From: Escherichia virus TH43
Length of the DNA: 64,000 nucleotides
Sequence record: MT446414.1
Direction: 5' to 3' (one strand)
In this document: positions 1 to 64,000 of the stretch, one piece after another
Numbering within the stretch: position 1 is the first letter of the stretch
Layout: each line of letters starts with the position of its first letter
The notes under the pieces: model-generated
The model's database searches: none
What the model was told of the DNA's origin: nothing
The model's input: the letters and a program-made list of their open reading frames with translations, nothing else
Translations under genes and position numbers: made by a program

Positions 1-2
1 TA

Positions 3-599
3 ATGAGTAAACCATTAGTAGTAATTCTGAATGGACCTCCGGGTTGTGGTAAAGACACAATCGCTAATGCTTGGCTAGAATTCACTAAAGAGAACATCGA
101 ATTTAAGCCACATATAAAGGCTTTTAAGGAGCCTATGTACCGAGTTGCTGCTGCTGCATTAGGTATTCCTATTGACGAGTTCATGGAGCTGTATAGCGAC
201 CGTGAGTGGAAAGAACGAAGCCGTCCTGAATGGGGCGGTAAGTCAGTTCGAGATTTAATGATTGCAACTAGTGAGAGCTACTTGAAGCCAATGTTTGGTG
301 ACACCTGTATGGGTAAATTGGCTGTTAGTAGTATCAAACAACAACTGTTAGGACAGAAAGATGTTATCGTCTTCTCTGATGGTGGATTCAAAGCAGAGGT
401 TTCAGAACTGGAAGAACAATTCCATGTTCAAGTAGTTCAGATTCTTCGTGATGGTTGCACTTTTGAAGGAGACTCTCGTTCTTACATCGAAGGCAGTCAG
501 AGAAACACATATTACCTAGTAAACGATTCTACTGTAGAAGATGCAATAGACTATTTAAATTGGATTGTTGTACGGACACGGAGAGATCTCTATGTCTGA
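3..599 (+). CDS. P-loop kinase, deoxynucleoside monophosphate kinase-like
   Basis: Walker A GPPGCGKDT at residues 11-19 and overall pattern resembling T4-type dNMP kinases; motif-level only. Confidence 0.55.
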   Translation: MSKPLVVILNGPPGCGKDTIANAWLEFTKENIEFKPHIKAFKEPMYRVAAAALGIPIDEFMELYSDREWKERSRPEWGGKSVRDLMIATSESYLKPMFGDTCMGKLAVSSIKQQLLGQKDVIVFSDGGFKAEVSELEEQFHVQVVQILRDGCTFEGDSRSYIEGSQRNTYYLVNDSTVEDAIDYLNWIVVRTRRDLYV

Positions 600-1413
600 T
601 GTAATTTATCCTGAAGTAGCAATTGTGGATGCAGATGTTCTGCGATATGAAGTCGGTGCTCTTACACAAGAGCATCCTTTTCTAGACACAGGTCGTGTTC
701 CAGTTGATTATGGATTCTTGATTGAACGACTTCAACATAAAATAGATGTAATCATTGCAAGGTCTGGTTGCGAGAAAACAATCTTTTACTTCAGCGAAGG
801 TGGTAATTTTCGGTTTGATATTGCTAAGCAGCAAGGTTATAAAGCTAATCGACCACCGGGAGAAAGACCTCACCACTGGCAAAATGTTAGTGATTACATT
901 AAAGAGAATTATGAATTCGTTGAAGTTTTTGGGAGAGAGGCAGATGACGCCTTAGCTGAAAGACAGAGACGTGATAAGAACACTATCATTTGCACCCGTG
1001 ATAAAGATTTGTTAATCACCCCCGGATGGCATTACCGTTGGGCTTGCGGGGAGAGACAGAAAGAAGTACCTCCTCACTATGTACCAGAGGAAGTAGCATG
1101 GCAGAACTTCTTCTATCAGATGTTGATTGGGGACAGTACAGATAACATCCCCGGATGTGGTGAGAAAGTTGAAATGATGTGGGGCGGTAACTTAGTTATG
1201 CGTCGTAAGGGTATTGGTAGCAAAGCTGCTATCAAGCTTATTGAGAAGGTATTCGATAAGTGGACTCTTTATCATATTATACGAATGGAATACTATAAGA
1301 GGTTCGAGGAAGAAGCAGAAGCTAAGATGTTAGAAAATGCTCGATTGCTCTTCGTTGGACAAGCTGAAGGCGACCTCTTTGATTGGTCGTGGTTAGATAA
1401 ATCTTGGGAATAA
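592..1413 (+). CDS. 5'-3' exonuclease / flap endonuclease (FEN family)
   Basis: Motifs GREADDALA and GDSTDNIPG...GIGSKAAIKL (H3TH) typical of T5 D15 / T7 gp6-type FENs; ATG 592 preceded by GGAGAG; track start 565 is TTG. Confidence 0.75.
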   Translation: MSDVIYPEVAIVDADVLRYEVGALTQEHPFLDTGRVPVDYGFLIERLQHKIDVIIARSGCEKTIFYFSEGGNFRFDIAKQQGYKANRPPGERPHHWQNVSDYIKENYEFVEVFGREADDALAERQRRDKNTIICTRDKDLLITPGWHYRWACGERQKEVPPHYVPEEVAWQNFFYQMLIGDSTDNIPGCGEKVEMMWGGNLVMRRKGIGSKAAIKLIEKVFDKWTLYHIIRMEYYKRFEEEAEAKMLENARLLFVGQAEGDLFDWSWLDKSWE

Positions 1414-1423
1414 GGATATTATA

Positions 1424-1615
1424 ATGGGTAAATTTGACTATCGTTCGTATGATGAAAATTCCTCTAATCGTGAGTCTCGTAAAGACCAGAAGATTAAACA
1501 TCAAGCATTTGATCGTCGTACTGGACGTATCCCTCGTGCTGAAAAAGAATCACATCGTATTAACAAACGTATTTGGGAAGATGCTGATATGGATGTAGGT
1601 TATGGCGAAAGCTGA
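1424..1615 (+). CDS. hypothetical basic protein
   Basis: ORF with AAGGA upstream of ATG; no recognisable motif. Confidence 0.35.
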   Translation: MGKFDYRSYDENSSNRESRKDQKIKHQAFDRRTGRIPRAEKESHRINKRIWEDADMDVGYGES

Positions 1616-2006
1616 GAAAACTAGATGCTCCGGTCAGTGGACTGAAGCACGATATAACTCCTTCATCAAATCAGGGATTCGTTCTCTGACTAGAAAATGG
1701 AAGCCTATGTTTGACTCTCTTAAAGAGGCTCAGACAGAGCGTAAGATCAACCCTAAAACTGGCAAGCTGGCAATGCACTATAAGTGTGCCTTGTGTGGTA
1801 ATGACTCTCCTCTGAAAGAGGTAGCTGTCGACCATATAGAACCTATTGTTCCAGTGGACCATGAAGCTACTTGGGATGAAATTATCGAGAGAGCTTTGGT
1901 TGAAGTAGATGGCTTTCAAGTCTTGTGTAAAGAACCTTGTCATAAGATTAAAACTAAGGAAGAGAATGATGCAAGACGAGAATTTAAAAAATCTAGAGAC
2001 TCCTGA
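1602..2006 (+). CDS. HNH endonuclease
   Basis: CxxC ... DHIEP ... H ... N ... LC..CH pattern of the HNH metal finger. Confidence 0.55.
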   Translation: MAKAEKTRCSGQWTEARYNSFIKSGIRSLTRKWKPMFDSLKEAQTERKINPKTGKLAMHYKCALCGNDSPLKEVAVDHIEPIVPVDHEATWDEIIERALVEVDGFQVLCKEPCHKIKTKEENDARREFKKSRDS

Positions 2007-2028
2007 AGAAAGAGAAGTCTTTGAATCT

Positions 2029-2268
2029 ATGAATAAGGAAAACACCTATGATCAAGTATCTACGAAACAAGTTCTTCGCTTTAGCTATCGTAATTGGAGA
2101 GGTGAAATTGCAGACCGCTCCGTTGTTCCTATACGAACCTCAGTTGCTTCTTCCCGTTATCATAATGGGGGCAAACCTTGTTGGATAATGACCGCTTGGG
2201 ACAACGATAAGAATGACATTAGAGAGTTTAAGCTCTCTGATATTATTAAGTATTATGATTTAATCTAG
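2029..2268 (+). CDS. hypothetical protein
   Basis: In-frame ATG at 2029 just after the HNH stop; track ORF 1909-2268 trimmed. Confidence 0.4.
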   Translation: MNKENTYDQVSTKQVLRFSYRNWRGEIADRSVVPIRTSVASSRYHNGGKPCWIMTAWDNDKNDIREFKLSDIIKYYDLI

Positions 2269-2276
2269 GAGAACAA

Positions 2277-2543
2277 ATGGATTTTAGTTCAGCACTTGTT
2301 AAAGTAAAAGAAGGGAAAAAGATCACCCGCTCTGGTTGGAATGGTGCAAACCAGTTCGTCTTTAAAGCAGGTGGTTATGAAGTAGAGGAAGCTCGACCGG
2401 GTTCTCTTTATGAAAAAGCTGATATTGTAGGTCAATTCTATATTGCCCCTCATTTAGTTTTAAAGAATGCTCAAGGTATTATACAGCCCGGATGGGTTCC
2501 ATCTCAAGGCGACCTGTTTGCAAACGATTGGGAGATTTTATGA
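2277..2543 (+). CDS. hypothetical protein
   Basis: ORF with GGAGAA upstream of ATG. Confidence 0.45.
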   Translation: MDFSSALVKVKEGKKITRSGWNGANQFVFKAGGYEVEEARPGSLYEKADIVGQFYIAPHLVLKNAQGIIQPGWVPSQGDLFANDWEIL

Positions 2544-2737
2544 TTGACTTCGAAGAAGAAAATTGGGATGTATGATGAATTCGATGGATTCTAGTAGCCT
2601 TGGGTTTTCTCTTTGTTCTAATAACTTCTATTAAGAGCAAGGACACACCCCTACTGTACAGTAGATATGGCAAGAGAAGTGGAAAAGGTTTGATATTTAA
2701 GTGTCGAATCTTTTCTTATTTATATCTAGAAATAAAG

Positions 2738-2776
2738 AAGCCCCCTTCCTTTTCAGGTTGGGGGCTTTTCTCGTTT
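2738..2776. terminator. bidirectional intrinsic terminator between convergent gene blocks
   Basis: Stem AAGCCCCC / GGGGGCTT with 14-nt loop, T-run downstream on + and T-rich tract on the complement; lies between + genes ending 2543 and - gene ending 2775. Confidence 0.6.
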
Positions 2777-5700
2777 ACTCTTTAGCTCGAACTCTAACCC
2801 GGAGTTTAGCTTGACGCTTACTTCTCTCCAACTTGTCAGACAGAGAACCACGTTTGACTTTCAACTCTCCCTCGTCATTATACTTCTCCAAGAACTGTAA
2901 ATACTCTTGTCGAGTAGTTGTCTTGTAAGAAGGAATCTTAACATCAGGATTCTCTTCAATCACACGTCTAATCTTCGCTACATCATCCCGCCCTAAAAGT
3001 TTCCCTTTAGCTTGTTCAGCAGTAGAACCAAAGATTTTCTCCAGTGCTCTAGATTTGTTACCACCCGCTGAAGCAGCACCAAGTTTCGCAATAGCAGAGT
3101 AATCGTCAGCACTAAACCAAGCCACTGGATTATCTCCATATTGTTTCTTGTTCTCCGCAGCAGTTTGTAAAGCACGCACAAAGCGACGGTTATTACCAGC
3201 TTTGTCAGCACCATGAACCCTATCTAGAACTTCTGCTACACTAGCCAGCTCCTGCAAGTCTTTCCCTTCGATAAAAGCTTTCTCTGCTTTGTTAGCAAAG
3301 TCATCTTCCTGCTTCTTAATACTTTCCAGTATATCAGAGGAGGCTTGAGACCTTTCATCTTCCGGCAACGCCGAACGAACTTTCTCCATTTCCAACTCTT
3401 CATCCTGAAGTTTCTTCAACTCAGAATCTACCTTCCTAGCATCTTCGATAGCTTTCGAAGTATCTGCATCCACCTCTACCTTCCCATCCATATCACCAGT
3501 TGCCTTAGCAATATCTTTCTCGATTGGTGTCATCTTCTCAAAATCCTTAGCAAACTTTGAAATATCCGATTCAATACGAGAACGAGCATTCTGGTGCTCA
3601 GTAGGAGTCATAGGTTTCTCCAGAAGAGAGTAACGGTTATCCATATAAGAACCTGCAAAGATTTCTGCATCTTCTTTAGGAATCCCTTTATCCTCCATAG
3701 AACGCATCAGGCGCTTATGAATGTCATCACGTTGGCGTTGTATTGCCATGCGATCGTTCTCTGCTTCCTGAGCTTCTTTGAGCTTCTTGTCACGTTGTAC
3801 ACGGGAATCAATGTCGTATTTACGGTTCATCTCTTCCGCCTGTTCGTACATCTTATTCCACTTAGCTTCTCGAGCATCTTCTTCCGCTTCAGTGAGACGA
3901 CGCTTACGGTCAATGTAATCACTTTCTGCGTTGTGGATACGTTCGATAATACTACGGAAACGCTCCGGTGGCACAGGAGAGTTCTTATCGTGGTGAGCTG
4001 CTAACTGTTTCAGTGTACGACCTTCCTGAGACTCACGTACCGACTCTGGTAAATCTTTCAACAGGTTCTCCATCTCCGATTTCTGAGCCGCTATAGCTTC
4101 GAGAGACTGTCTTTCTGTCTCTACTGCTGCCTTGGCATCACTACGAGCTTTAGCCCTGTTACGGAGCGTCTCAAGACGTTCTTGACGTGCTTGCAAATGT
4201 TTAGCTGCTGCTTCGTACTGAGAGTTCTTATTAGCTTTGTTGAACATGTTAACTTCACGGTTATATGTGTTAATGAAGCCATCCCATATATCCTTCATCT
4301 GTCCCACTTCCAAAGCATCTTCCCTTCCAGCCTTCTCTGAAGCTTTAAACTTCCCATCTACAAAGTCTTCCATCAACTTACGCATAGCATCTTTTTGAGC
4401 TGGACGTAATGGCTCTGCATCAAGAAGTAAATTGATTTCGCTGTGTAACTCTTTCTTCTGGTCAACCAGCTTAGGAGCATCAGCTTTATCAAGCTTCTTA
4501 TTCTCTGCAAGAGCTTCTTCATACATCCTATTAAATTCATCATCACGTTGTTTCTGATACAGACGTTCAGACCTACGCTTCAGTGAGTCTAGACTAGTCA
4601 CGTTCCCACCAATACCTTTCTCCTCAGCACGTAATGCCTTGGTAGCAATATCAGAAGGTAGACCACGTTCCTTAACCCAATCAGCAAACGAAGAACGAAC
4701 ACGTTGTGACTTAGCAGCAGCAATACCCTGTTGAGAAGCAAGTTGGTTACGAGCCATCTCAGCATGACGTTCAGCATTGTTGGCTTGGTCTTCCTGACGG
4801 ATACGACGCATCAACTCTTTCGGGTCACCTTTATAAGAAAGGAAGTTCTCAGCTGTGGCTTTAGCCTTAGCACCTGCCGTATACAGAGAACGAGCAAAGC
4901 GATCTGCACGATCTTTAGTAGCTTGACGGGCAGCACTTGACATAGCAGCCAGACGCTCTATTCCAGTAGCTGGTTTAACAGGCTCAGGCTCAACCTCAGG
5001 AGCTTTAGGAGCACGGGTAGGTAATGGCTCGGCTTGAACGATAGGCTCCTCAGGAACGCTCTCAGCAGCCTTGCTAGCCTCTTCTGCTTCTTGACGTTTA
5101 CGAGCTTCTGCAACAGCACGACGCTGAGCAACTAAATCCCTTGCGGTAGTAACTGGTTCTTGTGGAACTGGCTCTGGAGTTGGTTCTTCCTGAACCCTGT
5201 TAGCTTCGGCTTCTTGACGTCTAGCTTCAGCTTCCTTCAAAGCACGTCTCTGTGCGACCAAATCACGAGCAGTTAAAGGAGAGGTTTCTGGAGAGGAAAT
5301 TTCTTCCGTCACAGTAGTAGCAGAAGGCTCCCGAACCGGTTCGATTTCCGTGTCATTTTGAGTCTTAAATTTAATGTCATCAACTTCAGGTTCTTTCTCC
5401 ATCGCAGCACGGGCTTCATCAGCCTGAGCACGAGCACGAGTTACTTCCATATCACTACGAGCAAGAGAACGAATAGCTTCACTGTTAGCAGCCTGCTGGC
5501 TTTCACGTTGAGAGCGAGCACGGTCAGAACGGAAACGGTTAAGAACATGCTTAGCAGCACCAAGAGGATTCTTAATCAGAACTGGAGGAGCAGCTTCTTT
5601 AAAACCATCAGCAGTCAGAGAAGTCCAACCACGGTCTTGGTTACTCATTAACTTAGCTGTGTTATTCAGAGTGAAAGCATCTTGGATTGGGTTGAAACCT

Positions 5701-7193
5701 TCAGGCATTCCTTTAAGTTTCTTCAAACCACCAATAGCAGTTTTCATTTCTGGAGATACATTATCAGCCAGTTTCTGAAGCTCTGTAGCTTTCTCTATGA
5801 AGTTATTAAAGTCTTCACCATCACGAGCTTTGAATCGATTAGCTTCGTTATAGAAAGTTTTATAAGCATCAATGAAATCACGATCTGCTTGGGTACGATT
5901 CTTAATGTCCATAGCACTACCAGTAAAATCACCACTGGCACGAGCAGCTGTTAATTCACGATCAAGGTTATCCAGAACATCAGACAAAGATTTAGTGTTG
6001 TCTTTTGTATAATCAGCCATTGCATCTTTCATTGCCACAGCTTGTTTCTGGTTATGTTCGTTGTCTGCGTTAGCTTTACCTTGCTTCTTATTAGGAGCAG
6101 CAAGAGGATTTAAACCCGGAACATTAGAACGATCTTCCAGAATAGTAGCAGCCTTCTCGGCACGACTTTGATCAGTATTAAGGATACGCTGAGCAGCAGG
6201 AGAGTCCATAGCCACAGCATCAGTAACACGGAAACCGTTCTCATCGAGGAGATTAAGAGCAGAAGCTGTGTTAGCGTTATCAGCTTTAGAGTAAGCCTCT
6301 CTTAGTTCGTCTGCATTTTTAGCTGAGCGAATAGCTTCATCTTCAGCGGCAATGTCAGTCTTAACGTGTTCTGGAGTACGGTCAAAGACTTGAGGACTAG
6401 GACGACTTATCAATCCATGAACCCCACCAATAGCCCCACCGTAAGCAGCACCCATCGCACCTTCTTCTACAGCACCTTCAATGATATTAGCAAGAGTAGT
6501 GTCATCACCATATTTGTTCTGTGCTTCAGCAGCACCTACAAGAGCACCACCTTTAGCACCAGCCACTGCGTTAGATGCTACACTCTGACCAACACGACCT
6601 AGGGTAGTAGAAGCAGTGCCTGTCATCCCCGGAAGAATCTTCTGAGCTGCAAAGTTAGCACCACCAACTAAACCAGCATCAAGAACAGACTTCTCTTCAC
6701 CCTCTTCTGGAGTTTGGTCTGCATAAGCTCTACCTGTTTCACGAGCTGCAATAACAGCAGCAGCTACAGCTGGGTTAGCAACCGTAAGACCAATATCAGC
6801 GGCAACGCCAGCATACTGACCTACAGATTTACCTACACCATCTTCGATTTGAGAGAGACGTTCTTCTAGTAAGTTTTTAGAGTTGTCTTGAATACGCTTA
6901 CCGTAACTTGTCTGTGTACCAGCTAGATTTTCTCCAATCTCAACTAATCCACCAATACCTCTAGCAGCACTGGCTGCAATGTTTGCACCACCTGATTGAA
7001 TAGCGTTGGACACACCTTGGGCAAAATCACCAACCAACCCCGGTTGCTCTTCTTGTTTAGGAGCTGGAGCAGCCTCAGGAATCGTTCCACCCGCTGCTTT
7101 ATACTGTTCTCGCATCTGAGACTGTTGCTCAGGGGAGGCATTCAAATACGCAGGGCTTTTAGAAGCTTCTTCCCACGGTTTTAAGTTCGCCAT
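2775..7193 (-). CDS. large virion protein, 1472 aa (tape-measure-like or internal ejection protein)
   Basis: Very long Ala/Glu/Lys/Arg-rich coiled-coil-type protein with internal tandem repeat (ARDLVAQRRA... twice); last gene of the structural operon. Confidence 0.6.
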   Translation of the reverse strand: MANLKPWEEASKSPAYLNASPEQQSQMREQYKAAGGTIPEAAPAPKQEEQPGLVGDFAQGVSNAIQSGGANIAASAARGIGGLVEIGENLAGTQTSYGKRIQDNSKNLLEERLSQIEDGVGKSVGQYAGVAADIGLTVANPAVAAAVIAARETGRAYADQTPEEGEEKSVLDAGLVGGANFAAQKILPGMTGTASTTLGRVGQSVASNAVAGAKGGALVGAAEAQNKYGDDTTLANIIEGAVEEGAMGAAYGGAIGGVHGLISRPSPQVFDRTPEHVKTDIAAEDEAIRSAKNADELREAYSKADNANTASALNLLDENGFRVTDAVAMDSPAAQRILNTDQSRAEKAATILEDRSNVPGLNPLAAPNKKQGKANADNEHNQKQAVAMKDAMADYTKDNTKSLSDVLDNLDRELTAARASGDFTGSAMDIKNRTQADRDFIDAYKTFYNEANRFKARDGEDFNNFIEKATELQKLADNVSPEMKTAIGGLKKLKGMPEGFNPIQDAFTLNNTAKLMSNQDRGWTSLTADGFKEAAPPVLIKNPLGAAKHVLNRFRSDRARSQRESQQAANSEAIRSLARSDMEVTRARAQADEARAAMEKEPEVDDIKFKTQNDTEIEPVREPSATTVTEEISSPETSPLTARDLVAQRRALKEAEARRQEAEANRVQEEPTPEPVPQEPVTTARDLVAQRRAVAEARKRQEAEEASKAAESVPEEPIVQAEPLPTRAPKAPEVEPEPVKPATGIERLAAMSSAARQATKDRADRFARSLYTAGAKAKATAENFLSYKGDPKELMRRIRQEDQANNAERHAEMARNQLASQQGIAAAKSQRVRSSFADWVKERGLPSDIATKALRAEEKGIGGNVTSLDSLKRRSERLYQKQRDDEFNRMYEEALAENKKLDKADAPKLVDQKKELHSEINLLLDAEPLRPAQKDAMRKLMEDFVDGKFKASEKAGREDALEVGQMKDIWDGFINTYNREVNMFNKANKNSQYEAAAKHLQARQERLETLRNRAKARSDAKAAVETERQSLEAIAAQKSEMENLLKDLPESVRESQEGRTLKQLAAHHDKNSPVPPERFRSIIERIHNAESDYIDRKRRLTEAEEDAREAKWNKMYEQAEEMNRKYDIDSRVQRDKKLKEAQEAENDRMAIQRQRDDIHKRLMRSMEDKGIPKEDAEIFAGSYMDNRYSLLEKPMTPTEHQNARSRIESDISKFAKDFEKMTPIEKDIAKATGDMDGKVEVDADTSKAIEDARKVDSELKKLQDEELEMEKVRSALPEDERSQASSDILESIKKQEDDFANKAEKAFIEGKDLQELASVAEVLDRVHGADKAGNNRRFVRALQTAAENKKQYGDNPVAWFSADDYSAIAKLGAASAGGNKSRALEKIFGSTAEQAKGKLLGRDDVAKIRRVIEENPDVKIPSYKTTTRQEYLQFLEKYNDEGELKVKRGSLSDKLERSKRQAKLRVRVRAKE

Positions 7194-7258
7194 AATTTCT
7201 CCTTATAAATAAAAATGTCCTACCTCCTATATACATTATAAGAGATAGGACTTAGGTC

Positions 7259-8890
7259 TTACTGAGTCATCCAATCAGTGTTAGAAGACAAAGCACCGTT
7301 AAGTTTAGGATTGGTTGCTGAACCACCAACAGCTGCTTCAGACTCTGCTTCGAATACACCGAGAGGGTCATAGAAACCAGCAGAAGGAATAGCTCGGTTA
7401 ACAAGAGCAGTTGCACGTTTCTTGTCCATACCAGAACCAACATAAGCTTCAATAGTTGCTTTCTTAGAATCTTTAACACCTTTCTCAGCAGAAGTAGCAC
7501 CGACCGTCGCTTGTTTACGAGCATAAGACAGAGCAGCATCAGATGGACGATAACCAGCTTTAAGAGACCAAGTGTTACCTACCTTAACAAGAATGGATGG
7601 GTCTTCTGCGAAGTGTGACAAGTCATCAGCTTGCAGAGAACGGTTAGCTCCAATCTCAGCTCTTGCGGAGTTCATAATAGCCTGCATGTAAGCAGAACGA
7701 GCAGTCTGATAATCACCATCCTTAACTGCTTTGTCTGCCAAATCCAAATCTTTATGAGACTGGTTAAACAGTCCTGCCTTCTCTGCCCACTGTTTAGCAA
7801 CCGTACCTTCAGCAGTGTTCTGAGCAAGACGAACTTCTTTCGGGTTAAAGTTAAAACTTTGAGCAGCTTGTTCTGCACGGTCTGCCTTAACTTGATCACG
7901 ATAACCAATCAACTCTTTCTGTTTCTCAAACTGAGCATCAGCACGTTGTTCAGCAGCACGACGAGTTTCAGCAGCACGTTCCCGCATCGAATTCTCTTGA
8001 ATCTGTTGACGTCTGTCCCACTCTTGATTAGCACGAGCTTCGTCTTGAGCGGCTAGAGCCATCTTCTCTTGAGGACTAATCTGACGCATCTTCAGAAGAG
8101 AAGGATCACCAGCAGCTACAGCAGCAGCTACAGAATCCTGAGAGTAACCTTGTTCGATCAGGTTATCACGGTTCAGTTCTAATTGTTGTTTAGCTTCATC
8201 CTGAGATGCCATACCAGAGCCAATCTGGAATGCTTCAATCGGAGATTTACCAGACATAATAGAAAGACCCACACCCATCAATCCTGTATAGAAACTAGAG
8301 TTTTGATAGAAAGGTTGTTTCTGCATAGTCTTCCAAGCTTCTGCTGGATTCTTGGACTGTGCAACTTTAAGAATATCCTGATTCACACGTTCCTGATCAG
8401 CAGCACGAGTAGCACCACCCATACCTTCACCCTGAGGAACACCAGAAGCGATAGTATTCATGACACCTTGGGCCTGTTGTACTTGCTCAGGGGCAAACTC
8501 TTTATCTGACTCTTCAATTGGTTTAGCAGGAGCTGTAACCGGAAGAGGGTTAGAAGCAGGAGCTACGTCAGCAGGCATCATAGAGCCTTCATCACCCGGA
8601 TTAATGCCAGCATCAATACCAGCCAAACTAGTAGGAGTAGAAATACCCTGCTGTTCATAAAGACGTTGCTTGAATCCCGGATTCATCATAGCTTCTTGGT
8701 CAGCCTGTGCTTGTTCGACTGTAGCTCCTAAGACAGCAGGAAGAGCTGGACGCTGATACATAGATAAGTCAGCTGCTGGACCAGCAGGTCTGGACATGTA
8801 AGGAGAGGCCGTAACCCCTCTCTGACGATCACCATAAATCTGATTTCGCGGGTCTTGACTACGAAGATACGCGTAAGATGTTTGTTGCAT
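7259..8890 (-). CDS. virion structural protein, 543 aa
   Basis: Long ORF in the structural operon; Ala/Gln-rich; no specific motif. Confidence 0.5.
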   Translation of the reverse strand: MQQTSYAYLRSQDPRNQIYGDRQRGVTASPYMSRPAGPAADLSMYQRPALPAVLGATVEQAQADQEAMMNPGFKQRLYEQQGISTPTSLAGIDAGINPGDEGSMMPADVAPASNPLPVTAPAKPIEESDKEFAPEQVQQAQGVMNTIASGVPQGEGMGGATRAADQERVNQDILKVAQSKNPAEAWKTMQKQPFYQNSSFYTGLMGVGLSIMSGKSPIEAFQIGSGMASQDEAKQQLELNRDNLIEQGYSQDSVAAAVAAGDPSLLKMRQISPQEKMALAAQDEARANQEWDRRQQIQENSMRERAAETRRAAEQRADAQFEKQKELIGYRDQVKADRAEQAAQSFNFNPKEVRLAQNTAEGTVAKQWAEKAGLFNQSHKDLDLADKAVKDGDYQTARSAYMQAIMNSARAEIGANRSLQADDLSHFAEDPSILVKVGNTWSLKAGYRPSDAALSYARKQATVGATSAEKGVKDSKKATIEAYVGSGMDKKRATALVNRAIPSAGFYDPLGVFEAESEAAVGGSATNPKLNGALSSNTDWMTQ

Positions 8891-8904
8891 AATTAATCTC
8901 CTAA

Positions 8905-9873
8905 TTAAGAACTAGCCAACCCACCGATAACCCCACCTGCTAACGCACCCCAAGGTCCGAAGGAAGAGCCTGCTGCTGCGCCACTCATAGCACCACCTAA
9001 GAAACCACTCCCACCACCTGAAACCTTATTAGTAGTTGTAGTACCTAAAGCACCGTTGAGAACACCAGCTGCACCGAGTTGGTTGTTAATGTCTTGCCAG
9101 CCCCAATTGGCTGCATTCTGAGCATTTGTATAAGCATTATCCAGACCAGCTTGTTGCTGTTGCTGTTGCTGCAAACCTGCTGCCCACTGATTCTGCATCT
9201 GCTGCTGGGATAGTTGACCTGCTTGGGTTCCTAGATTAGATAAAGAACTACCAATTCCAGAGAGTCCACTTAGAGCAGAAGCTTGAGATTGTCTATTACC
9301 TGACAGAATGCTTTGAGCTTGATTAAGAGCTGAATCATAAGCACTGTTGGTAATATTGGTTGCTGTGTTCTGCATCTGATTAAGAGCATCACCTTGAGCA
9401 AAAGATTTAGCCATTCTAGCACCTGAACCTTGCTGTCCAGCATATTGCTGAGCCAACTGAGGTAGAGCATTACGAGCCAAATCCTGTTGTGTCTGTTCAT
9501 TGTTAGCTGTAATAGCAGCCTGAACAGCTTCATCGTCATAGAGCTGACCAGCCAAGGCACCAATCTGTTCACCAGTAATTTGACCAGAGTTAGATAGGTT
9601 GTTATATCCTGAATTGGCTTGGTCGAGATACCCCAGACCAGATTGAGCAGCATCCATATATTGAGAAGACAGAGCACCAAGTGCTCCTGATTGAGAAAGG
9701 TTATTCAGAGCCTCAGTTTGGTTCTGATTGAAACCTACATTATCTCTATAAACATAATCGCCTGAACTTGTGTTATTCACCTGATTAACCAGTTGGTCAA
9801 TATAGGATTGAATATATTCAGGTCTTGTCATTTTGGAAGTAGAAGAGCTACTCCCTCCACCGAATAAAGCCAT
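8905..9873 (-). CDS. Gln/Asn/Gly-rich virion protein, paralog 1
   Basis: Low-complexity Q/N/S/G-rich protein with Gly-rich hydrophobic C-terminus; N-terminus MALFGGGSS matches neighbour MSLFGSASK. Confidence 0.5.
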   Translation of the reverse strand: MALFGGGSSSSTSKMTRPEYIQSYIDQLVNQVNNTSSGDYVYRDNVGFNQNQTEALNNLSQSGALGALSSQYMDAAQSGLGYLDQANSGYNNLSNSGQITGEQIGALAGQLYDDEAVQAAITANNEQTQQDLARNALPQLAQQYAGQQGSGARMAKSFAQGDALNQMQNTATNITNSAYDSALNQAQSILSGNRQSQASALSGLSGIGSSLSNLGTQAGQLSQQQMQNQWAAGLQQQQQQQAGLDNAYTNAQNAANWGWQDINNQLGAAGVLNGALGTTTTNKVSGGGSGFLGGAMSGAAAGSSFGPWGALAGGVIGGLASS

Positions 9874-9882
9874 AAACCCTCC

Positions 9883-10932
9883 TTAGTTTGCCCCGAAGGC
9901 ACCTAGAACACCACCCAAAATATTACTCCCAGCTGTAGACAACCAGTTATTCTGATTACTCTGATTGGACAGGTTAGACCCACCGATCATAGGACCAGCC
10001 ATACCAGATTGACCACCCGAAGCATTATAAGAGTTCCAAGCATTCTGAGTTTGTTGACTAGGAGTGAAAGCACCCAATCTACCAGCAATACCTAGACCAG
10101 TCACTCCAGCACCGAGAATTTGCTGGGATGTGTTAGGAGAGGCTCCTTTATTAGTAATTGTATAACCAGCCATAGGGCTTACTGAGTTTAATACATTTAA
10201 TTGGTTGTTGAGTTGATTCCATCCGTACTGTTGACTACCAATAGCATTCTGCCAATTAAGGTCAGCTTGAGTCTGATCTTGCTGCTGCTGTAAGTTACCA
10301 GCAGTAAGTTGATTCTGGATAGCCTGTTGAGCTGCCTGAGTGCCTTGAGAGCCGAGGTTAAGGTTTTGTCCAGCCAACCCTGTTTGTGCGTTCAGAAGGC
10401 CTTGCTGGAAGGAACTGTTAGACCTTAAAGCGTCAACACCTAAGTTCTTACCAGAGATAGTACGAGACAGGTTGGTATTAGCAGAATTCAAAGCAGCACC
10501 CTGAGCAGCAGCCCTACGAAGAGACCCTGAATCAGAACCATTACCAAGAGATACGTTAGATGCAGCCTTTCCTGTTGCCTGAGCCAGTGCAGAACTGTTT
10601 AGACCAGAACTGAACTTGTTAACATCACTAGCACTGATTGAACTATTAGCCAAGTCTTGATATCTCTGAGCCAAAGTGTTCATCTGATCCAGACCTTGTT
10701 GTGTCCGAGGAGTATACATATTACTCAGTTGATTCAAGGTGGAAGAGTTAGCTAAGTTAGATAGAGCAGCTTGTTGGTTAGGGTTAAGGCCAGCTAGTTG
10801 CTGAGAAATAAATCCAGCATCATTGCTGTTCATATTCTGAGCATTAGCCACAATCTGTTTTAACAGAGCATCAACCTGAGAGGATGGAGCCACTGTAGTT
10901 TTAGTCTTAGAAGCAGACCCGAATAAAGACAT
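9883..10932 (-). CDS. Gln/Asn/Gly-rich virion protein, paralog 2
   Basis: Same composition and termini as 8905-9873; tandem paralog. Confidence 0.5.
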   Translation of the reverse strand: MSLFGSASKTKTTVAPSSQVDALLKQIVANAQNMNSNDAGFISQQLAGLNPNQQAALSNLANSSTLNQLSNMYTPRTQQGLDQMNTLAQRYQDLANSSISASDVNKFSSGLNSSALAQATGKAASNVSLGNGSDSGSLRRAAAQGAALNSANTNLSRTISGKNLGVDALRSNSSFQQGLLNAQTGLAGQNLNLGSQGTQAAQQAIQNQLTAGNLQQQQDQTQADLNWQNAIGSQQYGWNQLNNQLNVLNSVSPMAGYTITNKGASPNTSQQILGAGVTGLGIAGRLGAFTPSQQTQNAWNSYNASGGQSGMAGPMIGGSNLSNQSNQNNWLSTAGSNILGGVLGAFGAN

Positions 10933-10944
10933 ACGTCCTCCTTA

Positions 10945-11739
10945 TTATTTAATAACACCAACACTTGCCAAACGTCTAAGAACGGCTTGTGTCTGTGGGC
11001 TGTATTGAGAACCTGCTTGAGTTGGTGCATGTGCTCTCTGAACTGTTTGAGACTTAGGAGCCTTTCCTGCTAACATCGCAGCAGCAGCTAGTGCAGCATT
11101 ACCGAAGTTCTGTTGTGGTTTCTGATCTTCCCCAGCCTCTTCTGCATCGTCAGAATAGAACTCAGCAGGAGAACCTCCTAGAGCGCCTGTCTTAGCAGCA
11201 GCAATCTCAGCTTGAGTAGGAGCATTAGCAGCACCTTCTTTAGTAACCAACTCAGGAGAGAATTGGTTCACTGGCTGTGCTGATTGTAAAGCCCCAACAG
11301 GATTAGCCACCTGACCAGCAGCATCATTAGCTGTATAGAAAGGAAGGAAGTTCTTATTGTTCATAGAATCCAAGGCTTGAGGTGTAAACCCCTTCTTACC
11401 AGCGAACATTTGTTTTGCTCCACCAGTCCCTTCAGAGTATCCCACCATAGCTTTCTTCACATCACCATTAAAAGCTTTCAAATTATCACGAATATATCTA
11501 GCACCCATGTCAATGTTTTTGGCTGGGTCTAAACGATCTTCTAGTTTGTATCCATAGTCTTTAGCCAACCCTTTACTAATTTGCATTAAACCTACTGGCC
11601 CTGTACCTGATGCAACAGAAGGTCTACCACTAGACTCCCTCTGAATGACCGCATGGATAAGAGCAGCAGGAATGCCATACTTCTTAGAAGCTTGCTGGAC
11701 CATAGGGTCAAGCTCGGACACTCCCATGCGTATTGTCAT
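10945..11739 (-). CDS. lytic transglycosylase (SLT domain) virion protein
   Basis: SLT-like motif ESSGRPSVASGTGPVGLMQI near the N-terminus. Confidence 0.65.
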   Translation of the reverse strand: MTIRMGVSELDPMVQQASKKYGIPAALIHAVIQRESSGRPSVASGTGPVGLMQISKGLAKDYGYKLEDRLDPAKNIDMGARYIRDNLKAFNGDVKKAMVGYSEGTGGAKQMFAGKKGFTPQALDSMNNKNFLPFYTANDAAGQVANPVGALQSAQPVNQFSPELVTKEGAANAPTQAEIAAAKTGALGGSPAEFYSDDAEEAGEDQKPQQNFGNAALAAAAMLAGKAPKSQTVQRAHAPTQAGSQYSPQTQAVLRRLASVGVIK

Positions 11740-11751
11740 AAATCCTCCTTA

Positions 11752-12783
11752 TTATAGACCCGCAAAAACTTTAGCCGCATTTATTACCGGAATTGATATA
11801 TTAATGGCAGAGTTAGAACCTAGGTCATAATTGGTAGACCACTGGAACATATACCTACCATAGCCAGTACCTATAGAAGATCCTGTCATTACATGAGATC
11901 TCATTTGCTGATAGTACCAACCACTACCACTACCCCGAATAGCACCTACACCAGAGGAGAGTGGTATCATTGGGTATGCCATACCAGTATCACCTCCAGC
12001 AGAACCTACAAAATTATCAACAGTAAAAGGTGTTCTATTAGTAGAGAACACACACTGAGTTGTTCCGGGAGAATAAATATTTAATCCACCATTGTGCTCA
12101 GGAACTCCTGCTCCATTACAGAATACTGCGACCCTAGCAAATACAGAACCGCCTTCGTTAGAGTTTCCGTTATTATAAGATCTGTTCTGATATACACGGA
12201 TCACTCTATCTCCAGATGTATAAGAAAGGCCAACCCCTCCGTCAGACCAGTTAGCAAAGACTACAGCATTAGGCATATAAAACCCACCAATGTCAGGAAT
12301 CTGTAAAGCGCCGTTTATAGTCCCTTGCCAAGCCCAAATACACTGACCAACAACACCAGCATCAGAGATAGAGAAGTAATCAGCTGTATTAGAGAAGGTA
12401 ATACCATAATTTCTGTCAGCTCTTGGGTAGATTTGGTAAACGTTAAACCCACAATCAAACAGGGGGTTACTTCCGGGATTCTGGTTTAAGTTAACTCTGA
12501 AAGAGGAGTTATTCTCTACATAAATGTTATTAACACAATAAACATCAGGAACCAAGTTAGGAGGAACTTCCCACTGCCAGCACAGAGACCCAGTAGGGAC
12601 GATAATTATCTGACCGCTACCATCCCAACCATTAATAGGGAAAGATCTCCCACCCCCGTTAAAGTTGAAACTCCCACTAATAGAGTTCTTAATCTGAGGG
12701 AATGTACTCCCACTATCAATAAACAAAGGAGCCGGAGAGGCTGGCCCCGGTCCTACAGGTTGACACCATATTCCATATGCCAT
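11752..12783 (-). CDS. structural protein (tail-associated), 343 aa
   Basis: ORF in the tail module; no specific motif. Confidence 0.45.
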   Translation of the reverse strand: MAYGIWCQPVGPGPASPAPLFIDSGSTFPQIKNSISGSFNFNGGGRSFPINGWDGSGQIIIVPTGSLCWQWEVPPNLVPDVYCVNNIYVENNSSFRVNLNQNPGSNPLFDCGFNVYQIYPRADRNYGITFSNTADYFSISDAGVVGQCIWAWQGTINGALQIPDIGGFYMPNAVVFANWSDGGVGLSYTSGDRVIRVYQNRSYNNGNSNEGGSVFARVAVFCNGAGVPEHNGGLNIYSPGTTQCVFSTNRTPFTVDNFVGSAGGDTGMAYPMIPLSSGVGAIRGSGSGWYYQQMRSHVMTGSSIGTGYGRYMFQWSTNYDLGSNSAINISIPVINAAKVFAGL

Positions 12784-12784
12784 A

Positions 12785-13807
12785 TTACCAACTCCCTATT
12801 CTAATTCTCAAAGCACCACCACCGTCATAGAAATCAATCCTGTTACCATTCATCCACAGCTGTGCCCCACCTGTACCACCCATAACAAAATCCCCACCAA
12901 CTGTAAGTCTCCAGTTAGAACCACTCATAGAGCCAGCAGTAATCTTGTTAGCAGTAAGGTTAGCAATCTGTCCATCTTGAATCCACACGTTATCAATCTG
13001 AGCAAACTGGATTCGAGCATTAGCAATCTGAGCAGTTGTAATGTTGACATTCTTGATATCAGCGAATTCCATTCTAGCTCTACCACCTTCAAAAACAAAA
13101 GGAGTATTACCAGAGTTGCCATCACCAACAATAAACTTATTAGCCGTTACTTGGAATTGGCTGTTCGTGCCGTTGTTAGTTAGTTTAACACCAGCGTACT
13201 GACCATTAACAGAAGAGTTGACACCCCATGTAGCTTCGTAACTATCTAGTCTCATGTATTGAGAAAGAGAGTTCTGTACAGTAGTAACCTTACCATCCAC
13301 TTCGGCAATCTGAGTACCTTGAGCAGTAAGTTCTGTCTGAACTAAAGCAATCTCTTGTCCTTGTTCATTCACAATACCTTGTACTGTCTGAATCTTTAAA
13401 TCATTACCTTCAATAGAAGTTTTGAAACCTGCAACTGTACCATCTAGTTTAGTCGGAGGGTTAGTGCTTCTATCCCAAATATCTTCAGTAGAAAGATTAC
13501 CCATCTGTGTTTGGATATCAGCAATAGCTGTTTCAATCTCTGTAGTAATTCGGTTCTCAAGTTCATCAAACTGTAGGTTCATTGCATTAAGAGCTTTAAT
13601 ACGAACATCTATCTCTTCATGAATCTCGTCGATTGCTTGGAACATCTGGTTAGTTGCTGTACTGACTTTCTGTAATTCATCATAAACTGCAACGTTGTAT
13701 TTATCCGTATCCTCTACATTGTTTAGAAACCCAACGTTGTAGGGAAGTGTGGTGTTGTTTCTTCCAGTATTCTTACGAAAACCTCCAGCACCCATAAGTA
13801 CCTCCAA
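12785..13807 (-). CDS. tail fibre-like protein, 340 aa
   Basis: N-terminal coiled-coil segment followed by Gly/Asn-rich C-terminal region; tail-module position. Confidence 0.45.
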   Translation of the reverse strand: MEVLMGAGGFRKNTGRNNTTLPYNVGFLNNVEDTDKYNVAVYDELQKVSTATNQMFQAIDEIHEEIDVRIKALNAMNLQFDELENRITTEIETAIADIQTQMGNLSTEDIWDRSTNPPTKLDGTVAGFKTSIEGNDLKIQTVQGIVNEQGQEIALVQTELTAQGTQIAEVDGKVTTVQNSLSQYMRLDSYEATWGVNSSVNGQYAGVKLTNNGTNSQFQVTANKFIVGDGNSGNTPFVFEGGRARMEFADIKNVNITTAQIANARIQFAQIDNVWIQDGQIANLTANKITAGSMSGSNWRLTVGGDFVMGGTGGAQLWMNGNRIDFYDGGGALRIRIGSW

Positions 13808-13844
13808 TTATAAACAATAAAAGGGAGCCGAAGCTCCCTAGTTG

Positions 13845-16800
13845 TTATCTTCGACCGCCAACAGCAAACTCTATGGTTAAACCATTCATAGACGCATTAC
13901 TGTTAACATCATTATCTATAACATTATAGAATAGGTATGGATGGTTCAGTCTGACTGCTACGTGACGATCTACACCAACCCTAAACTCTTTAGTAGAATG
14001 GTTGTGTCCATACTCGTTAGAGAATTGACTACCACCTGCTTCAAAAGTATAAGTCCCTGTTCCTGTTACTTGAGGTCTAAATCGGTTAATGTGTTTCTGA
14101 TTCCATTCATTAGTGACGTTATCAAAATCAATCCCCGTTCTCTCTAGTCTCATTTCCAGAGGCTTCTCTATAACCACATCATTTGTTCTGTCATAGATAT
14201 AATCCAAAGCTCCTATATCAACTTGGTAGAATCCTTTCAAGAAAGAACCTATGATTGTAACTCTCTGACGGAAGTTAGTTGCATCTTTTCTCCACACCAG
14301 TTTGTCAATCGAAGGGTCATCCCAAGTGATCTCTTGGAAATCAGCCCAGATAGGACCACGTTCCAGAACCGGAGGATCAACCAGACCAATACAGTAAGAG
14401 TAAGGAATCGTACGGAAAGACCAAGTATCGAACTCATAATTCCATACTGCTGCTTTAGTACAGGCAAAACTTTCCTTAGGCTCACCCGGACCTACATAAA
14501 GAACCCATACTTCTTTCTTATCCTGATGAAGATGAACTCGTGTAGCAATTGGGTTCACCAGACAAATCTCATTAATGAGCATGTTCTTCACTCGGTTAGA
14601 AGCAATAGATTTCTTAGAAGCACCATTGTGCAGAATGACGTCGTTCTGAGTTACCACAAAGTGACCACCTTCAACTTCCACCACACACTCAGGAGCAAGT
14701 ATCCCTGAATCATTAAACAGCTTTTTAAACATCAAAGGCTGATATGTGTTGTTAGTAGGAGAGCCGATATAAGTTTCAAACTCAGTGTAAACGAACAGAT
14801 AATCTTTCAGAGGAAGAACATCTAACAAACTACCATTAGAGTCAGCCAAATCAATATATCCTGCATAACCATTCTCAAGAGCTTCTGTCTGTCCTACGAT
14901 GTTAGCTGCTAGGTCAGAACTCACTGCTCGGTCATATGCATAATCATCCCAAAGCTGAGGGGCTTTGTTTTCCTCTGCAAAGTTAGACCAACGCAAACGA
15001 AGAGGGTAGTGAGTAGTAACACCAGAGGCATTAGACTCTCTCATATTCAGAGCAAACAGTCTATTGTTAAAAGCTCTCACTCGTTCACATTTCCAGTTAT
15101 ACTTCTTAACAGAAGGATTACCATCTGCATCAACAACCGTCTGCTCACCCCATCCCGGAAGGTCAGTGAAGTATTCAGAATCGAATTCCTTAACCTGAGG
15201 AGTTTCGTAGTGAGTAGTTGCTACTGCACAGTTAGAGATGATCGCATGATACCAAGGATAATCTTCAAACGCATCATAGTCTTTCTGAACCATCTGGCTT
15301 ACAGTACAAGTCACTTTAACCTCACCCTTACGAATAGCAGTAAGTTTCAAAGTTGAGTTAGTTGTAGAAGTAGTAGAAACATAACCACTCTTATCAACTG
15401 TCCACTTGTAAGTATAGCTTCCAGTAGGAGATGCTGTAGCTGTGATAACAATCTCTTCACCTACATCAAGAGAGGCATCAATAACATCAAGAGTAACTCC
15501 AGTCAAAGGTGGATCATTAGCAAGCATTGCTGCTCTACCAAAACCTTCCAAGTCCATGACGTTAGAGTAGTCGTAGAAGTTGTTTCCTTCCGCCATCCCT
15601 GTTGTATCAATGCCAATTGTATCAGCGTCAAAATAAGTAACTTCTTCTGACTCAACAATTGGTTCTTCTACAGGAGCTTCTGTAGTGATAGTCATTGCTG
15701 ACATAGCCCTACTTGCCAGACGAGAAGATAAATCAACACGTACAGTACAAACTGCTGAACGACCTCCTTCCGCTGTAACTGCTGTAATCTCTGTATACCC
15801 CGCAAGCAATCCAGTTATTGTAGCTTCTGTACCTGTACCACTTACTGTAGCAATGTTGGTGTTAGAAGAAGTCCAAGTGATCGTTTGGTTGGGTGCGTTA
15901 GCTGGACTAACTGTTGCAGTTAAGATGTACTGAGTACCACGACTCATTTGAATATCTGTCTGACTTAATGTGATGCTATCAATTTGAGGTATTGCTGTTA
16001 CTGTACAAGATGCAGTCTTTGTTCCATTATCAGCAGTTATAGTTACCTGTCCTTCTCCAAGAGCTGTAAGAACAACTGTCTTTGTATTAGCATTAGGAGA
16101 AACAGAAACTAAGGATGGGTTAGAGGAAGACCAAGTTACAGACGGTTTGCCTGTAATTGCTGTAAGGGTTGATGTACCACCTTTACGCACAGTCAAAGTG
16201 TCTTGGCTCAAATAGATACCTGAATCACTATCAAGGATGTTAACTGCAATCTGAGCTGAGATAGATTCATCAGATGTGCTCACTGTCACAACTAAATTAC
16301 CTTCAACAGACTTAGAAGTTAGGGTAGCCTTCTTGGAGTCAGTAGGGTCAACTTCAATACTACCATAAGAAGAGTTGCTTACTTCCCAAACTAGATTAGC
16401 ATTTTGAGCATCTGTAGGGGTGACTTCAACTTCGAGAATCTTGGTCTGGTTAAAATTCATAGATACAGAAGTCTCTTTAGGAACAATATTTGAGACTACT
16501 GGATAAATCTTAATTGTCGCTGATGCTTTCTTTGTCGCTGTAGCAACCTTACGGCTGATATCAGTTAAACTCTCGTCGGTAAGTTTATACAGTTTCTTAT
16601 CTGTACCTACCACAAGAAAGCTATTACCTGCGCTATAATAATCGAAAGGCATTGAAAGGAATGAGAGAGGAGTCAGATCTTTATCTTCGTCTACATAAGA
16701 AAGAGGGGCATTGCCCCCCGTCTTAAAGACTCTCTGCTCAACAAACCGAGCATTAATAGCGTTAGTGAAAGCATTTGGTGCTAAGTCAGTAGGTGCTTGG

Positions 16801-16850
16801 TCAGCGATAACCCCAACTGCGCCTAGTGATTTAATTGGATAGAGAGCCAT
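13845..16850 (-). CDS. tail protein with Ig-like (Big_2-type) repeats, 1001 aa
   Basis: Repeated Thr/Ser/Val-rich ~80-aa segments resembling bacterial Ig-like domains. Confidence 0.55.
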   Translation of the reverse strand: MALYPIKSLGAVGVIADQAPTDLAPNAFTNAINARFVEQRVFKTGGNAPLSYVDEDKDLTPLSFLSMPFDYYSAGNSFLVVGTDKKLYKLTDESLTDISRKVATATKKASATIKIYPVVSNIVPKETSVSMNFNQTKILEVEVTPTDAQNANLVWEVSNSSYGSIEVDPTDSKKATLTSKSVEGNLVVTVSTSDESISAQIAVNILDSDSGIYLSQDTLTVRKGGTSTLTAITGKPSVTWSSSNPSLVSVSPNANTKTVVLTALGEGQVTITADNGTKTASCTVTAIPQIDSITLSQTDIQMSRGTQYILTATVSPANAPNQTITWTSSNTNIATVSGTGTEATITGLLAGYTEITAVTAEGGRSAVCTVRVDLSSRLASRAMSAMTITTEAPVEEPIVESEEVTYFDADTIGIDTTGMAEGNNFYDYSNVMDLEGFGRAAMLANDPPLTGVTLDVIDASLDVGEEIVITATASPTGSYTYKWTVDKSGYVSTTSTTNSTLKLTAIRKGEVKVTCTVSQMVQKDYDAFEDYPWYHAIISNCAVATTHYETPQVKEFDSEYFTDLPGWGEQTVVDADGNPSVKKYNWKCERVRAFNNRLFALNMRESNASGVTTHYPLRLRWSNFAEENKAPQLWDDYAYDRAVSSDLAANIVGQTEALENGYAGYIDLADSNGSLLDVLPLKDYLFVYTEFETYIGSPTNNTYQPLMFKKLFNDSGILAPECVVEVEGGHFVVTQNDVILHNGASKKSIASNRVKNMLINEICLVNPIATRVHLHQDKKEVWVLYVGPGEPKESFACTKAAVWNYEFDTWSFRTIPYSYCIGLVDPPVLERGPIWADFQEITWDDPSIDKLVWRKDATNFRQRVTIIGSFLKGFYQVDIGALDYIYDRTNDVVIEKPLEMRLERTGIDFDNVTNEWNQKHINRFRPQVTGTGTYTFEAGGSQFSNEYGHNHSTKEFRVGVDRHVAVRLNHPYLFYNVIDNDVNSNASMNGLTIEFAVGGRR

Positions 16851-16859
16851 GCTACCTCC

Positions 16860-17663
16860 TTAGCTAATACGTCTCCAAATATGTGCTGCTCGGAATGGCG
16901 GTAATGTGTTGATAGGCTGACGAGAAATGTCATCATAACCAAAACTAACAGAACCTGAGATTGAGTGTGAGTGAGTGTTTGTGTCAGTTACTTGAGTATA
17001 ACCACCACCCGGACTATACCAGTTAGGGCTGCTGTTATGACCACTAGCATCCCCTCGGCCCATCGTAATGTTATGTGCGTGAGAGTAGGAGCTAACTTGG
17101 AAACTAGAACCATTGATTGTAGTTAGAGGCATATTCTCAGTACGAACTGTATTAAACACACGACCACCTGTACCGCCTGCTTGGAACTCAACACGCTGGG
17201 CGTTAGGAACAGACCCATCGGGGTTGACAACACCAGTACCCATAACAACACCAGTAACTTTAGCCCAAGAGCCAAAGCCGAGAGAGCTAGAATCACCGGG
17301 GTTGATATCTTCTTCAGTGATGTAGTAAGCACCAATACGATACAGCTTGTTCTGCATCCAATTCAACATGAAAGCTTCCATCTGACCTTTGGTTACAGCG
17401 TCTTTATCACCAGTGCCCGGAGTCAGGTTTTTAATCATCAGATTACCAACATCCATAGCATCGCCAGTAAAAGTGATTTTCTCTGACAAAGCCTTAAAAG
17501 ATTCAGAAGAAAGGTTCACTGGTTCAGTAATGTTAGGGAATGTGTTAATCAAGACTTGTTTGATAAGGCGGAGTTGAGCCGCCCCTTCATAAATATAATC
17601 CCTGTCACGAGGGTACAGGGGGTTTAAATCGGTAGTGACTACCGCTGTAGTTTCAATAGCCAA
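16860..17663 (-). CDS. tail fibre / collar-domain protein
   Basis: Gly-rich C-terminal half with SLGFGSWAK and NTLPPFRAAHIW, reminiscent of tail-collar domains. Confidence 0.45.
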   Translation of the reverse strand: MAIETTAVVTTDLNPLYPRDRDYIYEGAAQLRLIKQVLINTFPNITEPVNLSSESFKALSEKITFTGDAMDVGNLMIKNLTPGTGDKDAVTKGQMEAFMLNWMQNKLYRIGAYYITEEDINPGDSSSLGFGSWAKVTGVVMGTGVVNPDGSVPNAQRVEFQAGGTGGRVFNTVRTENMPLTTINGSSFQVSSYSHAHNITMGRGDASGHNSSPNWYSPGGGYTQVTDTNTHSHSISGSVSFGYDDISRQPINTLPPFRAAHIWRRIS

Positions 17664-17675
17664 AAGGCACCTCCA

Positions 17676-18167
17676 TTAGTATTTACCTGTGGTGTATAGG
17701 TCTGCTTCTGCAACCCTTCGGTTGTGAAGTCCCGGACTCTGTTGTTTTACACCTCTGACTGTTATTTTATCCCAACGGAGGAATTCAGAATAAACATCAC
17801 CCTTCACATCTCCGTTAATAACTTTCCTAAGTTTAGAAGTTGATAAAGCCCCACCACCAACGTTGAAATTGAAAGAGGTGAGAGCATCAAACTCGTGGGT
17901 TAACAAAGGAACCCTAATATTTTTCTGAGTAGCACGAACAGAGTCTTGTGTGTCTCTATCTAGCAGAGCTAGACAATCCTCTATAGAATACGTTAATCCC
18001 TGTCTAACTGGATACCCATTCATATCGCGCGTAGCCCCAACACATATCGTCCAGATACCTGCGGAATCTCGGTAAGCACGAGTTCTCATACCTTCATGCT
18101 TCATGATGAATTCCATCCCTTCTGGGCTTAAGCTCAGTTGTATCGGTGGCAATGCGACATTATCCAT
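17676..18167 (-). CDS. lysozyme (glycoside hydrolase family 24-like endolysin)
   Basis: HEGMRTRAYRDSAGIWTICVGAT matches the catalytic E ... D ... T region of T4-type lysozymes. Confidence 0.75.
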   Translation of the reverse strand: MDNVALPPIQLSLSPEGMEFIMKHEGMRTRAYRDSAGIWTICVGATRDMNGYPVRQGLTYSIEDCLALLDRDTQDSVRATQKNIRVPLLTHEFDALTSFNFNVGGGALSTSKLRKVINGDVKGDVYSEFLRWDKITVRGVKQQSPGLHNRRVAEADLYTTGKY

Positions 18168-18197
18168 TTTTCACCTCCCTTTCCAGTCAGCCCTAAA

Positions 18198-18416
18198 TTA
18201 CTGAAGCATATTTCTCAGAGCACTAGAATCAGAGTCCGGACAAATAACCACAAGATTATTTTGAATTGTACGCTGCTTACATAATGCACTCAATTTCTCA
18301 ATTGGTGCAGGTTGTGTTACCAGAGGATGCACTGCGTTAACAGGAACAGCCACTGACACAGCAAAACCGGTAGCAACACAAGCTAGCCCATAACTGATTT
18401 GTTTCATCATTTTCAT
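18198..18416 (-). CDS. small secreted / membrane-anchored protein (possible lysis accessory)
   Basis: N-terminal hydrophobic signal-like segment; adjacent to the lysozyme gene. Confidence 0.4.
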   Translation of the reverse strand: MKMMKQISYGLACVATGFAVSVAVPVNAVHPLVTQPAPIEKLSALCKQRTIQNNLVVICPDSDSSALRNMLQ

Positions 18417-18487
18417 CTTTGTATCTCCTATGTGTATTCCTTTTGTGATATAGTAGTTTCATTACTTCTTGAACATACTCACTACTA

Positions 18488-18508
18488 AAGCCCCCCGAAG
18501 GGGCTATT
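18488..18508 (-). terminator. GC-rich hairpin (putative terminator or stability element) after the tail-spike gene
   Basis: AGCCCC ... GGGGCT stem with 4-nt loop just 3' of the stop at 18512; weak U-tract. Confidence 0.4.
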
Positions 18509-18511
18509 AGA

Positions 18512-20686
18512 TTACTTCTCTGCTAACTTAGCTTCCAACAACTCAATACGCTTAAGCAAATCTTGAACAACCTGCATGGTATCTAAAAGCATCGGAGTTG
18601 CATCCAACTCTTTCTGTTCCTGCTCTACCCCATCGTTGCCATGGAAGTTACGAGTCTTAACATAAAGAGGTTCAACTTTCTCTGCCTGTTGTGCAATGAT
18701 ACCACGACGAGTTCTTCCTTGTTCATCGTTGTTGTACACAAACGATTTGAAATCCAAACCTTTTATCGCACGAATTGCTTCATCAGGTGAGATATCTTGG
18801 ATGTTATGTTTCAACCTTTCATCAGATACAGGATTCATAGCAAGAGTATAAGTTCCAGCGGAACCGGGCTGCCATGTGTAATAGAAAATCTCATTTCTGT
18901 TTGGTCGAAGGGTTAAACGACAACCGTACTTGTTGTCTTCATTCCCCGAAATATGCCAGCAGGAGTCAGCAAAAGTTCCATTATCATTATGAATCATACC
19001 AATGTGAGTTGAGGTTTTATACCCACCACTAGATGATTGAGCTGCACTCAGTATAGAATTGAAAGAGTAGGTATTTCCTATTGCTTGATTGTCTATAGAG
19101 AAGGTGCCTTTTTTGAATCCAGTCTCATTCCAACCCATCGATGTCCCAAACCGAGCAACATATCTATCAGAGTTCAGGGTTCCAGAATCGTCAAAAGCTA
19201 ATTGCTTAGTAACTCCTTTGGTTTTATTATAAACATTGATAATCCCATAATAAGCTCCGTCGATATAAGCATCAGTTTGGAGCGTAGTAGAAGCCTCTAC
19301 TTCTGAACCAATTTTATATTCAGCAACAACAGAACCACTAGAAGCTCTGGTTCCACCAGCAGGGCGATTTGCATCACTGTTAATAACACTCCAAGAAGTG
19401 TTAGCAGCAGTAAAACCGCCATTAGCACGGATAGTCCAAACACCTATAAAGTTACGAGGTATTACGTTTGATGTAATTCCATATCTACCATAGGTAGGAT
19501 CAGATTGATTAGCATCAAAACGAATGTTAGTATAAAGACCAGCCCCTCCACTAACAGGCCATACACCTTGAGTTGATGTGGTTGAAGTGAAAGCTCCATC
19601 AGTTGCCACCTGTCCTTGAGAGCTCGCCGCTGTTAGCAGGGTATGTGCGGTATAGCCCACGATATTAGGAAGAGCTGCATCATACATCATACCGTTATTA
19701 GAAGAATTACCACCGTCGCCACGGGCAAACAATTCTTTAAGAGACCCTGCTTGTACGCCGTTTCTATCCGGAACCCTGAAAGTGGTTGTACCATCACCAG
19801 TAGAGTATTTACCCCTCTGCTGTGCATCCGCCAACCAAGCAGCGTCACTGATTGGAGTTAAGAGTTGAGCATAAGCCCATAAATCTGGGTAGTCAGCGCG
19901 ATTCAAAAGCTGTCCATCAGAGACTACCTCAAAAGCGGGGATGAAAGCACGACTGTCACGTAGGTGAAAATCACCAATACCAAAGTTAGAAATACCACTC
20001 ATGGTAGGACCACCAGAACCACCACTATTACGAAGCTGTCTCAAAGTTACTGCATCATAATCACCTACAGCATCTGCAACAGTTACTGGTTGAGTGAAGG
20101 TTACTTTCTGAGTCATCTGAGTTATATCAGAGTTAATGCCAGTACGAGTTACACCAATAGTGCGACCCTTGGAATCCTTAACATATGAACCAATAGCTGC
20201 AAAAGGGAGTTCATCAATCTCAGGACGATAGCGTTTGGAGTAGATAGGATATTTAGTTTCTACACCACCGTCATTCAAATCTACAACCTGAAGACGACCA
20301 GCAGTGTGAACTTCTACTCCCTGAACAGAAGAAGCGTAGCTACCGATTTTGATAGTGTTCTCTGGTGTAACTTTAATCATATCGACAGACTCTACACCAT
20401 TAGCCCCAGCAGCGCGGAATGGTACATCGTTAGCTACAAAAGGGTCAGATTTAAACAGAGCACCTTCCATAATAGGAGCAATAGAGTCTGCAACATAAAC
20501 CTTAGTAGCACCTTCAGTTTTTGTCATATAGGTGTTTTCAGCTGCAGTCTTCTGTAAATATTTATTAGTTAGGTCGATAGCGCCAGCAACACCATCAACA
20601 GTTGAGACACCCACCACCGCAGCATCTCGGTTAATAACAACATGAGGCATCATTATGCCAGATTTGGGCATTAATTCTCTAGACAT
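18512..20686 (-). CDS. tail spike / fibre with C-terminal peptidase S74-type chaperone domain
   Basis: C-terminal DERLKHNIQDI ... GLDFKSFVYN segment typical of the self-cleaving chaperone of endosialidase-type tail spikes; start moved to ATG 20686 preceded by AAGGAG. Confidence 0.7.
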   Translation of the reverse strand: MSRELMPKSGIMMPHVVINRDAAVVGVSTVDGVAGAIDLTNKYLQKTAAENTYMTKTEGATKVYVADSIAPIMEGALFKSDPFVANDVPFRAAGANGVESVDMIKVTPENTIKIGSYASSVQGVEVHTAGRLQVVDLNDGGVETKYPIYSKRYRPEIDELPFAAIGSYVKDSKGRTIGVTRTGINSDITQMTQKVTFTQPVTVADAVGDYDAVTLRQLRNSGGSGGPTMSGISNFGIGDFHLRDSRAFIPAFEVVSDGQLLNRADYPDLWAYAQLLTPISDAAWLADAQQRGKYSTGDGTTTFRVPDRNGVQAGSLKELFARGDGGNSSNNGMMYDAALPNIVGYTAHTLLTAASSQGQVATDGAFTSTTSTQGVWPVSGGAGLYTNIRFDANQSDPTYGRYGITSNVIPRNFIGVWTIRANGGFTAANTSWSVINSDANRPAGGTRASSGSVVAEYKIGSEVEASTTLQTDAYIDGAYYGIINVYNKTKGVTKQLAFDDSGTLNSDRYVARFGTSMGWNETGFKKGTFSIDNQAIGNTYSFNSILSAAQSSSGGYKTSTHIGMIHNDNGTFADSCWHISGNEDNKYGCRLTLRPNRNEIFYYTWQPGSAGTYTLAMNPVSDERLKHNIQDISPDEAIRAIKGLDFKSFVYNNDEQGRTRRGIIAQQAEKVEPLYVKTRNFHGNDGVEQEQKELDATPMLLDTMQVVQDLLKRIELLEAKLAEK

Positions 20687-20700
20687 TAAAATCTCCTTAA

Positions 20701-20717
20701 AGCTCCCCGAAGGGAGC
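20701..20717 (-). terminator. hairpin between the tail-fibre and tail-spike genes
   Basis: GCTCCC cgaa GGGAGC stem-loop followed on the - strand by T-run, then RBS and ATG of the spike gene. Confidence 0.45.
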
Positions 20718-20726
20718 ATATATTAT

Positions 20727-23504
20727 TTACTCGGTTGGCATCTCTACACGAAGATCTACCCAACGGCCCTCTGGAATGTCAACAGGTTCTCCATCAACAA
20801 CCCCTTCTTTTTCATTACTAGCAAAAGAAGGAACCTCACTGTGAACTCTGTGGTAAGTCTTAAGGGTTATATCACCAATCTCATCCACTTCATAATCCAC
20901 CCACAGTAAAGGGAGTCCATTAGAGTTTTGAGGAATAGAGAATCCACCCCCATTACCACCCCAAGAAGGGTCGGAGTTAAAACCTAAGACTCCAGAGATC
21001 TTATAAACACCAACATCTAATCTTTCTGTGATTACGCCTTGTGCTTGATCATTAACTTCAGAGGAGCCATCTGGTTTAAGCTTGACAATAGGGGATGCTA
21101 TTTTAACAAAACCGTTAACATCCACAGTTGTGTTTAAGTCTCTGACCAAGAAGTCTCTCCAGTTAGTAATCAAAGCTGGGTCATTAGTTCTTTGACGATA
21201 CCGAGGAGCTTGGTTGGTGATGGTAGAGAAACCAATCTGAGACCAATTCCCACCACGACCTCCTTCAGAGATGGTCATAATCTCTGCATAGGAGTAGGGT
21301 GCTCCATTACCCCCGGGGAACGGGGAAACATCTTGACTGTAGAATCCAATACCTGTTGGCAAATCTTCACTACCATAAAAAGTCGATTGACCATACTGAT
21401 AGTGCATAGCTCCTAGTTTTTCAGAACCCTCGGCTGGAGTCTTCCCTCCTGTACCACCACTTATTACCGGCAAAGCTATTCGAGAAGAATCGGAGTTATT
21501 GAAATACCCCCAATCTGCATCTGTAATAAAGAAGGTGTGTTCTCCAGAACCGTCCAGAAGTTTTGTGTCTGTTGAACTTTGAACAAGCTTATCCACCTTC
21601 AGATTGACACGAGCAGCAGCTTCAGAGGTCGCTCCTGTACCTCCTTGAGCAATATTCAAAGCTACGGTCCCTTTTGATGCACTGTAACACCCCCAAGATA
21701 CGTCATTGATATAGATGTACGATCCGTAGTCAGGAGAAATAACTTTGGTTTCCCCAACCTCTTCCCTAAATCTCCCCAAACCTAAAGAAATACGGGCATC
21801 ATAAGCAGAGGTAGCTCCTGTTCCACCGGAATCTAAAGAAACAGGCACTGTAGAGCCATCAGAAACTTTGATTACTTGAGCAATGCCAGAGTTATTCATC
21901 TTCCACGCATATTGTGTATTCGGGGAATGGAAACTATTATAACTCTCTGGTCCCGTCTGATCGTTACACTCTACACCTTGGACCAAGGTGGCCCTACGGA
22001 GTGCACCAATATCAGTAACACCTGTACCTCCCTGAGCAACAGAAAGAGGGGTAGTCAATCCACTAAGGGATGTGATATCAGAGTTAGCGCCTGAAGATGC
22101 TGCCCCAACATTAGCTGCTGTTAGAATCACATTCCCGTTAGCATCATCAGGAGCTTTACCGTTAACTGTAACAATATAAGGAACCTGAGACAAAACACGA
22201 CCTTTGTAGTTAGCATCTTTATCAGAGTCAGGGGAGCGAATAGCTTCGCCACCTGTCCAATCAGGAAGTCTTATGTTAATAAAATTAGAAGAATCAGCAT
22301 CAGTAATACCATCAGCCAATTTACCCCAAGAAAAATATTGACGAGCACCAGCTTGCCACTCTGTTTCAGAAACTACAGGCAATTGACCACTGACTAAAGA
22401 GGGTCCAAGGTCTGCTGCGGTTGCTTTCGGAACAAGACGACCGTCCGCAGGAAGAACTCCCGGATATGAAACAGTTTTAGCTGGGTCATAAGGGAACATC
22501 ACCATCTCACCTAGATATAAAGATGGGTTTCCTGTTGGAATGGTAATGTCGATGTTACCTGTTGAATCAGGAGCACGAGAGTTAACAGTTAGGATACGGC
22601 CTTCTGTTTTAACTGGAGTGAGGGTCTTATCCGCTGCAACAGTATAGAATTCATACTTCGTTGAGTCCCACACCAAAACCTTTTCCCCTACCTGTCGGTA
22701 TTGAGCATCTAAATCAGCTTCAGCTTTCGATTGGTATGTTTTAGTTGTTTTATCAAACTTATCGTTAATCTCTTGGCGACTATACTGAGCCACGTTCAAA
22801 ACATTACCAAGACCTACAGTTTCTTTGTTGATCGTAAGAGATACTTCACCGTCAAGTGTAGGGCCTCCGTTAACAGAAATAGAACGAACAGATGGTATCA
22901 AGTTGGCAATATCTTCGAGAGTTGTTTTGTGAACAGTATTATCATCTTTGTCAACATAGAAACCAATGTCCCCCAATTCTGGTGTACCGGTAGGAGCAGT
23001 AGATAGGTCAGTAACAGAACCATCTGCACCTTTCTCACCTTCAGGAATACCAAGTTTGATTTCACCAGTTTGGTTATTGAAAGAACCAGTAGCTTCAGAA
23101 CCCGGAGGAAGGGTAGTCACTGTAACTTTCATAGCCAACAGGATATCAAGTTGCTGATCGACTTCAATCAGTTTTTGGTTAATCAAAGCAATAGAGTTGT
23201 TAGCATTAGCAACAGCTGCGTTAGTCTGTGCAATCAGTTGCATCAGTCGAGCATCTTGATCTTTAAAGTCCTGTTTCAGATCTTCAATATCTTGCTGTAA
23301 TAGAATACCTTGCTTATAAAGTTTCTCCACTTCAGCAATAAGATCATCAACTGTACCAAACTTAGACTCAGCTAAAAGTGCCCAATATTTAGAATCAGCA
23401 GCATACTCAGCTGCTTGTTTATAGGCTCCGATAGAGCCTTCTGTTGCACCAAATTGGCCTACATTATTTACTGTAGTAGGTTCTTGGTTGTTATAAACGA
23501 TCAT
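20727..23504 (-). CDS. tail fibre protein, 925 aa
   Basis: N-terminal coiled coil followed by long Gly/Thr/Ser-rich region; adjacent to the spike gene. Confidence 0.6.
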   Translation of the reverse strand: MIVYNNQEPTTVNNVGQFGATEGSIGAYKQAAEYAADSKYWALLAESKFGTVDDLIAEVEKLYKQGILLQQDIEDLKQDFKDQDARLMQLIAQTNAAVANANNSIALINQKLIEVDQQLDILLAMKVTVTTLPPGSEATGSFNNQTGEIKLGIPEGEKGADGSVTDLSTAPTGTPELGDIGFYVDKDDNTVHKTTLEDIANLIPSVRSISVNGGPTLDGEVSLTINKETVGLGNVLNVAQYSRQEINDKFDKTTKTYQSKAEADLDAQYRQVGEKVLVWDSTKYEFYTVAADKTLTPVKTEGRILTVNSRAPDSTGNIDITIPTGNPSLYLGEMVMFPYDPAKTVSYPGVLPADGRLVPKATAADLGPSLVSGQLPVVSETEWQAGARQYFSWGKLADGITDADSSNFINIRLPDWTGGEAIRSPDSDKDANYKGRVLSQVPYIVTVNGKAPDDANGNVILTAANVGAASSGANSDITSLSGLTTPLSVAQGGTGVTDIGALRRATLVQGVECNDQTGPESYNSFHSPNTQYAWKMNNSGIAQVIKVSDGSTVPVSLDSGGTGATSAYDARISLGLGRFREEVGETKVISPDYGSYIYINDVSWGCYSASKGTVALNIAQGGTGATSEAAARVNLKVDKLVQSSTDTKLLDGSGEHTFFITDADWGYFNNSDSSRIALPVISGGTGGKTPAEGSEKLGAMHYQYGQSTFYGSEDLPTGIGFYSQDVSPFPGGNGAPYSYAEIMTISEGGRGGNWSQIGFSTITNQAPRYRQRTNDPALITNWRDFLVRDLNTTVDVNGFVKIASPIVKLKPDGSSEVNDQAQGVITERLDVGVYKISGVLGFNSDPSWGGNGGGFSIPQNSNGLPLLWVDYEVDEIGDITLKTYHRVHSEVPSFASNEKEGVVDGEPVDIPEGRWVDLRVEMPTE

Positions 23505-23513
23505 ATGTTCTCC

Positions 23514-24260
23514 TTATCTGTATCTACGAATGCCGTACACTTCTCGTGAGCTATTAAGACGGCTAATAGTATTAGGGATTACTAGAGGGGAACCTGAGTA
23601 TTCTGCTTTCTTACTCTGCTCCACAATCTCGTCAAGGATTGCTTTACCAAGTGCTGACCACTTTTGAACTCCATTATCATCTTGAACGAATAAAGAAGCA
23701 TGACGCAGCGTAAAATATAGAAGCAGCTCAGGAGCAATAGTTAGAATAGCACTGGTATCTTCATCAGAGTGGAACTCCGGTGGGTCTGCATAATAACTTA
23801 AAACTACAGCATTCTCAGCAGGGATTTCAGGTGCTCCATCATCAGGATAAACAGGAGTATCTGCATCAATTAGAGGGTAGAACATAAACCGACTACCTAA
23901 ACGAGCAAAAACAACTTCCCCTTGATTCCAATTGGATGGGTTGACTGAGTTATTTCTCTTCAACCAGTCAAGTTCTTCAGGAGAGGTTACTCTGAACATC
24001 ATCCCATTTGAAGCTCTCATAATCCATTGTGCTTCTAAAAAGTCAGGAGGGATAAAAGCAATACCATCCTTGATATCTAAATATACTTCTTTTTCCAGAG
24101 GAGGAATTCGTAAGTTACGATAAATTTCCTTCTCTGCAAAGTTGATGAAATTTGGAATTTGATTAACAAATTCGTCGTCATCCCTATCGGCCCAGAGTGA
24201 CACAGCCTTTTTAAGCCAGCCATAGGTGTTGATAGGATACTGAACTTCAGGCATTGCCAT
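23514..24260 (-). CDS. hypothetical structural protein (possible head-tail adaptor)
   Basis: Position between capsid module and tail fibres; no motif. Confidence 0.4.
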   Translation of the reverse strand: MAMPEVQYPINTYGWLKKAVSLWADRDDDEFVNQIPNFINFAEKEIYRNLRIPPLEKEVYLDIKDGIAFIPPDFLEAQWIMRASNGMMFRVTSPEELDWLKRNNSVNPSNWNQGEVVFARLGSRFMFYPLIDADTPVYPDDGAPEIPAENAVVLSYYADPPEFHSDEDTSAILTIAPELLLYFTLRHASLFVQDDNGVQKWSALGKAILDEIVEQSKKAEYSGSPLVIPNTISRLNSSREVYGIRRYR

Positions 24261-24360
24261 AGTGTGTCCTCCTAATTATGTATAGACAAAGAGAGTACAT
24301 TACATATCTCCTTATAAGGGTCTTAAAATGAGAAAAGGCCACCCGAAGGCAGCCTTAGTT

Positions 24361-25479
24361 TTAAGCACCAGATTTAACGGTGTAGGTTTTGAACACTGTA
24401 GAACCTGGGTCAGTTCTCAGGGTTACTTTAGTATCTTCACTAGTGATAGCACCAGAGAGCGTAATTGTTAAAGCATCACCAGAAATGGTAATACTCAATT
24501 TGTCTGCATCTGTGCCTTCTACATCATATACGATAGTTCCTAGTGGAGCACCTTGAGGAACAGAAGCTATGTTAAAAACTCCTGGTTGGCTTGGGTCTGA
24601 GATTGTCAAAGTATCACCAGCTACTGACCCATCAGACACTGCTGAAACAACTAAACCAGTAAGTTTAGGTATTACGTCTTCTATGGTAGAAGTTGCAGTT
24701 ACTGAAGTCTGGGTTTTATGAGTAGCCTTAACAGTTACATTGTCATTCGCTGTATCTGACAAGGTTAACAAGCCAGAGGTAGCATTAACAGAACCGGCAG
24801 CAGTAGGGGTTACTACAAAATTATAGTCACTAGCAGCTGAGCGTTGAACAGTAAACATATCTGTAAAAGCGACACTGTCTCCACCAGATTTTCCAGTAAT
24901 AGCAGCTTTAGCCGCGATAGTTGGAGGCTGAGGGTTGACAACAACGTTAATCACTTTAGTGACAGAAGGTTTAGTAGAAGATTTAACTGTAAGAGTAGTA
25001 CTACCTGCTGCAACAGCAGTTACACGACCAGCAGTTGTTACCGTAGCCTTAGTCGGATCTGCAATTTCCCAAGTAACACCTTGAGGTGCACCAGCAGGAG
25101 ATACAGAAGCAGTCAGATTGGTAGCATCTGGAACAGTTATGGTAAGAGTATCACCAGTTAGACCACCACCAGTTACAGCAATGGAAGCTGGGTCAGGGAT
25201 TGGAGCTTTAATTTCCGAGATAACGGCAGTACCTGATACATCTTTAAGAGTAGCAGTCACTGTAATATCAGCGGTTTGAGGCGAACCCGGAGCAGTGAAC
25301 AGTCCAGAAACAGAAATGGCCCCACCACCGGCTACTGACCAATCGAAGCCTGTAGTAGATGTGGAGCCATCGCTTAGTTCTGCTTCAGCTGTAAACTGTT
25401 GGGTAGCCCCGGTCAGCAGACTAGCCACTGACGCGGGACTAACAGTTACGCTGTCAACTGTTACGCCCCCGCCTTTCCC
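24361..25479 (-). CDS. Ig-like domain ORF, predicted C-terminal extension of the major capsid protein via -1 frameshift
   Basis: Thr/Ser/Val-rich Ig-like repeats; frame overlaps the capsid gene 3' end by 90 nt; no ATG or Shine-Dalgarno near its 5' end; slippery heptamer sits in the overlap. Confidence 0.55.
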   Translation of the reverse strand, partial: GKGGGVTVDSVTVSPASVASLLTGATQQFTAEAELSDGSTSTTGFDWSVAGGGAISVSGLFTAPGSPQTADITVTATLKDVSGTAVISEIKAPIPDPASIAVTGGGLTGDTLTITVPDATNLTASVSPAGAPQGVTWEIADPTKATVTTAGRVTAVAAGSTTLTVKSSTKPSVTKVINVVVNPQPPTIAAKAAITGKSGGDSVAFTDMFTVQRSAASDYNFVVTPTAAGSVNATSGLLTLSDTANDNVTVKATHKTQTSVTATSTIEDVIPKLTGLVVSAVSDGSVAGDTLTISDPSQPGVFNIASVPQGAPLGTIVYDVEGTDADKLSITISGDALTITLSGAITSEDTKVTLRTDPGSTVFKTYTVKSGA

Positions 25480-26519
25480 GCAGCGGTGAACAGTACACCA
25501 GAAGCATACGGGTTGCGGTGACGCAGACCAACTTCCATTTCGATCATCCACTTCTCGTAAGAACCATCTTTAGCCAGTTCAGTACGCTTCGGAGCACGAA
25601 GGACCATCTGAGTCCAGTCAGAGCTGCGGAAGAAGTAAACTGCATCAGTAGGCATCCAACGGTTAACGATGATTTTATAGCTCTGACCCAGCGGGTCGGT
25701 GATGCTGTTAACTTCGTAGATGAATTGTTTAGTGTTCTCAAAGATACGCTGACGAGAACCAACAGAGTTTTCCTGCAGCTTAGCAAAAATGCTAGCGTGA
25801 GCAGGGTTAATCATGATGATATCAGCTTCAGAACCTGCGGTATACAGCTGAAGAGTCATATCAAAGATATCTGCTTCATCAAAGCCTACGTTAGTGGTAG
25901 GGTTAGATGCGTTCTGTGCAACTTTAACAGTTACTGCACCGGTATCCGGGTCAGCAGGGCCGTTCTTAGTCTTATCAACAACGCTACCAGACAGACCACC
26001 ATGAGCACACAGGAACTGGAAAGCACCAGTCTTACGAGCTGCATGAGTATCATTCAGACCAGCCAGAGCAGGATCAGCTGCTGAGTTAGTCAGATACTGG
26101 TCAGCCAGAACGTCGGTACGAGCCTGACCGGACAGCAAGATTTTCTCGAGATCACGTTTAATCTCTTTACCTTTCTTCTCCAGCTGATACATCAGTTCAC
26201 GACCACGACCGTAGTTAGCGGTGGTGTTAGCAGTATCAGAAACACGAACTACTTTACGCAGGATCTGAGTTACGTTAGATTTGATAACAGTCGGTTGCAT
26301 TTCACCGTCATCAGCGCGAGAGCCTTCAACGTGTGCGTTGTTAGCATCAACACTTGCCAGTGCATCGGTCTGCCAGCTGAAAATAGTCTGGTTGATAGAC
26401 TCTTTACCAGTCATAGACACAAACGGAGTATCTTGCGGAGAGAGGACAGAAATCCAGTTAGCAAAAGAAAGTTTTTTACCGTTCTGGTCGTAAGATACAA
26501 ATAAAGTTGGATTTGCCAT
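25461..26519 (-). CDS. major capsid protein
   Basis: 352-aa protein directly downstream of the acidic scaffold gene; GGAG upstream of ATG; order terminase-portal-scaffold-capsid. Confidence 0.65.
   Translation of the reverse strand: MANPTLFVSYDQNGKKLSFANWISVLSPQDTPFVSMTGKESINQTIFSWQTDALASVDANNAHVEGSRADDGEMQPTVIKSNVTQILRKVVRVSDTANTTANYGRGRELMYQLEKKGKEIKRDLEKILLSGQARTDVLADQYLTNSAADPALAGLNDTHAARKTGAFQFLCAHGGLSGSVVDKTKNGPADPDTGAVTVKVAQNASNPTTNVGFDEADIFDMTLQLYTAGSEADIIMINPAHASIFAKLQENSVGSRQRIFENTKQFIYEVNSITDPLGQSYKIIVNRWMPTDAVYFFRSSDWTQMVLRAPKRTELAKDGSYEKWMIEMEVGLRHRNPYASGVLFTAAGKAGA
25473..25479 (-). other. candidate -1 programmed ribosomal frameshift site G_GGA_AAG
   Basis: X_XXY_YYZ heptamer in the capsid frame 4 codons before its stop; the -1 frame continues GKGGGVTVD into the Ig-like ORF; nested hairpin immediately downstream (25432-25472). 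Confidence 0.55.
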
Positions 26520-26559
26520 GTTATGTTAGCTCCTATACTATTTAAAAATAATTTGTCGA

Positions 26560-27639
26560 TTAATCTACGAGATACTTAAATGCATCTTCGTGACGAATGC
26601 GACCCTCTGAAAATGCCTTGGCAACCTTAGCGTTGTCTGGCGTATTGGAAGTACGAGACTTAGAAGAGTCGGACTTCACAACCTTACGTGGAGAACCCGG
26701 ACGTTTAATCTTAGCCATTACCTGTTGCTTACCTTTATCGAATTGGTATGCTTTGTGCAAAGCTAGGAAAATAGACGGACGATTCTCTTTCAAGACTTCT
26801 TCTTCTGTAGCACCGAGATCAATTGCATATTGCATCAGATTCTGATAAACACTGTCATCCCAATTAGGAATTTCACGTTTCAATACATTAACACATTCGG
26901 TACATTTAGCTTGGAAGGCTTGCTGTTCTTTTGCTGCTGCATCTTGCTTGATCTTAACTTGCGCTTGTTCAAGCTGCTGACGACGAGCAGTGTACTTCTC
27001 TAAAAAGCGTTTGTTTTCAACATAGGCTTGTGGATCTTCAACTGCTAGCTTGTCCCAATCAAAACCGTTATAATCTTCAATTACTCGGTCTGCTTCTAAG
27101 GACGCTAATTCTAATACATCCGCTAAACCACCTACACGCTCTTCAAAAGCTTCAACATGACGCTGAAGAACAGCTTCCCGTTCAGTCATATCGGAGCCAG
27201 TAACATAGCCATTTGATAACTCTTCAATAGTCATCTCACGACCATCAGGAAGGGTGATAACAGTTTCATAATCTACGTCGAAAGCATCACCTTCTTCGTA
27301 TTCACTGTCAGTAGAATCATCGTGATCTACATCACTTGGTTCTTCATCTTCAACAACTTCATCAGAGTCGTCGTCTGAATCACCTTCATCGTCTTCTCCT
27401 TCCTCTTCTGAATCATCCCATCCTTCTTCATCTTCGAACGTGAGTTCATCACCCTTACCGAGAAGGTCGGAATCAAAGTCAAAGTTATCTCCAGTATCTT
27501 CTGGAAACTCACTGTCAATGTCCACTTCTGGTTCTTGTTCAGATTCTAATCGACTTAGGTCTTCTTTAAAAGATCCTTTCAAGTCATCAAGTTGGAGGAA
27601 TGATTTAAAATCGTTTGGGTCTAAAAATTCATTTGCCAT
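26560..27639 (-). CDS. scaffolding protein
   Basis: Extremely Asp/Glu-rich protein with coiled-coil C-terminus, between portal and capsid genes. Confidence 0.5.
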   Translation of the reverse strand: MANEFLDPNDFKSFLQLDDLKGSFKEDLSRLESEQEPEVDIDSEFPEDTGDNFDFDSDLLGKGDELTFEDEEGWDDSEEEGEDDEGDSDDDSDEVVEDEEPSDVDHDDSTDSEYEEGDAFDVDYETVITLPDGREMTIEELSNGYVTGSDMTEREAVLQRHVEAFEERVGGLADVLELASLEADRVIEDYNGFDWDKLAVEDPQAYVENKRFLEKYTARRQQLEQAQVKIKQDAAAKEQQAFQAKCTECVNVLKREIPNWDDSVYQNLMQYAIDLGATEEEVLKENRPSIFLALHKAYQFDKGKQQVMAKIKRPGSPRKVVKSDSSKSRTSNTPDNAKVAKAFSEGRIRHEDAFKYLVD

Positions 27640-27875
27640 TAGGAATTATCTCCTGCACTATTGATAGCAGCTTTTATGACCTCTTTTAAGCTACCAACCA
27701 TTTTATACTTTTGATAACACTCTTCGCGTTTCTTTGACTCATGCACATCAGTTAAAACTATGTCTTTCATGAGGGTTTCTTTTAATGCCTCTAATGCTGC
27801 GTCAAGAATGCCGTTATGATTGAGAGCCGCCAAAGCGGCGGCATGCTCTTTATTGAATTGTTGTCTAGTATTCAT
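27639..27875 (-). CDS. hypothetical protein, 78 aa
   Basis: Small ORF between portal and scaffold, stop/start overlap. Confidence 0.4.
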   Translation of the reverse strand: MNTRQQFNKEHAAALAALNHNGILDAALEALKETLMKDIVLTDVHESKKREECYQKYKMVGSLKEVIKAAINSAGDNS

Positions 27876-27884
27876 TTAGTGTCC

Positions 27885-30128
27885 TTATTTTCTACTACCA
27901 AGCTTTCTATTAGGAATCCTAGAATCTTTGAGAGAACTCTGTTGTTCTTTCTTAGTTTCATTTGCTTCTTTCTTTTGGAGTTCCAAAGTCTTATCTTGAA
28001 TTTTAGCTTGCTGGTCTACCTTCTCAAGATCAACCTGATGATTCATGGTCATCTGAAGTTCTTTCAGTATAGATTCATATTGACGAACCTGTTGCTGAAG
28101 GAGAGAAAGCTTATGCTTAGCTTGTTCAAGAGTAGCTGAGTTATCTTCCTTACGATTTTCAAGAGTCATCTGATCAGCAGCATTCTCTTGCTTGAATTGC
28201 AATTCTTCTTGACGTAAGCTGAACTCGTCCGCAGCTTTCTGCTGTTCAAACGTAGTACGTTCACGCTGGTCGAATGCATCAGCAATCATCTTCTGAGAAG
28301 AAGCCTGTACGTTCTCAACCTGAGCTTTAGTCATCTCGAGCTGGAGGATTTCCATCGGAGAAGGCTGAGGAGGTTGATACTGTTCAAGAGGCATAAGATA
28401 TTTATGAGTGTCTTTAATACCCATCAACTCAAAGATCTGTGCAGTCATATAACGATCTTGCTCCAGAGTAAAGAGAGGTGCAAGCTGAGCATCAGCAGCA
28501 ATCAATTGCTTCAGGCTAATCAGTTTCTGTGCACGTTCTGATTTCTCAGTAGGAGAGATAGCTACAACAACTTGTAAATTATGACGAGCTGGTAATTGTT
28601 TAGGATTTACTTCAACCATACCACGAGGGGTTTGAACCTGTAAAGGAACTTCACCATTTTCTCTGATAAGGTTGTAAATACCACGCATTAATTCAACCAT
28701 ACCATTATGAGCAATGTTACGACAGACCATACGGAGACGGTTCTGTGCAGCATTCATCATTAGACCTACGGTTGCATATGCGTTATCATTCTTAAATACA
28801 TCAGGGTTAATACCCATACCAAGTTTAGTAACACCTGTACGAGTTTCTTTCAACTCTTCAGACATTCCTAACAGACCATCAATACCTTGAGGTAGATTGT
28901 GGTAAGGGAAGAGATCAATCGCATCCTGACGCTCCATTTCAACTACACCACCCGGACGGTTGTCTAGTAAAGAACGACGGTCATAGGCTCCTACAATGGC
29001 TTTATATCGACCATAGTTTGCGTTGTTAACGTTATCAATGTAACCACGGACAAGTGCTGTACGTAGGTCTTGAATATCTTTAGTAATGTCATACACGGAT
29101 TGACCATAGAAGGAACCCGGAATAGGATAAGGACAGAAAGTAACAAACGGAATGCTAGTTACTTCTTCACAAGAGAGAATATGCTCACCTGCTTGGATTA
29201 CTTGATAGAGTTTAGATTCTTTGTTATTATCCAATACACCTGTACGGATGTAATGCTCATAAACCCAAACCATGCAAGCCACATCTTCAGTGTCCACACC
29301 AATGTCTGCATCAATGTCCTGTCTCCAGTCAGTACGTGACCAAGCAACTGTAGACTGAGTGGTGTCCATTGTATCAGTCCAGTCGTTAAACGCTTCGATC
29401 TCGTCTTTAGGGAAGCCCATTGCTAATAAATCATCTTTAGATTTACGTGTGCGATGACAGAAATACTGAGCATCTGCAAAAGAGGTAGCATGTTCATCAA
29501 CAAAGATTTGCTCTGAAGGAACATATTCTACTTTAACACGTTTTACTGTTTGTTTGTAAGTTACTTTAACATCCACTGTTCCATCATCGTTTTCAGTGGT
29601 AAAAATTTCTAAATCTTGAAGTCCGCCTGCTTCCATACCTTGTACGTATGCAGCCAAAGCTTCTGGAGGTACGCCCTCAGCCTCTTCTGTTTGAGTGGAG
29701 GTTTGTTCATCCCAATAGTATTTGATAAAAGAGTTACGTGTAACCAAACATTCCTGAGCCGCTGAGGAAATGATGTTATATCCCGGATTATCACGAAGCA
29801 AAATTTGGTTTACCAGCTTAGTTGCTACATCAGCTGCATCAGAATCTGCTTGGTTGTCCGCAACAAACGTCACCGCTTCATCGCCTGAACAGAATACGTT
29901 AATGATATCTTGGAGAGTTCCGTTAACAGACTCCCATACTGTACGGTCTACCCAACTAGAGCTTCCAGCAGTTACTGGAGCTGGTAAGTTTCCGTAGAAA
30001 TATTCCCATGCTTCACGAGAATAGCCTTTTACAGCGAGGTCTACATAACCTTGTGCATAATTGAATCGACGTTGAAGGTCAACGCGTAATTCATCCAAAA
30101 TATCTTCACTAAATTTCTTCTTAGCCAT
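27885..30128 (-). CDS. portal protein
   Basis: 747-aa protein directly downstream of the terminase large subunit; C-terminal coiled coil; assigned by size and synteny. Confidence 0.6.
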   Translation of the reverse strand: MAKKKFSEDILDELRVDLQRRFNYAQGYVDLAVKGYSREAWEYFYGNLPAPVTAGSSSWVDRTVWESVNGTLQDIINVFCSGDEAVTFVADNQADSDAADVATKLVNQILLRDNPGYNIISSAAQECLVTRNSFIKYYWDEQTSTQTEEAEGVPPEALAAYVQGMEAGGLQDLEIFTTENDDGTVDVKVTYKQTVKRVKVEYVPSEQIFVDEHATSFADAQYFCHRTRKSKDDLLAMGFPKDEIEAFNDWTDTMDTTQSTVAWSRTDWRQDIDADIGVDTEDVACMVWVYEHYIRTGVLDNNKESKLYQVIQAGEHILSCEEVTSIPFVTFCPYPIPGSFYGQSVYDITKDIQDLRTALVRGYIDNVNNANYGRYKAIVGAYDRRSLLDNRPGGVVEMERQDAIDLFPYHNLPQGIDGLLGMSEELKETRTGVTKLGMGINPDVFKNDNAYATVGLMMNAAQNRLRMVCRNIAHNGMVELMRGIYNLIRENGEVPLQVQTPRGMVEVNPKQLPARHNLQVVVAISPTEKSERAQKLISLKQLIAADAQLAPLFTLEQDRYMTAQIFELMGIKDTHKYLMPLEQYQPPQPSPMEILQLEMTKAQVENVQASSQKMIADAFDQRERTTFEQQKAADEFSLRQEELQFKQENAADQMTLENRKEDNSATLEQAKHKLSLLQQQVRQYESILKELQMTMNHQVDLEKVDQQAKIQDKTLELQKKEANETKKEQQSSLKDSRIPNRKLGSRK

Positions 30129-30195
30129 CTAATCTCTCCCTCGGTTGATAGCTTGGAGTAAACTACTAAAGGGAGGACTAGCCTCCCCACTATAT

Positions 30196-31737
30196 TTAGT
30201 AGCTTTGATTCCATCTGTTAATATTTTCTTGATAAAGCGACGAGCTACCATAGCTAGCGTCATGCTTAGACCGACCTCTGTGTGTAACAGAACAAGCTGA
30301 ATATCGCATTGCGTCCATAAGGTCATCATGTTCTTTAATAATCTTACCAACTTTTCGATGGTAACGTGCTTTCTCTTCAAAGAGCTTAGCACATGCGGTA
30401 GTATTAAAGACTTTGAATCGACCTGACATCATACGCTCACGAATATCAGTAATTCCTGGCTCCACAAAGAAGTTCTTCTTACCATCCATTCCGATCTTGT
30501 TATGGAAGGTATCATTTTGTACGTTTACTCCTGCATTTTTATAGAATTGTGCTACAGAAGCACCACTTCCCTTCTCAATGTTATCAGCATCGTGAGGAAG
30601 AATGACTGGAATCCACTGACCACGACCATTAATAGCTGGTGCATGATACACTGGAGTAAAGCCACTTTCTTTATAGCAGTCATAAATGTAGATTGTATCG
30701 GTGTTAGCATCATAAGCTGACCATACAGCTGCCGTCGGGTGATCAATACCAATATCAATGGCACAAACACGTTTCCACGTATCAGGAATTTCAAACGGGT
30801 CACACTTAATTGAATCATCAGATACATCATAAATCAAACCTGAACCCAACAGAGGCATACCTTTAGAGCGCATCTCTAGCTGCCATGCCGGAATACCTTC
30901 TGTCATATCCTTTATGTCTTGGTCAGAGATGTGACCACCTAGGTCCACATGAGCATCCCACCAAGAAGCATTTTGGAAATATAGAGAACCTGTGTTCTCG
31001 TCCCCTTCACCTTTCATAAACTTGTCCACCAGCTCTGTTAATCCGTTCTCTGGTGTAGCTGTAATCGTAACTAAACCTTTAGTAGTAAGTGTACGTGTTA
31101 CGCACTGAGAGAAGATTGCCATACTTTCATAAGGATCTTCTTCGTCCAGCCAAATGTAATCCACTGTAGCACCCATTAATGTGTGTTCACCCTGTTGGGT
31201 AGAACGAAACTCTAACGTACTCAGCCCATCAAATTCGCCTCTAGCATTTTGGTGCTTGATTTGTACGATCTGTAATTTGTTTCCATCTCGTTCTATCGTG
31301 TCAATGACGATAGCGTCACGAGGAATAACACCCGTCCCTAATAAGTTTGTATCCTTTCCGATAGGTGTTCCAAATAATTCCTTTTGCAATACCTTTCTTG
31401 TAGAGTCCCCTGTAATCCCTACTGCCCAAGCCAATATGGGTCGATTAAATCTATATCCTGTCCACCAAGTTGGGTAGCGACCTGTGACATGACAAGCAAA
31501 CTCGTATGCCTCGCTGTAAGATTTACCAACACGGTTAGCTGCACACAGGAATCTAAAGCGATGCTTCAGTCCCGCTGCATAAAAGTCTTTCTGAAACTGG
31601 TATGCTTTAAAAGAAAGAATCCTATTATACTTTCTCCATTGATCTCTATCCTTCAGCATTTCAAGCAGAGCCTTCTTCTCCTCTACCGATAGCTTGTCTC
31701 CAGTTAGTGCTTCATATATTTCTTTATCTAATGACAT
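30196..31737 (-). CDS. terminase large subunit
   Basis: N-terminal ATPase region (CAANRVGKS Walker A-like, WLDEED Walker B-like) and C-terminal nuclease-like region with conserved acidic residues. Confidence 0.75.
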   Translation of the reverse strand: MSLDKEIYEALTGDKLSVEEKKALLEMLKDRDQWRKYNRILSFKAYQFQKDFYAAGLKHRFRFLCAANRVGKSYSEAYEFACHVTGRYPTWWTGYRFNRPILAWAVGITGDSTRKVLQKELFGTPIGKDTNLLGTGVIPRDAIVIDTIERDGNKLQIVQIKHQNARGEFDGLSTLEFRSTQQGEHTLMGATVDYIWLDEEDPYESMAIFSQCVTRTLTTKGLVTITATPENGLTELVDKFMKGEGDENTGSLYFQNASWWDAHVDLGGHISDQDIKDMTEGIPAWQLEMRSKGMPLLGSGLIYDVSDDSIKCDPFEIPDTWKRVCAIDIGIDHPTAAVWSAYDANTDTIYIYDCYKESGFTPVYHAPAINGRGQWIPVILPHDADNIEKGSGASVAQFYKNAGVNVQNDTFHNKIGMDGKKNFFVEPGITDIRERMMSGRFKVFNTTACAKLFEEKARYHRKVGKIIKEHDDLMDAMRYSACSVTHRGRSKHDASYGSSSLYQENINRWNQSY

Positions 31738-31803
31738 GTTTCCTCCAATTAAAACAGAAAAGGGAGAGATCCCTCGCGAAAAGAACCCTCCCCTTTATTC
31801 CTA

Positions 31804-32271
31804 TTAACTCTCGTCCGCTTCCTCCTCCTTTTCAGCGTCCTCAGAGTCCTCTGGAGGTAGCACATCTGCACCTAATGCTCCAGCCAAGAAGTCCTTGATT
31901 TGTGCGTTCAATGAATCTTCATTAATTACATTCTCTTCCTCAATCTTAATCTCAACAGAAGCTGCCTTCGGATATACCAGATCTGCAACTTTACTTGCAG
32001 CCTTGAATCTAAGATCAGGTGGAATATTTGGATCTTCATAAATTTGAATCAACACTTCATCAGGGGACAGATGACTTGAAGCAACTCGGTCCAACATGAG
32101 CTGTGTCAACTTACCTCTACTACCTTTGGGTCGTCCGAACTTATTTCCCTTTTGGAACTTCCCTGTGCTTGGCTCCATACCACGGTTTTCCAATTCATCA
32201 GTTACACCGGGCAATCTTCCTGTAACCTCAGCTACCTGTGCAGGCGTGAGTTCTCCTTTTTCTCCAAACAT
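31804..32271 (-). CDS. putative terminase small subunit
   Basis: Small protein immediately upstream of the large subunit with basic central segment and acidic tail; positional inference. Confidence 0.4.
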   Translation of the reverse strand: MFGEKGELTPAQVAEVTGRLPGVTDELENRGMEPSTGKFQKGNKFGRPKGSRGKLTQLMLDRVASSHLSPDEVLIQIYEDPNIPPDLRFKAASKVADLVYPKAASVEIKIEEENVINEDSLNAQIKDFLAGALGADVLPPEDSEDAEKEEEADES

Positions 32272-32336
32272 CTTATACTCCTTCTACATTATCGTTATAA
32301 CAAAAAGCCTCCCACTAGAGGAGGCAACACTTTTTA

Positions 32337-33023
32337 TTAATCTACATTACCTACGTGCAGGTTGAACAAAGTCTGGAGAGCTACGGTTTCACCTTCCCAA
32401 GTCACTGGAACAGATTTGTCATTCTCTACATCAAAAGAAGAGGACGCCAAAAATTTTTTGTATTCTTCAAGCTCGGGGTCCAGAGCTTGTTCACTAGCAT
32501 GTACCCACGTAACTACTTCATTACCTTCTTCATCAATTACTACATTACGTGACCATTGATCTTTTGAATTTAAATAATTATTCAGAGCCTCATACTCGGC
32601 TTCTTCAATCATCTCAATCATCTCACGGGCATAATCCGGTAGGTGTGCATGTTTGTCAGCTACATACGGAACAACTTCTAAATTGGATGGACACTTACGT
32701 TTAACTTCTTTTGCTACAGTGAAATAGTCTTTCACATCTTTAGCTTCTGTACGAGGAATCAAACCTTCCCATAGTTCACGGGTTGAAGGAGCGTGACCAT
32801 ACACAGAACCATGAGCCAATTGTTTTACCATCTCAACTCGGGATTTACCTCCAGTGGTTTCATGAACACGATTCAGATAGAGAGTGTCCTCTGATAAAGG
32901 ACGGAGATTACCATTGTAAACAACCTCACCTTTACATCCCATGTTCTCGTAGATTGCGTTCAGTGTACTAGTTCCTGTCATATTGTTATTCATCATTCTC
33001 TCCTTCAGTGTCAGTGTTATCAC
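32337..33023 (-). CDS. hypothetical protein
   Basis: ORF at the head of the late operon; start uncertain (several in-frame Met). Confidence 0.4.
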   Translation of the reverse strand: MITLTLKERMMNNNMTGTSTLNAIYENMGCKGEVVYNGNLRPLSEDTLYLNRVHETTGGKSRVEMVKQLAHGSVYGHAPSTRELWEGLIPRTEAKDVKDYFTVAKEVKRKCPSNLEVVPYVADKHAHLPDYAREMIEMIEEAEYEALNNYLNSKDQWSRNVVIDEEGNEVVTWVHASEQALDPELEEYKKFLASSSFDVENDKSVPVTWEGETVALQTLFNLHVGNVD

Positions 33024-33252
33024 TATAACGATAGTCTTTATAAGTCTCAGCTTTGTAGGTTACAAAGCATCTCATGTACAACCAGCCCAATGAACTCAGG
33101 TCTATTGTAACATCAAAATCTTCATCATCGTCTAGGTCTACTAATCTACCCAAACAAGTTATTACTTCAGTGTCCCCAACTTCTTCAACTTTAAATGCAC
33201 ATTTTTCAGTGCGGAAGTAAGGAATCAACTCTGATAAAAAGTCTAGAATCAT
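32986..33252 (-). CDS. hypothetical protein, 88 aa
   Basis: Small ORF, weak evidence. Confidence 0.3.
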   Translation of the reverse strand: MILDFLSELIPYFRTEKCAFKVEEVGDTEVITCLGRLVDLDDDEDFDVTIDLSSLGWLYMRCFVTYKAETYKDYRYSDNTDTEGENDE

Positions 33253-33282
33253 TTTTATATCTCCTCTGATAAACGAGAGTGG

Positions 33283-34410
33283 CTAACCCATAAAGGCGTA
33301 TTCATCTAAAGGCCCACCCATGTATGAACCCATGTACGCTGATGTAAAGGGGACTCTATAAAGGCATACCCATAAAGGCCATGTCACATTAAGGCCACCT
33401 CATACCCATGAGCATGTCTCCACTCTACTTCATAATCCTCTTCGGTGAAGCTACCGTAGTCTTCTTCAGTCATGTTAAGGCCTATCCACCCATTTACTAT
33501 TCCTCACCTTACCACAGTCTGCACATCTCCATGTACTCTTGTAATAAGCGTGTAATCGTTCATCACCTCTTGATATCCGGATTGGATAGTACTCGTGATT
33601 ACATTTGAATTGCTTAACTAGTAACTTAATCTTCCACATAAAGTTGTTCCTCACTCTTAAATCCACAACTAACGTTGGGGCATATAGTTATATATAAGGG
33701 TTTTAAATTCTGATTTGACCGAGTGGACCTAGCCCCTCCGAGCGCGTTTCCTAAAAAGGGGGAGTCCTCATTTAAAAAAGGGTTATTACCAATGCAATTG
33801 CCTTTAGGAAATCAATCAGCCTTTAAGCTCTAAGCCTTGCCCTACCTGCTATCAGTGGCATGCCTACCCATAAATACCCTACCCATTAATATAAGCCATC
33901 TATTTAATACCCATGTATATCTAACCAGTGATTTCCTACCCGTATTTCTCTTACTCATATTGAGAAGGGATGAAAGGCTAGACTCTGATGCACTGTTAAG
34001 GGGTTATAATAAGAGGGCTAATAGTAAGGGCTATTATAGTAAGGTTAGTGATGGTAACACCATGCAATTATATCAATCCTCACACTACCCCACGTTTAAT
34101 AGTAATAACCTATGTTAATGTTTCATGAGTGGATTATTGATGTATGTATCATTAGACTGGAAGTAATAACTTTCTTTTATTATTCTCTTTTAATCTTTTC
34201 TTTTTCAGCGTGCTGTTGGTCTTTTTCTTTTGTTGTTTGAGTAAATTATTTGACTGGTAATTAACTCCCGCATGGTCTGGTCTGTCATCTGTAACTAACT
34301 TACATTATACCCTACCCGTTTCCCCTTCCTCGTTAGGCTTCTTACCCATTGGCTAACCTATGCGGCACGTTCTACCCATCTGTCGTTGCCGTTGGTCTGC
34401 TACCCGTTCT
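33283..34410. repeat. array of about 13 short ACCC[AG]T-core motifs in the divergent control region
   Basis: Repeated CTACCCAT / CTACCCGT / ACCCATAAAGG copies around 33285, 33316, 33329, 33368, 33404, 33867, 33880, 33910, 33938, 34312, 34343, 34374, 34401. Confidence 0.6.
33475..33666 (-). CDS. small Cys-rich (zinc-ribbon-like) protein
   Basis: CNHEY ... CADCGK spacing suggests a zinc ribbon. Confidence 0.3.
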   Translation of the reverse strand: MDLRVRNNFMWKIKLLVKQFKCNHEYYPIRISRGDERLHAYYKSTWRCADCGKVRNSKWVDRP

Positions 34411-34524
34411 ATAAGTGTTATAAAGTAACATTCTGTTAGTAAGCTGTACCTCTGAGTAAGAAAGTTTAGTAAATTAAATTCCTTTTAGATTCAATGAGTT
34501 ATGAAATAGTTTGAAAATAAGTGG

Positions 34525-34552
34525 TTGACATGTTTTTCCTTTAATATATAGT
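34525..34552 (+). promoter_or_regulatory. sigma70-like promoter upstream of the first early gene
   Basis: TTGACA, 16-nt spacer, TATAGT, about 40 nt upstream of ATG 34591. Confidence 0.5.
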
Positions 34553-34590
34553 TGCGACTGTAGTTCACATCAACCGAAAGGATTAATGAA

Positions 34591-35454
34591 ATGTCAAAGT
34601 TAGCAATTAAATACTTGAATCAGGCAAATGATGTACTTTCTCTGTTAGGTCTTTCCGTTGGTGTGCCTTCTCAATGGATGGATAACCAGCAAGCTCGTAC
34701 CAGCTTTAAAAACTCTGTCATTCTGGCTTGTCTTATCATAGATTCCGCTGCGAACGCCTTACAGTGTGAAGATGAGCAGTCAATGAAAGAGAATGGTTTT
34801 ACAGATATGCAAGATGCTATCAACTGTTACATTCAGGCTAATTTAGATAGTTGGACTCAGAATGATTGGCCTGAATCTTGCCGCGATGTTAACGCAGTAT
34901 TATCCCGCTTGTCTGCTATGGTTGAAGCTGTTCAGAACAAGAAGAAGAAAGATAGCAAGCCTTCTATTGCAAGTAAGATTATGAAGTCTGTCAACCTTGC
35001 AAGTTATGCACTGGTTGCAGCTATCGGTGTCAGTGCTATCGCTCCCAATGTGCAGGCAAAAGACTCTCTTTCTACTGGTCTGCAATCCTTTGTTAGCACG
35101 TTTAAGAATGCTCCTGATATGGCTTGCCGTGACGTTGGCAGTGATGGTAATGATTCATTCTGGAAGGTGCATTTTAACTCTGTAACCGTAAAAGATGTGC
35201 GTGTCACTCTTACCCCGTTAGGTGAGAAATCAGGCATTCAGTCGGTTATTAATTTAAAGCGTGCTGACAGTGATCATGATATGGTTACTTATTCTCTATA
35301 TCAGAAGATTGAGAAAGAGAAATTACAGTTTGTAACTAATCTCGTTAGTTATGGTGATGTGAGTGAAACTGTACTCGCTACCACTGCTTACAATGACGGT
35401 GTAGCAGTTTATACAACCTTTATTAACTTTGCTAATTGCGAGGCTATCCAGTGA
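34591..35454 (+). CDS. hypothetical early protein, 287 aa
   Basis: ORF with AGGA upstream; one hydrophobic segment. Confidence 0.5.
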   Translation: MSKLAIKYLNQANDVLSLLGLSVGVPSQWMDNQQARTSFKNSVILACLIIDSAANALQCEDEQSMKENGFTDMQDAINCYIQANLDSWTQNDWPESCRDVNAVLSRLSAMVEAVQNKKKKDSKPSIASKIMKSVNLASYALVAAIGVSAIAPNVQAKDSLSTGLQSFVSTFKNAPDMACRDVGSDGNDSFWKVHFNSVTVKDVRVTLTPLGEKSGIQSVINLKRADSDHDMVTYSLYQKIEKEKLQFVTNLVSYGDVSETVLATTAYNDGVAVYTTFINFANCEAIQ

Positions 35455-35699
35455 ACGAATCATTTGCAACCGTAATAAACTCTCATATGTGCATTCAGCA
35501 TGGTGATTTGGTTATCAGCGGTAAATATGGGCTTGTACTGATCCCTATCCGTGCGCTAGTGTCTTTATCTTCATTGCGTGCACGCATGACCATCGCTCAG
35601 TTGTCCGGCCTTGATCCGATGGATGCTAACGAATATCGTGATTTGCTGGTTAAATCTGGTCTATCGCTGGAAGAATTACTAACCATTGAGGATAATTAA
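35451..35699 (+). CDS. hypothetical protein
   Basis: GTG start overlapping the upstream stop (GTGA); track start 35436 is TTG. Confidence 0.4.
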   Translation: MNESFATVINSHMCIQHGDLVISGKYGLVLIPIRALVSLSSLRARMTIAQLSGLDPMDANEYRDLLVKSGLSLEELLTIEDN

Positions 35700-35701
35700 C
35701 G

Positions 35702-35974
35702 ATGGAAACTATTGCCATTATTGAAACACATAATTACGGCGTAGGCATTACACTGAATTATGATGCTATGGCTGACGTTGGTAATTTGTTATTGATCACC
35801 CCTAGCGATATGAAAATTATTGCCTTCACTGGTATTATGCTTATTGGTGCGGATTATCTTGAGCTAGCCCAATTCTTTGCCCGTAATGGCCTACTATTGG
35901 ACGTTGACGAGGTGCAAGCCATTTGTGAAACCTTTGATAACTATCTAGATAAGGTAGTAAGTGGTGAGCAATGA
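35702..35974 (+). CDS. hypothetical protein, 90 aa
   Basis: ATG two nt after the preceding stop. Confidence 0.45.
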   Translation: METIAIIETHNYGVGITLNYDAMADVGNLLLITPSDMKIIAFTGIMLIGADYLELAQFFARNGLLLDVDEVQAICETFDNYLDKVVSGEQ

Positions 35975-36073
35975 TTCATAAATATTTCTTGCATTGCCTG
36001 ATTGCTTTCTGTATCATGTTATTTACCTATGACATGATTTCTTATGTTGCACGTTCCTTGTAAGGGTTGGATT

Positions 36074-36400
36074 ATGAAAATTAAATTAGCTGTATGTGCT
36101 GCCTTGTTCGCTGTTTCTTCCGTGTCACATGCTGCCGTATTCAATGAGGCTAGCCTTGATGGTCTGCAATGCACCTATCTAATGGAAAATTACGACACTG
36201 GCAAAAAGTCTAGCAAGGTAGTATTGATTGACCTGAATGATTATGATCATCGTGTCGTTGATGGCAAGCATGCAATGCTAGTCAATGAAACTACAGGCAA
36301 GCAAATTACTATTGATCACATGATGCGGTCTAGCATGACGTTGTTCGATGAGTCGATGAACGAAATAGCATCAGGTAACGGCACTTGCACCAATCCGTAA
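36074..36400 (+). CDS. secreted protein (N-terminal signal peptide)
   Basis: MKIKLAVCAALFAVSSVSHA is a signal-peptide-like N-terminus; start moved to ATG 36074. Confidence 0.5.
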   Translation: MKIKLAVCAALFAVSSVSHAAVFNEASLDGLQCTYLMENYDTGKKSSKVVLIDLNDYDHRVVDGKHAMLVNETTGKQITIDHMMRSSMTLFDESMNEIASGNGTCTNP

Positions 36401-36419
36401 CCAACCCGTAAGACTCTCT

Positions 36420-36446
36420 AAGCGCCCTTTTGAGGCGCTTTTTTCA
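36420..36446 (+). terminator. intrinsic terminator
   Basis: AGCGCC cttttga GGCGCT stem-loop followed by TTTTTC. Confidence 0.6.
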
Positions 36447-36694
36447 TTTCTAAGGTGATTGCACATCTTGCCCCTGTTTATCTCGTTAGAACGCCTCCTA
36501 CATGCCTAGCTTTTGATTATAATGCTTGTTTTCTTCCTCCCTTGATGTTATTCGTGCGCGTGCTCATCTATACCTAAAAGAAAGTGAAATTATTTTAGAA
36601 AAAGGTATTGCTTTCTTTGCTTGATAGATTTATATTTGAATCTCAGGTTTAGTTATGCAGTCGGTAGCAAGCCTGATAGGCTAGACTTTTAGCC

Positions 36695-36708
36695 TTGCTC
36701 TTTAAAAA
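36695..36708 (+). promoter_or_regulatory. boxA-like element (copy 0)
   Basis: TTGCTCTTTAAAAA compared with rrn boxA GCTCTTTAACAA; preceded by hairpin GCCTgatAGGC. Confidence 0.45.
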
Positions 36709-36723
36709 CTCGATTAGTGTATC

Positions 36724-36750
36724 TTGATAAACTCCCAACCATGCCATAAT
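36724..36750 (+). promoter_or_regulatory. sigma70-like promoter (extended -10 type)
   Basis: TTGATA ... TGcCATAAT with short 15-nt spacer, upstream of ATG 36763. Confidence 0.35.
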
Positions 36751-36762
36751 GAGGATTTATCA

Positions 36763-36963
36763 ATGAACATCTATACCTTCTCAAGCAAAGACACACAAAT
36801 CACTTGCACTAGCATTAACGTTACTAACATGATTATGAGAATAGTCGGTAGTACATTACAGCAAGCGAAAGAAATGGTAGCCGATGCCGATAAAGGTAAA
36901 GCTATCGCGGTCTTATCGCTGGTAAGTACAGATAAAGATTTAACCTTTAAACGTATGAACTAG
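36763..36963 (+). CDS. hypothetical protein, 66 aa
   Basis: ATG with GAGGA upstream; track ORF 36724 trimmed. Confidence 0.35.
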   Translation: MNIYTFSSKDTQITCTSINVTNMIMRIVGSTLQQAKEMVADADKGKAIAVLSLVSTDKDLTFKRMN

Positions 36964-37030
36964 GGTAAGGTAAGGTTAGCGGCCTTAATGGTCGCTAGTT
37001 TATCAAGATGCATTAATCGAAAAATAGTTG

Positions 37031-37058
37031 TTGACACGTCGAATCGTTATGATAAGAT
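37031..37058 (+). promoter_or_regulatory. strong sigma70-like early promoter P1
   Basis: TTGACA (37031-37036), 16-nt spacer, TAAGAT (37053-37058); A-rich tract upstream. Confidence 0.6.
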
Positions 37059-37104
37059 GTGCACATGGTCAGCGATGACATAAAACATCCGGCACTAAGT
37101 GCCC

Positions 37105-37117
37105 CGCTCTTTAATAA
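37105..37117 (+). promoter_or_regulatory. boxA-like antitermination element (copy 1)
   Basis: CGCTCTTTAATAA, one mismatch to rrn boxA core; preceded by hairpin GGCACtaaGTGCC (37091-37103), i.e. rrn-like boxB-then-boxA order. Confidence 0.55.
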
Positions 37118-37192
37118 TTTATCGTCTTGCCCTTTCGCAAAGATTCACGCGAGATAAGGGAAGAGAACAAAAAGAAGACGATAAAAAAAGAG

Positions 37193-37220
37193 TTGACAAG
37201 GTGAAACGTTCTGATAGAAT
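37193..37220 (+). promoter_or_regulatory. strong sigma70-like early promoter P2
   Basis: TTGACA (37193-37198), 16-nt spacer, TAGAAT (37215-37220); A-rich tract upstream. Confidence 0.6.
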
Positions 37221-37243
37221 GTTCACTAAGCAGTAAGAAACAC

Positions 37244-37256
37244 CGCTCTTTAAAAA
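37244..37256 (+). promoter_or_regulatory. boxA-like antitermination element (copy 2)
   Basis: CGCTCTTTAAAAA about 25 nt downstream of the P2 -10. Confidence 0.5.
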
Positions 37257-37360
37257 TATGAATCAGAAAGTTAAGCGCAACCGCTTACAATCTTGTTAAT
37301 CCAATACGTGATTAACTGGTCATTCGAAAGAATAGACGAGAAAAAGATTTAAAAAAGTGG

Positions 37361-37389
37361 TTGACACGCTAAACAGGATGATTCATAAT
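37361..37389 (+). promoter_or_regulatory. strong sigma70-like early promoter P3
   Basis: TTGACA (37361-37366), 17-nt spacer, CATAAT (37384-37389); A-rich tract upstream. Confidence 0.6.
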
Positions 37390-37478
37390 GAGCACTCACT
37401 AAGCAAATCACCGCGAAGTGAACAGCGTAACAACGGCTAACAGTTGCATAGTGTGAGAAAGCACACTGATAGATTTAC

Positions 37479-37491
37479 CGCTCTTTAACAA
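37479..37491 (+). promoter_or_regulatory. boxA-like antitermination element (copy 3)
   Basis: CGCTCTTTAACAA followed by TTTA matches the rrn boxA consensus as recalled; preceded by hairpin GTGTGagaaagCACAC (37451-37466). Confidence 0.6.
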
Positions 37492-38305
37492 TTTAAACAT
37501 TCTCCTATATCGGTTGAATATGCTAGATGATAATAACCATCGGATAGCATACCAGATAAAACGGTGTAAGATTCTCTAAGTTATCAGAGTAAACAATCTC
37601 ACAATCCCTTACTGGAAACGTCACCACTGATAAGCAGATTCATCGAGTGCACGCAAAGACTTAAGCTAATCGCCCACGGTTAAGGGTAGCGGCGGTCATC
37701 GCTAACAAGGCGCTACGGTGAAAGAAGTTAATCAGGGTAGACAAGCCCGACTAATTAACGCTCAATTGAGAGCGGCGGGGAGTGGTTAAAAAGTGGCAAA
37801 TTGCTATTTAACAATAAGGTTTAGTGTGAACGTTTACGAAGTGAATGATTTGAGGCCACTATTGATGGCGTACATAATCAGTTTATGTAGTAAACCTGCT
37901 GAAAGATATAAAACGTCAATGTATCAGGCGGCTAATGACTCTTTCGCAATAACCTCCCGTAGTGGGCGATGGTTAGCGATTGAGAGTTGGTATAAAAGGA
38001 TAGGCGGGAGCGAAAGCAAAGTAAACGATATTACCGACGGTTACAATAAAGTAACTAATTAGAGTCGGGCACACTGCCTTATTGTGATGATTGATCATCG
38101 CTATCAGGTCGGCTTCGTTTATAGCGACTAATTAAAGATACCAGATGAAACATCACGGATAATGGGGCGGCTAGGTTAACTCCTGATAAGACCGCCCCAC
38201 TTACCTATAACTACTTAATAACGAGCGGTTATAGTTAAGTCATTGTGACTTGAATAGCTCATAGAGAGCGGCGCATAGAGCGTTTCAATTAAAAGGTAAA
38301 TTATC

Positions 38306-39208
38306 ATGGCTAAATCTTTCAATCTGGTTAACGAATCTGGCTTTAACGCACTGGCTAACAACATTCGTAGCAACAACGCAGCGATTAAGCAAGATGTTTC
38401 TAACTTCCTGTTAGGTCACTTACAGCACTTCCGTGCTAACGGTAAGAAGTTAGATGTATTGCAGGCGGCAGTAGACTTCCTGTTAACCGAGCGTTACCGT
38501 GATTTAGATGTGATTGCGGTTGCAATCTCTTTCCTCACTCCTATCAAGTACAACAGCGACGGGGCGAACGGTAAAAAGAAATGGATTAATCTGGAAGGTG
38601 AAGCGAAAGCGAAAGAAGACGCTAAGCCGGAACAAGTTAAGGCCAAAATGGAACAAAACCGTGCCCGCTGGTCTAACTCCTTTGAACGCTTTGCGAAAGG
38701 TGAAGACGTGCAGGTTGATAATCCAGCTTTCTATAAAGGTTGCAATGACAACGTGCCAGTTGCCAACCAAATCAACCAGAAAGTTGGCGAAAACTTCAGC
38801 CAGGATATTTACGCCTTAACTGATCGTTTGGCTGCAATCCGTATTGAAGCGGCCTTACTGGCTGATGAGCGCAACGGTGCATCTTCTGATAACACTATCG
38901 CATTGAGTGAAGAGGTAGGCAAAGTTAAGAAAACTTTTGATTCACTCCTTAAGAAAGTAACCGCATCAACTGTATCTATCAGCGATGACTATCTGATCAA
39001 TGCCTCAGCCAAAGAGCTTGAATCTCTGGATTCATACGCTGATGAAATGGAGAAAGCGATCAACGAAATGACTGAAAAATTGTCTAACCTTCGCGGTCGT
39101 ATCTCAAATGCTTCAACTGTCAAAGCGAACGAGAAGGCGGCGGCAGATGAGGAAGAAGTATTGCGCAAAGCTGCCGCAATCATGGCAGCACGCCAACAAG
39201 CTGCATAA
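38306..39208 (+). CDS. hypothetical early protein, 300 aa
   Basis: First substantial ORF downstream of the promoter/boxA block; ATG with AAAGG upstream; Ala/Lys/Glu-rich. Confidence 0.55.
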   Translation: MAKSFNLVNESGFNALANNIRSNNAAIKQDVSNFLLGHLQHFRANGKKLDVLQAAVDFLLTERYRDLDVIAVAISFLTPIKYNSDGANGKKKWINLEGEAKAKEDAKPEQVKAKMEQNRARWSNSFERFAKGEDVQVDNPAFYKGCNDNVPVANQINQKVGENFSQDIYALTDRLAAIRIEAALLADERNGASSDNTIALSEEVGKVKKTFDSLLKKVTASTVSISDDYLINASAKELESLDSYADEMEKAINEMTEKLSNLRGRISNASTVKANEKAAADEEEVLRKAAAIMAARQQAA

Positions 39209-39228
39209 CTTACAATAAAGAACATATA

Positions 39229-39262
39229 AGGCGCTATTCGAAAGGGTAGCGCCTTTTCTTTT
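39229..39262 (+). terminator. intrinsic terminator
   Basis: AGGCGCTA ... TAGCGCC stem with 10-nt loop followed by TTTTCTTTT. Confidence 0.6.
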
Positions 39263-39316
39263 ACTAGTGCATTGATTCAGTGTACTAATCAAAGAAGCTA
39301 AAAAGAGATAAACACC

Positions 39317-39541
39317 ATGCCAAAATTGAAAACAGAAGTTAAGATGTATCGTAATATCTTAAACAACATGACCTATCGTAAAACCGATAAGTATGGAATC
39401 GAGTGTAAATGCATCCTTACCGGTGAATGGTATCCGTCACCGATTCAAGAACAAGCATTGATTGAAAACTCTGTTACTTACACCATCACGCAGGAAACTA
39501 AGCTAGGCCGATTCCTTCGTAAGTTAGGGCTACGCAAATGA
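39317..39541 (+). CDS. hypothetical protein, 74 aa
   Basis: ATG with AAGAGA upstream. Confidence 0.4.
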   Translation: MPKLKTEVKMYRNILNNMTYRKTDKYGIECKCILTGEWYPSPIQEQALIENSVTYTITQETKLGRFLRKLGLRK

Positions 39542-39759
39542 TCTTAACTCAATCCCACCTTTGCCCTATCTGTAAGAAAGCGCGTGCTAATAACAACCAT
39601 CGCAAGTGTAGTAGAATCTTACAACGACGTCGTAATGATGCCGAGATGGATAAGCTGCACAAAAATCAGCATGAGCACGAAAGAAAACAAGCGGCGATTA
39701 GTGCATCTTCTGTAATGTATCGTCGTGTAAGATCACTCCAATATAGGGAGGTTATTTAA
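39538..39759 (+). CDS. hypothetical basic protein, 73 aa
   Basis: ATGA overlap with upstream gene; CPICKK ... HRKC Cys/His cluster. Confidence 0.4.
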   Translation: MILTQSHLCPICKKARANNNHRKCSRILQRRRNDAEMDKLHKNQHEHERKQAAISASSVMYRRVRSLQYREVI

Positions 39760-39968
39760 TGACCAGCTTAAGCACGTTAGAGAAGAAAGCTACTCGTTTG
39801 TTAGGGCGTCGTGTCCGCTATCACTACCTGAATAAAGGCAAGGCATTAACCGGACGTATTACCACGGTATCCAGTTGTCGCGGTAAACTGATCTCTGTAA
39901 GTGTTCTCTTTGATGGCGAACGGGTAGCAATTACGCGTAGCTGGAAGTCGTTTAGTTTGATTGATTAA
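39759..39968 (+). CDS. small protein with SH3/KOW-like barrel signature
   Basis: LGRRVRYHY ... GRITTV ... V.FDGERV pattern; shares the GRRV core with 40039 and 41664 ORFs. Confidence 0.4.
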   Translation: MTSLSTLEKKATRLLGRRVRYHYLNKGKALTGRITTVSSCRGKLISVSVLFDGERVAITRSWKSFSLID

Positions 39969-40038
39969 GTTATTTGGTTAAGCCTTGCTATGTGGTAAGG
40001 CTTGCACGATATAATTTATCAGCGAAAGGAATAAAGCA

Positions 40039-40482
40039 ATGGCTAAATCTAAAATCAGCATGAAAGGCGGGCGTGTGTTCTCGATGAGTGAACTGGAAAA
40101 AGATAAGCCAGTCGCCACTAACCACGTTAGCAAACGTAGCCTTAAACGTAGAGCTATCAAACAAGCCGCTCAAGAACATAAACCGTCTACCGTAGCAAAG
40201 GTGTTAGGGCGTCGTGTTCACCGTGCTGATGCGCTTCTTCTTGCTGATCATAAGCGTTCCTTGTTAACCAACGGTGCAGCGAAAACAGAAGAAGAGAAAC
40301 GTTTAGAAATCTTCTGTAATGGTCGCACTAAGGGTAAGCAAAAGAATAAAGGTAGCACTAAGCCACCGAAAGCTTTCCCTACTACCAGCCAATGTGCACC
40401 TGATGTTTTCTACGCTGACAGTCAGCATAAATGGGGAGTCGAAAAATACATCGACCCCATCAAGGAAGCGAGAGTGAAGTAA
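40039..40482 (+). CDS. basic, probably nucleic-acid-binding protein, 147 aa
   Basis: Lys/Arg-rich; AAAGGA upstream of ATG. Confidence 0.45.
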   Translation: MAKSKISMKGGRVFSMSELEKDKPVATNHVSKRSLKRRAIKQAAQEHKPSTVAKVLGRRVHRADALLLADHKRSLLTNGAAKTEEEKRLEIFCNGRTKGKQKNKGSTKPPKAFPTTSQCAPDVFYADSQHKWGVEKYIDPIKEARVK

Positions 40483-40514
40483 GCCTCTTCTCTGTACCAG
40501 TAGTCAACTACTAT

Positions 40515-40540
40515 GACGCTCTTCTTGAGCGTCTTTGTGT
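40515..40540 (+). terminator. intrinsic terminator 1 of a cluster
   Basis: GACGCTC ttctt GAGCGTC followed by TTTGTGT. Confidence 0.5.
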
Positions 40541-40542
40541 CT

Positions 40543-40564
40543 GCCGCCTTTGTGCGGCTTTTTG
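40543..40564 (+). terminator. intrinsic terminator 2 of a cluster
   Basis: GCCGC ctttgt GCGGC followed by TTTTTG. Confidence 0.5.
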
Positions 40565-40713
40565 CGTAGCTAGTGATGCCTAAAGGGAAAGCCCTTTGTG
40601 AATCATTGGCATGGTTCAATCCCTATTGGATGGTCATTTGACCGGGCCTTTAACGAGGCCGCTTTTTTAAGAGTCTTTACGAGGATTCTTAAATGAGTGA
40701 GGTCATGTTCACT

Positions 40714-40741
40714 CTTTCAGGTCGCCCCGTCTTCGGATGGG
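40714..40741 (+). terminator. intrinsic terminator 3 (strongest)
   Basis: GCCCC gtcttcggat GGGGC followed by TTTTTTAT. Confidence 0.65.
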
Positions 40742-40801
40742 GCTTTTTTATGCCCGTAAAACAGGAGGTAGTAAGTTCTGATAACGACAGCCCAGCTACT
40801 T

Positions 40802-41188
40802 TTGACATTGACTATTTATTATGAGGCAGGGAATCAGCCAACCGCTTGCAAAGCATTAGTAGCGGATACCGTAATAAACAGAATGTCACAACGAAAACTG
40901 ACTGCCGAGCAGGTTATAAACCAACGAAACCAGTTCGAGTGGATACCCGTCTTATTAAAGAAGGAGAAACCTTTCAAACGTTATGTAAAGCTAATTCGTG
41001 ATGATAACCCTCTGACGAAGAAGTCAATCAGGGAGAGCGAGCAGCTTGCAAGACGTGCACTGAAGAAAAGTTATGTGCCTTTGTATAGCGGTACATACTT
41101 TCAGAGTAAGAGCGAAGGGGTGCCAAAGTGGTATACCAATCCAATGTATTGTGGTGATTTAGTGTTCAATAATAGTGCCCGTGACTGA
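40802..41188 (+). CDS. putative SleB-like cell-wall hydrolase domain protein
   Basis: LTIYYEAGNQ ... LVADTVINR ... NQFEW resembles the Hydrolase_2 signature as recalled; strong AGGAGGT at 40762-40768 implies a non-AUG start upstream of the track TTG start. Confidence 0.4.
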   Translation: MTLTIYYEAGNQPTACKALVADTVINRMSQRKLTAEQVINQRNQFEWIPVLLKKEKPFKRYVKLIRDDNPLTKKSIRESEQLARRALKKSYVPLYSGTYFQSKSEGVPKWYTNPMYCGDLVFNNSARD

Positions 41189-41389
41189 TTCATAGGTGCC
41201 AAGATTGACAAACTAAATTCCCTTATAAATCACCTACTTATGATTTTCTCTGCAAAAAGTGGTAGTGATTCGGAACCAGAGGTAATGACTGTATATAGAC
41301 CTCTGAAAATTATTGATAGAAATTAAGTTTAGAAATAATAAATTCTAAATAATATTTCTTATAATATCTTACTTTAAGAGGATAAAGAT

Positions 41390-41695
41390 ATGACTTTAGA
41401 GGTTTATAAGCTCCTTCTCGTACTCACTGTAACGATTTCTACTCTAGGATTTATTGCTTTAAGTAATAAGTCAGCAAGCTGGAAGCGTCGTTATGAGTTC
41501 CTTCTTAAGCAAGAGGAAGTCTTTAATGCTGATATTCGTTCCAAGTTGGTCAAGATGCAGGAGCAAATTGAAGCACGTAATGATCGTTTGGCTTCTTTGG
41601 GTTGGGAGATTAAGCGTATTCAAGATCTCAATAAGCAACTCACTGAAGAAATTAAACGCCAGAATGAGGAAACAGAGGATGCGCTCAAGGGTTAA
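41390..41695 (+). CDS. membrane-anchored coiled-coil protein, 101 aa
   Basis: N-terminal transmembrane segment LLLVLTVTISTLGFIAL then charged coiled coil; AGAGGA upstream. Confidence 0.45.
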   Translation: MTLEVYKLLLVLTVTISTLGFIALSNKSASWKRRYEFLLKQEEVFNADIRSKLVKMQEQIEARNDRLASLGWEIKRIQDLNKQLTEEIKRQNEETEDALKG

Positions 41696-41855
41696 GTTCA
41701 CCACTGGTCACACTGTTCGCCTTGTTGGCGGTACTCAAACAGGTGTTATTCGTCGGAGAACAACGATTGATGGTGTTCTCTGTTATCTTGTTCAGTGGAA
41801 TGGTGAATCCTCTCCTTCCTTCGAACGTCGTACTGATTTGGTGTTAATCAAATGA
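41664..41855 (+). CDS. small SH3/KOW-like protein
   Basis: HTVRLVGGTQTGVIRRRT ... YLVQWNG pattern; start uncertain (ATG 41664 or 41679). Confidence 0.35.
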   Translation: MRKQRMRSRVKFTTGHTVRLVGGTQTGVIRRRTTIDGVLCYLVQWNGESSPSFERRTDLVLIK

Positions 41856-42082
41856 AAATTAATCTCCCATCTTTAGTTGTTACTAAAAAGCTCAGCGATC
41901 TACGTCCGGGTGATGTATTCCGTCTACCAACTAACTCTGAACACCTCTATCTAAAGACAGACACCTGCCTGAATGATATGCATCGTGTGGTTGGTCTTCG
42001 TCAGGGAACACTATTCCAGTTACAGGAACATCATGAAGTTATCCCTGTATTTGATGTTCAAGTGACTAATATTGGTGGTTAA
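41852..42082 (+). CDS. small protein, PGDVF-motif family member 1
   Basis: LSDLRPGDVFRL motif; ATGA overlap with upstream gene. Confidence 0.5.
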   Translation: MKINLPSLVVTKKLSDLRPGDVFRLPTNSEHLYLKTDTCLNDMHRVVGLRQGTLFQLQEHHEVIPVFDVQVTNIGG

Positions 42083-42307
42083 ATGAAGATTGACATTGAT
42101 AGTACGCCAGAGGTTGTAACTCTCGGAGACCTAAATCCGGGTGAAGTCTTCCAGTTTAACTACAATGAAACTCAATACTACATGCGTACTGCGTGTTATG
42201 GTGAAAACAAAAGTTATTTTGTTAACCTTTATACAGGTAAGCGTGATTCTGAGTGTAAATCGACTGTAGTCAGACCTGTACCTAACGCACAACTAACCAA
42301 CAAGTAA
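42083..42307 (+). CDS. small protein, PGDVF-motif family member 2
   Basis: LGDLNPGEVFQF motif; tandem to member 1. Confidence 0.5.
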   Translation: MKIDIDSTPEVVTLGDLNPGEVFQFNYNETQYYMRTACYGENKSYFVNLYTGKRDSECKSTVVRPVPNAQLTNK

Positions 42308-42431
42308 CATCGACTTATAGCCCTTGTGCTTATCAGAGGGCTATGTGAGGATGTTCCTCAATTAACTATAATCTCAATGCCATATGGCTCACCGCTAGGG
42401 CGAGACTTGTCTCAAACATCCGGTGATAGAC
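42308..42431 (+). repeat. conserved structured intergenic element, copy A
   Basis: Hairpin ATAGCCCT-12nt-AGGGCTAT (42317-42344), then GCTAGGG and second hairpin GAGAC..GTCTC, then AACATCCGgtGATAG; near-identical copy at 48221. Confidence 0.6.
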
Positions 42432-42609
42432 TAAAACCTGTTAATTTTCGAATGGCATTCCGATATGTAGGGGTATGTATCGGTTTGGGATAGAGAACAA
42501 TCTAGGGGTAGAAAGTTCTCGACAGTTTGTACAAGCGGAAGCCTTAACGTGTAGGGCTTCCCTTTATATTAACTGGCAATCCTGCCTCCATTAACAAAGA
42601 GAGAACGTT

Positions 42610-42750
42610 ATGAAAAAGACAACCAAACGTATGAACCGTCCTGAACGTATGGATGCAGTAGCAAATGGTGCTCTGAAGATTGAGTCTGCCATGCTCCGTC
42701 TGACAACTAACATCCGTAAACGTCAGGGTGATTGGTTCTATGGCGGCTGA
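42610..42750 (+). CDS. small basic ORF, 46 aa
   Basis: ATG with AGAGAG upstream; below the track length cutoff. Confidence 0.3.
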   Translation: MKKTTKRMNRPERMDAVANGALKIESAMLRLTTNIRKRQGDWFYGG

Positions 42751-42943
42751 GCATGACATTGGTATTCGTGAGATTATTCGTCTTGCGATAATTGACCATC
42801 CTAATAGTCGTGATGGTTTGTTGTTACAGATCTCTAAATGTCTCAATTGCGATCGGGATGTAGCAAAAGAGTTGTTCTATGCATTCCTGTATAATGCAGA
42901 AGATCGCTTCTTGAATAACAAACTGCGTAGTGCTTGCACTTAA
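42740..42943 (+). CDS. hypothetical protein, 67 aa
   Basis: ATG at 42740; track start 42728 is GTG. Confidence 0.35.
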   Translation: MAAEHDIGIREIIRLAIIDHPNSRDGLLLQISKCLNCDRDVAKELFYAFLYNAEDRFLNNKLRSACT

Positions 42944-42949
42944 ATAAGA

Positions 42950-42980
42950 GGCTGCCCTTCGGGGTGGCCTTTGTTGTTTT
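42950..42980 (+). terminator. intrinsic terminator
   Basis: GGCTGCCC ttcg GGGTGGCC followed by TTTGTTGTTTT. Confidence 0.55.
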
Positions 42981-43023
42981 AATTAAGGGGCAACTCTTAC
43001 TTAAACTAACAAGAGAGGTTGGT

Positions 43024-43233
43024 ATGAACATTCGTTTAGTTCGTAAACAAGATGGCAGACAGGTTGTGCTAGGTGAGATTGTTTGTGCTGCACACAACCT
43101 ACTCCCTGAAAAAGATGAAACTATCTGGTTTGATGGAGAACAGCGCCGAGTATTATCGGTTGTTAAATCCTTTGAGCCAAAACGCAACAATGAAAAAGCT
43201 CTTACCTGTTGGTTTGAGGTTGACATTACATAA
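43024..43233 (+). CDS. hypothetical protein, 69 aa
   Basis: ATG with GAGG upstream; track ORF 42934 trimmed. Confidence 0.45.
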   Translation: MNIRLVRKQDGRQVVLGEIVCAAHNLLPEKDETIWFDGEQRRVLSVVKSFEPKRNNEKALTCWFEVDIT

Positions 43234-43242
43234 GGGGTTGAT

Positions 43243-43494
43243 GTGTTCAATCGTTTATTTGACCGTAAAGGTCGCACTGACATACTGATACCTTCTATCG
43301 GTGTGCCAGCTAAGTTCGGTGAGATACGTGCTGGTGACTTCTTCATGGAATCAGGTCGTCTTCATCTGAAGATCAACCTCGATCACGCTGTTGAAATCCT
43401 CAGTGATGATAAGCCAATCATCGGCACTTCGGTGTACAGTGCAAACCATACTGTATTTGTTGTCAATGTTCAGATTGAGATTAAATCACCATGA
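43243..43494 (+). CDS. small protein, PGDVF-motif family member 3 (divergent)
   Basis: GEIRAGDFFME motif; GTG start with AAGGGG upstream. Confidence 0.45.
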   Translation: MFNRLFDRKGRTDILIPSIGVPAKFGEIRAGDFFMESGRLHLKINLDHAVEILSDDKPIIGTSVYSANHTVFVVNVQIEIKSP

Positions 43495-43748
43495 AGACAA
43501 ACTTCCGAGCAGCAGTTATTACGAAAGTAATAGCAGTTGGCGATGTAATGATGCAGGTTCCTCTGAACACTCGTTACATTGCCATTGACCGAATGGGTTA
43601 TGTGTGGGCTTGGAAGTGGAAGCCTACTTATAACGAACTGTTCGACGAATACCAGTGCGCTGGACCTTACATGCCAACCTTAATCGGTGTGTATGAAGAT
43701 GGTCCTTGTCGTACTCCTCAGTTAATCGAACTACCGGCGTGTGCTTAA
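43491..43748 (+). CDS. hypothetical protein, 85 aa
   Basis: ATGA overlap with upstream gene. Confidence 0.45.
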   Translation: MKTNFRAAVITKVIAVGDVMMQVPLNTRYIAIDRMGYVWAWKWKPTYNELFDEYQCAGPYMPTLIGVYEDGPCRTPQLIELPACA

Positions 43749-43749
43749 T

Positions 43750-43911
43750 ATGATTAAGTGGCTAAAGCGTGTCTTCCATTGTCATGATTGGAAGATTATT
43801 AACACCCGTCCTCTGGTCTATACAGATTCAGATGGGAACAATGACAAGGGCACACGTTACGTTATTCAGTGTAAGGTGTGTGGTGATGTTAGTCATCGTG
43901 ATGTAATCTAA
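43750..43911 (+). CDS. small zinc-ribbon-like protein, paralog 1 (53 aa)
   Basis: MIKWLKRVFHCHDW ... CKVCGD; below track cutoff. Confidence 0.45.
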   Translation: MIKWLKRVFHCHDWKIINTRPLVYTDSDGNNDKGTRYVIQCKVCGDVSHRDVI

Positions 43912-43920
43912 GGAATCATT

Positions 43921-44085
43921 ATGATTAAATGGTTCAAACGTCTATTTCATTTCCATGAGTGGGAAGATCTTTCTACTTATGAACTGACGATCACAAATAA
44001 ACTTACTGACAGAGAGCGACAAGGGTTGCGTATCTACTCTCGCTGTAAAGTGTGTGGTCTGCACAAGAAAACAGACCTGATTTAA
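43921..44085 (+). CDS. small zinc-ribbon-like protein, paralog 2 (54 aa)
   Basis: MIKWFKRLFHFHEW ... CKVCGL; AAGGA upstream. Confidence 0.45.
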   Translation: MIKWFKRLFHFHEWEDLSTYELTITNKLTDRERQGLRIYSRCKVCGLHKKTDLI

Positions 44086-44093
44086 GGGGTGTT

Positions 44094-44303
44094 ATGTTCT
44101 TTCGTAAGAAAAAGCCCGAAGATTCTGGATGTAAACACGAGTGGGTGATCACTGAAAACCTTCAAATCACTCACGCTAAAGACACTCCAGTCGAGAGAAA
44201 AGAGTCTCGTGTATCTCGTATCTGTAAACGCTGTTTGAAAATAGAACAGCATAAAGTTCCCGGTCATATCGGTCACGATGTGGCCTTGCGTATCTTCAGT
44301 TAA
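44094..44303 (+). CDS. small zinc-ribbon-like protein, paralog 3 (69 aa)
   Basis: CKHEW ... CKRC; AAGGGG upstream; track start 44052 trimmed. Confidence 0.45.
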   Translation: MFFRKKKPEDSGCKHEWVITENLQITHAKDTPVERKESRVSRICKRCLKIEQHKVPGHIGHDVALRIFS

Positions 44304-44337
44304 ACAAACTCAGCATCCTTAGCTCAATGGAGGGGTT

Positions 44338-44760
44338 TTGAAGATAGAGTTAGAATACCCCTTCGTTAATGACTGGCGATTGGGCTACTTAAGAACAAGC
44401 AGAGACGGTAGGAAGCGTGTTGATTTGTATAATACCGACACGGAGAGGACAACCATTTCTTACGCAAGATATTTAATGTCTTGTCACATAGGCAGGTACC
44501 TAACTGAAGACGAGGAGGTTGATCATATTGACAGAAATAAAACTAATGATGACATATCTAATCTTCAGATACTTTCCATAGAAAATCACAGAAAGAAGTC
44601 AACATTAGAAGCAACTACTGGAAGAACAATGATTTCAGTTGTTTGCTCTTATTGTGGAAGATCTTTTGAAAAAGAAAAGCGAAATGTTAAATATGCAAAT
44701 TCTTTTTGTAACAGATCATGTGCAGGTAAGTATAACGGTTTCAAATCTATCGGGGCGTAG
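44338..44760 (+). CDS. HNH homing endonuclease
   Basis: EVDHIDRNKTNDDISNLQILSIENHRKK is a classic HNH core, plus C-terminal CxxC ... C...C; TTG start with GGAGGGG upstream. Confidence 0.65.
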   Translation: MKIELEYPFVNDWRLGYLRTSRDGRKRVDLYNTDTERTTISYARYLMSCHIGRYLTEDEEVDHIDRNKTNDDISNLQILSIENHRKKSTLEATTGRTMISVVCSYCGRSFEKEKRNVKYANSFCNRSCAGKYNGFKSIGA

Positions 44761-44826
44761 TCTAGTGGAACAGGCAGCGAGCTTCTAACTCGCCTTACGA
44801 GGGTTCGAATCCTTCCGTCCCGACCA
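44751..44826 (+). tRNA. tRNA-Arg (anticodon UCU)
   Basis: Manual cloverleaf: acceptor CGGGGCG/CGTCCCG, D-arm GTCT-AGTGGAAC-AGGC, anticodon arm GCGAG-CTTCTAA-CTCGC, T-arm GAGGG-TTCGAAT-CCTTC, discriminator A, encoded CCA; 76 nt. Confidence 0.8.
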
Positions 44827-44837
44827 ATTTTAAACAA

Positions 44838-44952
44838 GGGCTAGTATGGGTACGGCACCAGAGTTAGTGTATCCCTGTTGAGGCAAGTGCTTTTATAACA
44901 GTGGGAATTGCTTTCTTAGTGAGCTTCTGGTTCGATTCCAGATAGTCCACCA
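44838..44952 (+). ncRNA. tRNA-like element of aberrant length (about 115 nt)
   Basis: Canonical T-arm TCTGG-TTCGATT-CCAGA and CCA end; acceptor pairing GGGCTA/TAGTCC only if the 5' end is at 44838; internal hairpin 44872-44906; no standard cloverleaf found by hand. Confidence 0.35.
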
Positions 44953-44971
44953 AATCAAATAGGAGGTGCTT

Positions 44972-45298
44972 ATGAGTTGGGGTGGTGTAATTACCTTAAC
45001 CTGTATCTTTATCGCCTGTGTAGCTCTTACAGGCTGCGTACAGCATCGTCCTGATGGATGGTGTGCATTATCGGTAGAAGGTGTCTGTGTTTCCCGTTGG
45101 CATAGCGGGGAGAAGATTCCTAGTGGTGAAATTGATATGCGTTATGCTGGTGCTTCTTGTTCCAATGGCGGTGCTGTTGACGAGAAGGCTTATGCAAAGC
45201 GTGATATGGCTACCCAAGGTGATTGGTCACGTTATGACTTCATCTCCCGTGGTGAGCTGTGTGGTGGCTCTGTGACAACAACAGGTAAGGAGTGGTGA
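44972..45298 (+). CDS. putative lipoprotein (Cys-rich)
   Basis: Signal peptide ending in lipobox-like LTGC; AGGAGGT upstream of ATG 44972. Confidence 0.5.
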   Translation: MSWGGVITLTCIFIACVALTGCVQHRPDGWCALSVEGVCVSRWHSGEKIPSGEIDMRYAGASCSNGGAVDEKAYAKRDMATQGDWSRYDFISRGELCGGSVTTTGKEW

Positions 45299-45299
45299 T

Positions 45300-45554
45300 A
45301 TGTCCGGTCATTATTCTGATACGAAAGCTCTACTTGAAACAGCGGCTCAAACTTCATGCCAACAGCAAGTAAAAATGCTGTTGGTTGATATCCGTAATCT
45401 TCGTTGGCTTATTAAAGAAGGTCATCTCGGTAACGCTGCCTATTACAACGTTAAAGATATCCTTCGCCGCCAGCACTTTCTTATCCACGGAAACGTGGTA
45501 ACTCGCAACTATCAATGGAACGGTGAATGGTTACAGCAGCGTATGTCCTCCTGA
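45300..45554 (+). CDS. hypothetical protein, 84 aa
   Basis: ATG two nt after the upstream stop. Confidence 0.4.
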   Translation: MSGHYSDTKALLETAAQTSCQQQVKMLLVDIRNLRWLIKEGHLGNAAYYNVKDILRRQHFLIHGNVVTRNYQWNGEWLQQRMSS

Positions 45555-45781
45555 TTTATGTTATTGGTTGGTGGTTGGCAGCCATTGTAGTTAAATGGTG
45601 CTTCAAAACCAATACACTCTACAACTTCTTCCATTCCTCATGGAGTGGTAAGCCTGATGAATACTCTATTTGGACGGTGATATTCTTCTGGCCTTTTATG
45701 CTGATCTTTATCCTCTTCTTACCTTTACTTATGTTGATAGGCTGGGTAATGGATAAGGTGACAGTCTTTATTACTAAGTAA
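45527..45781 (+). CDS. small integral membrane protein
   Basis: Two or three hydrophobic helices (WWLAAIVV..., IFFWPFMLIFILFLPLLMLIGWV). Confidence 0.4.
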   Translation: MVTAAYVLLIYVIGWWLAAIVVKWCFKTNTLYNFFHSSWSGKPDEYSIWTVIFFWPFMLIFILFLPLLMLIGWVMDKVTVFITK

Positions 45782-45800
45782 TATCATCCTTGGAGTTTTT

Positions 45801-46049
45801 ATGTCTTCTAAAAAGAAAGAACTGTTCAACAAACGCCTTTCTGATGCCCTTCAGTGGCGTCGTGATGTTGCTAATGGCTGCGTAAAAGCAAGCTATGAAA
45901 CATTCAGTGGGTTTGATGAAACCTATGCAGGGTTCAAAGGAAGCATCTCCTGTGATGATCTCGATAAGATTTGTGAAAAGTCTTATGAGATGGAAGATAA
46001 TCTTTGTATTGGCTGGAGCATGGGGGAGCTTCGTCCCAACACTAAGTAA
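45801..46049 (+). CDS. hypothetical protein, 82 aa
   Basis: ATG with GGAG upstream. Confidence 0.45.
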   Translation: MSSKKKELFNKRLSDALQWRRDVANGCVKASYETFSGFDETYAGFKGSISCDDLDKICEKSYEMEDNLCIGWSMGELRPNTK

Positions 46050-46325
46050 TATCGTGAAGGATTCTTACGAGAGTCCTTTGAGATAGGACTTCAGATCTCC
46101 TATCAACTAACCGCTCAATGTTGAGCATTTTAATCACATAAGCCCCTCATGGGCTGGGTTTAATGCCGGTAAGCGTTTTATGCTATCCACTACAGCATCG
46201 GATTGTTAGGTCTTACATGCAACATTAATTAATAGGATATGGGAGGATTCGTCCCCTCCCCCTATTTATGAAAGCATTCTTCCGAGAGTTCTCTCATAAA
46301 TTGGTCCATAACTAAAGGTGGTAAA

Positions 46326-46580
46326 ATGAAAGTTAACATGCCAGCAGGTAAAAATTCAATACCCCTCAGTGCTTTGCGACTTGGGGATTGCTTCATGTAC
46401 CCTAACAGTGAAGATGGTGATTTGTACATCTTACTGTCTACCGAGTTCTCAACTCGCTTGTGCATTAAGGGTGCGGACGAGCACAGACTTGTAGCCTGTC
46501 TTAACACAGGCCGAGCGACAGCGCCTCGTAAAGATGTTGCTGTTATTCCTATTAAAGCTGAAGCAATTATTAAGGAATAA
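46326..46580 (+). CDS. small protein, PGDVF-motif family member 4
   Basis: LSALRLGDCFMY motif; AAGGTGG upstream. Confidence 0.45.
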   Translation: MKVNMPAGKNSIPLSALRLGDCFMYPNSEDGDLYILLSTEFSTRLCIKGADEHRLVACLNTGRATAPRKDVAVIPIKAEAIIKE

Positions 46581-46583
46581 GCA

Positions 46584-46850
46584 ATGACAGTTCTTACTAT
46601 CAATAAGACTCGTGTTGCAGATATCCCTCTGACTGTTCAGGGGATTCTTCCCGGCTCTTTCTTTACCCTTAAAGAAGATAAAGAACAAACCCTTTACATG
46701 AAGGTAAACAAAAGCTCTAACGGTTCTGAATACTCTCGAGCCGTGTCTATGCAGAGTGGGTACGTTCGTAATATGGCACCTAATATGCCAGTTGGTGTTG
46801 TATTTGAATCAGCAACTCTGGATTTAGTGGAGAAGGTTAGTGAAACGTAA
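46584..46850 (+). CDS. small protein, PGDVF-motif family member 5 (divergent)
   Basis: GILPGSFFTL motif; tandem to member 4. Confidence 0.4.
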   Translation: MTVLTINKTRVADIPLTVQGILPGSFFTLKEDKEQTLYMKVNKSSNGSEYSRAVSMQSGYVRNMAPNMPVGVVFESATLDLVEKVSET

Positions 46851-47112
46851 AGATCATCCAAAATATGTGTCACTATTGGATGCAGCCCTTCTCTGCACAT
46901 ATTGGCTCCTCATTGTTGTTGGTGTCGTGCTAATAATATGTGGTGTCGTACAGTTCTTTATGTATCTGCAAAGCGTGTTAGATATCACATTAGCTAACAC
47001 TATAATCCTTGCAATTCTCGGTATTATTGCTTTCTGTGTGATTGTCTTCTTCGTTTGGTTATCTATGAACGACGACTCTACACACCTTCTATTGACAGGA
47101 GAAAATCAGTGA
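46840..47112 (+). CDS. small membrane protein (two transmembrane helices)
   Basis: Two hydrophobic helices; GTG start overlapping upstream gene. Confidence 0.4.
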   Translation: MKRKDHPKYVSLLDAALLCTYWLLIVVGVVLIICGVVQFFMYLQSVLDITLANTIILAILGIIAFCVIVFFVWLSMNDDSTHLLLTGENQ

Positions 47113-47293
47113 GAAAACGTGCCTACTCTGAAGAAGAAATGGTTAACCTGAAAGGCTTTGGTCAGCGACAGCCTGATGGCTCAGTTATCTGGTACATTAA
47201 CGGACAGAAAAAGGCAAGTAAATAAGCCCTCTTCTCTCCTCCCTTTAGCTACTATGACGCCTCTCTTTTCGGCGCTGTTTTGGAGCTTCAAAA

Positions 47294-47707
47294 ATGGCTG
47301 GGAAACTCCCCAACGTAAGCAAGAAATTGGCCTACCTCACGTATAAAGAAAACATTGATCTTCTGGTCAAGCTTTATCCGGCTTCATTCAACAAGCAATT
47401 CCCTCTTCCTTTGGAGCTTAACATCCATAAGGAAATAGCCCGTAAGACCGGTTGGTCAGCGGAGAAAACAAGCATGGTGCTCAACATCTGGACTACTCGT
47501 ATGGAGTATGTGATGATGGCCTGTAGCACTGGTAAACGCTTCAAGCTGCACTCTGTAGCTATGAAGATTCGTAGTCCTATTGACCCTGAGCCAATGGCTG
47601 GGTTCAGCAGCCGTCTGAAATCTTTCCGTGATCGTGGTCGTGTAGTGAAGTTTAAGCACGACTTCTCTTATAAGTTTGGATACGAAGCGTTCCAATTCGT
47701 TGTTTAA
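47294..47707 (+). CDS. FinO/ProQ-like RNA-binding protein
   Basis: LYPASFNKQFPLPLELNIHKEIA ... LNIWTT ... GKRFKLHS parallels the ProQ N-terminal FinO-domain pattern; GGAG upstream of ATG. Confidence 0.5.
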   Translation: MAGKLPNVSKKLAYLTYKENIDLLVKLYPASFNKQFPLPLELNIHKEIARKTGWSAEKTSMVLNIWTTRMEYVMMACSTGKRFKLHSVAMKIRSPIDPEPMAGFSSRLKSFRDRGRVVKFKHDFSYKFGYEAFQFVV

Positions 47708-47735
47708 TCTCTCTTTAATATAAGGTAATAGAAAC

Positions 47736-47969
47736 ATGTCTAAAGTTAGCGCAATTGATGCCATCCGCCAGCCGTTCCAGTTCCAGTCCAAATCAACCCA
47801 AACCTTCAGCGAACCTCGCCAGATTCGTCTGGGCGGCACAGAGAAATCTGTGTTTGATATTGCGAAAAATAAAAGCGTGACCATCGTCGAAGGTGGTGAG
47901 CTGGTTAATGTTTCCCATCGTATCCGCACTGGTAAAACTGCCAAAGATCGTGCTAAGAAAGGTCTGTAA
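47736..47969 (+). CDS. hypothetical protein, 77 aa
   Basis: ATG with AAGGTAA upstream. Confidence 0.45.
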   Translation: MSKVSAIDAIRQPFQFQSKSTQTFSEPRQIRLGGTEKSVFDIAKNKSVTIVEGGELVNVSHRIRTGKTAKDRAKKGL

Positions 47970-48220
47970 TGCAAATTGCTAATAAAACCCCTCCTGAATC
48001 AATTATCCAAGTAAAGGATATGTCACCGGGAGATGTATTTCGTGCAACGGAATATCCGGGGGATTTCTTTATTCGAATCCCCTCAGCATCTGTTGGTGGT
48101 ATCGCTAAACCGGTAACAGCAGTTCAGCTAAGTACGGGTCATCTCTTCCGTTTAGAGATTGATATGATTGTGATTCCTGTTCCAACAGCAATCCTCCGCT
48201 TCGACGGAGCCACAGAGTAA
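47969..48220 (+). CDS. small protein, PGDVF-motif family member 6
   Basis: VKDMSPGDVFRA motif; followed by repeat copy B, as member 2 is followed by copy A. Confidence 0.5.
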   Translation: MQIANKTPPESIIQVKDMSPGDVFRATEYPGDFFIRIPSASVGGIAKPVTAVQLSTGHLFRLEIDMIVIPVPTAILRFDGATE

Positions 48221-48354
48221 CATCTATAGCCCTTGTGAGTATCAGAGGGCTATGTGAGCTATTCTGGCTCAACTAACCTAAACTTAATTTAATCTTACCC
48301 GTATGGGGCCGATGCTAGGGAGAGGAACAGTCCTCGAACATCCGTCGGATAGAA
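48221..48354 (+). repeat. conserved structured intergenic element, copy B
   Basis: Hairpin ATAGCCCT-12nt-AGGGCTAT (48226-48253) nearly identical to copy A; second hairpin GAGGA..TCCTC covaries with GAGAC..GTCTC of copy A. Confidence 0.6.
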
Positions 48355-48461
48355 TATTTTAAGAGCAGGTTATCCACAGATATTGGGTGATATCTATTTA
48401 ATTGGCCTTAAAGCTTGGCTCTCTTAGGAGAGTCCTTTTTTAAGTTCAAAGAAGAGGTTGT

Positions 48462-48629
48462 ATGGATAATAAGTTGAAAGTTAAGTTCTTATTGGCAGCA
48501 ATCTTTATTTGCTTAGCCACCGTGGGGTTTGCCCGTGTGACTTCCTTTGTATCTTGTGAATTAAGCAAGAACAACAGAGGGTCTTATAACTGGCTTACCA
48601 ATCAATGTGATAAACAGGAGAAGTTATGA
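48462..48629 (+). CDS. small secreted protein, 55 aa
   Basis: Signal-peptide-like N-terminus; GAAGAGG upstream; ATGA-type overlap with next gene. Confidence 0.35.
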   Translation: MDNKLKVKFLLAAIFICLATVGFARVTSFVSCELSKNNRGSYNWLTNQCDKQEKL

Positions 48630-48988
48630 ACCTACGCCCCATCAAAGGCCATGTGAACCTGTCTACGCTGCATAAAGTAGCAAATGATTTGGGTGGCATG
48701 GACGAGAATGATTTGGAGCAGCAATTGCTCTGGATTGCTCATGGCATCAAGGCGGCAAAGGCCAAAATGGCTCGTGCACAAAGCAAGTTAAAGGCGAATA
48801 AATATCTTATTCGTCGTCGTAATACCTTACCTCAGGATGTGGTGAGTTTGGCTGTGGCAGGATACAATGCAGCAGAGGTAGAACTTCAGGAAGCAGAATT
48901 CGAAAAAATGCGCTTCCAAGAAAACTACCGAAACTTCCGTAGCATTGCCTACATTCGCAAATCTCTGGGCCTTCTGGTAGCAGAGTAA
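48626..48988 (+). CDS. hypothetical protein, 120 aa
   Basis: ORF with GGAG upstream. Confidence 0.5.
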   Translation: MNLRPIKGHVNLSTLHKVANDLGGMDENDLEQQLLWIAHGIKAAKAKMARAQSKLKANKYLIRRRNTLPQDVVSLAVAGYNAAEVELQEAEFEKMRFQENYRNFRSIAYIRKSLGLLVAE

Positions 48989-48999
48989 AGAGGTAAAAG

Positions 49000-50220
49000 A
49001 TGTTCCCTGTAACACTTCAAAGCTGGAAAGAATCAGAAGATGTTGTAACCGTCTGGCCTCCTTGTTATGGTTTCCTTAAAGCAGGTTACTATCAGGGTGG
49101 TGATTATGATGAAGATGATGAAGACGGTGATCCTGACTACTACAACACGTATGACAGCAACTACGGCTGGAATATCCGCATCAAGGTGTGGAGTACAAAT
49201 ATGATGGTTCGTCAAGGCACTGCTGAAGAGAATGTTCTTGAGAATATGTTGCCTATGTCTGAAATCAAGTATATCTGGAACTCCGGAACACATCTTCCAG
49301 CTCACGGTGTAAGACGTTATGGTGATACTGAATATATCGCTACTCAGTATTTCCGTGAAGGGTTAGAAAATGAAGACCCTCGTCCTCCTTCTCATGTAGA
49401 AACATGGGCAGAAGAAAACAACCGTCCTGACATCACTGATCGTGTTGTTATGGAAACCTTTGCAGCATTTATGGACAAAGACTCTGACTCATGTCTGGTG
49501 TGGCATGAAGTGGGGTTCATGGGTGTTTGCACTGATGGCTGTCCCGCTGATCGTGCTCTGTTCTATCTGATGTTGAATCGCACATTCTATACAGATGATG
49601 AAAAATCTGCTGTGTATGAAATGTTGAACAAGATGTATAAGAAGGGCTGGTCTCCTTTAGCCTCTCTTGCATTCAGCCGACTGATCAACTCTTCAGTGGA
49701 TGTGTTCGGTAACGAACGTGTTGCTTTAACAGGGAATGATTACGATTCCTGTATCTTCCAAGCATCTCTGTATACAGTGGGTGTTGGTAGTACAATGGTT
49801 GAGCCTCGCCAGACCAAATGGCGACAGTGTGAATACACTGAAGGTGAAGGTCATCTTCGTGATGAAGACTTCTCCAGTCTGATCTATCGCAGTGAAGGTG
49901 TTCGTGATTGTCGAGTGAACAACTCGATGTTCTTGCCAATCCTTTTGCCTCAATATTGCCATCTGTCGGAAGATACCCGCCCAATCATCACAGAAAAGTC
50001 ACTCTTGGTTGAATTTATCCGAGAGGTGGCTGAATCTGAAACATCTTTTGCTAAAATTGTGTTCGGTTATAACTGGAACAATGAAACAGCTTCAGCTCGA
50101 AGCTACAACATGTATAACATTATCAGTAGTATGTCCAATGGACTGACAGGTAGTAATTATACAGTACGTCCCTCAGAAGAGTGGGAAAACATTTTGGAAA
50201 AATTATTCTTCAATAAATAG
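49000..50220 (+). CDS. hypothetical protein, 406 aa (first gene of enzyme cluster)
   Basis: Acidic N-terminal stretch; AAAGAGG upstream; no motif recognised. Confidence 0.55.
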   Translation: MFPVTLQSWKESEDVVTVWPPCYGFLKAGYYQGGDYDEDDEDGDPDYYNTYDSNYGWNIRIKVWSTNMMVRQGTAEENVLENMLPMSEIKYIWNSGTHLPAHGVRRYGDTEYIATQYFREGLENEDPRPPSHVETWAEENNRPDITDRVVMETFAAFMDKDSDSCLVWHEVGFMGVCTDGCPADRALFYLMLNRTFYTDDEKSAVYEMLNKMYKKGWSPLASLAFSRLINSSVDVFGNERVALTGNDYDSCIFQASLYTVGVGSTMVEPRQTKWRQCEYTEGEGHLRDEDFSSLIYRSEGVRDCRVNNSMFLPILLPQYCHLSEDTRPIITEKSLLVEFIREVAESETSFAKIVFGYNWNNETASARSYNMYNIISSMSNGLTGSNYTVRPSEEWENILEKLFFNK

Positions 50221-50228
50221 AGGCGAAT

Positions 50229-51179
50229 ATGTCAATCTCCGCATCGACTGCTCCGGTAACACCATCAGAGGACTTTGGTGAGTCAGTGTTCAGAGGGCGA
50301 GCTTGTTTTGGTACTTTCAACTGTCAGCATATGTATGCTGTTACAGACATTAATGGCGACAGTATCAATCTCTCAAGCCTTCGTGATAGAACTTCAGAAG
50401 TTGGAGTTATCAACTTCTGGCCTCACAATTTTTATGGCGTACCAGCTAAAGATATCGAAAGAGCTTTAGTTGAAGCAACAGACATTTTTAACTCAATGTC
50501 TTGCTATAAAAACATGTTCTCTGTCACTTCGGTGAACTCAGTTGCCGTGAACCTTCGAGACCACCCAGCAGACAAGGTGTTTACTGGATTAATGACCCTC
50601 CGTAGTTATCTGGATGGGGATTTTATGGGAATGGAGTTCCTTCAGGAAGGCGTTCAAGACAAGGAAGAGTTACTCAAGCGACAACGAATCGGCTTAGCTT
50701 TACGCTTAGCTGGTTTAAGTCGTAACTTCTTTGGTCGTTGGGATTATTCACATGATGTGGATACTGATGATGAATCAGCAGCGACCTATTTTACTGGCGA
50801 AATGAGTGCAATTGCATTCTTGCCACTGGTCTGTACCACTGACGAATTTTCTGAAAACGTATGGGTTCAGAACGTGTTCGGTGTTGGTGATAACAGAGAT
50901 GGTTATGTACGAAACCATAATGACGGAGTTCTTCGTAGTATGGCTCGTCGTCGTGACCAAGACCCTGACTATTACGAGAGTATGAGTGAGTGGTTGCGTC
51001 TCTGGTCAATGTGTGCAGGCCATAAACGTGAAGTATTAGATCAGCGTATGGACAGAATTACTGTTCGCAGTTTTATTGAACGCTTGATGCAAGCAGTACC
51101 TTCCTCAATGACACCAGAAGAAGCTGGTGCCCGTGTTGTTTCCCTTTTTGATGAACTTGTGGAGTATTACAATGACTAA
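50229..51179 (+). CDS. hypothetical protein, 316 aa
   Basis: Co-linear, tightly spaced with neighbours; no motif. Confidence 0.55.
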   Translation: MSISASTAPVTPSEDFGESVFRGRACFGTFNCQHMYAVTDINGDSINLSSLRDRTSEVGVINFWPHNFYGVPAKDIERALVEATDIFNSMSCYKNMFSVTSVNSVAVNLRDHPADKVFTGLMTLRSYLDGDFMGMEFLQEGVQDKEELLKRQRIGLALRLAGLSRNFFGRWDYSHDVDTDDESAATYFTGEMSAIAFLPLVCTTDEFSENVWVQNVFGVGDNRDGYVRNHNDGVLRSMARRRDQDPDYYESMSEWLRLWSMCAGHKREVLDQRMDRITVRSFIERLMQAVPSSMTPEEAGARVVSLFDELVEYYND

Positions 51180-51978
51180 GCGTGCTTTCCTTATTGGTTC
51201 TGACCCTGAAATGTTTGTTCGTACTGCTTCTGGTGTTATCACCTCTGTGGCTGGTAAGCTGGGCTGTTCTAAAGATAACAAAATTGATCTGGCCCCTGAT
51301 GTTCGTCTTCAAGAAGACAACGTTCTGGCTGAATTCGATATTAACCCACAGAAAGGGTTCGAAGCGTTTGATGATAACATCCAGCGTGGTATTGATCTGA
51401 CCAACAAAGTTCTTAATGAACGTGGTATGGAAGCTGCACTTGGGATTAGTTCTCATGTGTACACTTCTGAAGAGCTGCAATCATTCCATCCATCAGCCTT
51501 TGTGTTTGGCTGTACTCCTGATTTCAACGCCTTCACTGGTCAGAAAAACCCATCTCCGGTAGCGACAGACAAAGGTCTTCGTACTGCTGGCGGTCACGTA
51601 CACCTCGGTGTTGCAGGGTCTTTGGAAGTAACTCGACAGACTCAGATGATGCTGGGTGTTCTGTGTGATTACTTCTTGTCACTTCCAGCGGTAATTATGG
51701 ATAAGGACACTCGTCGTAAAGAGCTTTACGGCAAGGCATCTGCTATTCGTTATAAAGATTATGGTATTGAATACCGTTCTCTGTCGAACTTCTGGATTGG
51801 TGAACAGTCCACTCGTAAGTTTGTTTACGATCAAGTTGATAAGGTTATTCAGGGCTGTGATATGGAAATTCTCATGTCTCTGCACTCCCGTCTGCCTATC
51901 GAAAAGCTTCACAACATCATCAATAGCAACGATGTTAAAGAAGCGGATAAGTTCTCCTCTAAACTCCAGATTATCTAA
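51172..51978 (+). CDS. amidoligase-like protein (GCS2 / glutamine-synthetase-like fold), paralog A
   Basis: N-terminal LIGSDPEMFV and central GGHVHLGV resemble carboxylate-amine ligase metal/ATP motifs; ATG 51172 with GGAG upstream. Confidence 0.45.
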   Translation: MTKRAFLIGSDPEMFVRTASGVITSVAGKLGCSKDNKIDLAPDVRLQEDNVLAEFDINPQKGFEAFDDNIQRGIDLTNKVLNERGMEAALGISSHVYTSEELQSFHPSAFVFGCTPDFNAFTGQKNPSPVATDKGLRTAGGHVHLGVAGSLEVTRQTQMMLGVLCDYFLSLPAVIMDKDTRRKELYGKASAIRYKDYGIEYRSLSNFWIGEQSTRKFVYDQVDKVIQGCDMEILMSLHSRLPIEKLHNIINSNDVKEADKFSSKLQII

Positions 51979-51987
51979 GGTGTTATC

Positions 51988-52614
51988 GTGAGCCTGTTAA
52001 GAGATTTTCAGCATTATTATTGCGGAACATGGATTGCCCAACGTGCAGAACGAGGGATTAATTTACCTCTTTATGTACTCAACGTGAACCAAGCAAACCG
52101 CTTTGGAGAAGATGACTTCTCTCACGAAGCAGAAATGGCCTTAACTTTTGAAGTTGAACGCTGGTCTAAGAACGCCGAAGGGCAGTTTGAACGACAGGTT
52201 GTTCAGGGCATTCCTGTGTTTGATCAAAGCCTTATTCTGGAATCTCCAGATGTGGGATACTTACAACACGGCAACAACATGGTAAGCTGGACTCATATCA
52301 ACCCTGTTCGTCAGCGAGCTAAAGGTCTGATGGGGAACAAATTACGTGGTGCACCTCCTTCAATGGGTCGTTCGATTCCGGGAGAGCTGGTGTATAATCT
52401 GTTTAATCCTGACTTCGAAGGTCTGGTTACTCGCTTCATCTACATCAACCCTGTCGATGGTAAAGTTTATTACAAAGGGGCACTTGTAGGTCAAGTTGAT
52501 CTTTCTGCTGGTTACGGCGACAATGGTCGTCAATCTTTAAATCTTCTGGAGAAGTTCAAGCATATTTCTTCAGATCTGTCATCATATAATGTAGAGTTGG
52601 TGGAAACGTTATGA
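51988..52614 (+). CDS. hypothetical protein, 208 aa
   Basis: GTG start with AAGGTG upstream; stop overlaps next start. Confidence 0.5.
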   Translation: MSLLRDFQHYYCGTWIAQRAERGINLPLYVLNVNQANRFGEDDFSHEAEMALTFEVERWSKNAEGQFERQVVQGIPVFDQSLILESPDVGYLQHGNNMVSWTHINPVRQRAKGLMGNKLRGAPPSMGRSIPGELVYNLFNPDFEGLVTRFIYINPVDGKVYYKGALVGQVDLSAGYGDNGRQSLNLLEKFKHISSDLSSYNVELVETL

Positions 52615-53711
52615 CAACCGTAGCACAAGTTTTTGGATACCGTAATGCTCGTCTGGCTGAGCCGCACCCAAGCATCGCTTTTCAGTGTGGTATTGGCATC
52701 GAGCTGGAAGTTGAAGGAACCTCTGAAATTGATGCAGACCTTTGGGTTTGTACTGAAGATGGTTCACTTCGTGATGGCTGTGAGATGGTTTGTGCACGGC
52801 CTTATAACGGTGTAGAATTGCTTAGTGCTATTAACAATCTGAGTGAAGCAGTACAAGACTCTGAAGCTGAAGGGACTTGGCGCTGCTCTACTCACGTTCA
52901 TATGGATATGCGTGACGCTGATAGTAACATCCTGAAGAAAGTAATTCTTGGATGGACGTTCTATGAAAAGATGATGTTCAAATGTTCTGGATACCATCGC
53001 TATCGTAGCAACTTCTGTCCTGCCTTTGCTGTTGTTCAAGCACAGGTAATGAATGCTTCCGCAGCGTTCAACCGAGATGGTGAAGCCTTCTTCAATACTC
53101 TTGTTAATAGCTGGGACAAGTACACCTCCCTTAACCTATTACCTCTGGCTCAGTTTGGTTCTGTTGAATTTCGTATCTCAGAGCCAAAGTGGAAGAAAAG
53201 CCAACTCCTTAATCTGGTCAACCGCTTCTTGGTTCTCAAGAAACTAGCTGTTGAGTATGCAGATTTGGACAATGAAGCATATGTTGAGAAACTGAATGAG
53301 CTACGCTTCGCTCCTATGATTCAGTATCTGCCTCTGGACTACACACCTAATGATGATGACCTGACTGGCGGTTATCGTTTGGCTCGTGATATTCTGTTCT
53401 GTCGTGAACATTCTGTTACTCTGGTTGGTCGTGTTCGTGTACAGCAGACTGGACCTGATGGTGAAATCCTTATCAACTTGCGTGACATGGGTGACTTCTA
53501 CGGTTTCTTGGGATATGTACGAGGTAATGCTAACTCTGTTTATGAAGAGATCATGACCTATTACACCCCTCAGATTGAAAACACTCGAATCGCAACGGTT
53601 CGTGAAATTCGTCACATGTTTGCTCTGATGCGTGAATCAGGTAGCAGTGATAATAACATCACCGATTACATTCCAGACCATCTGGAAATGCAATTAGAAC
53701 GACTGCTGTAA
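52611..53711 (+). CDS. amidoligase (GCS2-like carboxylate-amine ligase), paralog B
   Basis: GIGIELEVEG near N-terminus and CSTHVHMDM downstream, the E-x-E ... H-V-H arrangement of GCS2-type ligases. Confidence 0.5.
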   Translation: MTTVAQVFGYRNARLAEPHPSIAFQCGIGIELEVEGTSEIDADLWVCTEDGSLRDGCEMVCARPYNGVELLSAINNLSEAVQDSEAEGTWRCSTHVHMDMRDADSNILKKVILGWTFYEKMMFKCSGYHRYRSNFCPAFAVVQAQVMNASAAFNRDGEAFFNTLVNSWDKYTSLNLLPLAQFGSVEFRISEPKWKKSQLLNLVNRFLVLKKLAVEYADLDNEAYVEKLNELRFAPMIQYLPLDYTPNDDDLTGGYRLARDILFCREHSVTLVGRVRVQQTGPDGEILINLRDMGDFYGFLGYVRGNANSVYEEIMTYYTPQIENTRIATVREIRHMFALMRESGSSDNNITDYIPDHLEMQLERLL

Positions 53712-53818
53712 CACAATGGGCGCTCTGATAAAGGGCGCATTTAAAGGTTAATTAGATGAAAGGGTTTACCCTTCAGGTGGATTAGAAAATTTGTGGTATC
53801 GTATTAGCTGGGGGCAAC

Positions 53819-55822
53819 ATGACCTCCACAGACTTAGACGTATTCAACCAGCTTCTGTATGCTGGGGTCTTCCGTGGTCAGCACTCAACTGGTGTGTTCG
53901 GTCAGCGTAAAGGTGATGAAAAAGTATTTTCTTATAAAGAAGCACTTCCTTCCTATGCCTTCATGCTCCAGACAGGGTACACGAATCTTACTAAGGGGCT
54001 TACGAACTATGTAGTTCCTCCATCGTGGATTGTTGGTCATAGCCGACATGCCACACGTGGTGCTGTCAATGCTCGAAATGCTCACCCATTCTCTCATGGT
54101 GACATTACTCTGGTTCATAATGGTACACTGTTAGATCAGGAACTGTTACCAGATCATAAGAATTTCGAAGTTGATAGCGAAAACATCTGTCATTCAATCA
54201 ACACCATCGGCGCAGCAGAGACTATCCAGAAGTTGGATGGTGCGTTCACTTTAATCTGGCATGACGCCAAAGACAATACTCTGCATATCATTCGTAACGA
54301 TGAACGTCCTTTCCATCTGGCCCGTTGTGGTCTGGATTGGTTTGGTGCTTCTGAAGAAGATATGTTGATGTGGATTCTTAATCGTTCCAAGTCACACAAG
54401 AACCGTATCAATGATCACTTTGAGTGTAAAGTGGGAACTGAATACATCTTTGATTTGTCTGGCAACCGTATGACTCTGACTCAAGAGGTGGAGCACAAGC
54501 TTCCGGTTTTTACGGTAACGAGTCGCTGGGGCGGCTATTACTCGAACTCCTCTCTATATCAGAACCAACAGACAAACAAGTCAAGCAGCAGCACAAGCGA
54601 CATTTACGGAAACAAAGACGACAAGCCCGGCGTGACAAGCGGGGACATTCGTCGTCGTAAAGCGATTGAAGATCAGAATAAACTGGCTGCCGATCGTGGT
54701 CTTCCGTATCGTCGTGACGGTCGTGTGGATATCATCCCTCACGAGTTCCACGCTTACAACAACACTGACCGTGGTAAGATGGTTGGTTATATTTATGATG
54801 ATGCTGCTCAAGAGTATGTTGAGGGTGATGTTCATAATGTAGCCAAGAGTGAATACTTGAAGGCTCTCGAAAACCCAAAGGTGGTGTATCGCGGGACGGT
54901 TGCTTGTATCTCCGAAGTGGACAGTATGATTCGCCTCGTACTCACTTCAGGGCTGTTTGTTGATGCTACCGATAAGGAGCCTCAAAGCACCACCGCTGAT
55001 TTTGATGATGATATCCCTTTTGATTTAGAAGACTCCTTCATCACTAAGAATGGTGTGGAAGTCACCCGTAAGTTCTGGGAATCACATTCTCATGGTGATT
55101 GTGGCGGTTGTGACAAGCACATTGAATGGAAAGATGCTAAGAAAGCTGTGTTCGCTTACCAAGCATATTGGCATCCGGCCTGTTTCGAAGCATTGTCCAA
55201 ACCGTCTGAAGAAGATGAAGACATTCCTTTGGGTGTCTGTGCTGTATGTGGCAATGTTAAAACTGATTTCGAGTTTGATAACGAAATGAGTAAACTTCGT
55301 GGTGAAGATATTTGTTATGTCTGTGCCAAAGAGATCAAAGACAAAGTGACTAACACTACATTGTCTGAAGGTTACATTTGGACTAAAGCAGTTGACACAA
55401 CCAACCCACGTCGCCCTGAAGTAGCAGTTCGTGTTGATCAGCGTATGCTTAGCCGAATGACTGTAATGGCTAGTTCAGCTAAACGTTCTGGTGATATTGA
55501 GCTGTCTGATGTTCCAAACTCTTATTTGGAAAAACGTGGTGGCGATACCTATGCCATCTCTGTTTATGGTCCAAAGAATGCCCCAAAGGAGGTGCCCGCT
55601 GAGAAAGCGGAAACATTTCCAGAAAAGCAAACAACTCTCCGAAAAACAGTTGTCAGTTACGACGGACAACGAACAGCTGAGTTCACAAAAGCCCTCTGGA
55701 CTTCAATTGGGTTTTGTGCAGTCTGTTATAAACAAATTCCGTGGCGTGATGCAGAAGTTTGCTCACTAAACAAAGAAAACAGGGTGATCTGTAATTCAGA
55801 TTACTGTAAAGGTAAACATTAA
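53819..55822 (+). CDS. class-II glutamine amidotransferase-like (Ntn fold) domain fused to a Cys-rich C-terminal module
   Basis: FRGQHSTG, GHSRHATRGAVNARNAHPF, VHNGTL, DSENICH align to conserved blocks of GlmS/AsnB-type GATase domains, but no N-terminal Cys; C-terminal half has several CxxC clusters. Confidence 0.55.
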   Translation: MTSTDLDVFNQLLYAGVFRGQHSTGVFGQRKGDEKVFSYKEALPSYAFMLQTGYTNLTKGLTNYVVPPSWIVGHSRHATRGAVNARNAHPFSHGDITLVHNGTLLDQELLPDHKNFEVDSENICHSINTIGAAETIQKLDGAFTLIWHDAKDNTLHIIRNDERPFHLARCGLDWFGASEEDMLMWILNRSKSHKNRINDHFECKVGTEYIFDLSGNRMTLTQEVEHKLPVFTVTSRWGGYYSNSSLYQNQQTNKSSSSTSDIYGNKDDKPGVTSGDIRRRKAIEDQNKLAADRGLPYRRDGRVDIIPHEFHAYNNTDRGKMVGYIYDDAAQEYVEGDVHNVAKSEYLKALENPKVVYRGTVACISEVDSMIRLVLTSGLFVDATDKEPQSTTADFDDDIPFDLEDSFITKNGVEVTRKFWESHSHGDCGGCDKHIEWKDAKKAVFAYQAYWHPACFEALSKPSEEDEDIPLGVCAVCGNVKTDFEFDNEMSKLRGEDICYVCAKEIKDKVTNTTLSEGYIWTKAVDTTNPRRPEVAVRVDQRMLSRMTVMASSAKRSGDIELSDVPNSYLEKRGGDTYAISVYGPKNAPKEVPAEKAETFPEKQTTLRKTVVSYDGQRTAEFTKALWTSIGFCAVCYKQIPWRDAEVCSLNKENRVICNSDYCKGKH

Positions 55823-55833
55823 GAGGTGAAGTT

Positions 55834-56067
55834 ATGGAAGTTCGTAAATTGATGTTGGATAACGTTGTAACCACTCGACGTATCCCAATGACAAGCACAG
55901 GATGTGACAACCTTCGAGCTATTCAGAAATGGATGCAAGAGGGTATTGGGGGACTGGTTAACTCTCCAGTTGAAATCCCTTTCCCAACCGTTATCAACAA
56001 CGTGTTGGCTGACTATGTGAAATTGAAGGGGATTAAAGTTGAGCCTCATGTCAAGCAAGGGAGCTAA
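55834..56067 (+). CDS. hypothetical protein, 77 aa
   Basis: ATG with GAGGTG upstream. Confidence 0.45.
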   Translation: MEVRKLMLDNVVTTRRIPMTSTGCDNLRAIQKWMQEGIGGLVNSPVEIPFPTVINNVLADYVKLKGIKVEPHVKQGS

Positions 56068-56269
56068 GCCTCACCTGACAATGCTGGAGTATCAACAACT
56101 CCGACTTCAACAACTGGTAACGGAGCAGCGAAAGCTGTATCCGTTTGCTTTTAACCTAATTGATTCACCAAGCGATGACCAAGAAGACGAGATGTTCGCC
56201 AAGTATTGGGAAATCGAAGTTAAAATTCAATCCTGTCGTAACGAAATTCTTAAACTAAAAGGTATCTAA
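56048..56269 (+). CDS. hypothetical acidic protein, about 73 aa
   Basis: Overlaps the previous ORF by 20 nt in another frame; start uncertain. Confidence 0.35.
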   Translation: MSSKGAKPHLTMLEYQQLRLQQLVTEQRKLYPFAFNLIDSPSDDQEDEMFAKYWEIEVKIQSCRNEILKLKGI

Positions 56270-56271
56270 AA

Positions 56272-57519
56272 ATGACTACTCGTATCCGTGTTCTTCCGTA
56301 TGGCCCTTCTGATTCTGTTAACGCTCTGGTAACTGCCATTAACGATACTATCCGTGATGAACGTATCAACGCTAACGTAATGGGTCTTCTTTCAGAGAAC
56401 AGTCGCTGGCGTTCTCGTGAGGGTGATGTGGTTGTGAACTACGGGAACCGTCGCTATCCTGAATCCTTCTTTGGTTCTGCAACTGTTCTTAACCGTACCG
56501 CAGCCTTACATATGGCAGCGAACAAACGTCGCGCTTTCAGTGTGATGGACCAAGCAGGTGTTAAAACTGTTGAGTATACAGATGTTCAATCAACTGCTCA
56601 GGAGTGGTCAAACTCTGGCAACATTGTGTATGAACGTCATGAACTGACTGGTCACTCTGGTTCAGGTATCATTGTTGTAGAGCCTCGTGATTCAGTTGGT
56701 CAAGCTGAACTGTACACCAAAGGTATTCTAGGCCCACGTCGTGAATGGCGTGTCCATGTGTTCAAAGGTGCTATCACCTATGTTCAGAAAAAGATTCGTC
56801 GTAACGGTTATCGTGAAGACCCTAACTATCGTGAAGATGTTCGTAACCATCACACTGGTTGGGTTTACTCAAGTTCCTTCACAGACGTTCCGAACGATGC
56901 CTCTCTGATCAACGCAGTGAAAGCTGTTGAATCAATGGGTCTAGATTTCGGTGCAGTTGATATCATCACCAAAGGTCAAGAAGCATGGGTACTGGAAGTT
57001 AATACAGCACCGGGCCTAACTGGCACAACTCTGGATATCTACCGTCACAATATCCTTGAGTTTGTTAAAGCTCAAAACCCTCTCTATACTCCTCAGTATA
57101 AAGTGGTTTATGCAACACCTGTTGAAGCTTCAATCGAAGATGGAGACGGTGAGTTGGTGGATGATATTGAAAGTGCTGGCGATGAAAACTTTGCACTGGA
57201 AGGTCAGACAGCACAACCGGTTGATTCAGTTGATGTGGTTCCTGAAGAAATGCAATTAGAAGGTCAGATGAATACTCAAACTATTCGTAATGCACCTACT
57301 GGTTATACTTTGTCTCGTGGTTACTGGATTGCAAATATTCGTCATGTTCACAACAACCTGCAACCTAATGCAATGTCTGCCAATGTCATTCTGTTCTGCG
57401 ACGGTCGTAACTTCTACCGCAGTGGTTGGAACGTTCCAGTCCATCCAGCACAGATTAATAACCCTCGTAAGTTAGAGTCTGTAACTGTTGAAGGTAGTGA
57501 AGTAGCAGTAACTCTGTAA
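56272..57519 (+). CDS. ATP-grasp ligase (RimK / glutathione-synthetase-like)
   Basis: GNIVYERHELTGHSGSGIIVV, EWRVHVFKG, LDFGAVDII ... WVLEVNTAPGL are the characteristic ATP-grasp blocks. Confidence 0.65.
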   Translation: MTTRIRVLPYGPSDSVNALVTAINDTIRDERINANVMGLLSENSRWRSREGDVVVNYGNRRYPESFFGSATVLNRTAALHMAANKRRAFSVMDQAGVKTVEYTDVQSTAQEWSNSGNIVYERHELTGHSGSGIIVVEPRDSVGQAELYTKGILGPRREWRVHVFKGAITYVQKKIRRNGYREDPNYREDVRNHHTGWVYSSSFTDVPNDASLINAVKAVESMGLDFGAVDIITKGQEAWVLEVNTAPGLTGTTLDIYRHNILEFVKAQNPLYTPQYKVVYATPVEASIEDGDGELVDDIESAGDENFALEGQTAQPVDSVDVVPEEMQLEGQMNTQTIRNAPTGYTLSRGYWIANIRHVHNNLQPNAMSANVILFCDGRNFYRSGWNVPVHPAQINNPRKLESVTVEGSEVAVTL

Positions 57520-57541
57520 TTAAAAACAAAAGGAATTTGTA

Positions 57542-57784
57542 ATGTTGTCTATCGAAGATTTGATCAGTCGTGGAATGACCGAACAAAAAGAACCTCTGAT
57601 TGTCGGTTCTCGTAAAGCTATTAACCAACTCTGTGAAGAGTTTGGAATCACAAACAAGAGAATGATTGGTAATCAGTTCTCTGCAATTATCACCTTCCTT
57701 AAACGAGGTGATAAATATTCAATGGAATGTGTTGAGCGTATCATCGCAATTGCACAAGAAGATAAGGGAGTAACAACTCTGTGA
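57542..57784 (+). CDS. hypothetical protein, 80 aa
   Basis: ATG with AAGGAA upstream. Confidence 0.45.
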   Translation: MLSIEDLISRGMTEQKEPLIVGSRKAINQLCEEFGITNKRMIGNQFSAIITFLKRGDKYSMECVERIIAIAQEDKGVTTL

Positions 57785-57966
57785 ATAAATACACAATCAT
57801 GTTTCGTACAGTAAACTCAGAAGGGAATATTCAATCTCTGGACATTCAAGCAGAACGCTTTGAATCACTTGGAACAAGTGTTAACTTCTTCCGAGGAGTA
57901 GAGTTGGTAGGTACATTCCAATCTGATGTGTTGACTGGTGTGATCAAACACTTCGAAGTAGAATAA
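57781..57966 (+). CDS. hypothetical protein, 61 aa
   Basis: GTG start overlapping upstream stop. Confidence 0.35.
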   Translation: MNKYTIMFRTVNSEGNIQSLDIQAERFESLGTSVNFFRGVELVGTFQSDVLTGVIKHFEVE

Positions 57967-58031
57967 TTTGCTTTAGCCTCTTCGAAAGAGGAGGCTAGTT
58001 CGAATTTAACTGAAACACAAAAGGTAATATA

Positions 58032-58463
58032 ATGTCTGATAAAGTATTAGTTGCAACGTATGGTTCTCTTCGTAAAGGTCAACACAACCACGCTATCAAT
58101 GCTCGTGCCGGTGGTGTGTCTATTGGTGAAGGTTGGACAGTGAACAACTGTAACCTGTATCAGTATTGCACAGCATACTTCCCAAGTGTATCTCTGGAGC
58201 ACGACAGCAATGGTAAGCCTGTTCGTGTGGAAGTGTTTGAAACAACCCAAGCGGGTTTGGAAGGTCCGTATGACGGTCTGGAAGGTTATCGTGGTAAAGA
58301 CAATCCATACACTTTCTACAATCGTACACTGATTCCAGTGGTGCTGGATAGTGGTGAGACTGTGGAAGCATGGATTTATCATATCGACGAAGAACAAGAT
58401 GTTCTGGTTGAATCTGGCGACTGGACAGCGTATCTGGCAGGTGATCAGGATGACAGTAACTGA
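58032..58463 (+). CDS. gamma-glutamyl cyclotransferase-like (AIG2/GGCT fold) protein
   Basis: N-terminal VATYGSLRKGQ (YGSL motif) and central Glu (VEVFE) in GGCT-like arrangement; AAGG upstream. Confidence 0.55.
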   Translation: MSDKVLVATYGSLRKGQHNHAINARAGGVSIGEGWTVNNCNLYQYCTAYFPSVSLEHDSNGKPVRVEVFETTQAGLEGPYDGLEGYRGKDNPYTFYNRTLIPVVLDSGETVEAWIYHIDEEQDVLVESGDWTAYLAGDQDDSN

Positions 58464-58656
58464 GCGACAGAAGCTGAGAAAGCTCGAGTCTGACTACTTA
58501 AAGTTACGGTGGAAGATCAACCGCTATGACAAGTTTGTCAGTATGCTTGACCGCAATAAACATTCTGAAGATTTTATCATGAGAACCCAATCAGCTTTAC
58601 AGGGTTTTAAAAGTCTTCAAGATGATGTGTGGGAAGAAATACGTTCGTTTTATTGA
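58450..58656 (+). CDS. hypothetical protein, 68 aa
   Basis: In-frame ATG inside track ORF 58351; overlaps the end of the GGCT-like gene. Confidence 0.35.
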   Translation: MTVTERQKLRKLESDYLKLRWKINRYDKFVSMLDRNKHSEDFIMRTQSALQGFKSLQDDVWEEIRSFY

Positions 58657-58692
58657 AGAAGTCTGCTCAAGGAATTCCAAGGAGGATAGAGC

Positions 58693-60483
58693 ATGTCAAA
58701 GATCATTTTAGGGGATACAGGTTGTAAAGAATGTATCTCTCATGGTCGTGATAAGACCCACAATCACATGATTCTCTTCCGAAACGAAGAGTCCGGTGAA
58801 GAGTGGGGCAGTTGTAATCGTTGTGGCAGTTATGAAGTTTTCGAAAAGGGAACAACTCCTACACCGAATGAAAAGAAAGAACTATCCCCTGAAGAACTCC
58901 GAGAGATCTTAGACGATTGCTTAGAGCTGCCTCAGGGTGAGCTTACTCGTCGTTTGATTCCTAAAGCTGTCTCTGAACGGTATGAATGCCGTATTGGTTT
59001 GAGTCAGACAGATGGGCAAACTCCTGATAGTTACTTCTTCCCTCGTGAACGTGATGGAAACATTGTTGGTTATGAAGTTAAGCTTCTGGACAGCAAGAAA
59101 TTCTATTACATCGGCAGTGTTAAAGAAGCTGACCTATTCGGTATGGCTCAAGCACAACGTGGTGACGTGTACAACAAGAAGCTCTTCATCTTTGAAGACC
59201 CACTCTCTTGTATGTCTGGCTTCCATGTGCTCACTGCGTTTACGAACGCTACAAACATCAAACCTGCGTGTGTATCTCTACCGTTTGGTGCAGGTTCAAT
59301 CTCTTCCGTTCTCTCACGTAACCGTGACTTCTTGAATGGTTTTGAGGAGATTGTGCTCTGCATGGACAATGATGATGCAGGTGAGATTGCATTAACTAAA
59401 GGTCGTGCATTATATCCCCATGTTAAATTTGCTCGTATTCCGAAAGGAACCTTCACTTACAATGGTCAAGAGAAGGAAATCAAAGATGCAAATGACATGT
59501 TACTCGCTGGTCGAGGTCAAGAGTTATTCAACAATCTGAAATATTCAGCGAAGCGGGAATCACCTGCTGGTGCTGTTACTGTCTTTGATTGTTTAGAAGA
59601 TGCTCTGAAGAAAGCGGAGTGGGGTATTCCTTATCCGTGGAAAACTCTGAATGAAATGACCTTCGGTATTCGTTGGGGAGAGATGGTTGCAATCGGTGGT
59701 GGTGTTGGTTCAGGTAAAACCCTGATCGCACACGAACTGGTAGCATGGCTTTGCCTTGAACATGGGTTTAATGGTGGTGGCTTCTTCTTGGAAGAGAAGG
59801 TAGGCATGTCTGTTAAAAACATTGCAGGTAAGTCAGCATCTGTACCTTTCCACCGACCTGATGTTGAATATGAGGAATCTCAGCTACGTGATGAAGCACT
59901 TCGTTATGCTGATAAATTCTTCTTGTATGATAACTTCGGTCAGAATGAGTGGGATGATATTAAGCAGTGTATTCGCTTTTGGGTAGTTGAGAATCAGTGT
60001 AAGTTTATCATTCTTGATAACATCACTGCATTGGTATCTCACCTAACTCCTTCTGAAGTGAATACAGAAATCAGTAAGATTGCCTCAGAGCTTGCTGGTA
60101 TGTGTAAGGAATTAGACTTCACTGCTTTTGTATTATCTCACTTGAATGCTCCGGCAGGTGGTGCTCCTCACGAAGAAGGTGGACAGGTGAAAGAGGTTCA
60201 GTTCACTGGTTCACGTTCACTGATGCGTTGGTGTCAATGTATCATTGGTTTTGAACGAGATAAGCAAGCAGATGGGTTAGGCAAGAATTTGTCAATCATA
60301 CGACTCCTTAAGGAGCGTAACTATGGTCAGACAGGTGTTTGCTACACCAAATACATCAACGAAACAGGTCGTCTTGTAGAACGAGAAGATCATGAAGTTG
60401 ATGAAGCTAATCCGTTTGTCTTAACCAATGGTGAAGATGCAGCTTCCCTTCTAACACAAGACGGGGAGGCACGACCTTGGTAA
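58693..60483 (+). CDS. DNA primase-helicase (zinc finger, TOPRIM, DnaB-like helicase)
   Basis: N-terminal CxxC ... CxxC; TOPRIM-like [10 protein letters not shown]; Walker [10 protein letters not shown] and Walker B FIILDN; AAGGAGGA upstream. Confidence 0.8.
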
Positions 60484-61025
60484 AGAAAATATTCGCCTTC
60501 GATATTGAGGGTGATAATCTTTATGAGGGTATCCAAAATGTCTGGTGTATCTGGATATTTGATATTCTCTCAGGAGAGCGGTGGGGGTATCGCCCTCACC
60601 AAATTGAAGAAGCTCTTCACAAACTGAAGGAAGCTGATGTAGTTGTAGGACACAATATCATAGATTTTGACCTACCAGCTCTCTTTAAATTCTACTCTCA
60701 TGTAATACCCTTCCGTTTCAATGTTTTCGATACACTTTGCCTGAGTCGTTATCTCAAGCCTGACCGTATTGGAGACAATCCAGAATATCCCAAAGGTGAC
60801 CCAAGACATGGCCCTCGCGGTCATGGCCTCAAGCAATGGGGCGAATTTCTGGGGGAGCTGAAGGGTGACTATGGTGAGCAGGAAGAAGCATGGGATGCGT
60901 TCACTGAAGACATGTTCACATATTGTGAGCAAGACGTTAACTTGACGGTTAAGGTTTACATGTGTCTTTGCCAAATGGCTGGATTTGATTATAAGAATCC
61001 CCCATCTCTCAACTGGAAAATGTAG
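60477..61025 (+). CDS. 3'-5' exonuclease (DnaQ-like, DEDD family)
   Basis: Exo I FDIEGDN, Exo [14 protein letters not shown], Exo III YCEQDV. Confidence 0.65.
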
Positions 61026-61027
61026 AA

Positions 61028-62476
61028 ATGATTAAGATTCCATTGTCTGAATTAAACCTTCAAGAAGGAGAAGCCCTCAGTGTAGGGCTTGACCTGATTC
61101 GTAACCTGATCAGAGATAACGTAGTTCCTGATGGTATCTACCCTGTTATTGCAGGTGGTGCTATTCGTGACACGTTCTTCCAGAACCGAACTCCGAATGA
61201 TGTTGATATCTTCCTAGTTCAAGGAGGGTTTCGTTGGAACACTCGTCAGGAAAACAGCCCTGCTAACGTGGGTAATGCTGCACTGTTCCTTGACAACTTC
61301 TTGTCTTGGACAGAGAGTAAGGGACTTCAAGTAACATCTCGCCTAGTTCAGCCTGTTAGTGGGACAACTTACGCTGAAGCACTTTTCACTTTCCAAGAGA
61401 TTTTGGAAGTGGAGATTGACGAAGTGAAGATTCAGATGATGATTAACCTCCCTCTGGATATGGATACTCTGAGCGGTCGCTTCCCTATGATTTGTCAAGG
61501 GTTTATGACTCTCGATGATATGTATGTGTCGAACGAAGGTATGTTTGCAATGGCATATACTAATGATATCCCTGTGGTGACAAGTCGTGACATGAAGTAT
61601 GTCCACAAAAAGTGGCCTGAAGCAACAGTTGCAGTTTACAGCAGTTCTACTGAGTATATGCACCTTGCAATGGGAGCTTTTGGTGAACCAGAAGTTCATC
61701 TGATCAGTGATTTAGTTGGACCTATGGCTGGTGTAAACTTGTATCAGAATCAACGTCGCCACTACACCTTGAAGATGATGGAAACTGTATTAAATATTCC
61801 TAAGGAAGCGGGTCGTATCTATCTGGATGAAGAAGTTAACCTACAGACAGATTGGTCTAGTGAATTAACCACTATTGGTGTTGAAGCAATTACGCAGCCT
61901 TGGACTCCGGGAACTGACAGACGTGACTCTTGGCAACAGACAAGATTCGCAGCACCTGCTACAGAGGCACCTCGTGATACTTTCACTGGTAGTTTTGGTA
62001 GTGCCCGTTCTTCTGGAATGGGTACTCGTACATGGCACGTCACTCATGATACAGGTGGAGTAACTGTTCGACCTGCTTCTTCTCCATCTATGGGTGATTT
62101 GCAGCGCTCCCGTCGTTCATGGGAAACAGTTAGCTCTGTTGTTCAGGGTCTACGTTCTAGTGATATAGAACGTGTAGAAGTTGGTGATTTGCCAACCCCT
62201 ACGGAAGATCGGGTAGCAGCTATAGCCGCTCGTGAAGCTGCTCGTATTGGTTTTGCATCTTTAGCTAATGATGCTAACAATACTCCTCGACCTGTCGGTC
62301 GTCGTAATGGTCTGGCTCATTCTAACACTGCACTTGGTGCAGAACTCCGAGCAACAGCTCGTGAATTAGTTGGTGAACTTGATAGTAACTTAGCAGGTGT
62401 TACGCTGACTCGTGAAACAGCTCGTAACATGATTAACAATTTGGCATCATCTGTACAAGGAAACAGAAACTCATGA
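61028..62476 (+). CDS. nucleotidyltransferase (Pol-beta superfamily, CCA-adding-enzyme-like head) with long low-complexity C-terminus
   Basis: AGGAIRD ... NDVDIFL matches hG[GS] ... DxD and the GGAVRD head motif of tRNA nucleotidyltransferases. Confidence 0.5.
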   Translation: MIKIPLSELNLQEGEALSVGLDLIRNLIRDNVVPDGIYPVIAGGAIRDTFFQNRTPNDVDIFLVQGGFRWNTRQENSPANVGNAALFLDNFLSWTESKGLQVTSRLVQPVSGTTYAEALFTFQEILEVEIDEVKIQMMINLPLDMDTLSGRFPMICQGFMTLDDMYVSNEGMFAMAYTNDIPVVTSRDMKYVHKKWPEATVAVYSSSTEYMHLAMGAFGEPEVHLISDLVGPMAGVNLYQNQRRHYTLKMMETVLNIPKEAGRIYLDEEVNLQTDWSSELTTIGVEAITQPWTPGTDRRDSWQQTRFAAPATEAPRDTFTGSFGSARSSGMGTRTWHVTHDTGGVTVRPASSPSMGDLQRSRRSWETVSSVVQGLRSSDIERVEVGDLPTPTEDRVAAIAAREAARIGFASLANDANNTPRPVGRRNGLAHSNTALGAELRATARELVGELDSNLAGVTLTRETARNMINNLASSVQGNRNS

Positions 62477-63006
62477 GTCTTTTAGGTTCTCAAGAATTAC
62501 ACAGCGTTATTGATAATGGCTTTTTAGATGCGGAGCATAAATATGTTAACGCTGCTAGTGTGGATATCCGTATTGGTGATACTATCCTTGTTGAAGAACA
62601 GGCTGACGGCATTGTTGACATTGATGCTAAAGAAAACCTCAAGTGGAAAGAGGTGAAAATCCCTGAAGATGGTATTGTCATCACTCCGGGACAATTCTTC
62701 TTAGCGCACTCAATGGAAGAGTTTAACCTTCCAGATAACATCTCAAGTCTGTTTGTACTTCGCTCCTCAATGGCTCGTTGTGGTTTGAACCACTTACATG
62801 CTGGTTGGGCTGATGCAGGGTTTAACAGCAGTAAGCTGACCTTTGAATTCCATAACGTTACCCACAACCACAGCTTACGAGTTCGTGCTGGGATGCGTGT
62901 TGGTCAGATGGTTATGTTTGAACACTCTCACGCTGGTGATGATTCCTATGCAGTGAAGGGTCGTTACAATGGCAGCAATGGGGTAGTTGCATCTAAAGGT
63001 GTATAA
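62473..63006 (+). CDS. dcd: dCTP deaminase
   Basis: Full-length resemblance to bacterial dCTP deaminases (dUTPase fold), conserved SSMARCG and GWAD..F blocks. Confidence 0.7.
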   Translation: MSLLGSQELHSVIDNGFLDAEHKYVNAASVDIRIGDTILVEEQADGIVDIDAKENLKWKEVKIPEDGIVITPGQFFLAHSMEEFNLPDNISSLFVLRSSMARCGLNHLHAGWADAGFNSSKLTFEFHNVTHNHSLRVRAGMRVGQMVMFEHSHAGDDSYAVKGRYNGSNGVVASKGV

Positions 63007-63011
63007 CCAAG

Positions 63012-63203
63012 ATGAAAGAAGAAAAAGCTACTTACTTAGCTATTGGTTTTGTAGTTGGGGCATTTGCTATGGGAGTATTTATATCTAACGTTGGTCCAGA
63101 TTCTAGCGTTAAGATTGAGACGAGAAGAGCCGCTTGTGAAATAAATCTCCCTCGTAATCAGGTCTGTGTAATGCAGTTTGTCCCTAAATCGGTTGACAGA
63201 TAA
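63012..63203 (+). CDS. small membrane protein, 63 aa
   Basis: N-terminal transmembrane helix YLAIGFVVGAFAMGVFI. Confidence 0.4.
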   Translation: MKEEKATYLAIGFVVGAFAMGVFISNVGPDSSVKIETRRAACEINLPRNQVCVMQFVPKSVDR

Positions 63204-63415
63204 TGGAGTTTGGAACAATGAAAAGACGTTGGGTAGTTCGTATTCACTGGAGCAGTGGTACAGAGTCAATGGGTATTAGGAATACCCGTCAAGAAGCTCG
63301 CGCTCATAAGAAGTTCTTGTTAAGTTGTGAAAGCACAATTAATAAGATCACTATCCACAAAGCTCAAGACTTTAAATCAGGTCGTTTCTATATCAGCGGA
63401 AAGGTACATTACTAA
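63203..63415 (+). CDS. small protein, NTRQEAR-motif paralog 1
   Basis: IRNTRQEARAHKK; tandem paralog of next gene. Confidence 0.45.
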   Translation: MEFGTMKRRWVVRIHWSSGTESMGIRNTRQEARAHKKFLLSCESTINKITIHKAQDFKSGRFYISGKVHY

Positions 63416-63630
63416 TGGATAAATTATGGGCAGTTCGTACTAAATGGGCTAACAAAGCTCTTGGTGGTGATTGTATTCAATTATTCAACACAAGACAAGA
63501 GGCTCGTCTTGCTAAGAAAACTATAAAAGCTACAAAAGCTTTAGGAATCGCTGAAAAGGTGGAGATTCATCGTTGGATTGAAAATATCCAGAACAGTGCT
63601 GGATTCATATCCAGCAAGGTTTATTACTAG
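63415..63630 (+). CDS. small protein, NTRQEAR-motif paralog 2
   Basis: FNTRQEARLAKK; both paralogs end in K-V-(H/Y)-Y. Confidence 0.45.
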   Translation: MDKLWAVRTKWANKALGGDCIQLFNTRQEARLAKKTIKATKALGIAEKVEIHRWIENIQNSAGFISSKVYY

Positions 63631-63700
63631 TTGGTAGTAGATATGATAACTCTCAAATGTATATACAGTATAAGAATATTGTATGAAACAGGAGAGAGTT

Positions 63701-64000
63701 ATGTTAGATTTGAGTAAAGTGGCCCCGCCATCTGAAGAGATTAGCAAAGCTAAAGTTATGCAGCAGTTCTATCATCGTGATATGCTTGGTCGTTATATCA
63801 AGAATCGTGATGTTGTTGCATGGTCTATTGGAAATCAAGGTTATCTTCTCAAAGTGTTGCAAGTTACTGGCTCAACAGCCAAGCGTGTTAAGGTGTATGA
63901 CCCTGAAATGGGGCGTTCTAAGTCTGTAGACCCACAGAACTGCCTTGTTATTACCCAGCAGGTCATGGACAACATTGCTCGTAACGTAGCCAATTCAACC
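63701..64000 (+). CDS. hypothetical protein, 3'-truncated by window end
   Basis: ATG with GGAGAGAG upstream; open frame with no stop to the window end. Confidence 0.45.
   Translation, partial: MLDLSKVAPPSEEISKAKVMQQFYHRDMLGRYIKNRDVVAWSIGNQGYLLKVLQVTGSTAKRVKVYDPEMGRSKSVDPQNCLVITQQVMDNIARNVANST

Follow-up and report, generated by a model that had tools for sequence, protein, structure and literature searches.

The channel through which a short-tailed phage passes its DNA across the Gram-negative envelope is only partly understood, least of all in its small membrane subunit. In T7, gp14 (internal virion protein B) is the smallest ejection protein and is encoded first in the ejection-gene cluster; it is helical, inserts into membranes and forms the outer-membrane pore (PMC8954989). 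In P22, a classic gp14-like ejection protein annotated as "DNA transfer protein", gp7 (PF25688, phrog_598), is encoded between the needle gene and the genes for the larger ejection proteins. A candidate subunit comes from the Bruynoghevirus Pa223, whose gp56 (313 aa) is found in virions by mass spectrometry and is called oversized by the authors; it has been proposed to form an outer-membrane channel with predicted C-terminal transmembrane helices, a role that is a prediction (MemBrain, AlphaFold3 nonamer) and not an experimental result (Pa223 preprint).

The closest described system is that of coliphage SU10. SU10 gp20-24 were found in virions by mass spectrometry (PMC4281155), and a later study reports all five in virions and none in genome-release intermediates (PMC9509320, Suppl. 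Table 1). The external tail density resolves none of the five. Within this set, gp20, an SLT lytic transglycosylase, behaves as an ejection protein, and gp21 and gp22 leave the particle upon release of the tail needle (PMC9509320).

A tandem pair in the ejection-gene cluster

We analyzed a 64,000-nucleotide stretch of DNA from Escherichia virus TH43 (MT446414.1), referred to here as the window. The window is that of a Kuravirus-like coliphage and is 98.8% identical to TH34 and Bas88, in which the counterparts of both genes considered here already carry the annotation "DNA ejection protein". A sequence-only reading of the window had singled out two adjacent genes for proteins of 322 and 349 aa, next to an SLT transglycosylase, as encoding internal or ejection proteins of the virion. 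We recovered both ORFs at exactly these lengths and positions on the minus strand, separated by 9 nt, and a Pfam match identifies the SLT gene directly upstream of them. Downstream of the pair lie ORFs of first 543 and then 1472 aa. In order of coordinates, the cluster comprises:

2775-7193, minus strand: highly charged ejection protein of 1472 aa, orthologous to SU10 gp24 and placed where a gp16-like large subunit would be expected (phrog_14629)
7259-8890, minus strand: ejection protein of 543 aa, orthologous to SU10 gp23 and placed where a gp15-like periplasmic-tunnel subunit would be expected (phrog_12130)
8905-9873, minus strand: 322-aa ejection protein, "A-type" paralog; ORF orthologous to SU10 gp22 ("DNA injection protein", SU10_022; phrog_4287)
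9883-10932, minus strand: 349-aa ejection protein, "B-type" paralog; ORF orthologous to SU10 gp21 (79% identical to SU10_021; phrog_4287)
10945-11739, minus strand: SLT lytic transglycosylase, an ejected peptidoglycan hydrolase, SU10 gp20 ortholog (Pfam SLT, E 4e-24)

Judged from size and gene order only, the 543-aa protein may be the tunnel subunit; the 1472-aa protein has a hydrophobic, G/A-rich N-terminal region. Both members of the pair match the phrog_4287 "DNA ejection protein" profile over their full length, the 322-aa protein at E 6e-100 and the 349-aa protein at E 2e-102. Because the two genes occur together in about 98 phage records and show a dN/dS of 0.09-0.12 against SU10, we conclude from comparative sequence evidence that they are genuine genes under conservation, as opposed to ORFs arising by chance.

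The gene order is common to SU10, running needle, gp19, SLT, gp21, gp22, gp23, gp24. The 322-aa protein aligns with SU10 gp22, also 322 aa long, without gaps at 82% identity, and SU10 gp21 measures 350 aa against 349 aa here. We found no difference of substance from gp21 and gp22 of SU10, or from the orthologs in phiEco32, Bas88 and TH34, all of which belong to the same phage group. By homology, the pair is the gp21/gp22 "ejection" proteins of phiEco32/SU10-type coliphages, already known and annotated. The sequence-only reading had made its assignment hinge on presence in purified virions; the SU10 orthologs are detected there by mass spectrometry and are missing after genome release. By analogy with this close relative, for which packaging and release with the genome have been demonstrated, the TH43 proteins would share the head with the packaged DNA and would exit once the tail needle comes off.

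Composition, motifs and predicted fold

BLASTP aligns the 349-aa and 322-aa proteins at 30% identity over 285 residues (E 2e-10), identifying them as paralogs. Their N-termini are alike, as had been noticed from the letters, with an MxLFG start that no other ORF in the 64-kb window carries. This start is conserved as M-x-LFG-G/S in all close homologs, and in distant family members the N-terminal motif takes the form MG..GG...TT. We also considered the opposite net charge of the paralogs (+5 vs -9) as a sign of heteromer formation and rejected it, the opposition not being consistently conserved in distant pairs. The main features within the two proteins are:

9847-9873, minus strand: N-terminal motif MALFGGGSS of the 322-aa protein, a conserved start
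10906-10932, minus strand: N-terminal motif MSLFGSASK of the 349-aa protein, a conserved start
9049-9426, minus strand: Q/N-rich long helix predicted by AlphaFold2, residues 150-275 of the 322-aa protein, Q7 run included
8908-9024, minus strand: Gly-rich hydrophobic "glycine-zipper" C-terminus, residues 284-322 of the 322-aa protein (39 residues)
10066-10119, minus strand: residues 272-289 of the 349-aa protein, ILGAGVTGLGIAGRLGAF, the first of its two Gly-rich hydrophobic segments, located by hydropathy
9886-9942, minus strand: residues 331-349 of the 349-aa protein, the second such segment, forming its tail (KD19 1.03 at residue 330)

Set against the 46 non-overlapping window ORFs of at least 100 aa, the composition of the pair is as extreme as first described. 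Q+N+S+G+A makes up 0.63 of the 322-aa protein and 0.62 of the 349-aa protein (window mean 0.33, sd 0.084), placing them as the top two outliers, and K+R+D+E accounts for 7-8% of each, compared with a window mean of 23%. Neither protein contains Cys or His. The combined Q+N content is 24-26% overall and reaches 42-47% in the richest 60-residue window of each protein, which in the 322-aa protein begins at residue 217. Poly-Q runs are present in both, as Q7 at residues 235-241 and Q3 at residue 223 of the 322-aa protein and Q4 at residue 215 of the 349-aa protein. This Q/N/S/G/A-rich composition may resemble that of flagellar axial proteins.

The Gly-rich hydrophobic C-termini that had been described are likewise present, as one segment in the 322-aa protein and two in the 349-aa protein. 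In the former, residues 284-322 (VSGGGSGFLGGAMSGAAAGSSFGPWGALAGGVIGGLASS) include no charged, Q, N or H residue and show a recurring small-xxx-small spacing. In the latter, hydropathy peaks at residue 272 (KD19 1.29), and the second tail is conserved in homologs of at least 54% identity and variable or absent in more distant ones. All of these segments are uncharged and only moderately hydrophobic, with a mean KD of 0.8-1.3. Together with the (G)LFGG N-terminus, the Gly-rich C-terminus may resemble viral fusion peptides.

We modeled both proteins with AlphaFold2. The monomer model of the 322-aa protein, built from a 50-sequence alignment and informative on the fold but not on channel formation, has a mean pLDDT of 76.5 and predicts a helical hairpin, with helices over residues ~20-275 at 10-residue block means of about 70-94. 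A single helix, H150-275, holds the Q/N-rich region, with block means of 75-92. For the 349-aa protein, a shallow 17-sequence alignment gave a low-confidence model (pLDDT 46.5). Foldseek searches with the 322-aa model returned weak matches, at E about 1e-2, to entries named "DNA transfer protein". Sequence and profile searches of the PDB returned nothing significant, the best matches being Rab-43 (E 0.8) and a CdiA tRNase (E 0.1), both probably compositional.

Comparison with small ejection proteins of other phages

LUZ24 gp53 (313 aa, phrog_7477), which we take as the ortholog of Pa223 gp56 by length and synteny, is a remote homolog of the pair. It matches phrog_4287 (E 2e-10) and, across residues 12-307, an HMM that we built locally for the family (E 2.6e-19); only such broader profiles showed the relationship, and an hhalign comparison of the single gp53 sequence with the 17-sequence alignment showed no homology. 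LUZ24 gp53 is similar in size to the TH43 proteins and, as here, has a Q/N-rich helical body followed by poly-Gly and a Gly-rich hydrophobic C-terminus. Its gene lies upstream of those for ejection proteins of roughly 500 and roughly 1000 aa. In contrast to the tandem pair of TH43, Bruynoghevirus has a single copy, the gp53 N-terminus lacks MxLFG, and no SLT gene adjoins gp53. BLASTP found no similarity between the 543-aa protein and LUZ24 gp51.

P22 gp7 is a small protein of the same design (QNSGA 0.58, KRDE 0.10) with a similar Gly-rich C-terminus, so the earlier remark that such a composition is unusual for structural proteins was overstated. Its final residues, ...GGGASGAIAGAGLAKLIGSSTPWGAAIGGGIGLLGSLF, are similar to those with which the 322-aa protein ends, ...GSSFGPWGALAGGVIGGL. 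Scored against the A-type C-terminal HMM, the gp7 tail gives 27.9 bits, compared with 10.8 +/- 3.6 for composition-matched shuffles, 3 of 5000 of which reached its score; the C-terminal pattern of the 322-aa protein is common to LUZ24 gp53 and P22 gp7 beyond composition. Homology to gp7 is not significant by BLASTP (E 0.42) or hhalign (probability 2.6%), and no link was found with Pfam or PHROG. Similarly, searches with a 183-sequence HMM, BLASTP, PHROGs and profile-profile comparison revealed no significant homology to P22 gp7, gp20 and gp16 or to T7 gp13-16. At 229 aa, gp7 is shorter than the 322-aa and 349-aa proteins, and its record notes that a host protease removes 20 N-terminal residues, a processing step not known here. 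T7 gp14, at 196 aa, has no sequence similarity to the pair and is more charged (KRDE 0.20) and less Q/N/G-rich.

What the TH43 cluster does have in common with these systems is its layout. The order SLT, pair, 543-aa and 1472-aa genes mirrors the gp14-gp15-gp16 order of T7, where gp16 carries the lysin as its N-terminal domain, in contrast to the separate SLT gene here (PMC8954989 for T7). The pair heads the ejection-gene cluster and is followed by mid-size and large ejection genes, as in the gp14/gp7 class. In length, the two proteins fall outside the about 180-240 aa of that class, being about 1.6 times longer.

A model for the pair in DNA ejection

We consider it probable that the two proteins are anciently duplicated small ejectosome subunits that insert into a membrane and build a trans-envelope DNA channel. 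Starting from packaging and exit from the particle, which are established for SU10, we infer their roles as membrane and channel subunits as follows. The pair would be the counterpart of the small membrane-inserting ejectosome subunit (T7 gp14 / P22 gp7 / Pa223 gp56 class). Its proteins would cross the narrow tail channel largely unfolded, and the Cys-free, low-charge, Q/N/S/A-rich body would then refold unaided into long helical hairpins. These hairpins would oligomerize, possibly as a hetero-oligomer of the two paralogs, and the Gly-rich hydrophobic C-termini would enter one of the host membranes, with the outer one the likeliest. The SU10-type nozzle would thereby be extended into a channel, which the co-ejected SLT lysin and the 543-aa and 1472-aa proteins would complete through periplasm and inner membrane. 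The odd composition would then be adaptive, suited to transit in the unfolded state, refolding without chaperones and the packing of helices, with no prion or condensate property.

The predicted helix of 126 residues, about 19 nm long if straight, is nearer to a periplasm-spanning element than to a membrane plug, and could instead place these ejection proteins in the periplasmic tube or in an inner-membrane pore. The different C-termini of the paralogs, with one Gly-rich segment in the 322-aa protein and two in the 349-aa protein, would also fit a division of the two between outer and inner membranes. Moreover, the SU10 tail is already lengthened by a 28-nm nozzle of tail proteins, and an outer-membrane pore may be less needed. 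We nonetheless judge an inner or divided location unlikely: the 543-aa and 1472-aa proteins are, by gene position and size, what one would expect of the tunnel and inner-membrane subunits, the 1472-aa protein brings its own hydrophobic N-terminal region, and the remote Bruynoghevirus homolog has been assigned to the outer membrane, by prediction only.

Sequence constraint and the low-complexity composition

The composition of the pair had at first been called prion-like or condensate-like. Its Q+N content, poly-Q runs and very low charge might indeed describe a condensate-forming, low-complexity core in the capsid that organizes DNA or cargo and forms no defined channel; gp21 and gp22 are moreover not resolved in the SU10 capsid reconstruction (PMC9509320), and the shallow-alignment model of the 349-aa protein is of low confidence. 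The model from the deeper alignment is nevertheless helical, with pLDDT block means up to 94, and it places the Q/N-rich region, supposedly disordered, inside helix 150-275. Specific W, N, Q and G positions do not vary among the homologs, even those only 42% identical, and the 322-aa protein shows no indels relative to SU10 gp22. Since well-scored helices (pLDDT 70-94), invariant columns, a gap-free SU10 alignment and purifying selection (dN/dS about 0.1) coincide, the constraint pattern is, as far as modeling can tell, that of a folded, position-constrained protein and not of a drifting disordered low-complexity region. Family members are also fused to enzymatic and structural domains, and in SU10 the proteins exit the capsid on genome release. 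We therefore regard a condensate-forming core as very improbable and retain the ejectosome-subunit model.

Relatives and domain fusions in PHROG 4287

Four contigs encode proteins only 42-53% identical to the TH43 pair, and these keep the tandem arrangement, the composition (QNSGA 0.59-0.63) and the whole five-gene module. In a further relative of 1309 aa (P0102), the family domain is fused to an SLT domain, and the locus has an SU10-type adaptor gene; judged by sequence, the fusion argues for a functional linkage of the family domain to the SLT lysin. A Peptidase_S74 domain is present in 30 of the 192 family representatives and, in about 17 of these 30, is internal to a protein of 850-1356 aa. 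The S74 domain, or a long extension, begins in relatives right after the equivalent of the first Gly-rich segment, and the equivalent of the C-terminal segment weakly matches Pfam Gly-zipper families. Both window proteins lack S74 (Ser-x4-Lys dyad) in Pfam searches up to E 10.

One relative (P0097) weakly matches tail-fibre PHROGs via its own S74 region, and one GenBank record names a homolog "neck appendage protein". A literature search found no description of S74 processing in ejection or internal virion proteins, and the paper on Proteus phage Privateer makes no mention of ejection or injection proteins.

S74 is an intramolecular-chaperone domain typical of trimeric fibres and spikes, and it could, with the GenBank label and the P0097 matches, suggest external fibre-like trimeric tail or neck appendages shed at infection in place of internal head proteins, a reading we hold to be highly unlikely: SU10 tail cryo-EM is explained by portal, adaptor, nozzle, needle, and long and short fibres, with no built residues, symmetry or copy number listed for gp21/gp22, which are lost along with the SLT lysin and two large internal proteins (PMC9509320), and the window proteins are free of S74, with a predicted helical hairpin and no beta-helix fibre.

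Taking the ejectosome-subunit model further, we tentatively propose, as a possibility and not as the likelier case, that the Kuravirus pair, the Bruynoghevirus gp56-type proteins, many proteins of uncultured podophages and possibly P22 gp7 form one superfamily of small ejectosome subunits, with a self-cleaving S74 form as the ancestral or alternative state. Their joint design would be a Q/N-rich helical hairpin with a C-terminal glycine-zipper membrane anchor. As part of the same proposal, the S74 forms would be ejection polyproteins whose self-cleavage yields one gp21/22-like fragment and one large fragment. The kuravirus proteins would represent a "pre-cut" version that duplication has turned into a hetero-oligomeric channel.

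Implications

For this phage, our analysis adds little that is new, as the genes are annotated already and experiments have established the ejection role of their orthologs. Its broader use is as a set of testable handles on the small membrane subunit: the gp21/gp22 pair is linked by homology to the candidate outer-membrane channel of Bruynoghevirus, its design is common to P22 gp7, and some relatives are fused to the SLT lysin or to self-cleaving S74 domains. Overall, the pair suggests a general rule by which proteins that undergo unfolded transit of a narrow channel and chaperone-free refolding may contain no Cys, carry few charges and abound in Q, N, S, A and G.

A paralogous pair with extreme composition

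An earlier sequence-only reading picked out two adjacent low-complexity ORFs beside an SLT transglycosylase gene, and its coordinates for both match ours exactly. The genes of this region are:

12785-13807, minus strand: tail-needle gene, a 340-aa mechanical ORF with a TTG start
11752-12783, minus strand: 343-aa ORF (Pfam DUF6453; phrog_1265 "membrane protein"; 7 Cys)
Directly upstream of the pair: SLT transglycosylase gene (Pfam SLT, E 4e-24)
9883-10932, minus strand: B349, 349-aa ORF
8905-9873, minus strand: A322, 322-aa ORF
7259-8890, minus strand: 543-aa gene, ortholog of SU10 gp23
2775-7193, minus strand: 1472-aa gene, ejection protein

A322 and B349 lie 9 nt apart and are paralogs (30% identity over 285 residues, E 2e-10). 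Gln, Asn, Ser, Gly and Ala (QNSGA) make up 62-63% of each, compared with a mean of 33% (sd 8.4%) among 46 non-overlapping window ORFs of at least 100 aa, and charged residues account for 7-8%, versus 23% across window ORFs. This bias is far beyond chance. Poly-Q runs reach Q7 in A322 and Q4 in B349, and the C-terminal ends of both are uncharged, Gly-rich and moderately hydrophobic: K, R, D, E, Q, N and H are all missing from residues 284-322 of A322, and B349 carries two Gly-rich uncharged segments (residues 272-289 and 331-349). Among window ORFs, only these two begin with MxLFG. The composition and the SLT neighbor noted in the sequence-only reading are both borne out.

The pair very probably encodes ejection proteins

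Over the 6 kb that surround the pair (window 7000-13000), identity is 98.8% with Escherichia virus TH34, 98.7% with StefiGeyer_Bas88 and ~77-89% with other phiEco32/SU10-type (Kuravirus-like) coliphages. Bas88 annotates both genes as "DNA ejection protein", and both proteins match the PHROG 4287 family of that name (each ~E 1e-100). B349 shares 79% identity with SU10_021 (350 aa). For A322 the counterpart is SU10_022, a "putative DNA injection protein" of 322 aa, with 82% identity in a gapless alignment. Window and SU10 share the gene order needle, gp19, SLT gp20, gp21, gp22, gp23, gp24.

Proteomic analysis of SU10 virions identified gp20-24 (PMC4281155). In a cryo-EM study these proteins, named ejection (core) proteins, were present in virions and absent from genome-release intermediates, and could not be resolved in the capsid density (PMC9509320); both gp21 and gp22 are entered in its Supplementary Table 1 as virion components detected by MS, without model, symmetry or copy number. 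Since both were detected, the refutation proposed in the sequence-only reading, absence from virions, has already been looked for in this close relative, and the orthologs were present. Its guess of an ejection role agrees with these data, and A322 and B349 are very probably ejection proteins. This functional reading is already established and annotated, and is not new.

Several features of the neighboring genes deserve mention. The tail-needle ORF has an ATG four codons downstream of its TTG, giving 336 aa, and the Bas88 and SU10 annotations are shorter. The 343-aa ORF lies between the needle and SLT genes; because its ortholog SU10 gp19 was undetected in virions (PMC9509320 Suppl. Table 1), its product may be nonstructural, acting as an assembly factor. 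The 543-aa protein has the module's highest dN/dS versus SU10 (0.26; neighbors 0.06-0.15) and lowest identity (71%). The 1472-aa protein is 33% K/R/D/E, with a hydrophobic, Gly/Ala-rich N-terminal region (KD19 1.71 near residue 130) and two copies of an internal direct repeat, TARDLVAQRRA..EA..RQEAE, flanked on either side by Pro/Glu-rich linkers. "Liver stage antigen" and "nuclear pore complex" labels on its orthologs (GenBank, SU10) are composition artifacts.

A folded helical protein is favored over a prion-like one

The composition had also been read as prion-like or condensate-like. When homologs as distant as 42% identity are aligned, certain columns of W, N, Q, G and L stay invariant or nearly so, with conserved blocks such as NQxxAL, QNxLxAGN, NWQNAxGxQQxxWNQLNNxLN and MAGYT, and dN/dS versus SU10 (0.09 for B349, 0.12 for A322) is similar to that of adjoining structural genes. 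AlphaFold2 modeled A322 from a 50-sequence alignment as all-helical (mean pLDDT 76.5; ten-residue block means ~70-94 over residues ~20-270), with low confidence confined to the first 13 residues and the Gly-rich tail (279-322). The B349 model, from 17 sequences, is poor (pLDDT 46.5) yet helical over residues 18-251. In the A322 model the Q/N-rich stretch falls within one long helix (residues 150-275), a placement that would still be compatible with aggregation-prone behavior, although the signature is not that of a disordered low-complexity domain. Together with the gapless SU10 alignment, these data favor a folded helical protein and leave the prion or condensate reading unsupported.

A candidate membrane subunit of the ejectosome

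In podophages, ejection proteins follow an order of small membrane subunit (T7 gp14, P22 gp7), mid-size periplasmic tunnel and large inner-membrane subunit (PMC8954989). The window fits this scheme with the pair, the 543-aa and the 1472-aa proteins, plus a separate lysin gene upstream; two features depart from it, the duplication of the small subunit and its size, ~1.6 times the usual. The pair shows no similarity to T7 gp14, and searches of solved structures gave no informative match.

A remote homolog is gp53 (313 aa) of the Bruynoghevirus LUZ24, which matches phrog_4287 (E 2e-10) and our local 183-sequence HMM (E 2.6e-19, residues 12-307); LUZ24 gp51 and gp50 have 505 and 1055 aa. By length and synteny, gp53 appears to correspond to Pa223 gp56, a virion protein proposed in a preprint as a gp14-like outer-membrane channel of the ejectosome, on the basis of an AlphaFold3 nonamer and of predicted TM helices (residues 278-291 and 296-311 among them) (10.1101/2025.06.11.659172).

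We lean, if only slightly, toward A322 and B349 being small membrane-inserting, channel-forming ejectosome subunits. In SU10 the orthologs are carried inside the head and exit it at genome release (PMC9509320). The Cys-free, low-charge, Q/N/S/A/G-rich body would suit transit of the tail channel as an extended chain, and would then refold spontaneously into long helical hairpins that oligomerize. By analogy to T7 gp14 and the Pa223 gp56 proposal, the Gly-rich C-terminal segments would insert in one of the host's membranes, with the outer membrane the likeliest, prolonging the nozzle formed by SU10-type tails; the SLT lysin and the 543-aa and 1472-aa proteins would complete the remaining path.

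Some relatives carry S74 or SLT domains

Searching 1.84 billion representative proteins with a profile yielded 302 relatives (E up to 1e-3). Kuravirus-like contigs of 82-90 kb, whose proteins are 42-53% identical to A322/B349, retain the MGLFGG start, a QNSGA of 0.59-0.63 and the full module (SLT, B349-like, A322-like, ~565 aa, ~1350 aa). Because module, start motif and composition are all kept at this divergence, we infer that the duplication is old and maintained.

More distant relatives take two forms. In proteins of ~400-430 aa, the Gly-rich segment runs directly into a Peptidase_S74 domain (endosialidase intramolecular chaperone) whose Ser-x4-Lys motif is intact (in P0069, ...GGLMGAF followed by SDATLK); P0078 passes the Pfam gathering score. 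In proteins of 850-2000 aa, the family domain is N-terminal. By local HMM, 30 of 192 representatives (P0097, P0100, P0124 and P0142 among them) carry an S74-like domain, whose SDxxxK start always directly follows the hydrophobic Gly-rich segment at ~residue 280-350. In ~17 of these 30 (850-1356 aa) the domain is internal, with 500-1000 more residues after it, which suggests self-cleaving precursors or ejection polyproteins among the relatives. A322 and B349 have no S74 domain; the end of A322 and of the first Gly-rich segment of B349 coincide with the predicted S74 cleavage-site position. Papers describing an S74 domain in an ejection or internal virion protein did not turn up in our literature search.

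In one relative, P0102 (1309 aa), a gp21/22-type domain is fused to an SLT domain, and the protein also contains a Gly-rich segment and long linkers rich in G/A/P:

10001-13930 of locus L007 (GCA_900291815.1, contig OLLV01000322.1): P0102 fusion gene

With an SU10-type adaptor gene (PF24175) upstream and a 1190-aa protein downstream, this phage-like locus seems to come from a podophage or prophage distantly resembling SU10, in which the ejection module is fused. The fusion links the family in function to the lysin and large ejection proteins.

A design shared with P22 gp7

P22 gp7 (229 aa; QNSGA 0.58; K/R/D/E 0.10) is strikingly similar in design to the pair, ending in ...GGGASGAIAGAGLAKLIGSSTPWGAAIGGGIGLLGSLF where A322 ends in ...GGGSGFLGGAMSGAAAGSSFGPWGALAGGVIGGLASS. 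Tests of homology to gp7 were negative by BLASTP (E 0.42), Pfam PF25688, PHROGs and profile-profile comparison (probability 2.6%). When an HMM of A322-type C-termini is run on the gp7 tail, the score is 27.9 bits, versus 10.8 +/- 3.6 for composition-matched shuffles, 3 of 5000 of which reached the real score. This score reflects only a common Gly-spacing pattern, which convergence explains as well as homology does. Foldseek matches of the A322 model among predicted viral structures (E 1e-5 to 1e-3) were uncultured-phage proteins, several labeled as carrying intramolecular-chaperone or peptidoglycan-binding domains; "DNA transfer protein" entries matched only weakly (E ~1e-2).

What is modestly new here concerns the relatives and not the window locus: the homology linking the pair's family to a candidate channel protein of Bruynoghevirus, the family members that carry S74 or are fused to SLT, and the design common to P22 gp7 and the pair.

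Follow-up and report, generated by a model that had tools for sequence, protein, structure and literature searches.

Capsid gene, slippery heptamer and overlapping frame

The window analysed in this work, a stretch of 64,000 nucleotides of Escherichia virus TH43 (MT446414.1), carries on its minus strand a major capsid protein gene and, overlapping its 3' end, a long open reading frame encoding Ig-like domains. The three features of the junction are:

25461..26519, minus strand: major capsid (head) protein gene, 0 frame, 352 aa, 38.6 kDa
25473..25479, minus strand: slippery heptamer G_GGA_AAG (type X_XXY_YYZ), phased with the capsid 0 frame
24361..25479, minus strand: -1-frame extension, 372 codons from the heptamer, with its stop at 24363-24361

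The capsid gene has AGGAG 7 nt 5' of its ATG. Its product matches the Pfam family SU10_MCP (PF17236, E = 2.8e-78), shows about 95% identity to the solved major head protein of phage SU10 (7Z45) and is 100% identical to the capsid protein of Bas88. The ORF ends in ...F T A A G K A G A, followed by the TAA stop at 25463-25461. The AAG of the heptamer is capsid codon 349, four codons upstream of this stop, and GGGAAAG is the sole in-frame X_XXY_YYZ within the entire capsid gene. Within the 30-codon overlap, base composition predicts an X_XXA_AAG with a probability of about 0.007, and any X_XXY_YYZ with one of about 0.11. In E. coli, G_GGA_AAG is reported to be highly prone to shifting (PMC5009743).

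Upstream, the -1 frame is free of stops as far as 25551, which gives an overlap of 90 nt with the capsid gene. The initial annotation had described this Ig-like ORF (24361-25551) over the last 90 nt of the capsid gene and had placed the heptamer at 25479-25473, in the capsid frame and four codons before the stop; both descriptions agree with the sequence and the translations. A slip at the heptamer leads into a 370-codon open frame and, as had also been stated, the translation from the heptamer on reads GKGGGVTVDSV... in the Ig-like frame. The predicted fusion comprises 719 aa and 74.9 kDa, matching the earlier estimate of roughly 719 aa and 75 kDa, versus 38.6 kDa for the capsid protein alone. 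Its junction sequence would be ...FTAAGK-GGGVTVDSV..., with GGGVTVDSVTVSPASVASLLTGATQQFTAEAELSDGSTSTTGFDWSVAGGGAISVSGLFTAPGSPQTADITVTATLK as the predicted tryptic junction peptide.

Domains of the extension

The extension contains two Pfam Big_2 domains and two further beta-sandwich domains:

25225..25458, minus strand: Ig-like domain 1 (Big_2), residues 8-85 after the slip, E = 7.8e-6, profile positions 2-75 of 79
24955..25164, minus strand: Ig-like domain 2 (Big_2), residues 106-175 after the slip, E = 7.3e-10, AlphaFold2 pLDDT 76-86
24664..24927, minus strand: third beta-sandwich domain, about residues 185-272, C-terminal end ...VKATHKTQTSVTAT, AlphaFold2 pLDDT 90-96
24364..24657, minus strand: C-terminal beta domain, about residues 275-372, all-beta in the AlphaFold2 model

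The first Big_2 domain begins 8 residues past the slip and upstream of the GTG at 25428. The third domain matches phrog_13745, "Ig domain containing protein" (E = 3.9e-48), and is a unit of variable copy number among phages, present once here and three times in Bas88. For the C-terminal domain, mean pLDDT in blocks of ten residues ranges from 65 to 93, with most blocks at 80-90. The AlphaFold2 model of the whole extension resembles arrays of tandem Ig or cadherin domains as well as 9e99_J, a capsid entry of phage N4.

Start signals and transcription unit

The initial annotation had found neither an ATG nor a Shine-Dalgarno sequence near the 5' end of the Ig-like ORF, and this was borne out. 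According to the translation, the first in-frame ATG lies more than 200 codons into the frame. Three in-frame GTGs occur within the first 150 codons (25551, 25428 and 25260), none of them with a Shine-Dalgarno sequence, the sole match of the scan being a 4-base TGAT before 25260. Five neighbouring genes have core matches of 4-7 bases, such as AGGAG and TAAGGAG. A scan for promoters and terminators from the capsid stop to the Ig frame found none. One further feature lies directly 3' of the extension stop codon:

24335..24356, minus strand: terminator-like GC hairpin with a T-rich tail

This hairpin would close a transcription unit made up of the capsid gene and the extension; in SU10 a terminator is annotated at the equivalent position.

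Conservation of the junction

The heptamer and its GCTGC context are invariant in 17 Kuravirus-like loci, all distinct sequences taken from phage records, and in 11 metagenomic junctions, while flanking wobble positions vary. The metagenomic junctions come from a scan with the junction motif, which returned these 11 true relatives and 10 chance matches in soil contigs; all 11 fall into 4-5 haplotypes already seen. The heptamer is also present in two Privateervirus loci, despite a capsid identity of 57% and a different C-terminal peptide. Relatives with the same arrangement have a -1 frame without stops over 180-547 codons, with SU10 as the sole exception: in its deposited sequence a 1-nt insertion ends the -1 frame after 13 codons. 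Of the 27 other Kuravirus-like junctions, 26 retain the open extension frame, as does this phage. Synonymous-site conservation, followed through the capsid gene into the first part of the extension (17 unique sequences of a shallow family), does not set the heptamer region clearly above other stretches.

RNA structure downstream of the slip site

As possible stimulators of frameshifting we considered an RNA fold located about 5-9 nt 3' of the slip site, and a Shine-Dalgarno-like motif 5' of it. Reading by eye of the 45 nt upstream of the heptamer revealed no Shine-Dalgarno-like sequence at the spacing found in dnaX, and an Rfam scan of the window returned tRNA only. Two hairpins lie downstream:

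25433..25472, minus strand: hairpin 1, nested, with core UAACAGUU/AACUGUUA (25463-25440) and an outer GCGGG/CCCGC stem
25412..25432, minus strand: hairpin 2, GUCAGUGG-CUAGU-CUGCUGAC

Hairpin 1, whose core includes the capsid TAA stop, had been reported as a nested hairpin (25432-25472) directly downstream of the heptamer. In the sequence of this phage it folds as described (-20.2 kcal/mol, z = -3.6 versus shuffles), but relatives keep its outer stem only in part. This outer stem begins 0 nt from the heptamer, without a spacer, and has one pair broken in 12 of 15 sequences; it was rejected as a conserved stimulator. The 7-bp core UAACAGU/ACUGUUA is invariant in the 15 aligned relatives and lies 9 nt past the heptamer, or 7 nt if the C-G closing pair is counted. 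No covariation was detected for hairpin 1 in these 15 sequences, and the same sequence encodes the conserved peptide VTVDSVTV. The junction RNA of relatives beats shuffles only moderately (z from -1.25 to -2.8), and in one haplotype (Bas93) hairpin 1 is absent from the predicted fold. With upstream sequence included, RNAalifold lets the 5' arm of hairpin 1 pair with an ACUGUU located upstream; this pairing was dropped as a stimulator because a ribosome positioned on the heptamer would have melted it.

Hairpin 2, which likewise forms in the predicted folds, is located about 40 nt from the heptamer. Its covariation is limited to two pairs (UA in seven, AU in four and GC in four sequences; GC in eight and UG in five), its compensatory changes include a silent serine wobble base paired with an amino-acid-changing base, and in 5 of the 15 sequences the two pairs at its top are broken. 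Hairpin 1 may serve as a frameshift stimulator. That the two hairpins form a genuine unit tuning frameshift efficiency, and hence the number of Ig strings per prolate head, is a tentative proposal which we consider rather doubtful. We found no published description of this two-hairpin element downstream of the slip site: the SU10 paper proposes a different stem-loop, which includes the slip site itself (PMC4281155), and the YF01 paper does not mention RNA structure (PMC9965538).

Comparison with related phages and known frameshift systems

That -1 frameshifting can produce capsid-Ig fusions has been known since T3, and reviews on the subject appeared in 2006 and 2016. For the phiEco32-like phage group such a frameshift is already published, so that the fusion, which the initial annotation offered as a prediction, is supported but is not new. 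In 2014 slippage on GGGAAAG was described to fuse the SU10 head protein to an Ig-like domain, "as in phiEco32", and the mass spectrometry of SU10 has a "9+10" entry (PMC4281155). The same slippage was described in 2021 for Privateer, whose virions gave two capsid bands on SDS-PAGE and a minor capsid protein by mass spectrometry (PMC7881722), and in 2023 for YF01 "and other group phages", in a work where SDS-PAGE gave no band for the long isoform (PMC9965538). In cryo-EM of SU10 there was no density for minor capsid proteins (PMC9509320); SU10 is, however, no fair test of the fusion, because the insertion in its deposited sequence ends the -1 frame. Ig extensions made by frameshifting are also described for T3, A2 and Listeria phages (PMC5009743).

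The closest systems are those of the Kuravirus-like phages (phiEco32 gp11/gp12, SU10 CDS9/10, YF01 gp8), with homologous capsid proteins of the SU10_MCP family (94-100% identity), the identical heptamer 4-6 codons before the capsid stop and a Big_2-containing extension in the same -1 frame (compare PMC4281155 and PMC9965538). The window shares with Bas88, phiEco32 and SU10 the gene order scaffold, capsid, Ig, terminator, and the closest of the records searched is 97.9% identical to it. Only the length of the extension differs, with 372 codons here, 180 in phiEco32 and 543 in Bas88; for YF01 the extended isoform is reported as 892 aa in total. Privateervirus (Privateer is a Proteus phage) likewise carries GGGAAAG where its homologous capsid gene ends, with an Ig-like extension in the -1 frame. 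It differs in capsid identity (about 57%), in a heptamer abutting the stop (GGA AAG TAA), in an extension of 171 codons, and in a downstream sequence which, together with any RNA structure in it, is unrelated to that of the window.

The 10A/10B systems of T3 and T7, which are E. coli podophages too, resemble the present locus in a -1 shift close to the 3' end of the capsid gene that gives a minor longer shell protein. Their extension is short, in contrast to the four-domain array found here, and the T7 slippery sequence is G_GUU_UUC, unlike G_GGA_AAG. The capsid proteins belong to different families: the capsid homologues listed were from phiEco32-like, LUZ24-like and other phages, with no T7-like phage among them, and T7 10A/10B is a functional analogue only. 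The analogy to T7 drawn by the initial annotation therefore holds at the level of function, but T3 is the closer analogue because its extension is Ig-like and that of T7 10B is not (PMC5009743). Phage lambda G/GT uses the identical heptamer GGGAAAG and the same E. coli tRNAs (PMC3296357), and here too a -1 shift of low percentage, quoted as about 3.5% (PMC9965538), fixes the ratio of two products. The lambda case differs in being a tail chaperone gene, whose product acts in assembly and is not part of the virion, with no Ig display.

Alternative explanations and proposed mechanism

The Ig ORF could instead be a separate gene started at GTG 25428. Its product would then be a free Ig protein (about 355 aa), acting as a detachable capsid decoration or in another role. 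This is how the GenBank records of all relatives examined present it, with two separate CDSs and none marked as joined; GTG 25428 is the annotated start in the records of Bas88, EK010 and Bas87, and SU10 gp10 has been treated as a possible low-affinity capsid binder (PMC9509320). The annotated starts nevertheless vary by record (11, 32 or 83 and more nt past the capsid stop), as would be expected from the guesses of gene callers. GTG 25428 lies inside hairpin 2 without a Shine-Dalgarno sequence, and a start there would cost the first Big_2 domain roughly its first ten profile positions and its first strand. Also against a separate gene are the frame, which runs on past the capsid stop in every relative but SU10, the invariant heptamer, and the long capsid isoform in Privateer virions, backed by mass spectrometry and SDS-PAGE (PMC7881722). 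Taken together these data make an independent Ig protein very unlikely.

Less likely still is that heptamer and open -1 frame are a relic, with negligible frameshifting and an Ig frame effectively silent, as apparently in SU10. The SU10 capsid, without Ig density and with an interrupted -1 frame (PMC9509320 and sequence), does show that the extension is dispensable for particle formation. A relic is, however, hard to reconcile with 370 stop-free codons encoding four confidently folded beta domains and kept here and in all but one of the other Kuravirus-like junctions, and with a variable-copy domain gained and lost in frame, which points to selection on the protein. Transcriptional slippage by the RNA polymerase would be expected to yield the same protein as ribosomal slippage, and nothing specific speaks for it. 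For productive slippage of this kind, A or T stretches of about 6-9 nt or more are needed, while the only homopolymer runs here are G3 and A3, and X_XXY_YYZ has a conserved phase relative to the capsid frame, precisely the one needed for tRNA re-pairing; we regard this origin of the long product as extremely improbable.

The locus is very probably a programmed -1 frameshift cassette of the capsid gene of a phiEco32-like (Kuravirus-like) E. coli podophage, producing a minor capsid-Ig fusion. This reading is built on features observed here: the heptamer and its phase, the stop-free -1 frame with its domains, the missing start signal of its own and the conservation among relatives; the long product would be found in virions by analogy with relatives, for which it is known from published work. 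We infer the details of tRNA re-pairing, the frameshift efficiency, any stimulation by hairpins 1 and 2, the surface display and the adhesive role. The majority of ribosomes would terminate at TAA (25463-25461) and yield the 352-aa capsid protein. A minority would slip on G_GGA_AAG: the P-site tRNA-Gly, paired with GGA, and the A-site tRNA-Lys, paired with AAG, would each re-pair one base back, onto GGG and AAA, and reading would then go on in the -1 frame to give 719 aa. The fusion would consist of capsid residues 1-349 and four tandem Ig-like beta-sandwich domains (two Big_2, the variable-copy and the C-terminal domain). Since it retains the complete body of the capsid protein, it is expected to co-assemble into the prolate shell. 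The Ig strings would be displayed on the surface in sub-stoichiometric number and would probably adhere weakly to carbohydrates or to the surface of cells.

Significance

Scientifically, the capsid-Ig frameshift in this phage adds no new principle. Its practical value lies in correcting the annotation, from two genes with arbitrary internal starts to one gene with two products; in the records of relatives the extension is labelled "Ig domain containing protein" or "hypothetical protein". Correct annotation is useful for virion proteomics, for structures of prolate podophage capsids and for display scaffolds, and several of these phages are candidates for therapy.

The capsid gene and its surroundings

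The capsid gene and the putative transcript end downstream of it are located as follows:

26519-25461, minus strand, major capsid protein ORF, 352 aa, C-terminus ...FTAAGKAGA*
24356-24335, minus strand, terminator-like hairpin 3' of the Ig extension, annotated likewise in SU10

The capsid ORF belongs to the SU10/phiEco32 family (PF17236, E = 2.8e-78, Pfam), and its product matches the SU10 head protein structure 7Z45 at about 95% identity and the Escherichia phage Bas88 capsid protein at 100%. At the DNA level the region shares 97.9% identity with Bas88 and about 96% with EK010 and E20-1; the source is therefore an E. coli podophage of the Kuravirus-like type (Gordonclarkvirinae). The gene order (portal, small ORF, scaffold, capsid, Ig, virion protein, tail fibre) is the same in the Kuravirus-like genomes compared. 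Bas86 carries an HNH endonuclease gene (4105-4617 of its locus) inserted after the Ig ORF, ahead of the following virion gene, and at that position PAS59 has an ORF of equal size that is not annotated (4762-5274); in the window the gap there is only 100 nt. The sole Rfam or ARAGORN match in the window is a tRNA-Arg gene (anticodon TCT) at 44751-44826 on the plus strand.

The probable slip site and its conservation

A tandem -1 slip at G_GGA_AAG is very probable in this phage. The heptamer lies at 25479-25473, phased with the capsid reading frame, its AAG being codon 349, four codons before the TAA, and the -1 frame runs open from 25551 to 24361 and reads GKGGGVTVDSVTVSPASVASLL... from the heptamer on, both as claimed in the initial annotation. 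The computed product of 719 aa and 74.9 kDa agrees with the size predicted there. GGGAAAG is the only in-frame X_XXY_YYZ of the whole capsid gene, and the base composition gives a probability of about 0.007 for a chance X_XXA_AAG in the 30-codon overlap. G_GGA_AAG is highly shift-prone in E. coli (Atkins et al. 2016, PMC5009743), and the same heptamer is used by lambda G/GT (PMC3296357).

Together with the GCTGC before it, the heptamer is unchanged in 17/17 Kuravirus-like loci (phage records, all distinct sequences) and in 11 further metagenome junctions, while adjacent wobble positions differ; across these loci and junctions, SU10 excepted, the open -1 frame measures 180-547 codons. The Privateerviruses P59 and vB_CsaP_009, with capsids 57% identical to that of the window, have the identical heptamer abutting the stop codon, but differ in the C-terminal peptide and in an Ig extension of 171 codons.

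Other arrangements are found in further capsid relatives. In Lahexavirus-like loci (L009-L012, at about 4412; L017, Aeromonas phage LAh_8, at about 3912), with capsids 59-66% identical, G_GUA_AAG replaces the heptamer and is followed by an open -1 frame of 109-190 codons encoding an Ig-like domain; the arrangement resembles a frameshift site whose P-site re-pairing is imperfect. A GC hairpin, GCGCCC-CUAC-GGGCGU, stands 6 nt past the heptamer in L009-L011, where a C-to-U wobble variant occurs, and the LAh_8 record labels the ORF downstream of the capsid "tail protein". Escherichia phage PJNS034 (L021, at about 3885; capsid 43% identical) carries C_CCA_AAA three codons before the stop, with a -1 frame of 140 codons of Ig-like sequence. 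The 7-11-like relatives SeKF_80, GAP52 and BUCT695 have no frameshift; they encode a short and a long capsid paralogue in tandem, and the long one carries an in-frame C-terminal extension (589 codons in SeKF_80). Their genes thus reach the same product pair by other genetic means.

RNA structure downstream

The nested hairpin proposed at 25472-25432 does fold (-20.2 kcal/mol, z = -3.6). Its core in the window is 8 bp (25463-25440) with the capsid TAA inside, and 7 bp of it, UAACAGU/ACUGUUA, are invariant in relatives. The heptamer is 9 nt from this core and 7 nt from its C-G closing pair. The proposed outer stem, GCGGG/CCCGC, is present in the window but leaves zero spacer and has one pair broken in 12 of 15 relatives. 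No covariation was seen in this hairpin among the aligned relatives and the same bases encode the conserved peptide VTVDSVTV, so its conservation alone is no proof that the structure matters. In the next hairpin (25432-25412) two pairs covary, UA/AU/GC and GC/UG, over about four independent haplotypes only; one of these pairs joins a silent serine wobble to the second base of a Leu/Glu/Pro/Gln-variable codon, and the upper two pairs are disrupted in 5 of 15 sequences. The two-hairpin layout is predicted in four of the five haplotypes (z from -1.25 to -2.8), the exception being that of Bas93. The downstream RNA may plausibly act as a frameshift stimulator.

Upstream, within the capsid coding sequence, ACUGUU(C) (25488-25493) could base-pair with the 5' arm of the first hairpin (25458-25462), to which it is complementary. 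RNAalifold favours this pairing when the upstream sequence is included, and the mRNA around the slip site may thus adopt alternative folds.

The Ig extension and alternative origins of its product

Pfam recognises two domains, numbered in residues after the slip:

8-85, Big_2 domain 1 (profile positions 2-75 of 79)
106-175, Big_2 domain 2

The AlphaFold2 model of the extension, from an alignment of 33 homologues, shows four all-beta sandwich domains in a row and a mean pLDDT of 72.7; values are low in domain 1, because truncation by gene callers thins that stretch of the alignment, and 76-96 over most of the remainder. Structural matches to it from Foldseek comprise tandem Ig and cadherin arrays, S-layer proteins, an RTX adhesin repeat and the phage N4 capsid entry 9e99_J. 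The array differs by whole domains among phages with near-identical capsid proteins. The variable domain, a beta unit of about 86 aa ending ...ATHKTQTSVTAT (24664-24927 in the window), occurs as a single copy in the window and EK010, as two copies in Bas87, EP335 and HC-25922, and as three in Bas88 and Bas86.

An Ig protein initiated independently at GTG 25428, the start in the Bas88, EK010 and Bas87 records, is improbable. This GTG falls 3' of the onset of Big_2 domain 1, so that starting there would lose the first strand of the domain. As had been claimed, neither an ATG nor a Shine-Dalgarno sequence lies near the 5' end of the frame: its first ATG comes over 200 codons in, and no Shine-Dalgarno sequence was found at the three in-frame GTGs of the first 150 codons (25551, 25428, 25260); five neighbouring genes have 4-7 bases matching the core (e.g. 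AGGAG, TAAGGAG). Annotated starts also disagree between records, and the invariance of the heptamer counts against independent initiation. Neither a promoter nor a terminator was detected by the scan between the capsid and Ig frames.

That the Ig frame is a silent relic is still harder to accept, since its four domains are intact and entire domains come and go without breaking the frame. Transcriptional slippage could in principle yield the long product, but the runs at the site are no longer than 3 nt, and we give it hardly any credence. The initially proposed -1 frameshift making a capsid-Ig fusion is supported by the shift-prone heptamer and its invariance, the missing Shine-Dalgarno sequence and the position of domain 1.

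Published evidence and annotation

The capsid-Ig frameshift has been described before in this group of phages and is no new prediction; Mirzaei et al. are among the earlier reports. Privateer has the same heptamer, two capsid bands on SDS-PAGE and a minor capsid protein detected by mass spectrometry, and the minor product is stated to have been observed in phiEco32 and SU10 (Corban et al. 2021, PMC7881722). The two-hairpin RNA with its limited covariation may be the sole part not described before. The suggested analogy to T7 10A/10B holds in part: unlike the Ig-like extension of T3, the classical analogue, that of T7 10B is not Ig-like (PMC5009743).

The deposited SU10 sequence (KM044272; 3623-3700 of its locus) contains one inserted nucleotide about 15 nt past the capsid stop, which closes the -1 frame after 13 codons, a premature end already noted in published work on this group, and its Ig ORF shares frame 0 with the capsid, behind TAA-CAG-TAG. 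This accounts for the lack of Ig density in SU10 cryo-EM (PMC9509320). A "9+10" SU10 product of 55.4 kDa was reported by mass spectrometry (PMC4281155), which, as deposited, is beyond the reach of any single frameshift; the conflict reflects either a sequencing error or differing stocks.

A slippage or join mark is absent from every relative's GenBank record examined, and this presumably made the feature seem unannotated. The start given for the "Ig domain containing protein" varies by record, at 11, 32 or 83 or more nt past the capsid stop, and the records of Bas88 (L001), Bas87 (L028), L025 and others are a systematic misannotation of a published frameshift.

The slip would fuse capsid residues 1-349 to four Ig-like domains. 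As the body of the capsid protein stays intact, the fusion would be expected to co-assemble into the shell, in an amount set by frameshift efficiency. Drawing on the wider literature on phage Ig domains, we infer that these domains may be displayed on the surface and have an adhesive role.

Follow-up and report, generated by a model that had tools for sequence, protein, structure and literature searches.

An oriented array of short repeats across the genome-end junction of a phiEco32-like phage and its possible role in packaging

The genome-end junction of a phiEco32-like (Kuravirus) podophage of E. coli carries a dense array of short repeats that all point the same way. The array lies in a stretch of 64,000 nucleotides from Escherichia virus TH43 (MT446414.1), which was analysed whole and is called the window here. 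The interval that bears the motifs is a concatemer junction, the circularised meeting point of the ends of a linear genome that has direct terminal repeats. Among several possible functions, the one judged most probable, tentatively and at about 45%, is that the [AC]CCC[AG]T sites form an oriented, multi-site end-recognition array for packaging, laid out across this junction. Such an array would probably be bound by the small terminase (TerS); we infer both which protein binds and that the sites act in cutting and packaging.

The first-pass annotation had described the interval as a 1.3-kb divergent control region running from the late operon to the first early gene, a description that has to be replaced. 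The interval is not free of genes, as it contains a conserved leftward ORF for a zinc-ribbon-like protein of 63 aa (33475-33666). Nor is the late operon its left border, since that operon begins with a gp36-type promoter match (32283-32291) about 1 kb to the left, just upstream of the candidate TerS gene. The leftward genes that flank the array are upstream of this first phage-sigma (gp36) promoter, and in SU10 they were placed in the early class (PMC4281155). The elements of the region are as follows.

31804..32271, - strand: candidate TerS gene (155 aa), directly upstream of the large terminase gene (30196-31737)
33286..33493, + strand: cluster A, six ACCCAT copies at 33286, 33316, 33328, 33368, 33404 and 33488
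33731..33979, no strand assigned: terminal-repeat equivalent of 249 bp, homologous to the phiEco32 and Paul termini (193-bp direct terminal repeat)
33745..33780, no strand assigned: the most conserved block of the terminal repeat, GCGTTTCCTAAAAAGGGGGAGTCCTCATTTAAAAAA, adjoining the right terminus
33864..33943, + strand: cluster B, four copies inside the terminal-repeat equivalent, with ACCC[AG]T at 33866, 33881, 33909 and 33938
34100..34250, + strand: AT-rich, T-rich spacer between clusters B and C (68-78% A+T, T 44-56%)
34312..34407, + strand: cluster C, four copies at 34314, 34344, 34374 and 34402, spaced by 30, 30 and 28 bp
34525..34552, + strand: strong early sigma-70 promoter TTGACA-16-TATAGT (11/12 matches), driving the rightward early genes

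The array and its conservation

A dense array of ACCCAT cores confined to the + strand, put at about 13 copies at first pass, is borne out by an exact count of 14 copies of ACCC[AG]T between 33286 and 34407, with none on the - strand in 33200-34600. The earlier expectation of about one copy per 4 kb per strand applies to a fixed 6-mer; for the degenerate ACCC[AG]T it is about one per 2 kb per strand. The rest of the window holds 26 (+) and 28 (-) copies, or 0.43 per kb per strand. The corresponding expectation is 0.49 copies per 1125 bp (Poisson P(>=14) ~3e-16), and a two-sided binomial test of the 14:0 strand split gives P ~1e-4. The motif is not found at similar density elsewhere: the richest other 1.1-kb stretch of the window has 3 copies, and the complete 76.6-kb genome of Bas88, the closest relative, has a single dense patch, at the homologous site (13 copies in 1.2 kb), followed by a next densest patch of 3-4 copies.

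The copies fall into three clusters with different extended forms. The form [CT]TACCC[AG]T occurs 7 times and is confined to clusters B and C, while ACCCATAAAGGC occurs twice, in cluster A, where the copies are interleaved with TAAAGGC / TTAAGGCC units. In cluster B the extended copies are CCTACCCAT at 33864, CCTACCCAT at 33879, ATACCCAT at 33907 and CCTACCCGT at 33935; in cluster C they read, in order, CTACCCGT, TTACCCAT, CTACCCAT and CTACCCGT. Distances between copies peak at 12-16 and at 26-31 bp, the pattern that an oligomer making repeated contacts would be expected to give. A coding explanation was rejected for most of cluster A and for clusters B and C; the sole copy that overlaps the 63-aa ORF (33488) is at its 3' end. 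Known RNA families gave no match in 33000-34800.

All of the ~19 Kuravirus-like junctions examined carry 11-15 same-strand copies of [AC]CCC[AG]T in the A/B/C layout. In close relatives, motif columns are 94% identical, against 78% for other non-coding columns (permutation P = 0.006). All four cores of cluster C are 100% conserved in 8 close relatives, and phiEco32 and Paul have three copies at the same place, spaced by 27-30 bp. Copies B2-B4 align with phiEco32 copies in DNA that is otherwise only 57% identical. Cluster A is highly variable: two of its copies have a core identity of 0.60-0.73 among close relatives, copy number changes by unit-sized indels (the window has an extra 14-nt unit), and the counterpart in phiEco32 and Paul consists of units such as ACCCGTAAAGGCC and CCCCATAAAGGCC. 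In TH42, a 32-nt insertion creates a fifth copy in cluster B. Although copies are gained and lost by such unit-sized indels, the number per cluster is maintained.

This turnover could suggest that the array has no function of its own and simply arose by recurrent slippage or duplication in non-coding DNA that evolves fast, with unit-sized indels creating and deleting copies and cluster A being highly variable. That explanation is disfavoured and seems very improbable. The motif cores are more conserved than the DNA that flanks them, and motif, strand and layout persist where the surrounding DNA of the window and phiEco32 is only 57-63% identical, or where it cannot be aligned at all. The offset from the terminus is conserved as well.

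The motif comes in two flavours, ACCCAT-rich and CCCCGT-rich, and its CCCRT core is conserved across both. Further away, conservation fades. Intermediate relatives with TerS 73% identical have only ~5 motif copies, and the motif is absent from the more distant 7-11-like SeKF_80 and Aeromonas APT65. A scan of IMG/VR with TerL added few close relatives. The repeats go unmentioned in the papers on SU10, SU7, Paul, YF01, 7-11 and Privateer; a mention in the first phiEco32 publication (Savalia 2008) is conceivable.

Genome ends, spacer and promoters around the clusters

The junction was placed through the termini mapped in relatives (phiEco32, Paul and SU7), for which the homologous window sequence was then located. 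In phiEco32 the termini were, according to PMC9965538, mapped experimentally, and its direct terminal repeat is an exact 193 bp. The Paul repeat given by PhageTerm has CT/AG boundaries identical to those of phiEco32, the SU7 left end from PhageTerm (AGCCTTTCATCC), read on the opposite strand, gives the window sequence that ends at 33979, and the NC-B right end maps to 33731. These termini correspond to 33730/33731 and 33979/33980 in the window, each inside a CTAG, with boundaries reading ..GGACCT/AGCCCC.. and ..AAGGCT/AGACTC... An exact repeat of 193 bp was also obtained from nanopore reads of YF01 (PMC9965538) and from SU10 reads (PMC4281155). It had been proposed at first pass that genome ends far from the region would speak against a special role for it; the mapped termini of relatives fall in the middle of the array. 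Within the sub-lineage of the window itself, deposited termini disagree, NC-B being annotated at 33731-33924 and PAS59 at 33913-34189, a conflict that counts against a packaging function. An apparent end at 33913-33927 recurs in the records of NC-B, PAS59 and SU7.

One copy is tied to the left cut with particular precision. In phiEco32, Paul, SU7 and the window, the last copy of cluster B occupies nt 37-42 from the left terminus, and all four share AGCCTTTC-N28-ACGGGTAG while the 28 nt in between differ. This fixed distance holds for that copy only. Cluster A is flanked by two small leftward genes and lies to the left of the right-terminus cut site, at a distance of 240-450 bp. Cluster C lies to the right of the left-terminus cut, at 335-430 bp from it, and precedes the -35 element of the early promoter by 118-213 bp.

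The right end has a landmark of its own. The block at 33745..33780 hardly differs among NC-B, phiEco32 and Paul, and the distant relative L046 retains part of it. A highly conserved region was noted at about nt 130-170 of the YF01 repeat (PMC9965538), and SU10 reads showed variable CCCTTTTTTA repeats at the equivalent of this block (PMC4281155). The block is separate from the ACCCAT array and is probably the right-end recognition element.

The first-pass annotation had listed three roles for the array, with no choice among them. Packaging or terminal-repeat processing fits best, given termini in mid-array and a T7-like architecture; for origin iterons and regulator sites, the positive evidence comes down to the adjacent AT/T-rich tract and the early promoter. 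Both of these features, first seen as a T-rich tract at 34180-34260 and a promoter at 34525, are real.

The tract makes a replication origin conceivable, in which same-orientation repeats would be iteron-like or replisome-loading sites flanking an unwinding element at 34100-34250, read by a phage or host initiator or by a primase-helicase. Clusters B and C bracket these 150 bp, within which the element TGGTCTTTTTCTTTT (34214-34232) is conserved in phiEco32, Paul and even L046, and direct repeats beside an AT-rich region are the classical layout of an origin. T7 offers a parallel, in that a secondary origin at the phiOL promoter adjoins its left-end short repeats. The cumulative GC skew of the window also reaches its minimum at 33-35 kb; this minimum is not independent evidence for an origin, because it coincides with the switch in transcription direction. 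Against an origin stand the length of the motif (6-8 bp, where typical iterons have 17-22 bp), the lack of any initiator-type protein among the neighbouring genes examined, and cluster A, which is separated from the AT-rich tract by a gene and a terminus. The fixed 36-nt offset from the left cut would also go unexplained. The literature searched yielded no mapped origin for phages of this group, and on balance an origin appears unlikely.

The early promoter forms the boundary of the region, outside the array, and the SU7 record has a promoter annotated at the corresponding position. Its proximity to cluster C, together with the position of cluster A within a leftward early transcription unit, raises the question of operator-like sites, through which a phage or host regulator might act on promoters at both ends, for instance to silence or time early transcription. 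The small proteins encoded near the ends, including the zinc-ribbon-like one, diverge along with motif flavour. This divergence is non-specific: all end-proximal genes diverge together with flavour, so co-variation gave no discrimination for the binding protein, and ECBP2 has a divergent p63 yet the ACCCAT flavour. The copies share one orientation despite the divergence of the transcription units on either side, none of them overlaps a -35 or -10 element, and cluster B, in the terminal repeat, is remote from all predicted promoters. In phiEco32, moreover, early shut-off is already explained by the action of gp79 on sigma-70 (PMC12276001, PMC8948821). A regulatory function is accordingly rated as less probable still than an origin.

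The array could also act at the leading end of the genome, during ejection or just after entry and with no part in packaging, either as a pause signal similar to the injection-stop region of T5, which is rich in repeats, or as sites for an end-protecting protein. It does fill the 800 bp from the terminus at 33731 to the first early promoter at 34525, DNA that by analogy with T7 would enter the cell first. That order of entry, though, is itself borrowed from T7, cluster A belongs to the opposite physical end of the mature DNA, and the fixed distance to the left cut site would have no explanation. This function is considered improbable.

A candidate reader and a tentative packaging mechanism

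The most likely reader of the array is a candidate TerS of the PaP3 type, as judged from profile matches. A profile of homologues of the 155-aa protein matches two solved small terminases over the same core, 7JOQ (E 0.003) and PaP3 6W7T (E 0.22). The YF01 homologue was assigned as TerS by HHpred (PMC9965538), and small terminases of the PaP3/NV1-type family recognise specific DNA sequences by means of nine HTH motifs (PMC7672466). Single-sequence searches of PDB and Pfam were uninformative, and the AlphaFold model was poor (pLDDT 64), with nothing meaningful found by Foldseek against the PDB. A separate early-gene product (36044-36400), called "terminase" by a PHROG, was set aside, having no Pfam or PDB support.

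If the array does serve packaging, a multimeric phage maturation protein would bind several copies together, the likely binder being this PaP3-type (nonameric) TerS encoded 1.5 kb to the left. Its targets would be laid out as one cluster within the terminal repeat beside the left-end cut and one a few hundred bp to each side. Binding could mark a single place in the concatemer, give the junction polarity and help to position the large terminase for two CT/AG cuts, at 33730/33731 and 33979/33980. Such extra specificity would be needed because the cut sites are too common on their own, the hexamer GGCTAG alone occurring 18 times in the window. By analogy with lambda cosB, initiation may take place at cluster B, since its position is just within the terminus closest to the terminase genes; auxiliary or termination-side functions could then fall to clusters A and C. 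Which end would be packaged first is taken from analogy only.

Several observations argue against a packaging function. Clusters A and C, 240-450 bp from the cuts, are more distant than classical terminase-binding sites. LUZ24, with the same TerS family and a 184-bp terminal repeat, has no such array and no dominant repeat at all, and the motif is missing from SeKF_80 and APT65. Motif flavour does not follow TerS sequence, TerS and TerL being ~90% identical in both flavours.

A bolder version of the packaging hypothesis is rather unlikely. The array would here be the missing specificity element of a T7-style packaging system that generates terminal repeats without a phage RNA polymerase. A ring-shaped TerS would read several same-oriented CTACCCRT sites at once over three clusters, with ~1 kb of DNA perhaps looped, and would thereby set the polarity of packaging as well as two blunt CT/AG cuts 193-249 bp apart.

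The recognition of the junction and the duplication of the repeat in phages with short direct terminal repeats are only partly understood, even for T7. The array provides a concrete cis-element for this problem, one that is conserved, oriented and countable and includes a copy whose distance to a mapped cut site is fixed, and the PaP3-type TerS provides a concrete candidate protein. In practice, the array shows where the true ends of Kuravirus genomes lie in assemblies that are circularly permuted. Kuraviruses are used in therapy cocktails, and the array marks DNA that is likely to be needed for packageable engineered constructs.

Comparison with known systems

Like the array, gp36 promoters (consensus tAATGTAtA) are short phage-specific motifs in non-coding DNA, and the third copy of cluster B, ACCCATGTATATC, contains the ATGTATA of that consensus. 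However, the array keeps its orientation whatever the direction of the genes. The published phiEco32 promoters are upstream of genes 6, 13, 26, 40, 58 and 68 and not at the ends (PMC4331800). With these promoters located elsewhere and no ACCCRT copy within one mismatch of TAATGTATA, an identity with gp36 promoters was rejected. Origin iterons resemble the array in being direct repeats of one orientation beside an AT-rich tract (34100-34250 here). They differ in that the motif here is much shorter and irregularly spaced over three separated clusters, with no initiator gene identified among the neighbouring proteins.

The cosB site of lambda, with its gpNu1 sites R1-R3, likewise consists of repeated short sites beside the cut, on the side of the terminase genes. 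Those sites are read by HTH motifs of an oligomeric TerS; here a PaP3-type TerS is encoded and its binding is predicted. As in cosB- and pac-type systems, there is a site at a conserved distance from cleavage, namely the last copy of cluster B only. Lambda has three 16-bp sites within ~120 bp, an IHF site and a single staggered cut, whereas the junction described here has 14 shorter sites spread along 1.1 kb, and blunt cutting at two places ~193-249 bp apart yields a terminal repeat.

The closest likeness is to T7, in which arrays of short repeats, SRL and SRR, were reportedly described around the terminal repetition by Dunn and Studier in 1983; no open paper describing these repeats was found. 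Computed here, the T7 junction holds 13 copies of CCTAAAG, all on one strand (13:0). Both genomes are linear and end in a short, exact direct repeat, of 160 bp in T7 and of 193-249 bp here. Both have a 6-7 bp motif in 13-14 copies on one strand, to the left of, inside and to the right of the repeat, with neighbouring copies mostly 13-15 or 25-30 bp apart and the array between the terminus and early promoters for host RNA polymerase. There are differences too: the motif is CCTAAAG in T7 and [AC]CCC[AG]T here, cluster A having TAAAGG units in addition; in T7 the arrays directly adjoin the repeat, while clusters A and C are 240-450 bp away; and the terminases and phage families are unrelated at this level. 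Common descent or sequence similarity of the two arrays was not found, and on sequence grounds the resemblance is architectural and not homologous, the TAAAG sub-motif of cluster A being all that is shared. To our knowledge, a function for the T7 short repeats has never been firmly established. T7 processes its junction with the help of its own RNA polymerase, on which its route depends, while phiEco32-like phages make the same type of end without one (PMC4281155). Should the array prove to be the missing specificity element, a role for the long-unexplained T7 repeats would also be suggested. Because it is so much like the short repeats at T7 genome ends, marking the ends for the packaging enzyme appears to be the most likely function of the array.

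The junction of the genome ends

The window derives from a phiEco32-like E. coli podophage (Kuravirus, Gordonclarkvirinae) whose nearest records in this region, the BASEL phages Bas88 and Bas87 together with TH34 and TH42, are 89-92% identical. Phages of this type have linear genomes with short direct terminal repeats. That of phiEco32 was mapped experimentally at 193 bp (as told in PMC9965538), and the same length has been reported for SU10 from read drop-off, with blunt ends (PMC4281155), for Paul by PhageTerm (PMC6787329) and for YF01 from full-length nanopore reads (PMC9965538). The exact 193-bp repeat was verified in the phiEco32 record, and the boundaries of phiEco32 and Paul were carried onto the window by sequence mapping (slash, boundary):

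33730/33731, right terminus, ..CCT/AGCC.., mid-CTAG, homologue of the phiEco32 and Paul boundary
33979/33980, left terminus, ..AAGGCT/AG.., mid-CTAG, homologue of the phiEco32 and Paul boundary

The left end that PhageTerm gave for SU7 (AGCCTTTCATCC...) is the exact homologue of the 33979/33980 site. The terminal-repeat equivalent (33731-33979) spans 249 bp versus 193, with about 56 bp of insertions that include one extra CCTACCCAT unit. Because the mapped termini of relatives fall at 33731 and 33979, the interval that the first-pass annotation read as a divergent control region is, judged by homology, the circularised junction of the two genome ends, with a conserved 63-aa leftward ORF inside it (33475-33666, - strand). 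Both boundaries centre on CTAG in phiEco32 and Paul as in the window, and the two termini each read 5'-AGCC inward, which suggests blunt cuts at half-palindromic GGCT/AGCC-like sites. The window has fewer CTAG sites than its base composition predicts (126 against ~239).

Counted from its first Met, the product of the small ORF has 54 aa, a zinc-ribbon-like CxH...CxxC pattern and a place in PHROG 7696 (function unassigned); this may be a small DNA-binding protein whose gene sits at the very end of the genome. The late operon proper begins further left, where a match to the promoters read by the phage sigma factor gp36, TAATGTAGA (32283-32291), lies just upstream of the gene preceding that for the large terminase (TerL), in keeping with the promoter reported ahead of phiEco32 gene 6 (PMC4331800). 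On the early side, a 118-aa product (36044-36400, +) is labelled 'terminase' by PHROG 13168, likewise in the Bas88 and EC.W2-6 records; the label is doubtful, since neither Pfam nor PDB supports it and the gene is far from the packaging genes. The early region also contains a 2-kb gene-poor spacer (36400-38500), whose homologous 2152 bp in Bas88 carry no annotated gene. A terminator-like hairpin (36420-36440) and three near-consensus sigma-70 promoters (37031, 37193 and 37361, +) within it fit the SU10 description. The box CCGCTCTTTAAnAAT occurs there four times (36695, 37104, 37243, 37478), and a related GCTCTTTAACAATCTATCA twice in the distant relative L046.

A one-strand repeat array and its conservation

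Between 33286 and 34407, ACCC[AG]T occurs 14 times on the + strand and never on the - strand, against an expectation of 0.49 copies in 1125 bp (Poisson P ~3e-16) at the density found outside the array (26 on +, 28 on -; 0.43 per kb per strand). The window total is 68, compared with 39.6 +/- 6 in shuffles. No other 1.1-kb stretch of the window holds more than three copies, and the complete Bas88 genome is dense in the motif at the junction alone. The dense, one-strand ACCCAT-core array noticed from the sequence in the first-pass annotation is thus confirmed, as are the interspersed T-rich tract and early promoter; the relatives' mapped termini also fall inside the array, in line with one of the three candidate roles listed in that annotation. 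The copies form three clusters:

33286-33493, + strand, cluster A, six copies
33866-33943, + strand, cluster B, four copies
34314-34407, + strand, cluster C, four copies spaced 30, 30 and 28 bp

The core is lengthened to [CT]TACCC[AG]T in clusters B and C; cluster A combines it with a second unit, TAAAGGC, either as a fusion or in alternation. Across all lineages, most neighbouring copies are spaced at 12-16 or 26-31 bp. Four of the seven + strand TAAAGGC copies in the window fall within 90 bp of cluster A (33291-33379), in many cases joined into ACCCATAAAGGC. The terminal repeat holds two more in inverted orientation (33800-33826, -), and the same composite units recur in phiEco32 and Paul. 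Relative to the cuts, cluster A is found 240-450 bp beyond the right terminus, cluster B entirely within the terminal-repeat equivalent, and cluster C 335-430 bp beyond the left terminus, between the AT/T-rich tract and the early promoter. Counted from the left terminus, the last cluster-B copy falls at nt 37-42 in phiEco32, Paul, SU7 and the window alike; read on the other strand, this end has the layout AGCCTTTC-N28-ACGGGTAG, whose 28 spacer bases vary among lineages.

All eight close relatives carry 12-14 copies in the same layout and lack the motif on the opposite strand of the region. Identity in their motif columns is 94%, compared with 78% in the rest of the non-coding columns (Mann-Whitney P = 1e-5; permutation P = 0.006). 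Copy number shifts by unit-sized indels: the window has an additional 14-nt unit in cluster A, and a 32-nt insertion gives TH42 one more copy in cluster B. The phiEco32 lineage, sampled as phiEco32, EC.W2-6, Paul and three IMG/VR contigs, is 57-63% identical to the window here or unalignable. It keeps 11-14 same-strand copies arranged as A, B inside the repeat, and C, with ACCCAT largely swapped for CCCCGT; positional homology is retained for B2-B4 and C3-C4, the remaining copies having turned over. Intermediate relatives (small terminase, TerS, 73% identical; contigs of 57-100 kb) have about five same-strand copies, including CTACCCGTTTAT, and also the conserved right-end block. The array is real, highly non-random and evolutionarily maintained; a purely neutral array born of slippage, against which these conservation data count, is among the less likely readings and very improbable.

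The motif is absent from the more distant phages SeKF_80 (L039/L040) and APT65 (L041/L042). Both have same-strand repeats of their own near the divergent region: TATAACATC(AC) in Salmonella phage SeKF_80, reverse-complementary to the tgtgatgttata repeats described for 7-11, and GCAATCT in Aeromonas phage APT65, with six copies on one strand, four of them within ~200 bp. A 228-aa left-end protein (32337-33023, -), called 'ABC transporter' via PHROG 12176 without a Pfam hit, is among the most divergent between the ACCCAT- and CCCCGT-rich lineages (38-55% versus 92-100% identity). No description of the array was found in the accessible literature on these phages, which included the papers on SU10, SU7, Paul, YF01, 7-11 and Privateer.

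A candidate platform for end recognition

Since the window holds 18 copies of GGCTAG, the sequence context of the cuts is not unique and other elements must specify both of them. Candidates are a nearly invariant 36-bp block adjoining the right terminus (33745-33780) and the motif array. Directly upstream of the TerL gene lies that of a 155-aa candidate TerS, the profile of whose homologues matches the same core of the solved small terminases 7JOQ (E 0.003) and PaP3 6W7T (E 0.22), in agreement with an HHpred assignment of the YF01 homologue (PMC9965538). The nonameric TerS of PaP3 binds DNA sequence-specifically through nine flexible HTH motifs, and repeated sub-site recognition and binding of several DNA segments have been discussed for it (PMC7672466). 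Such a ring of identical DNA-binding domains would naturally read direct repeats at regular spacing, which fits the uniform orientation and the ~14 and ~29 bp intervals. Given the extra specificity needed by the cuts, the PaP3-type gene beside that for TerL and this fit, we propose that the array serves packaging as an oriented platform of many sites, bound probably by TerS or else by another maturation protein; we assign this reading a probability of roughly 0.45. The bound array would mark the junction and help to place the cuts, with cluster B acting like a cosB beside the end that bears the terminase genes, if the order of end packaging follows T7 and lambda.

Deposited termini within the window's own sub-lineage conflict. 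The NC-B record has a 194-bp repeat (33731-33924 in the window), PAS59 one of 275 bp (33913-34189), and PhageTerm gave SU7 only 53 bp (33927-33979), for which its authors urge caution. An 'end' at 33913-33927 hence appears in three independent GenBank records, as the NC-B repeat end, the PAS59 repeat start and the SU7 right end, at odds with the phiEco32/Paul-type boundary. The position coincides with the third copy of cluster B, ACCCATGTATATCT, in which ATGTATA is similar to the gp36 promoter core; phiEco32 has CCCCGTGTATAC at the homologous place. This 'end' could reflect an additional cut or nick, or a cut placed by measuring 193 bp from the right terminus; it could also be artefactual.

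Other roles were weighed. Clusters B and C bracket a 150-bp tract of 68-78% A+T holding the deeply conserved element TGGTCTTTTTCTTTT, as would suit a replication origin; the motif, however, falls short of typical iteron length, gene orientation confounds the GC-skew minimum, no initiator was found among the neighbouring proteins, and the fixed offset from the cut would go unexplained, which makes an origin unlikely. The T-rich TGGTCTTTTTCTTTT itself (34214-34232, within 34100-34250) sits in the most AT-rich part of the region and is retained in phiEco32, Paul and L046; it may mark a replication start, since TGGTC is a T7-type primase recognition sequence. Operators of a regulator are improbable, given uniform orientation across divergent transcription units and no overlap with promoter elements. 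A role for the leading end during ejection is likewise among the less likely readings, with a slender chance. Phage sigma-factor promoters (consensus tAATGTAtA; published sites upstream of genes 6, 13, 26, 40, 58 and 68, PMC4331800) were rejected, coding sequence does not explain the array, and no known RNA family was found in the region.

Comparison with known phage ends

The T7 ends were extracted and their concatemer junction computed. It carries 13 copies of CCTAAAG on one strand and none on the other, placed within the 160-bp terminal repetition and to either side of it, and followed by early promoters, the same architecture as in the window; the first-pass parallel with repeats at T7-type ends was sound. 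The motif differs, however, gaps separate the repeat from the outer clusters in the window, and phiEco32-like phages lack the phage RNA polymerase that joins in T7 junction processing. The likeness is architectural, not homologous; a TAAAG core common to the T7 repeats and TAAAGGC is possibly due to chance. LUZ24 shares the TerS family and has a 184-bp repeat, yet shows no dominant short repeat (top 6-mer 5 versus a shuffle mean of 4.4; window 11 versus 4.5), so the terminase family as a whole is not marked by such an array. The window's array is best classed as an example of the oriented short-repeat arrays at the ends of direct-terminal-repeat genomes. While unsurprising to a T7 specialist, it offers a tractable handle on junction recognition in a therapy-relevant phage group without an RNA polymerase of its own.
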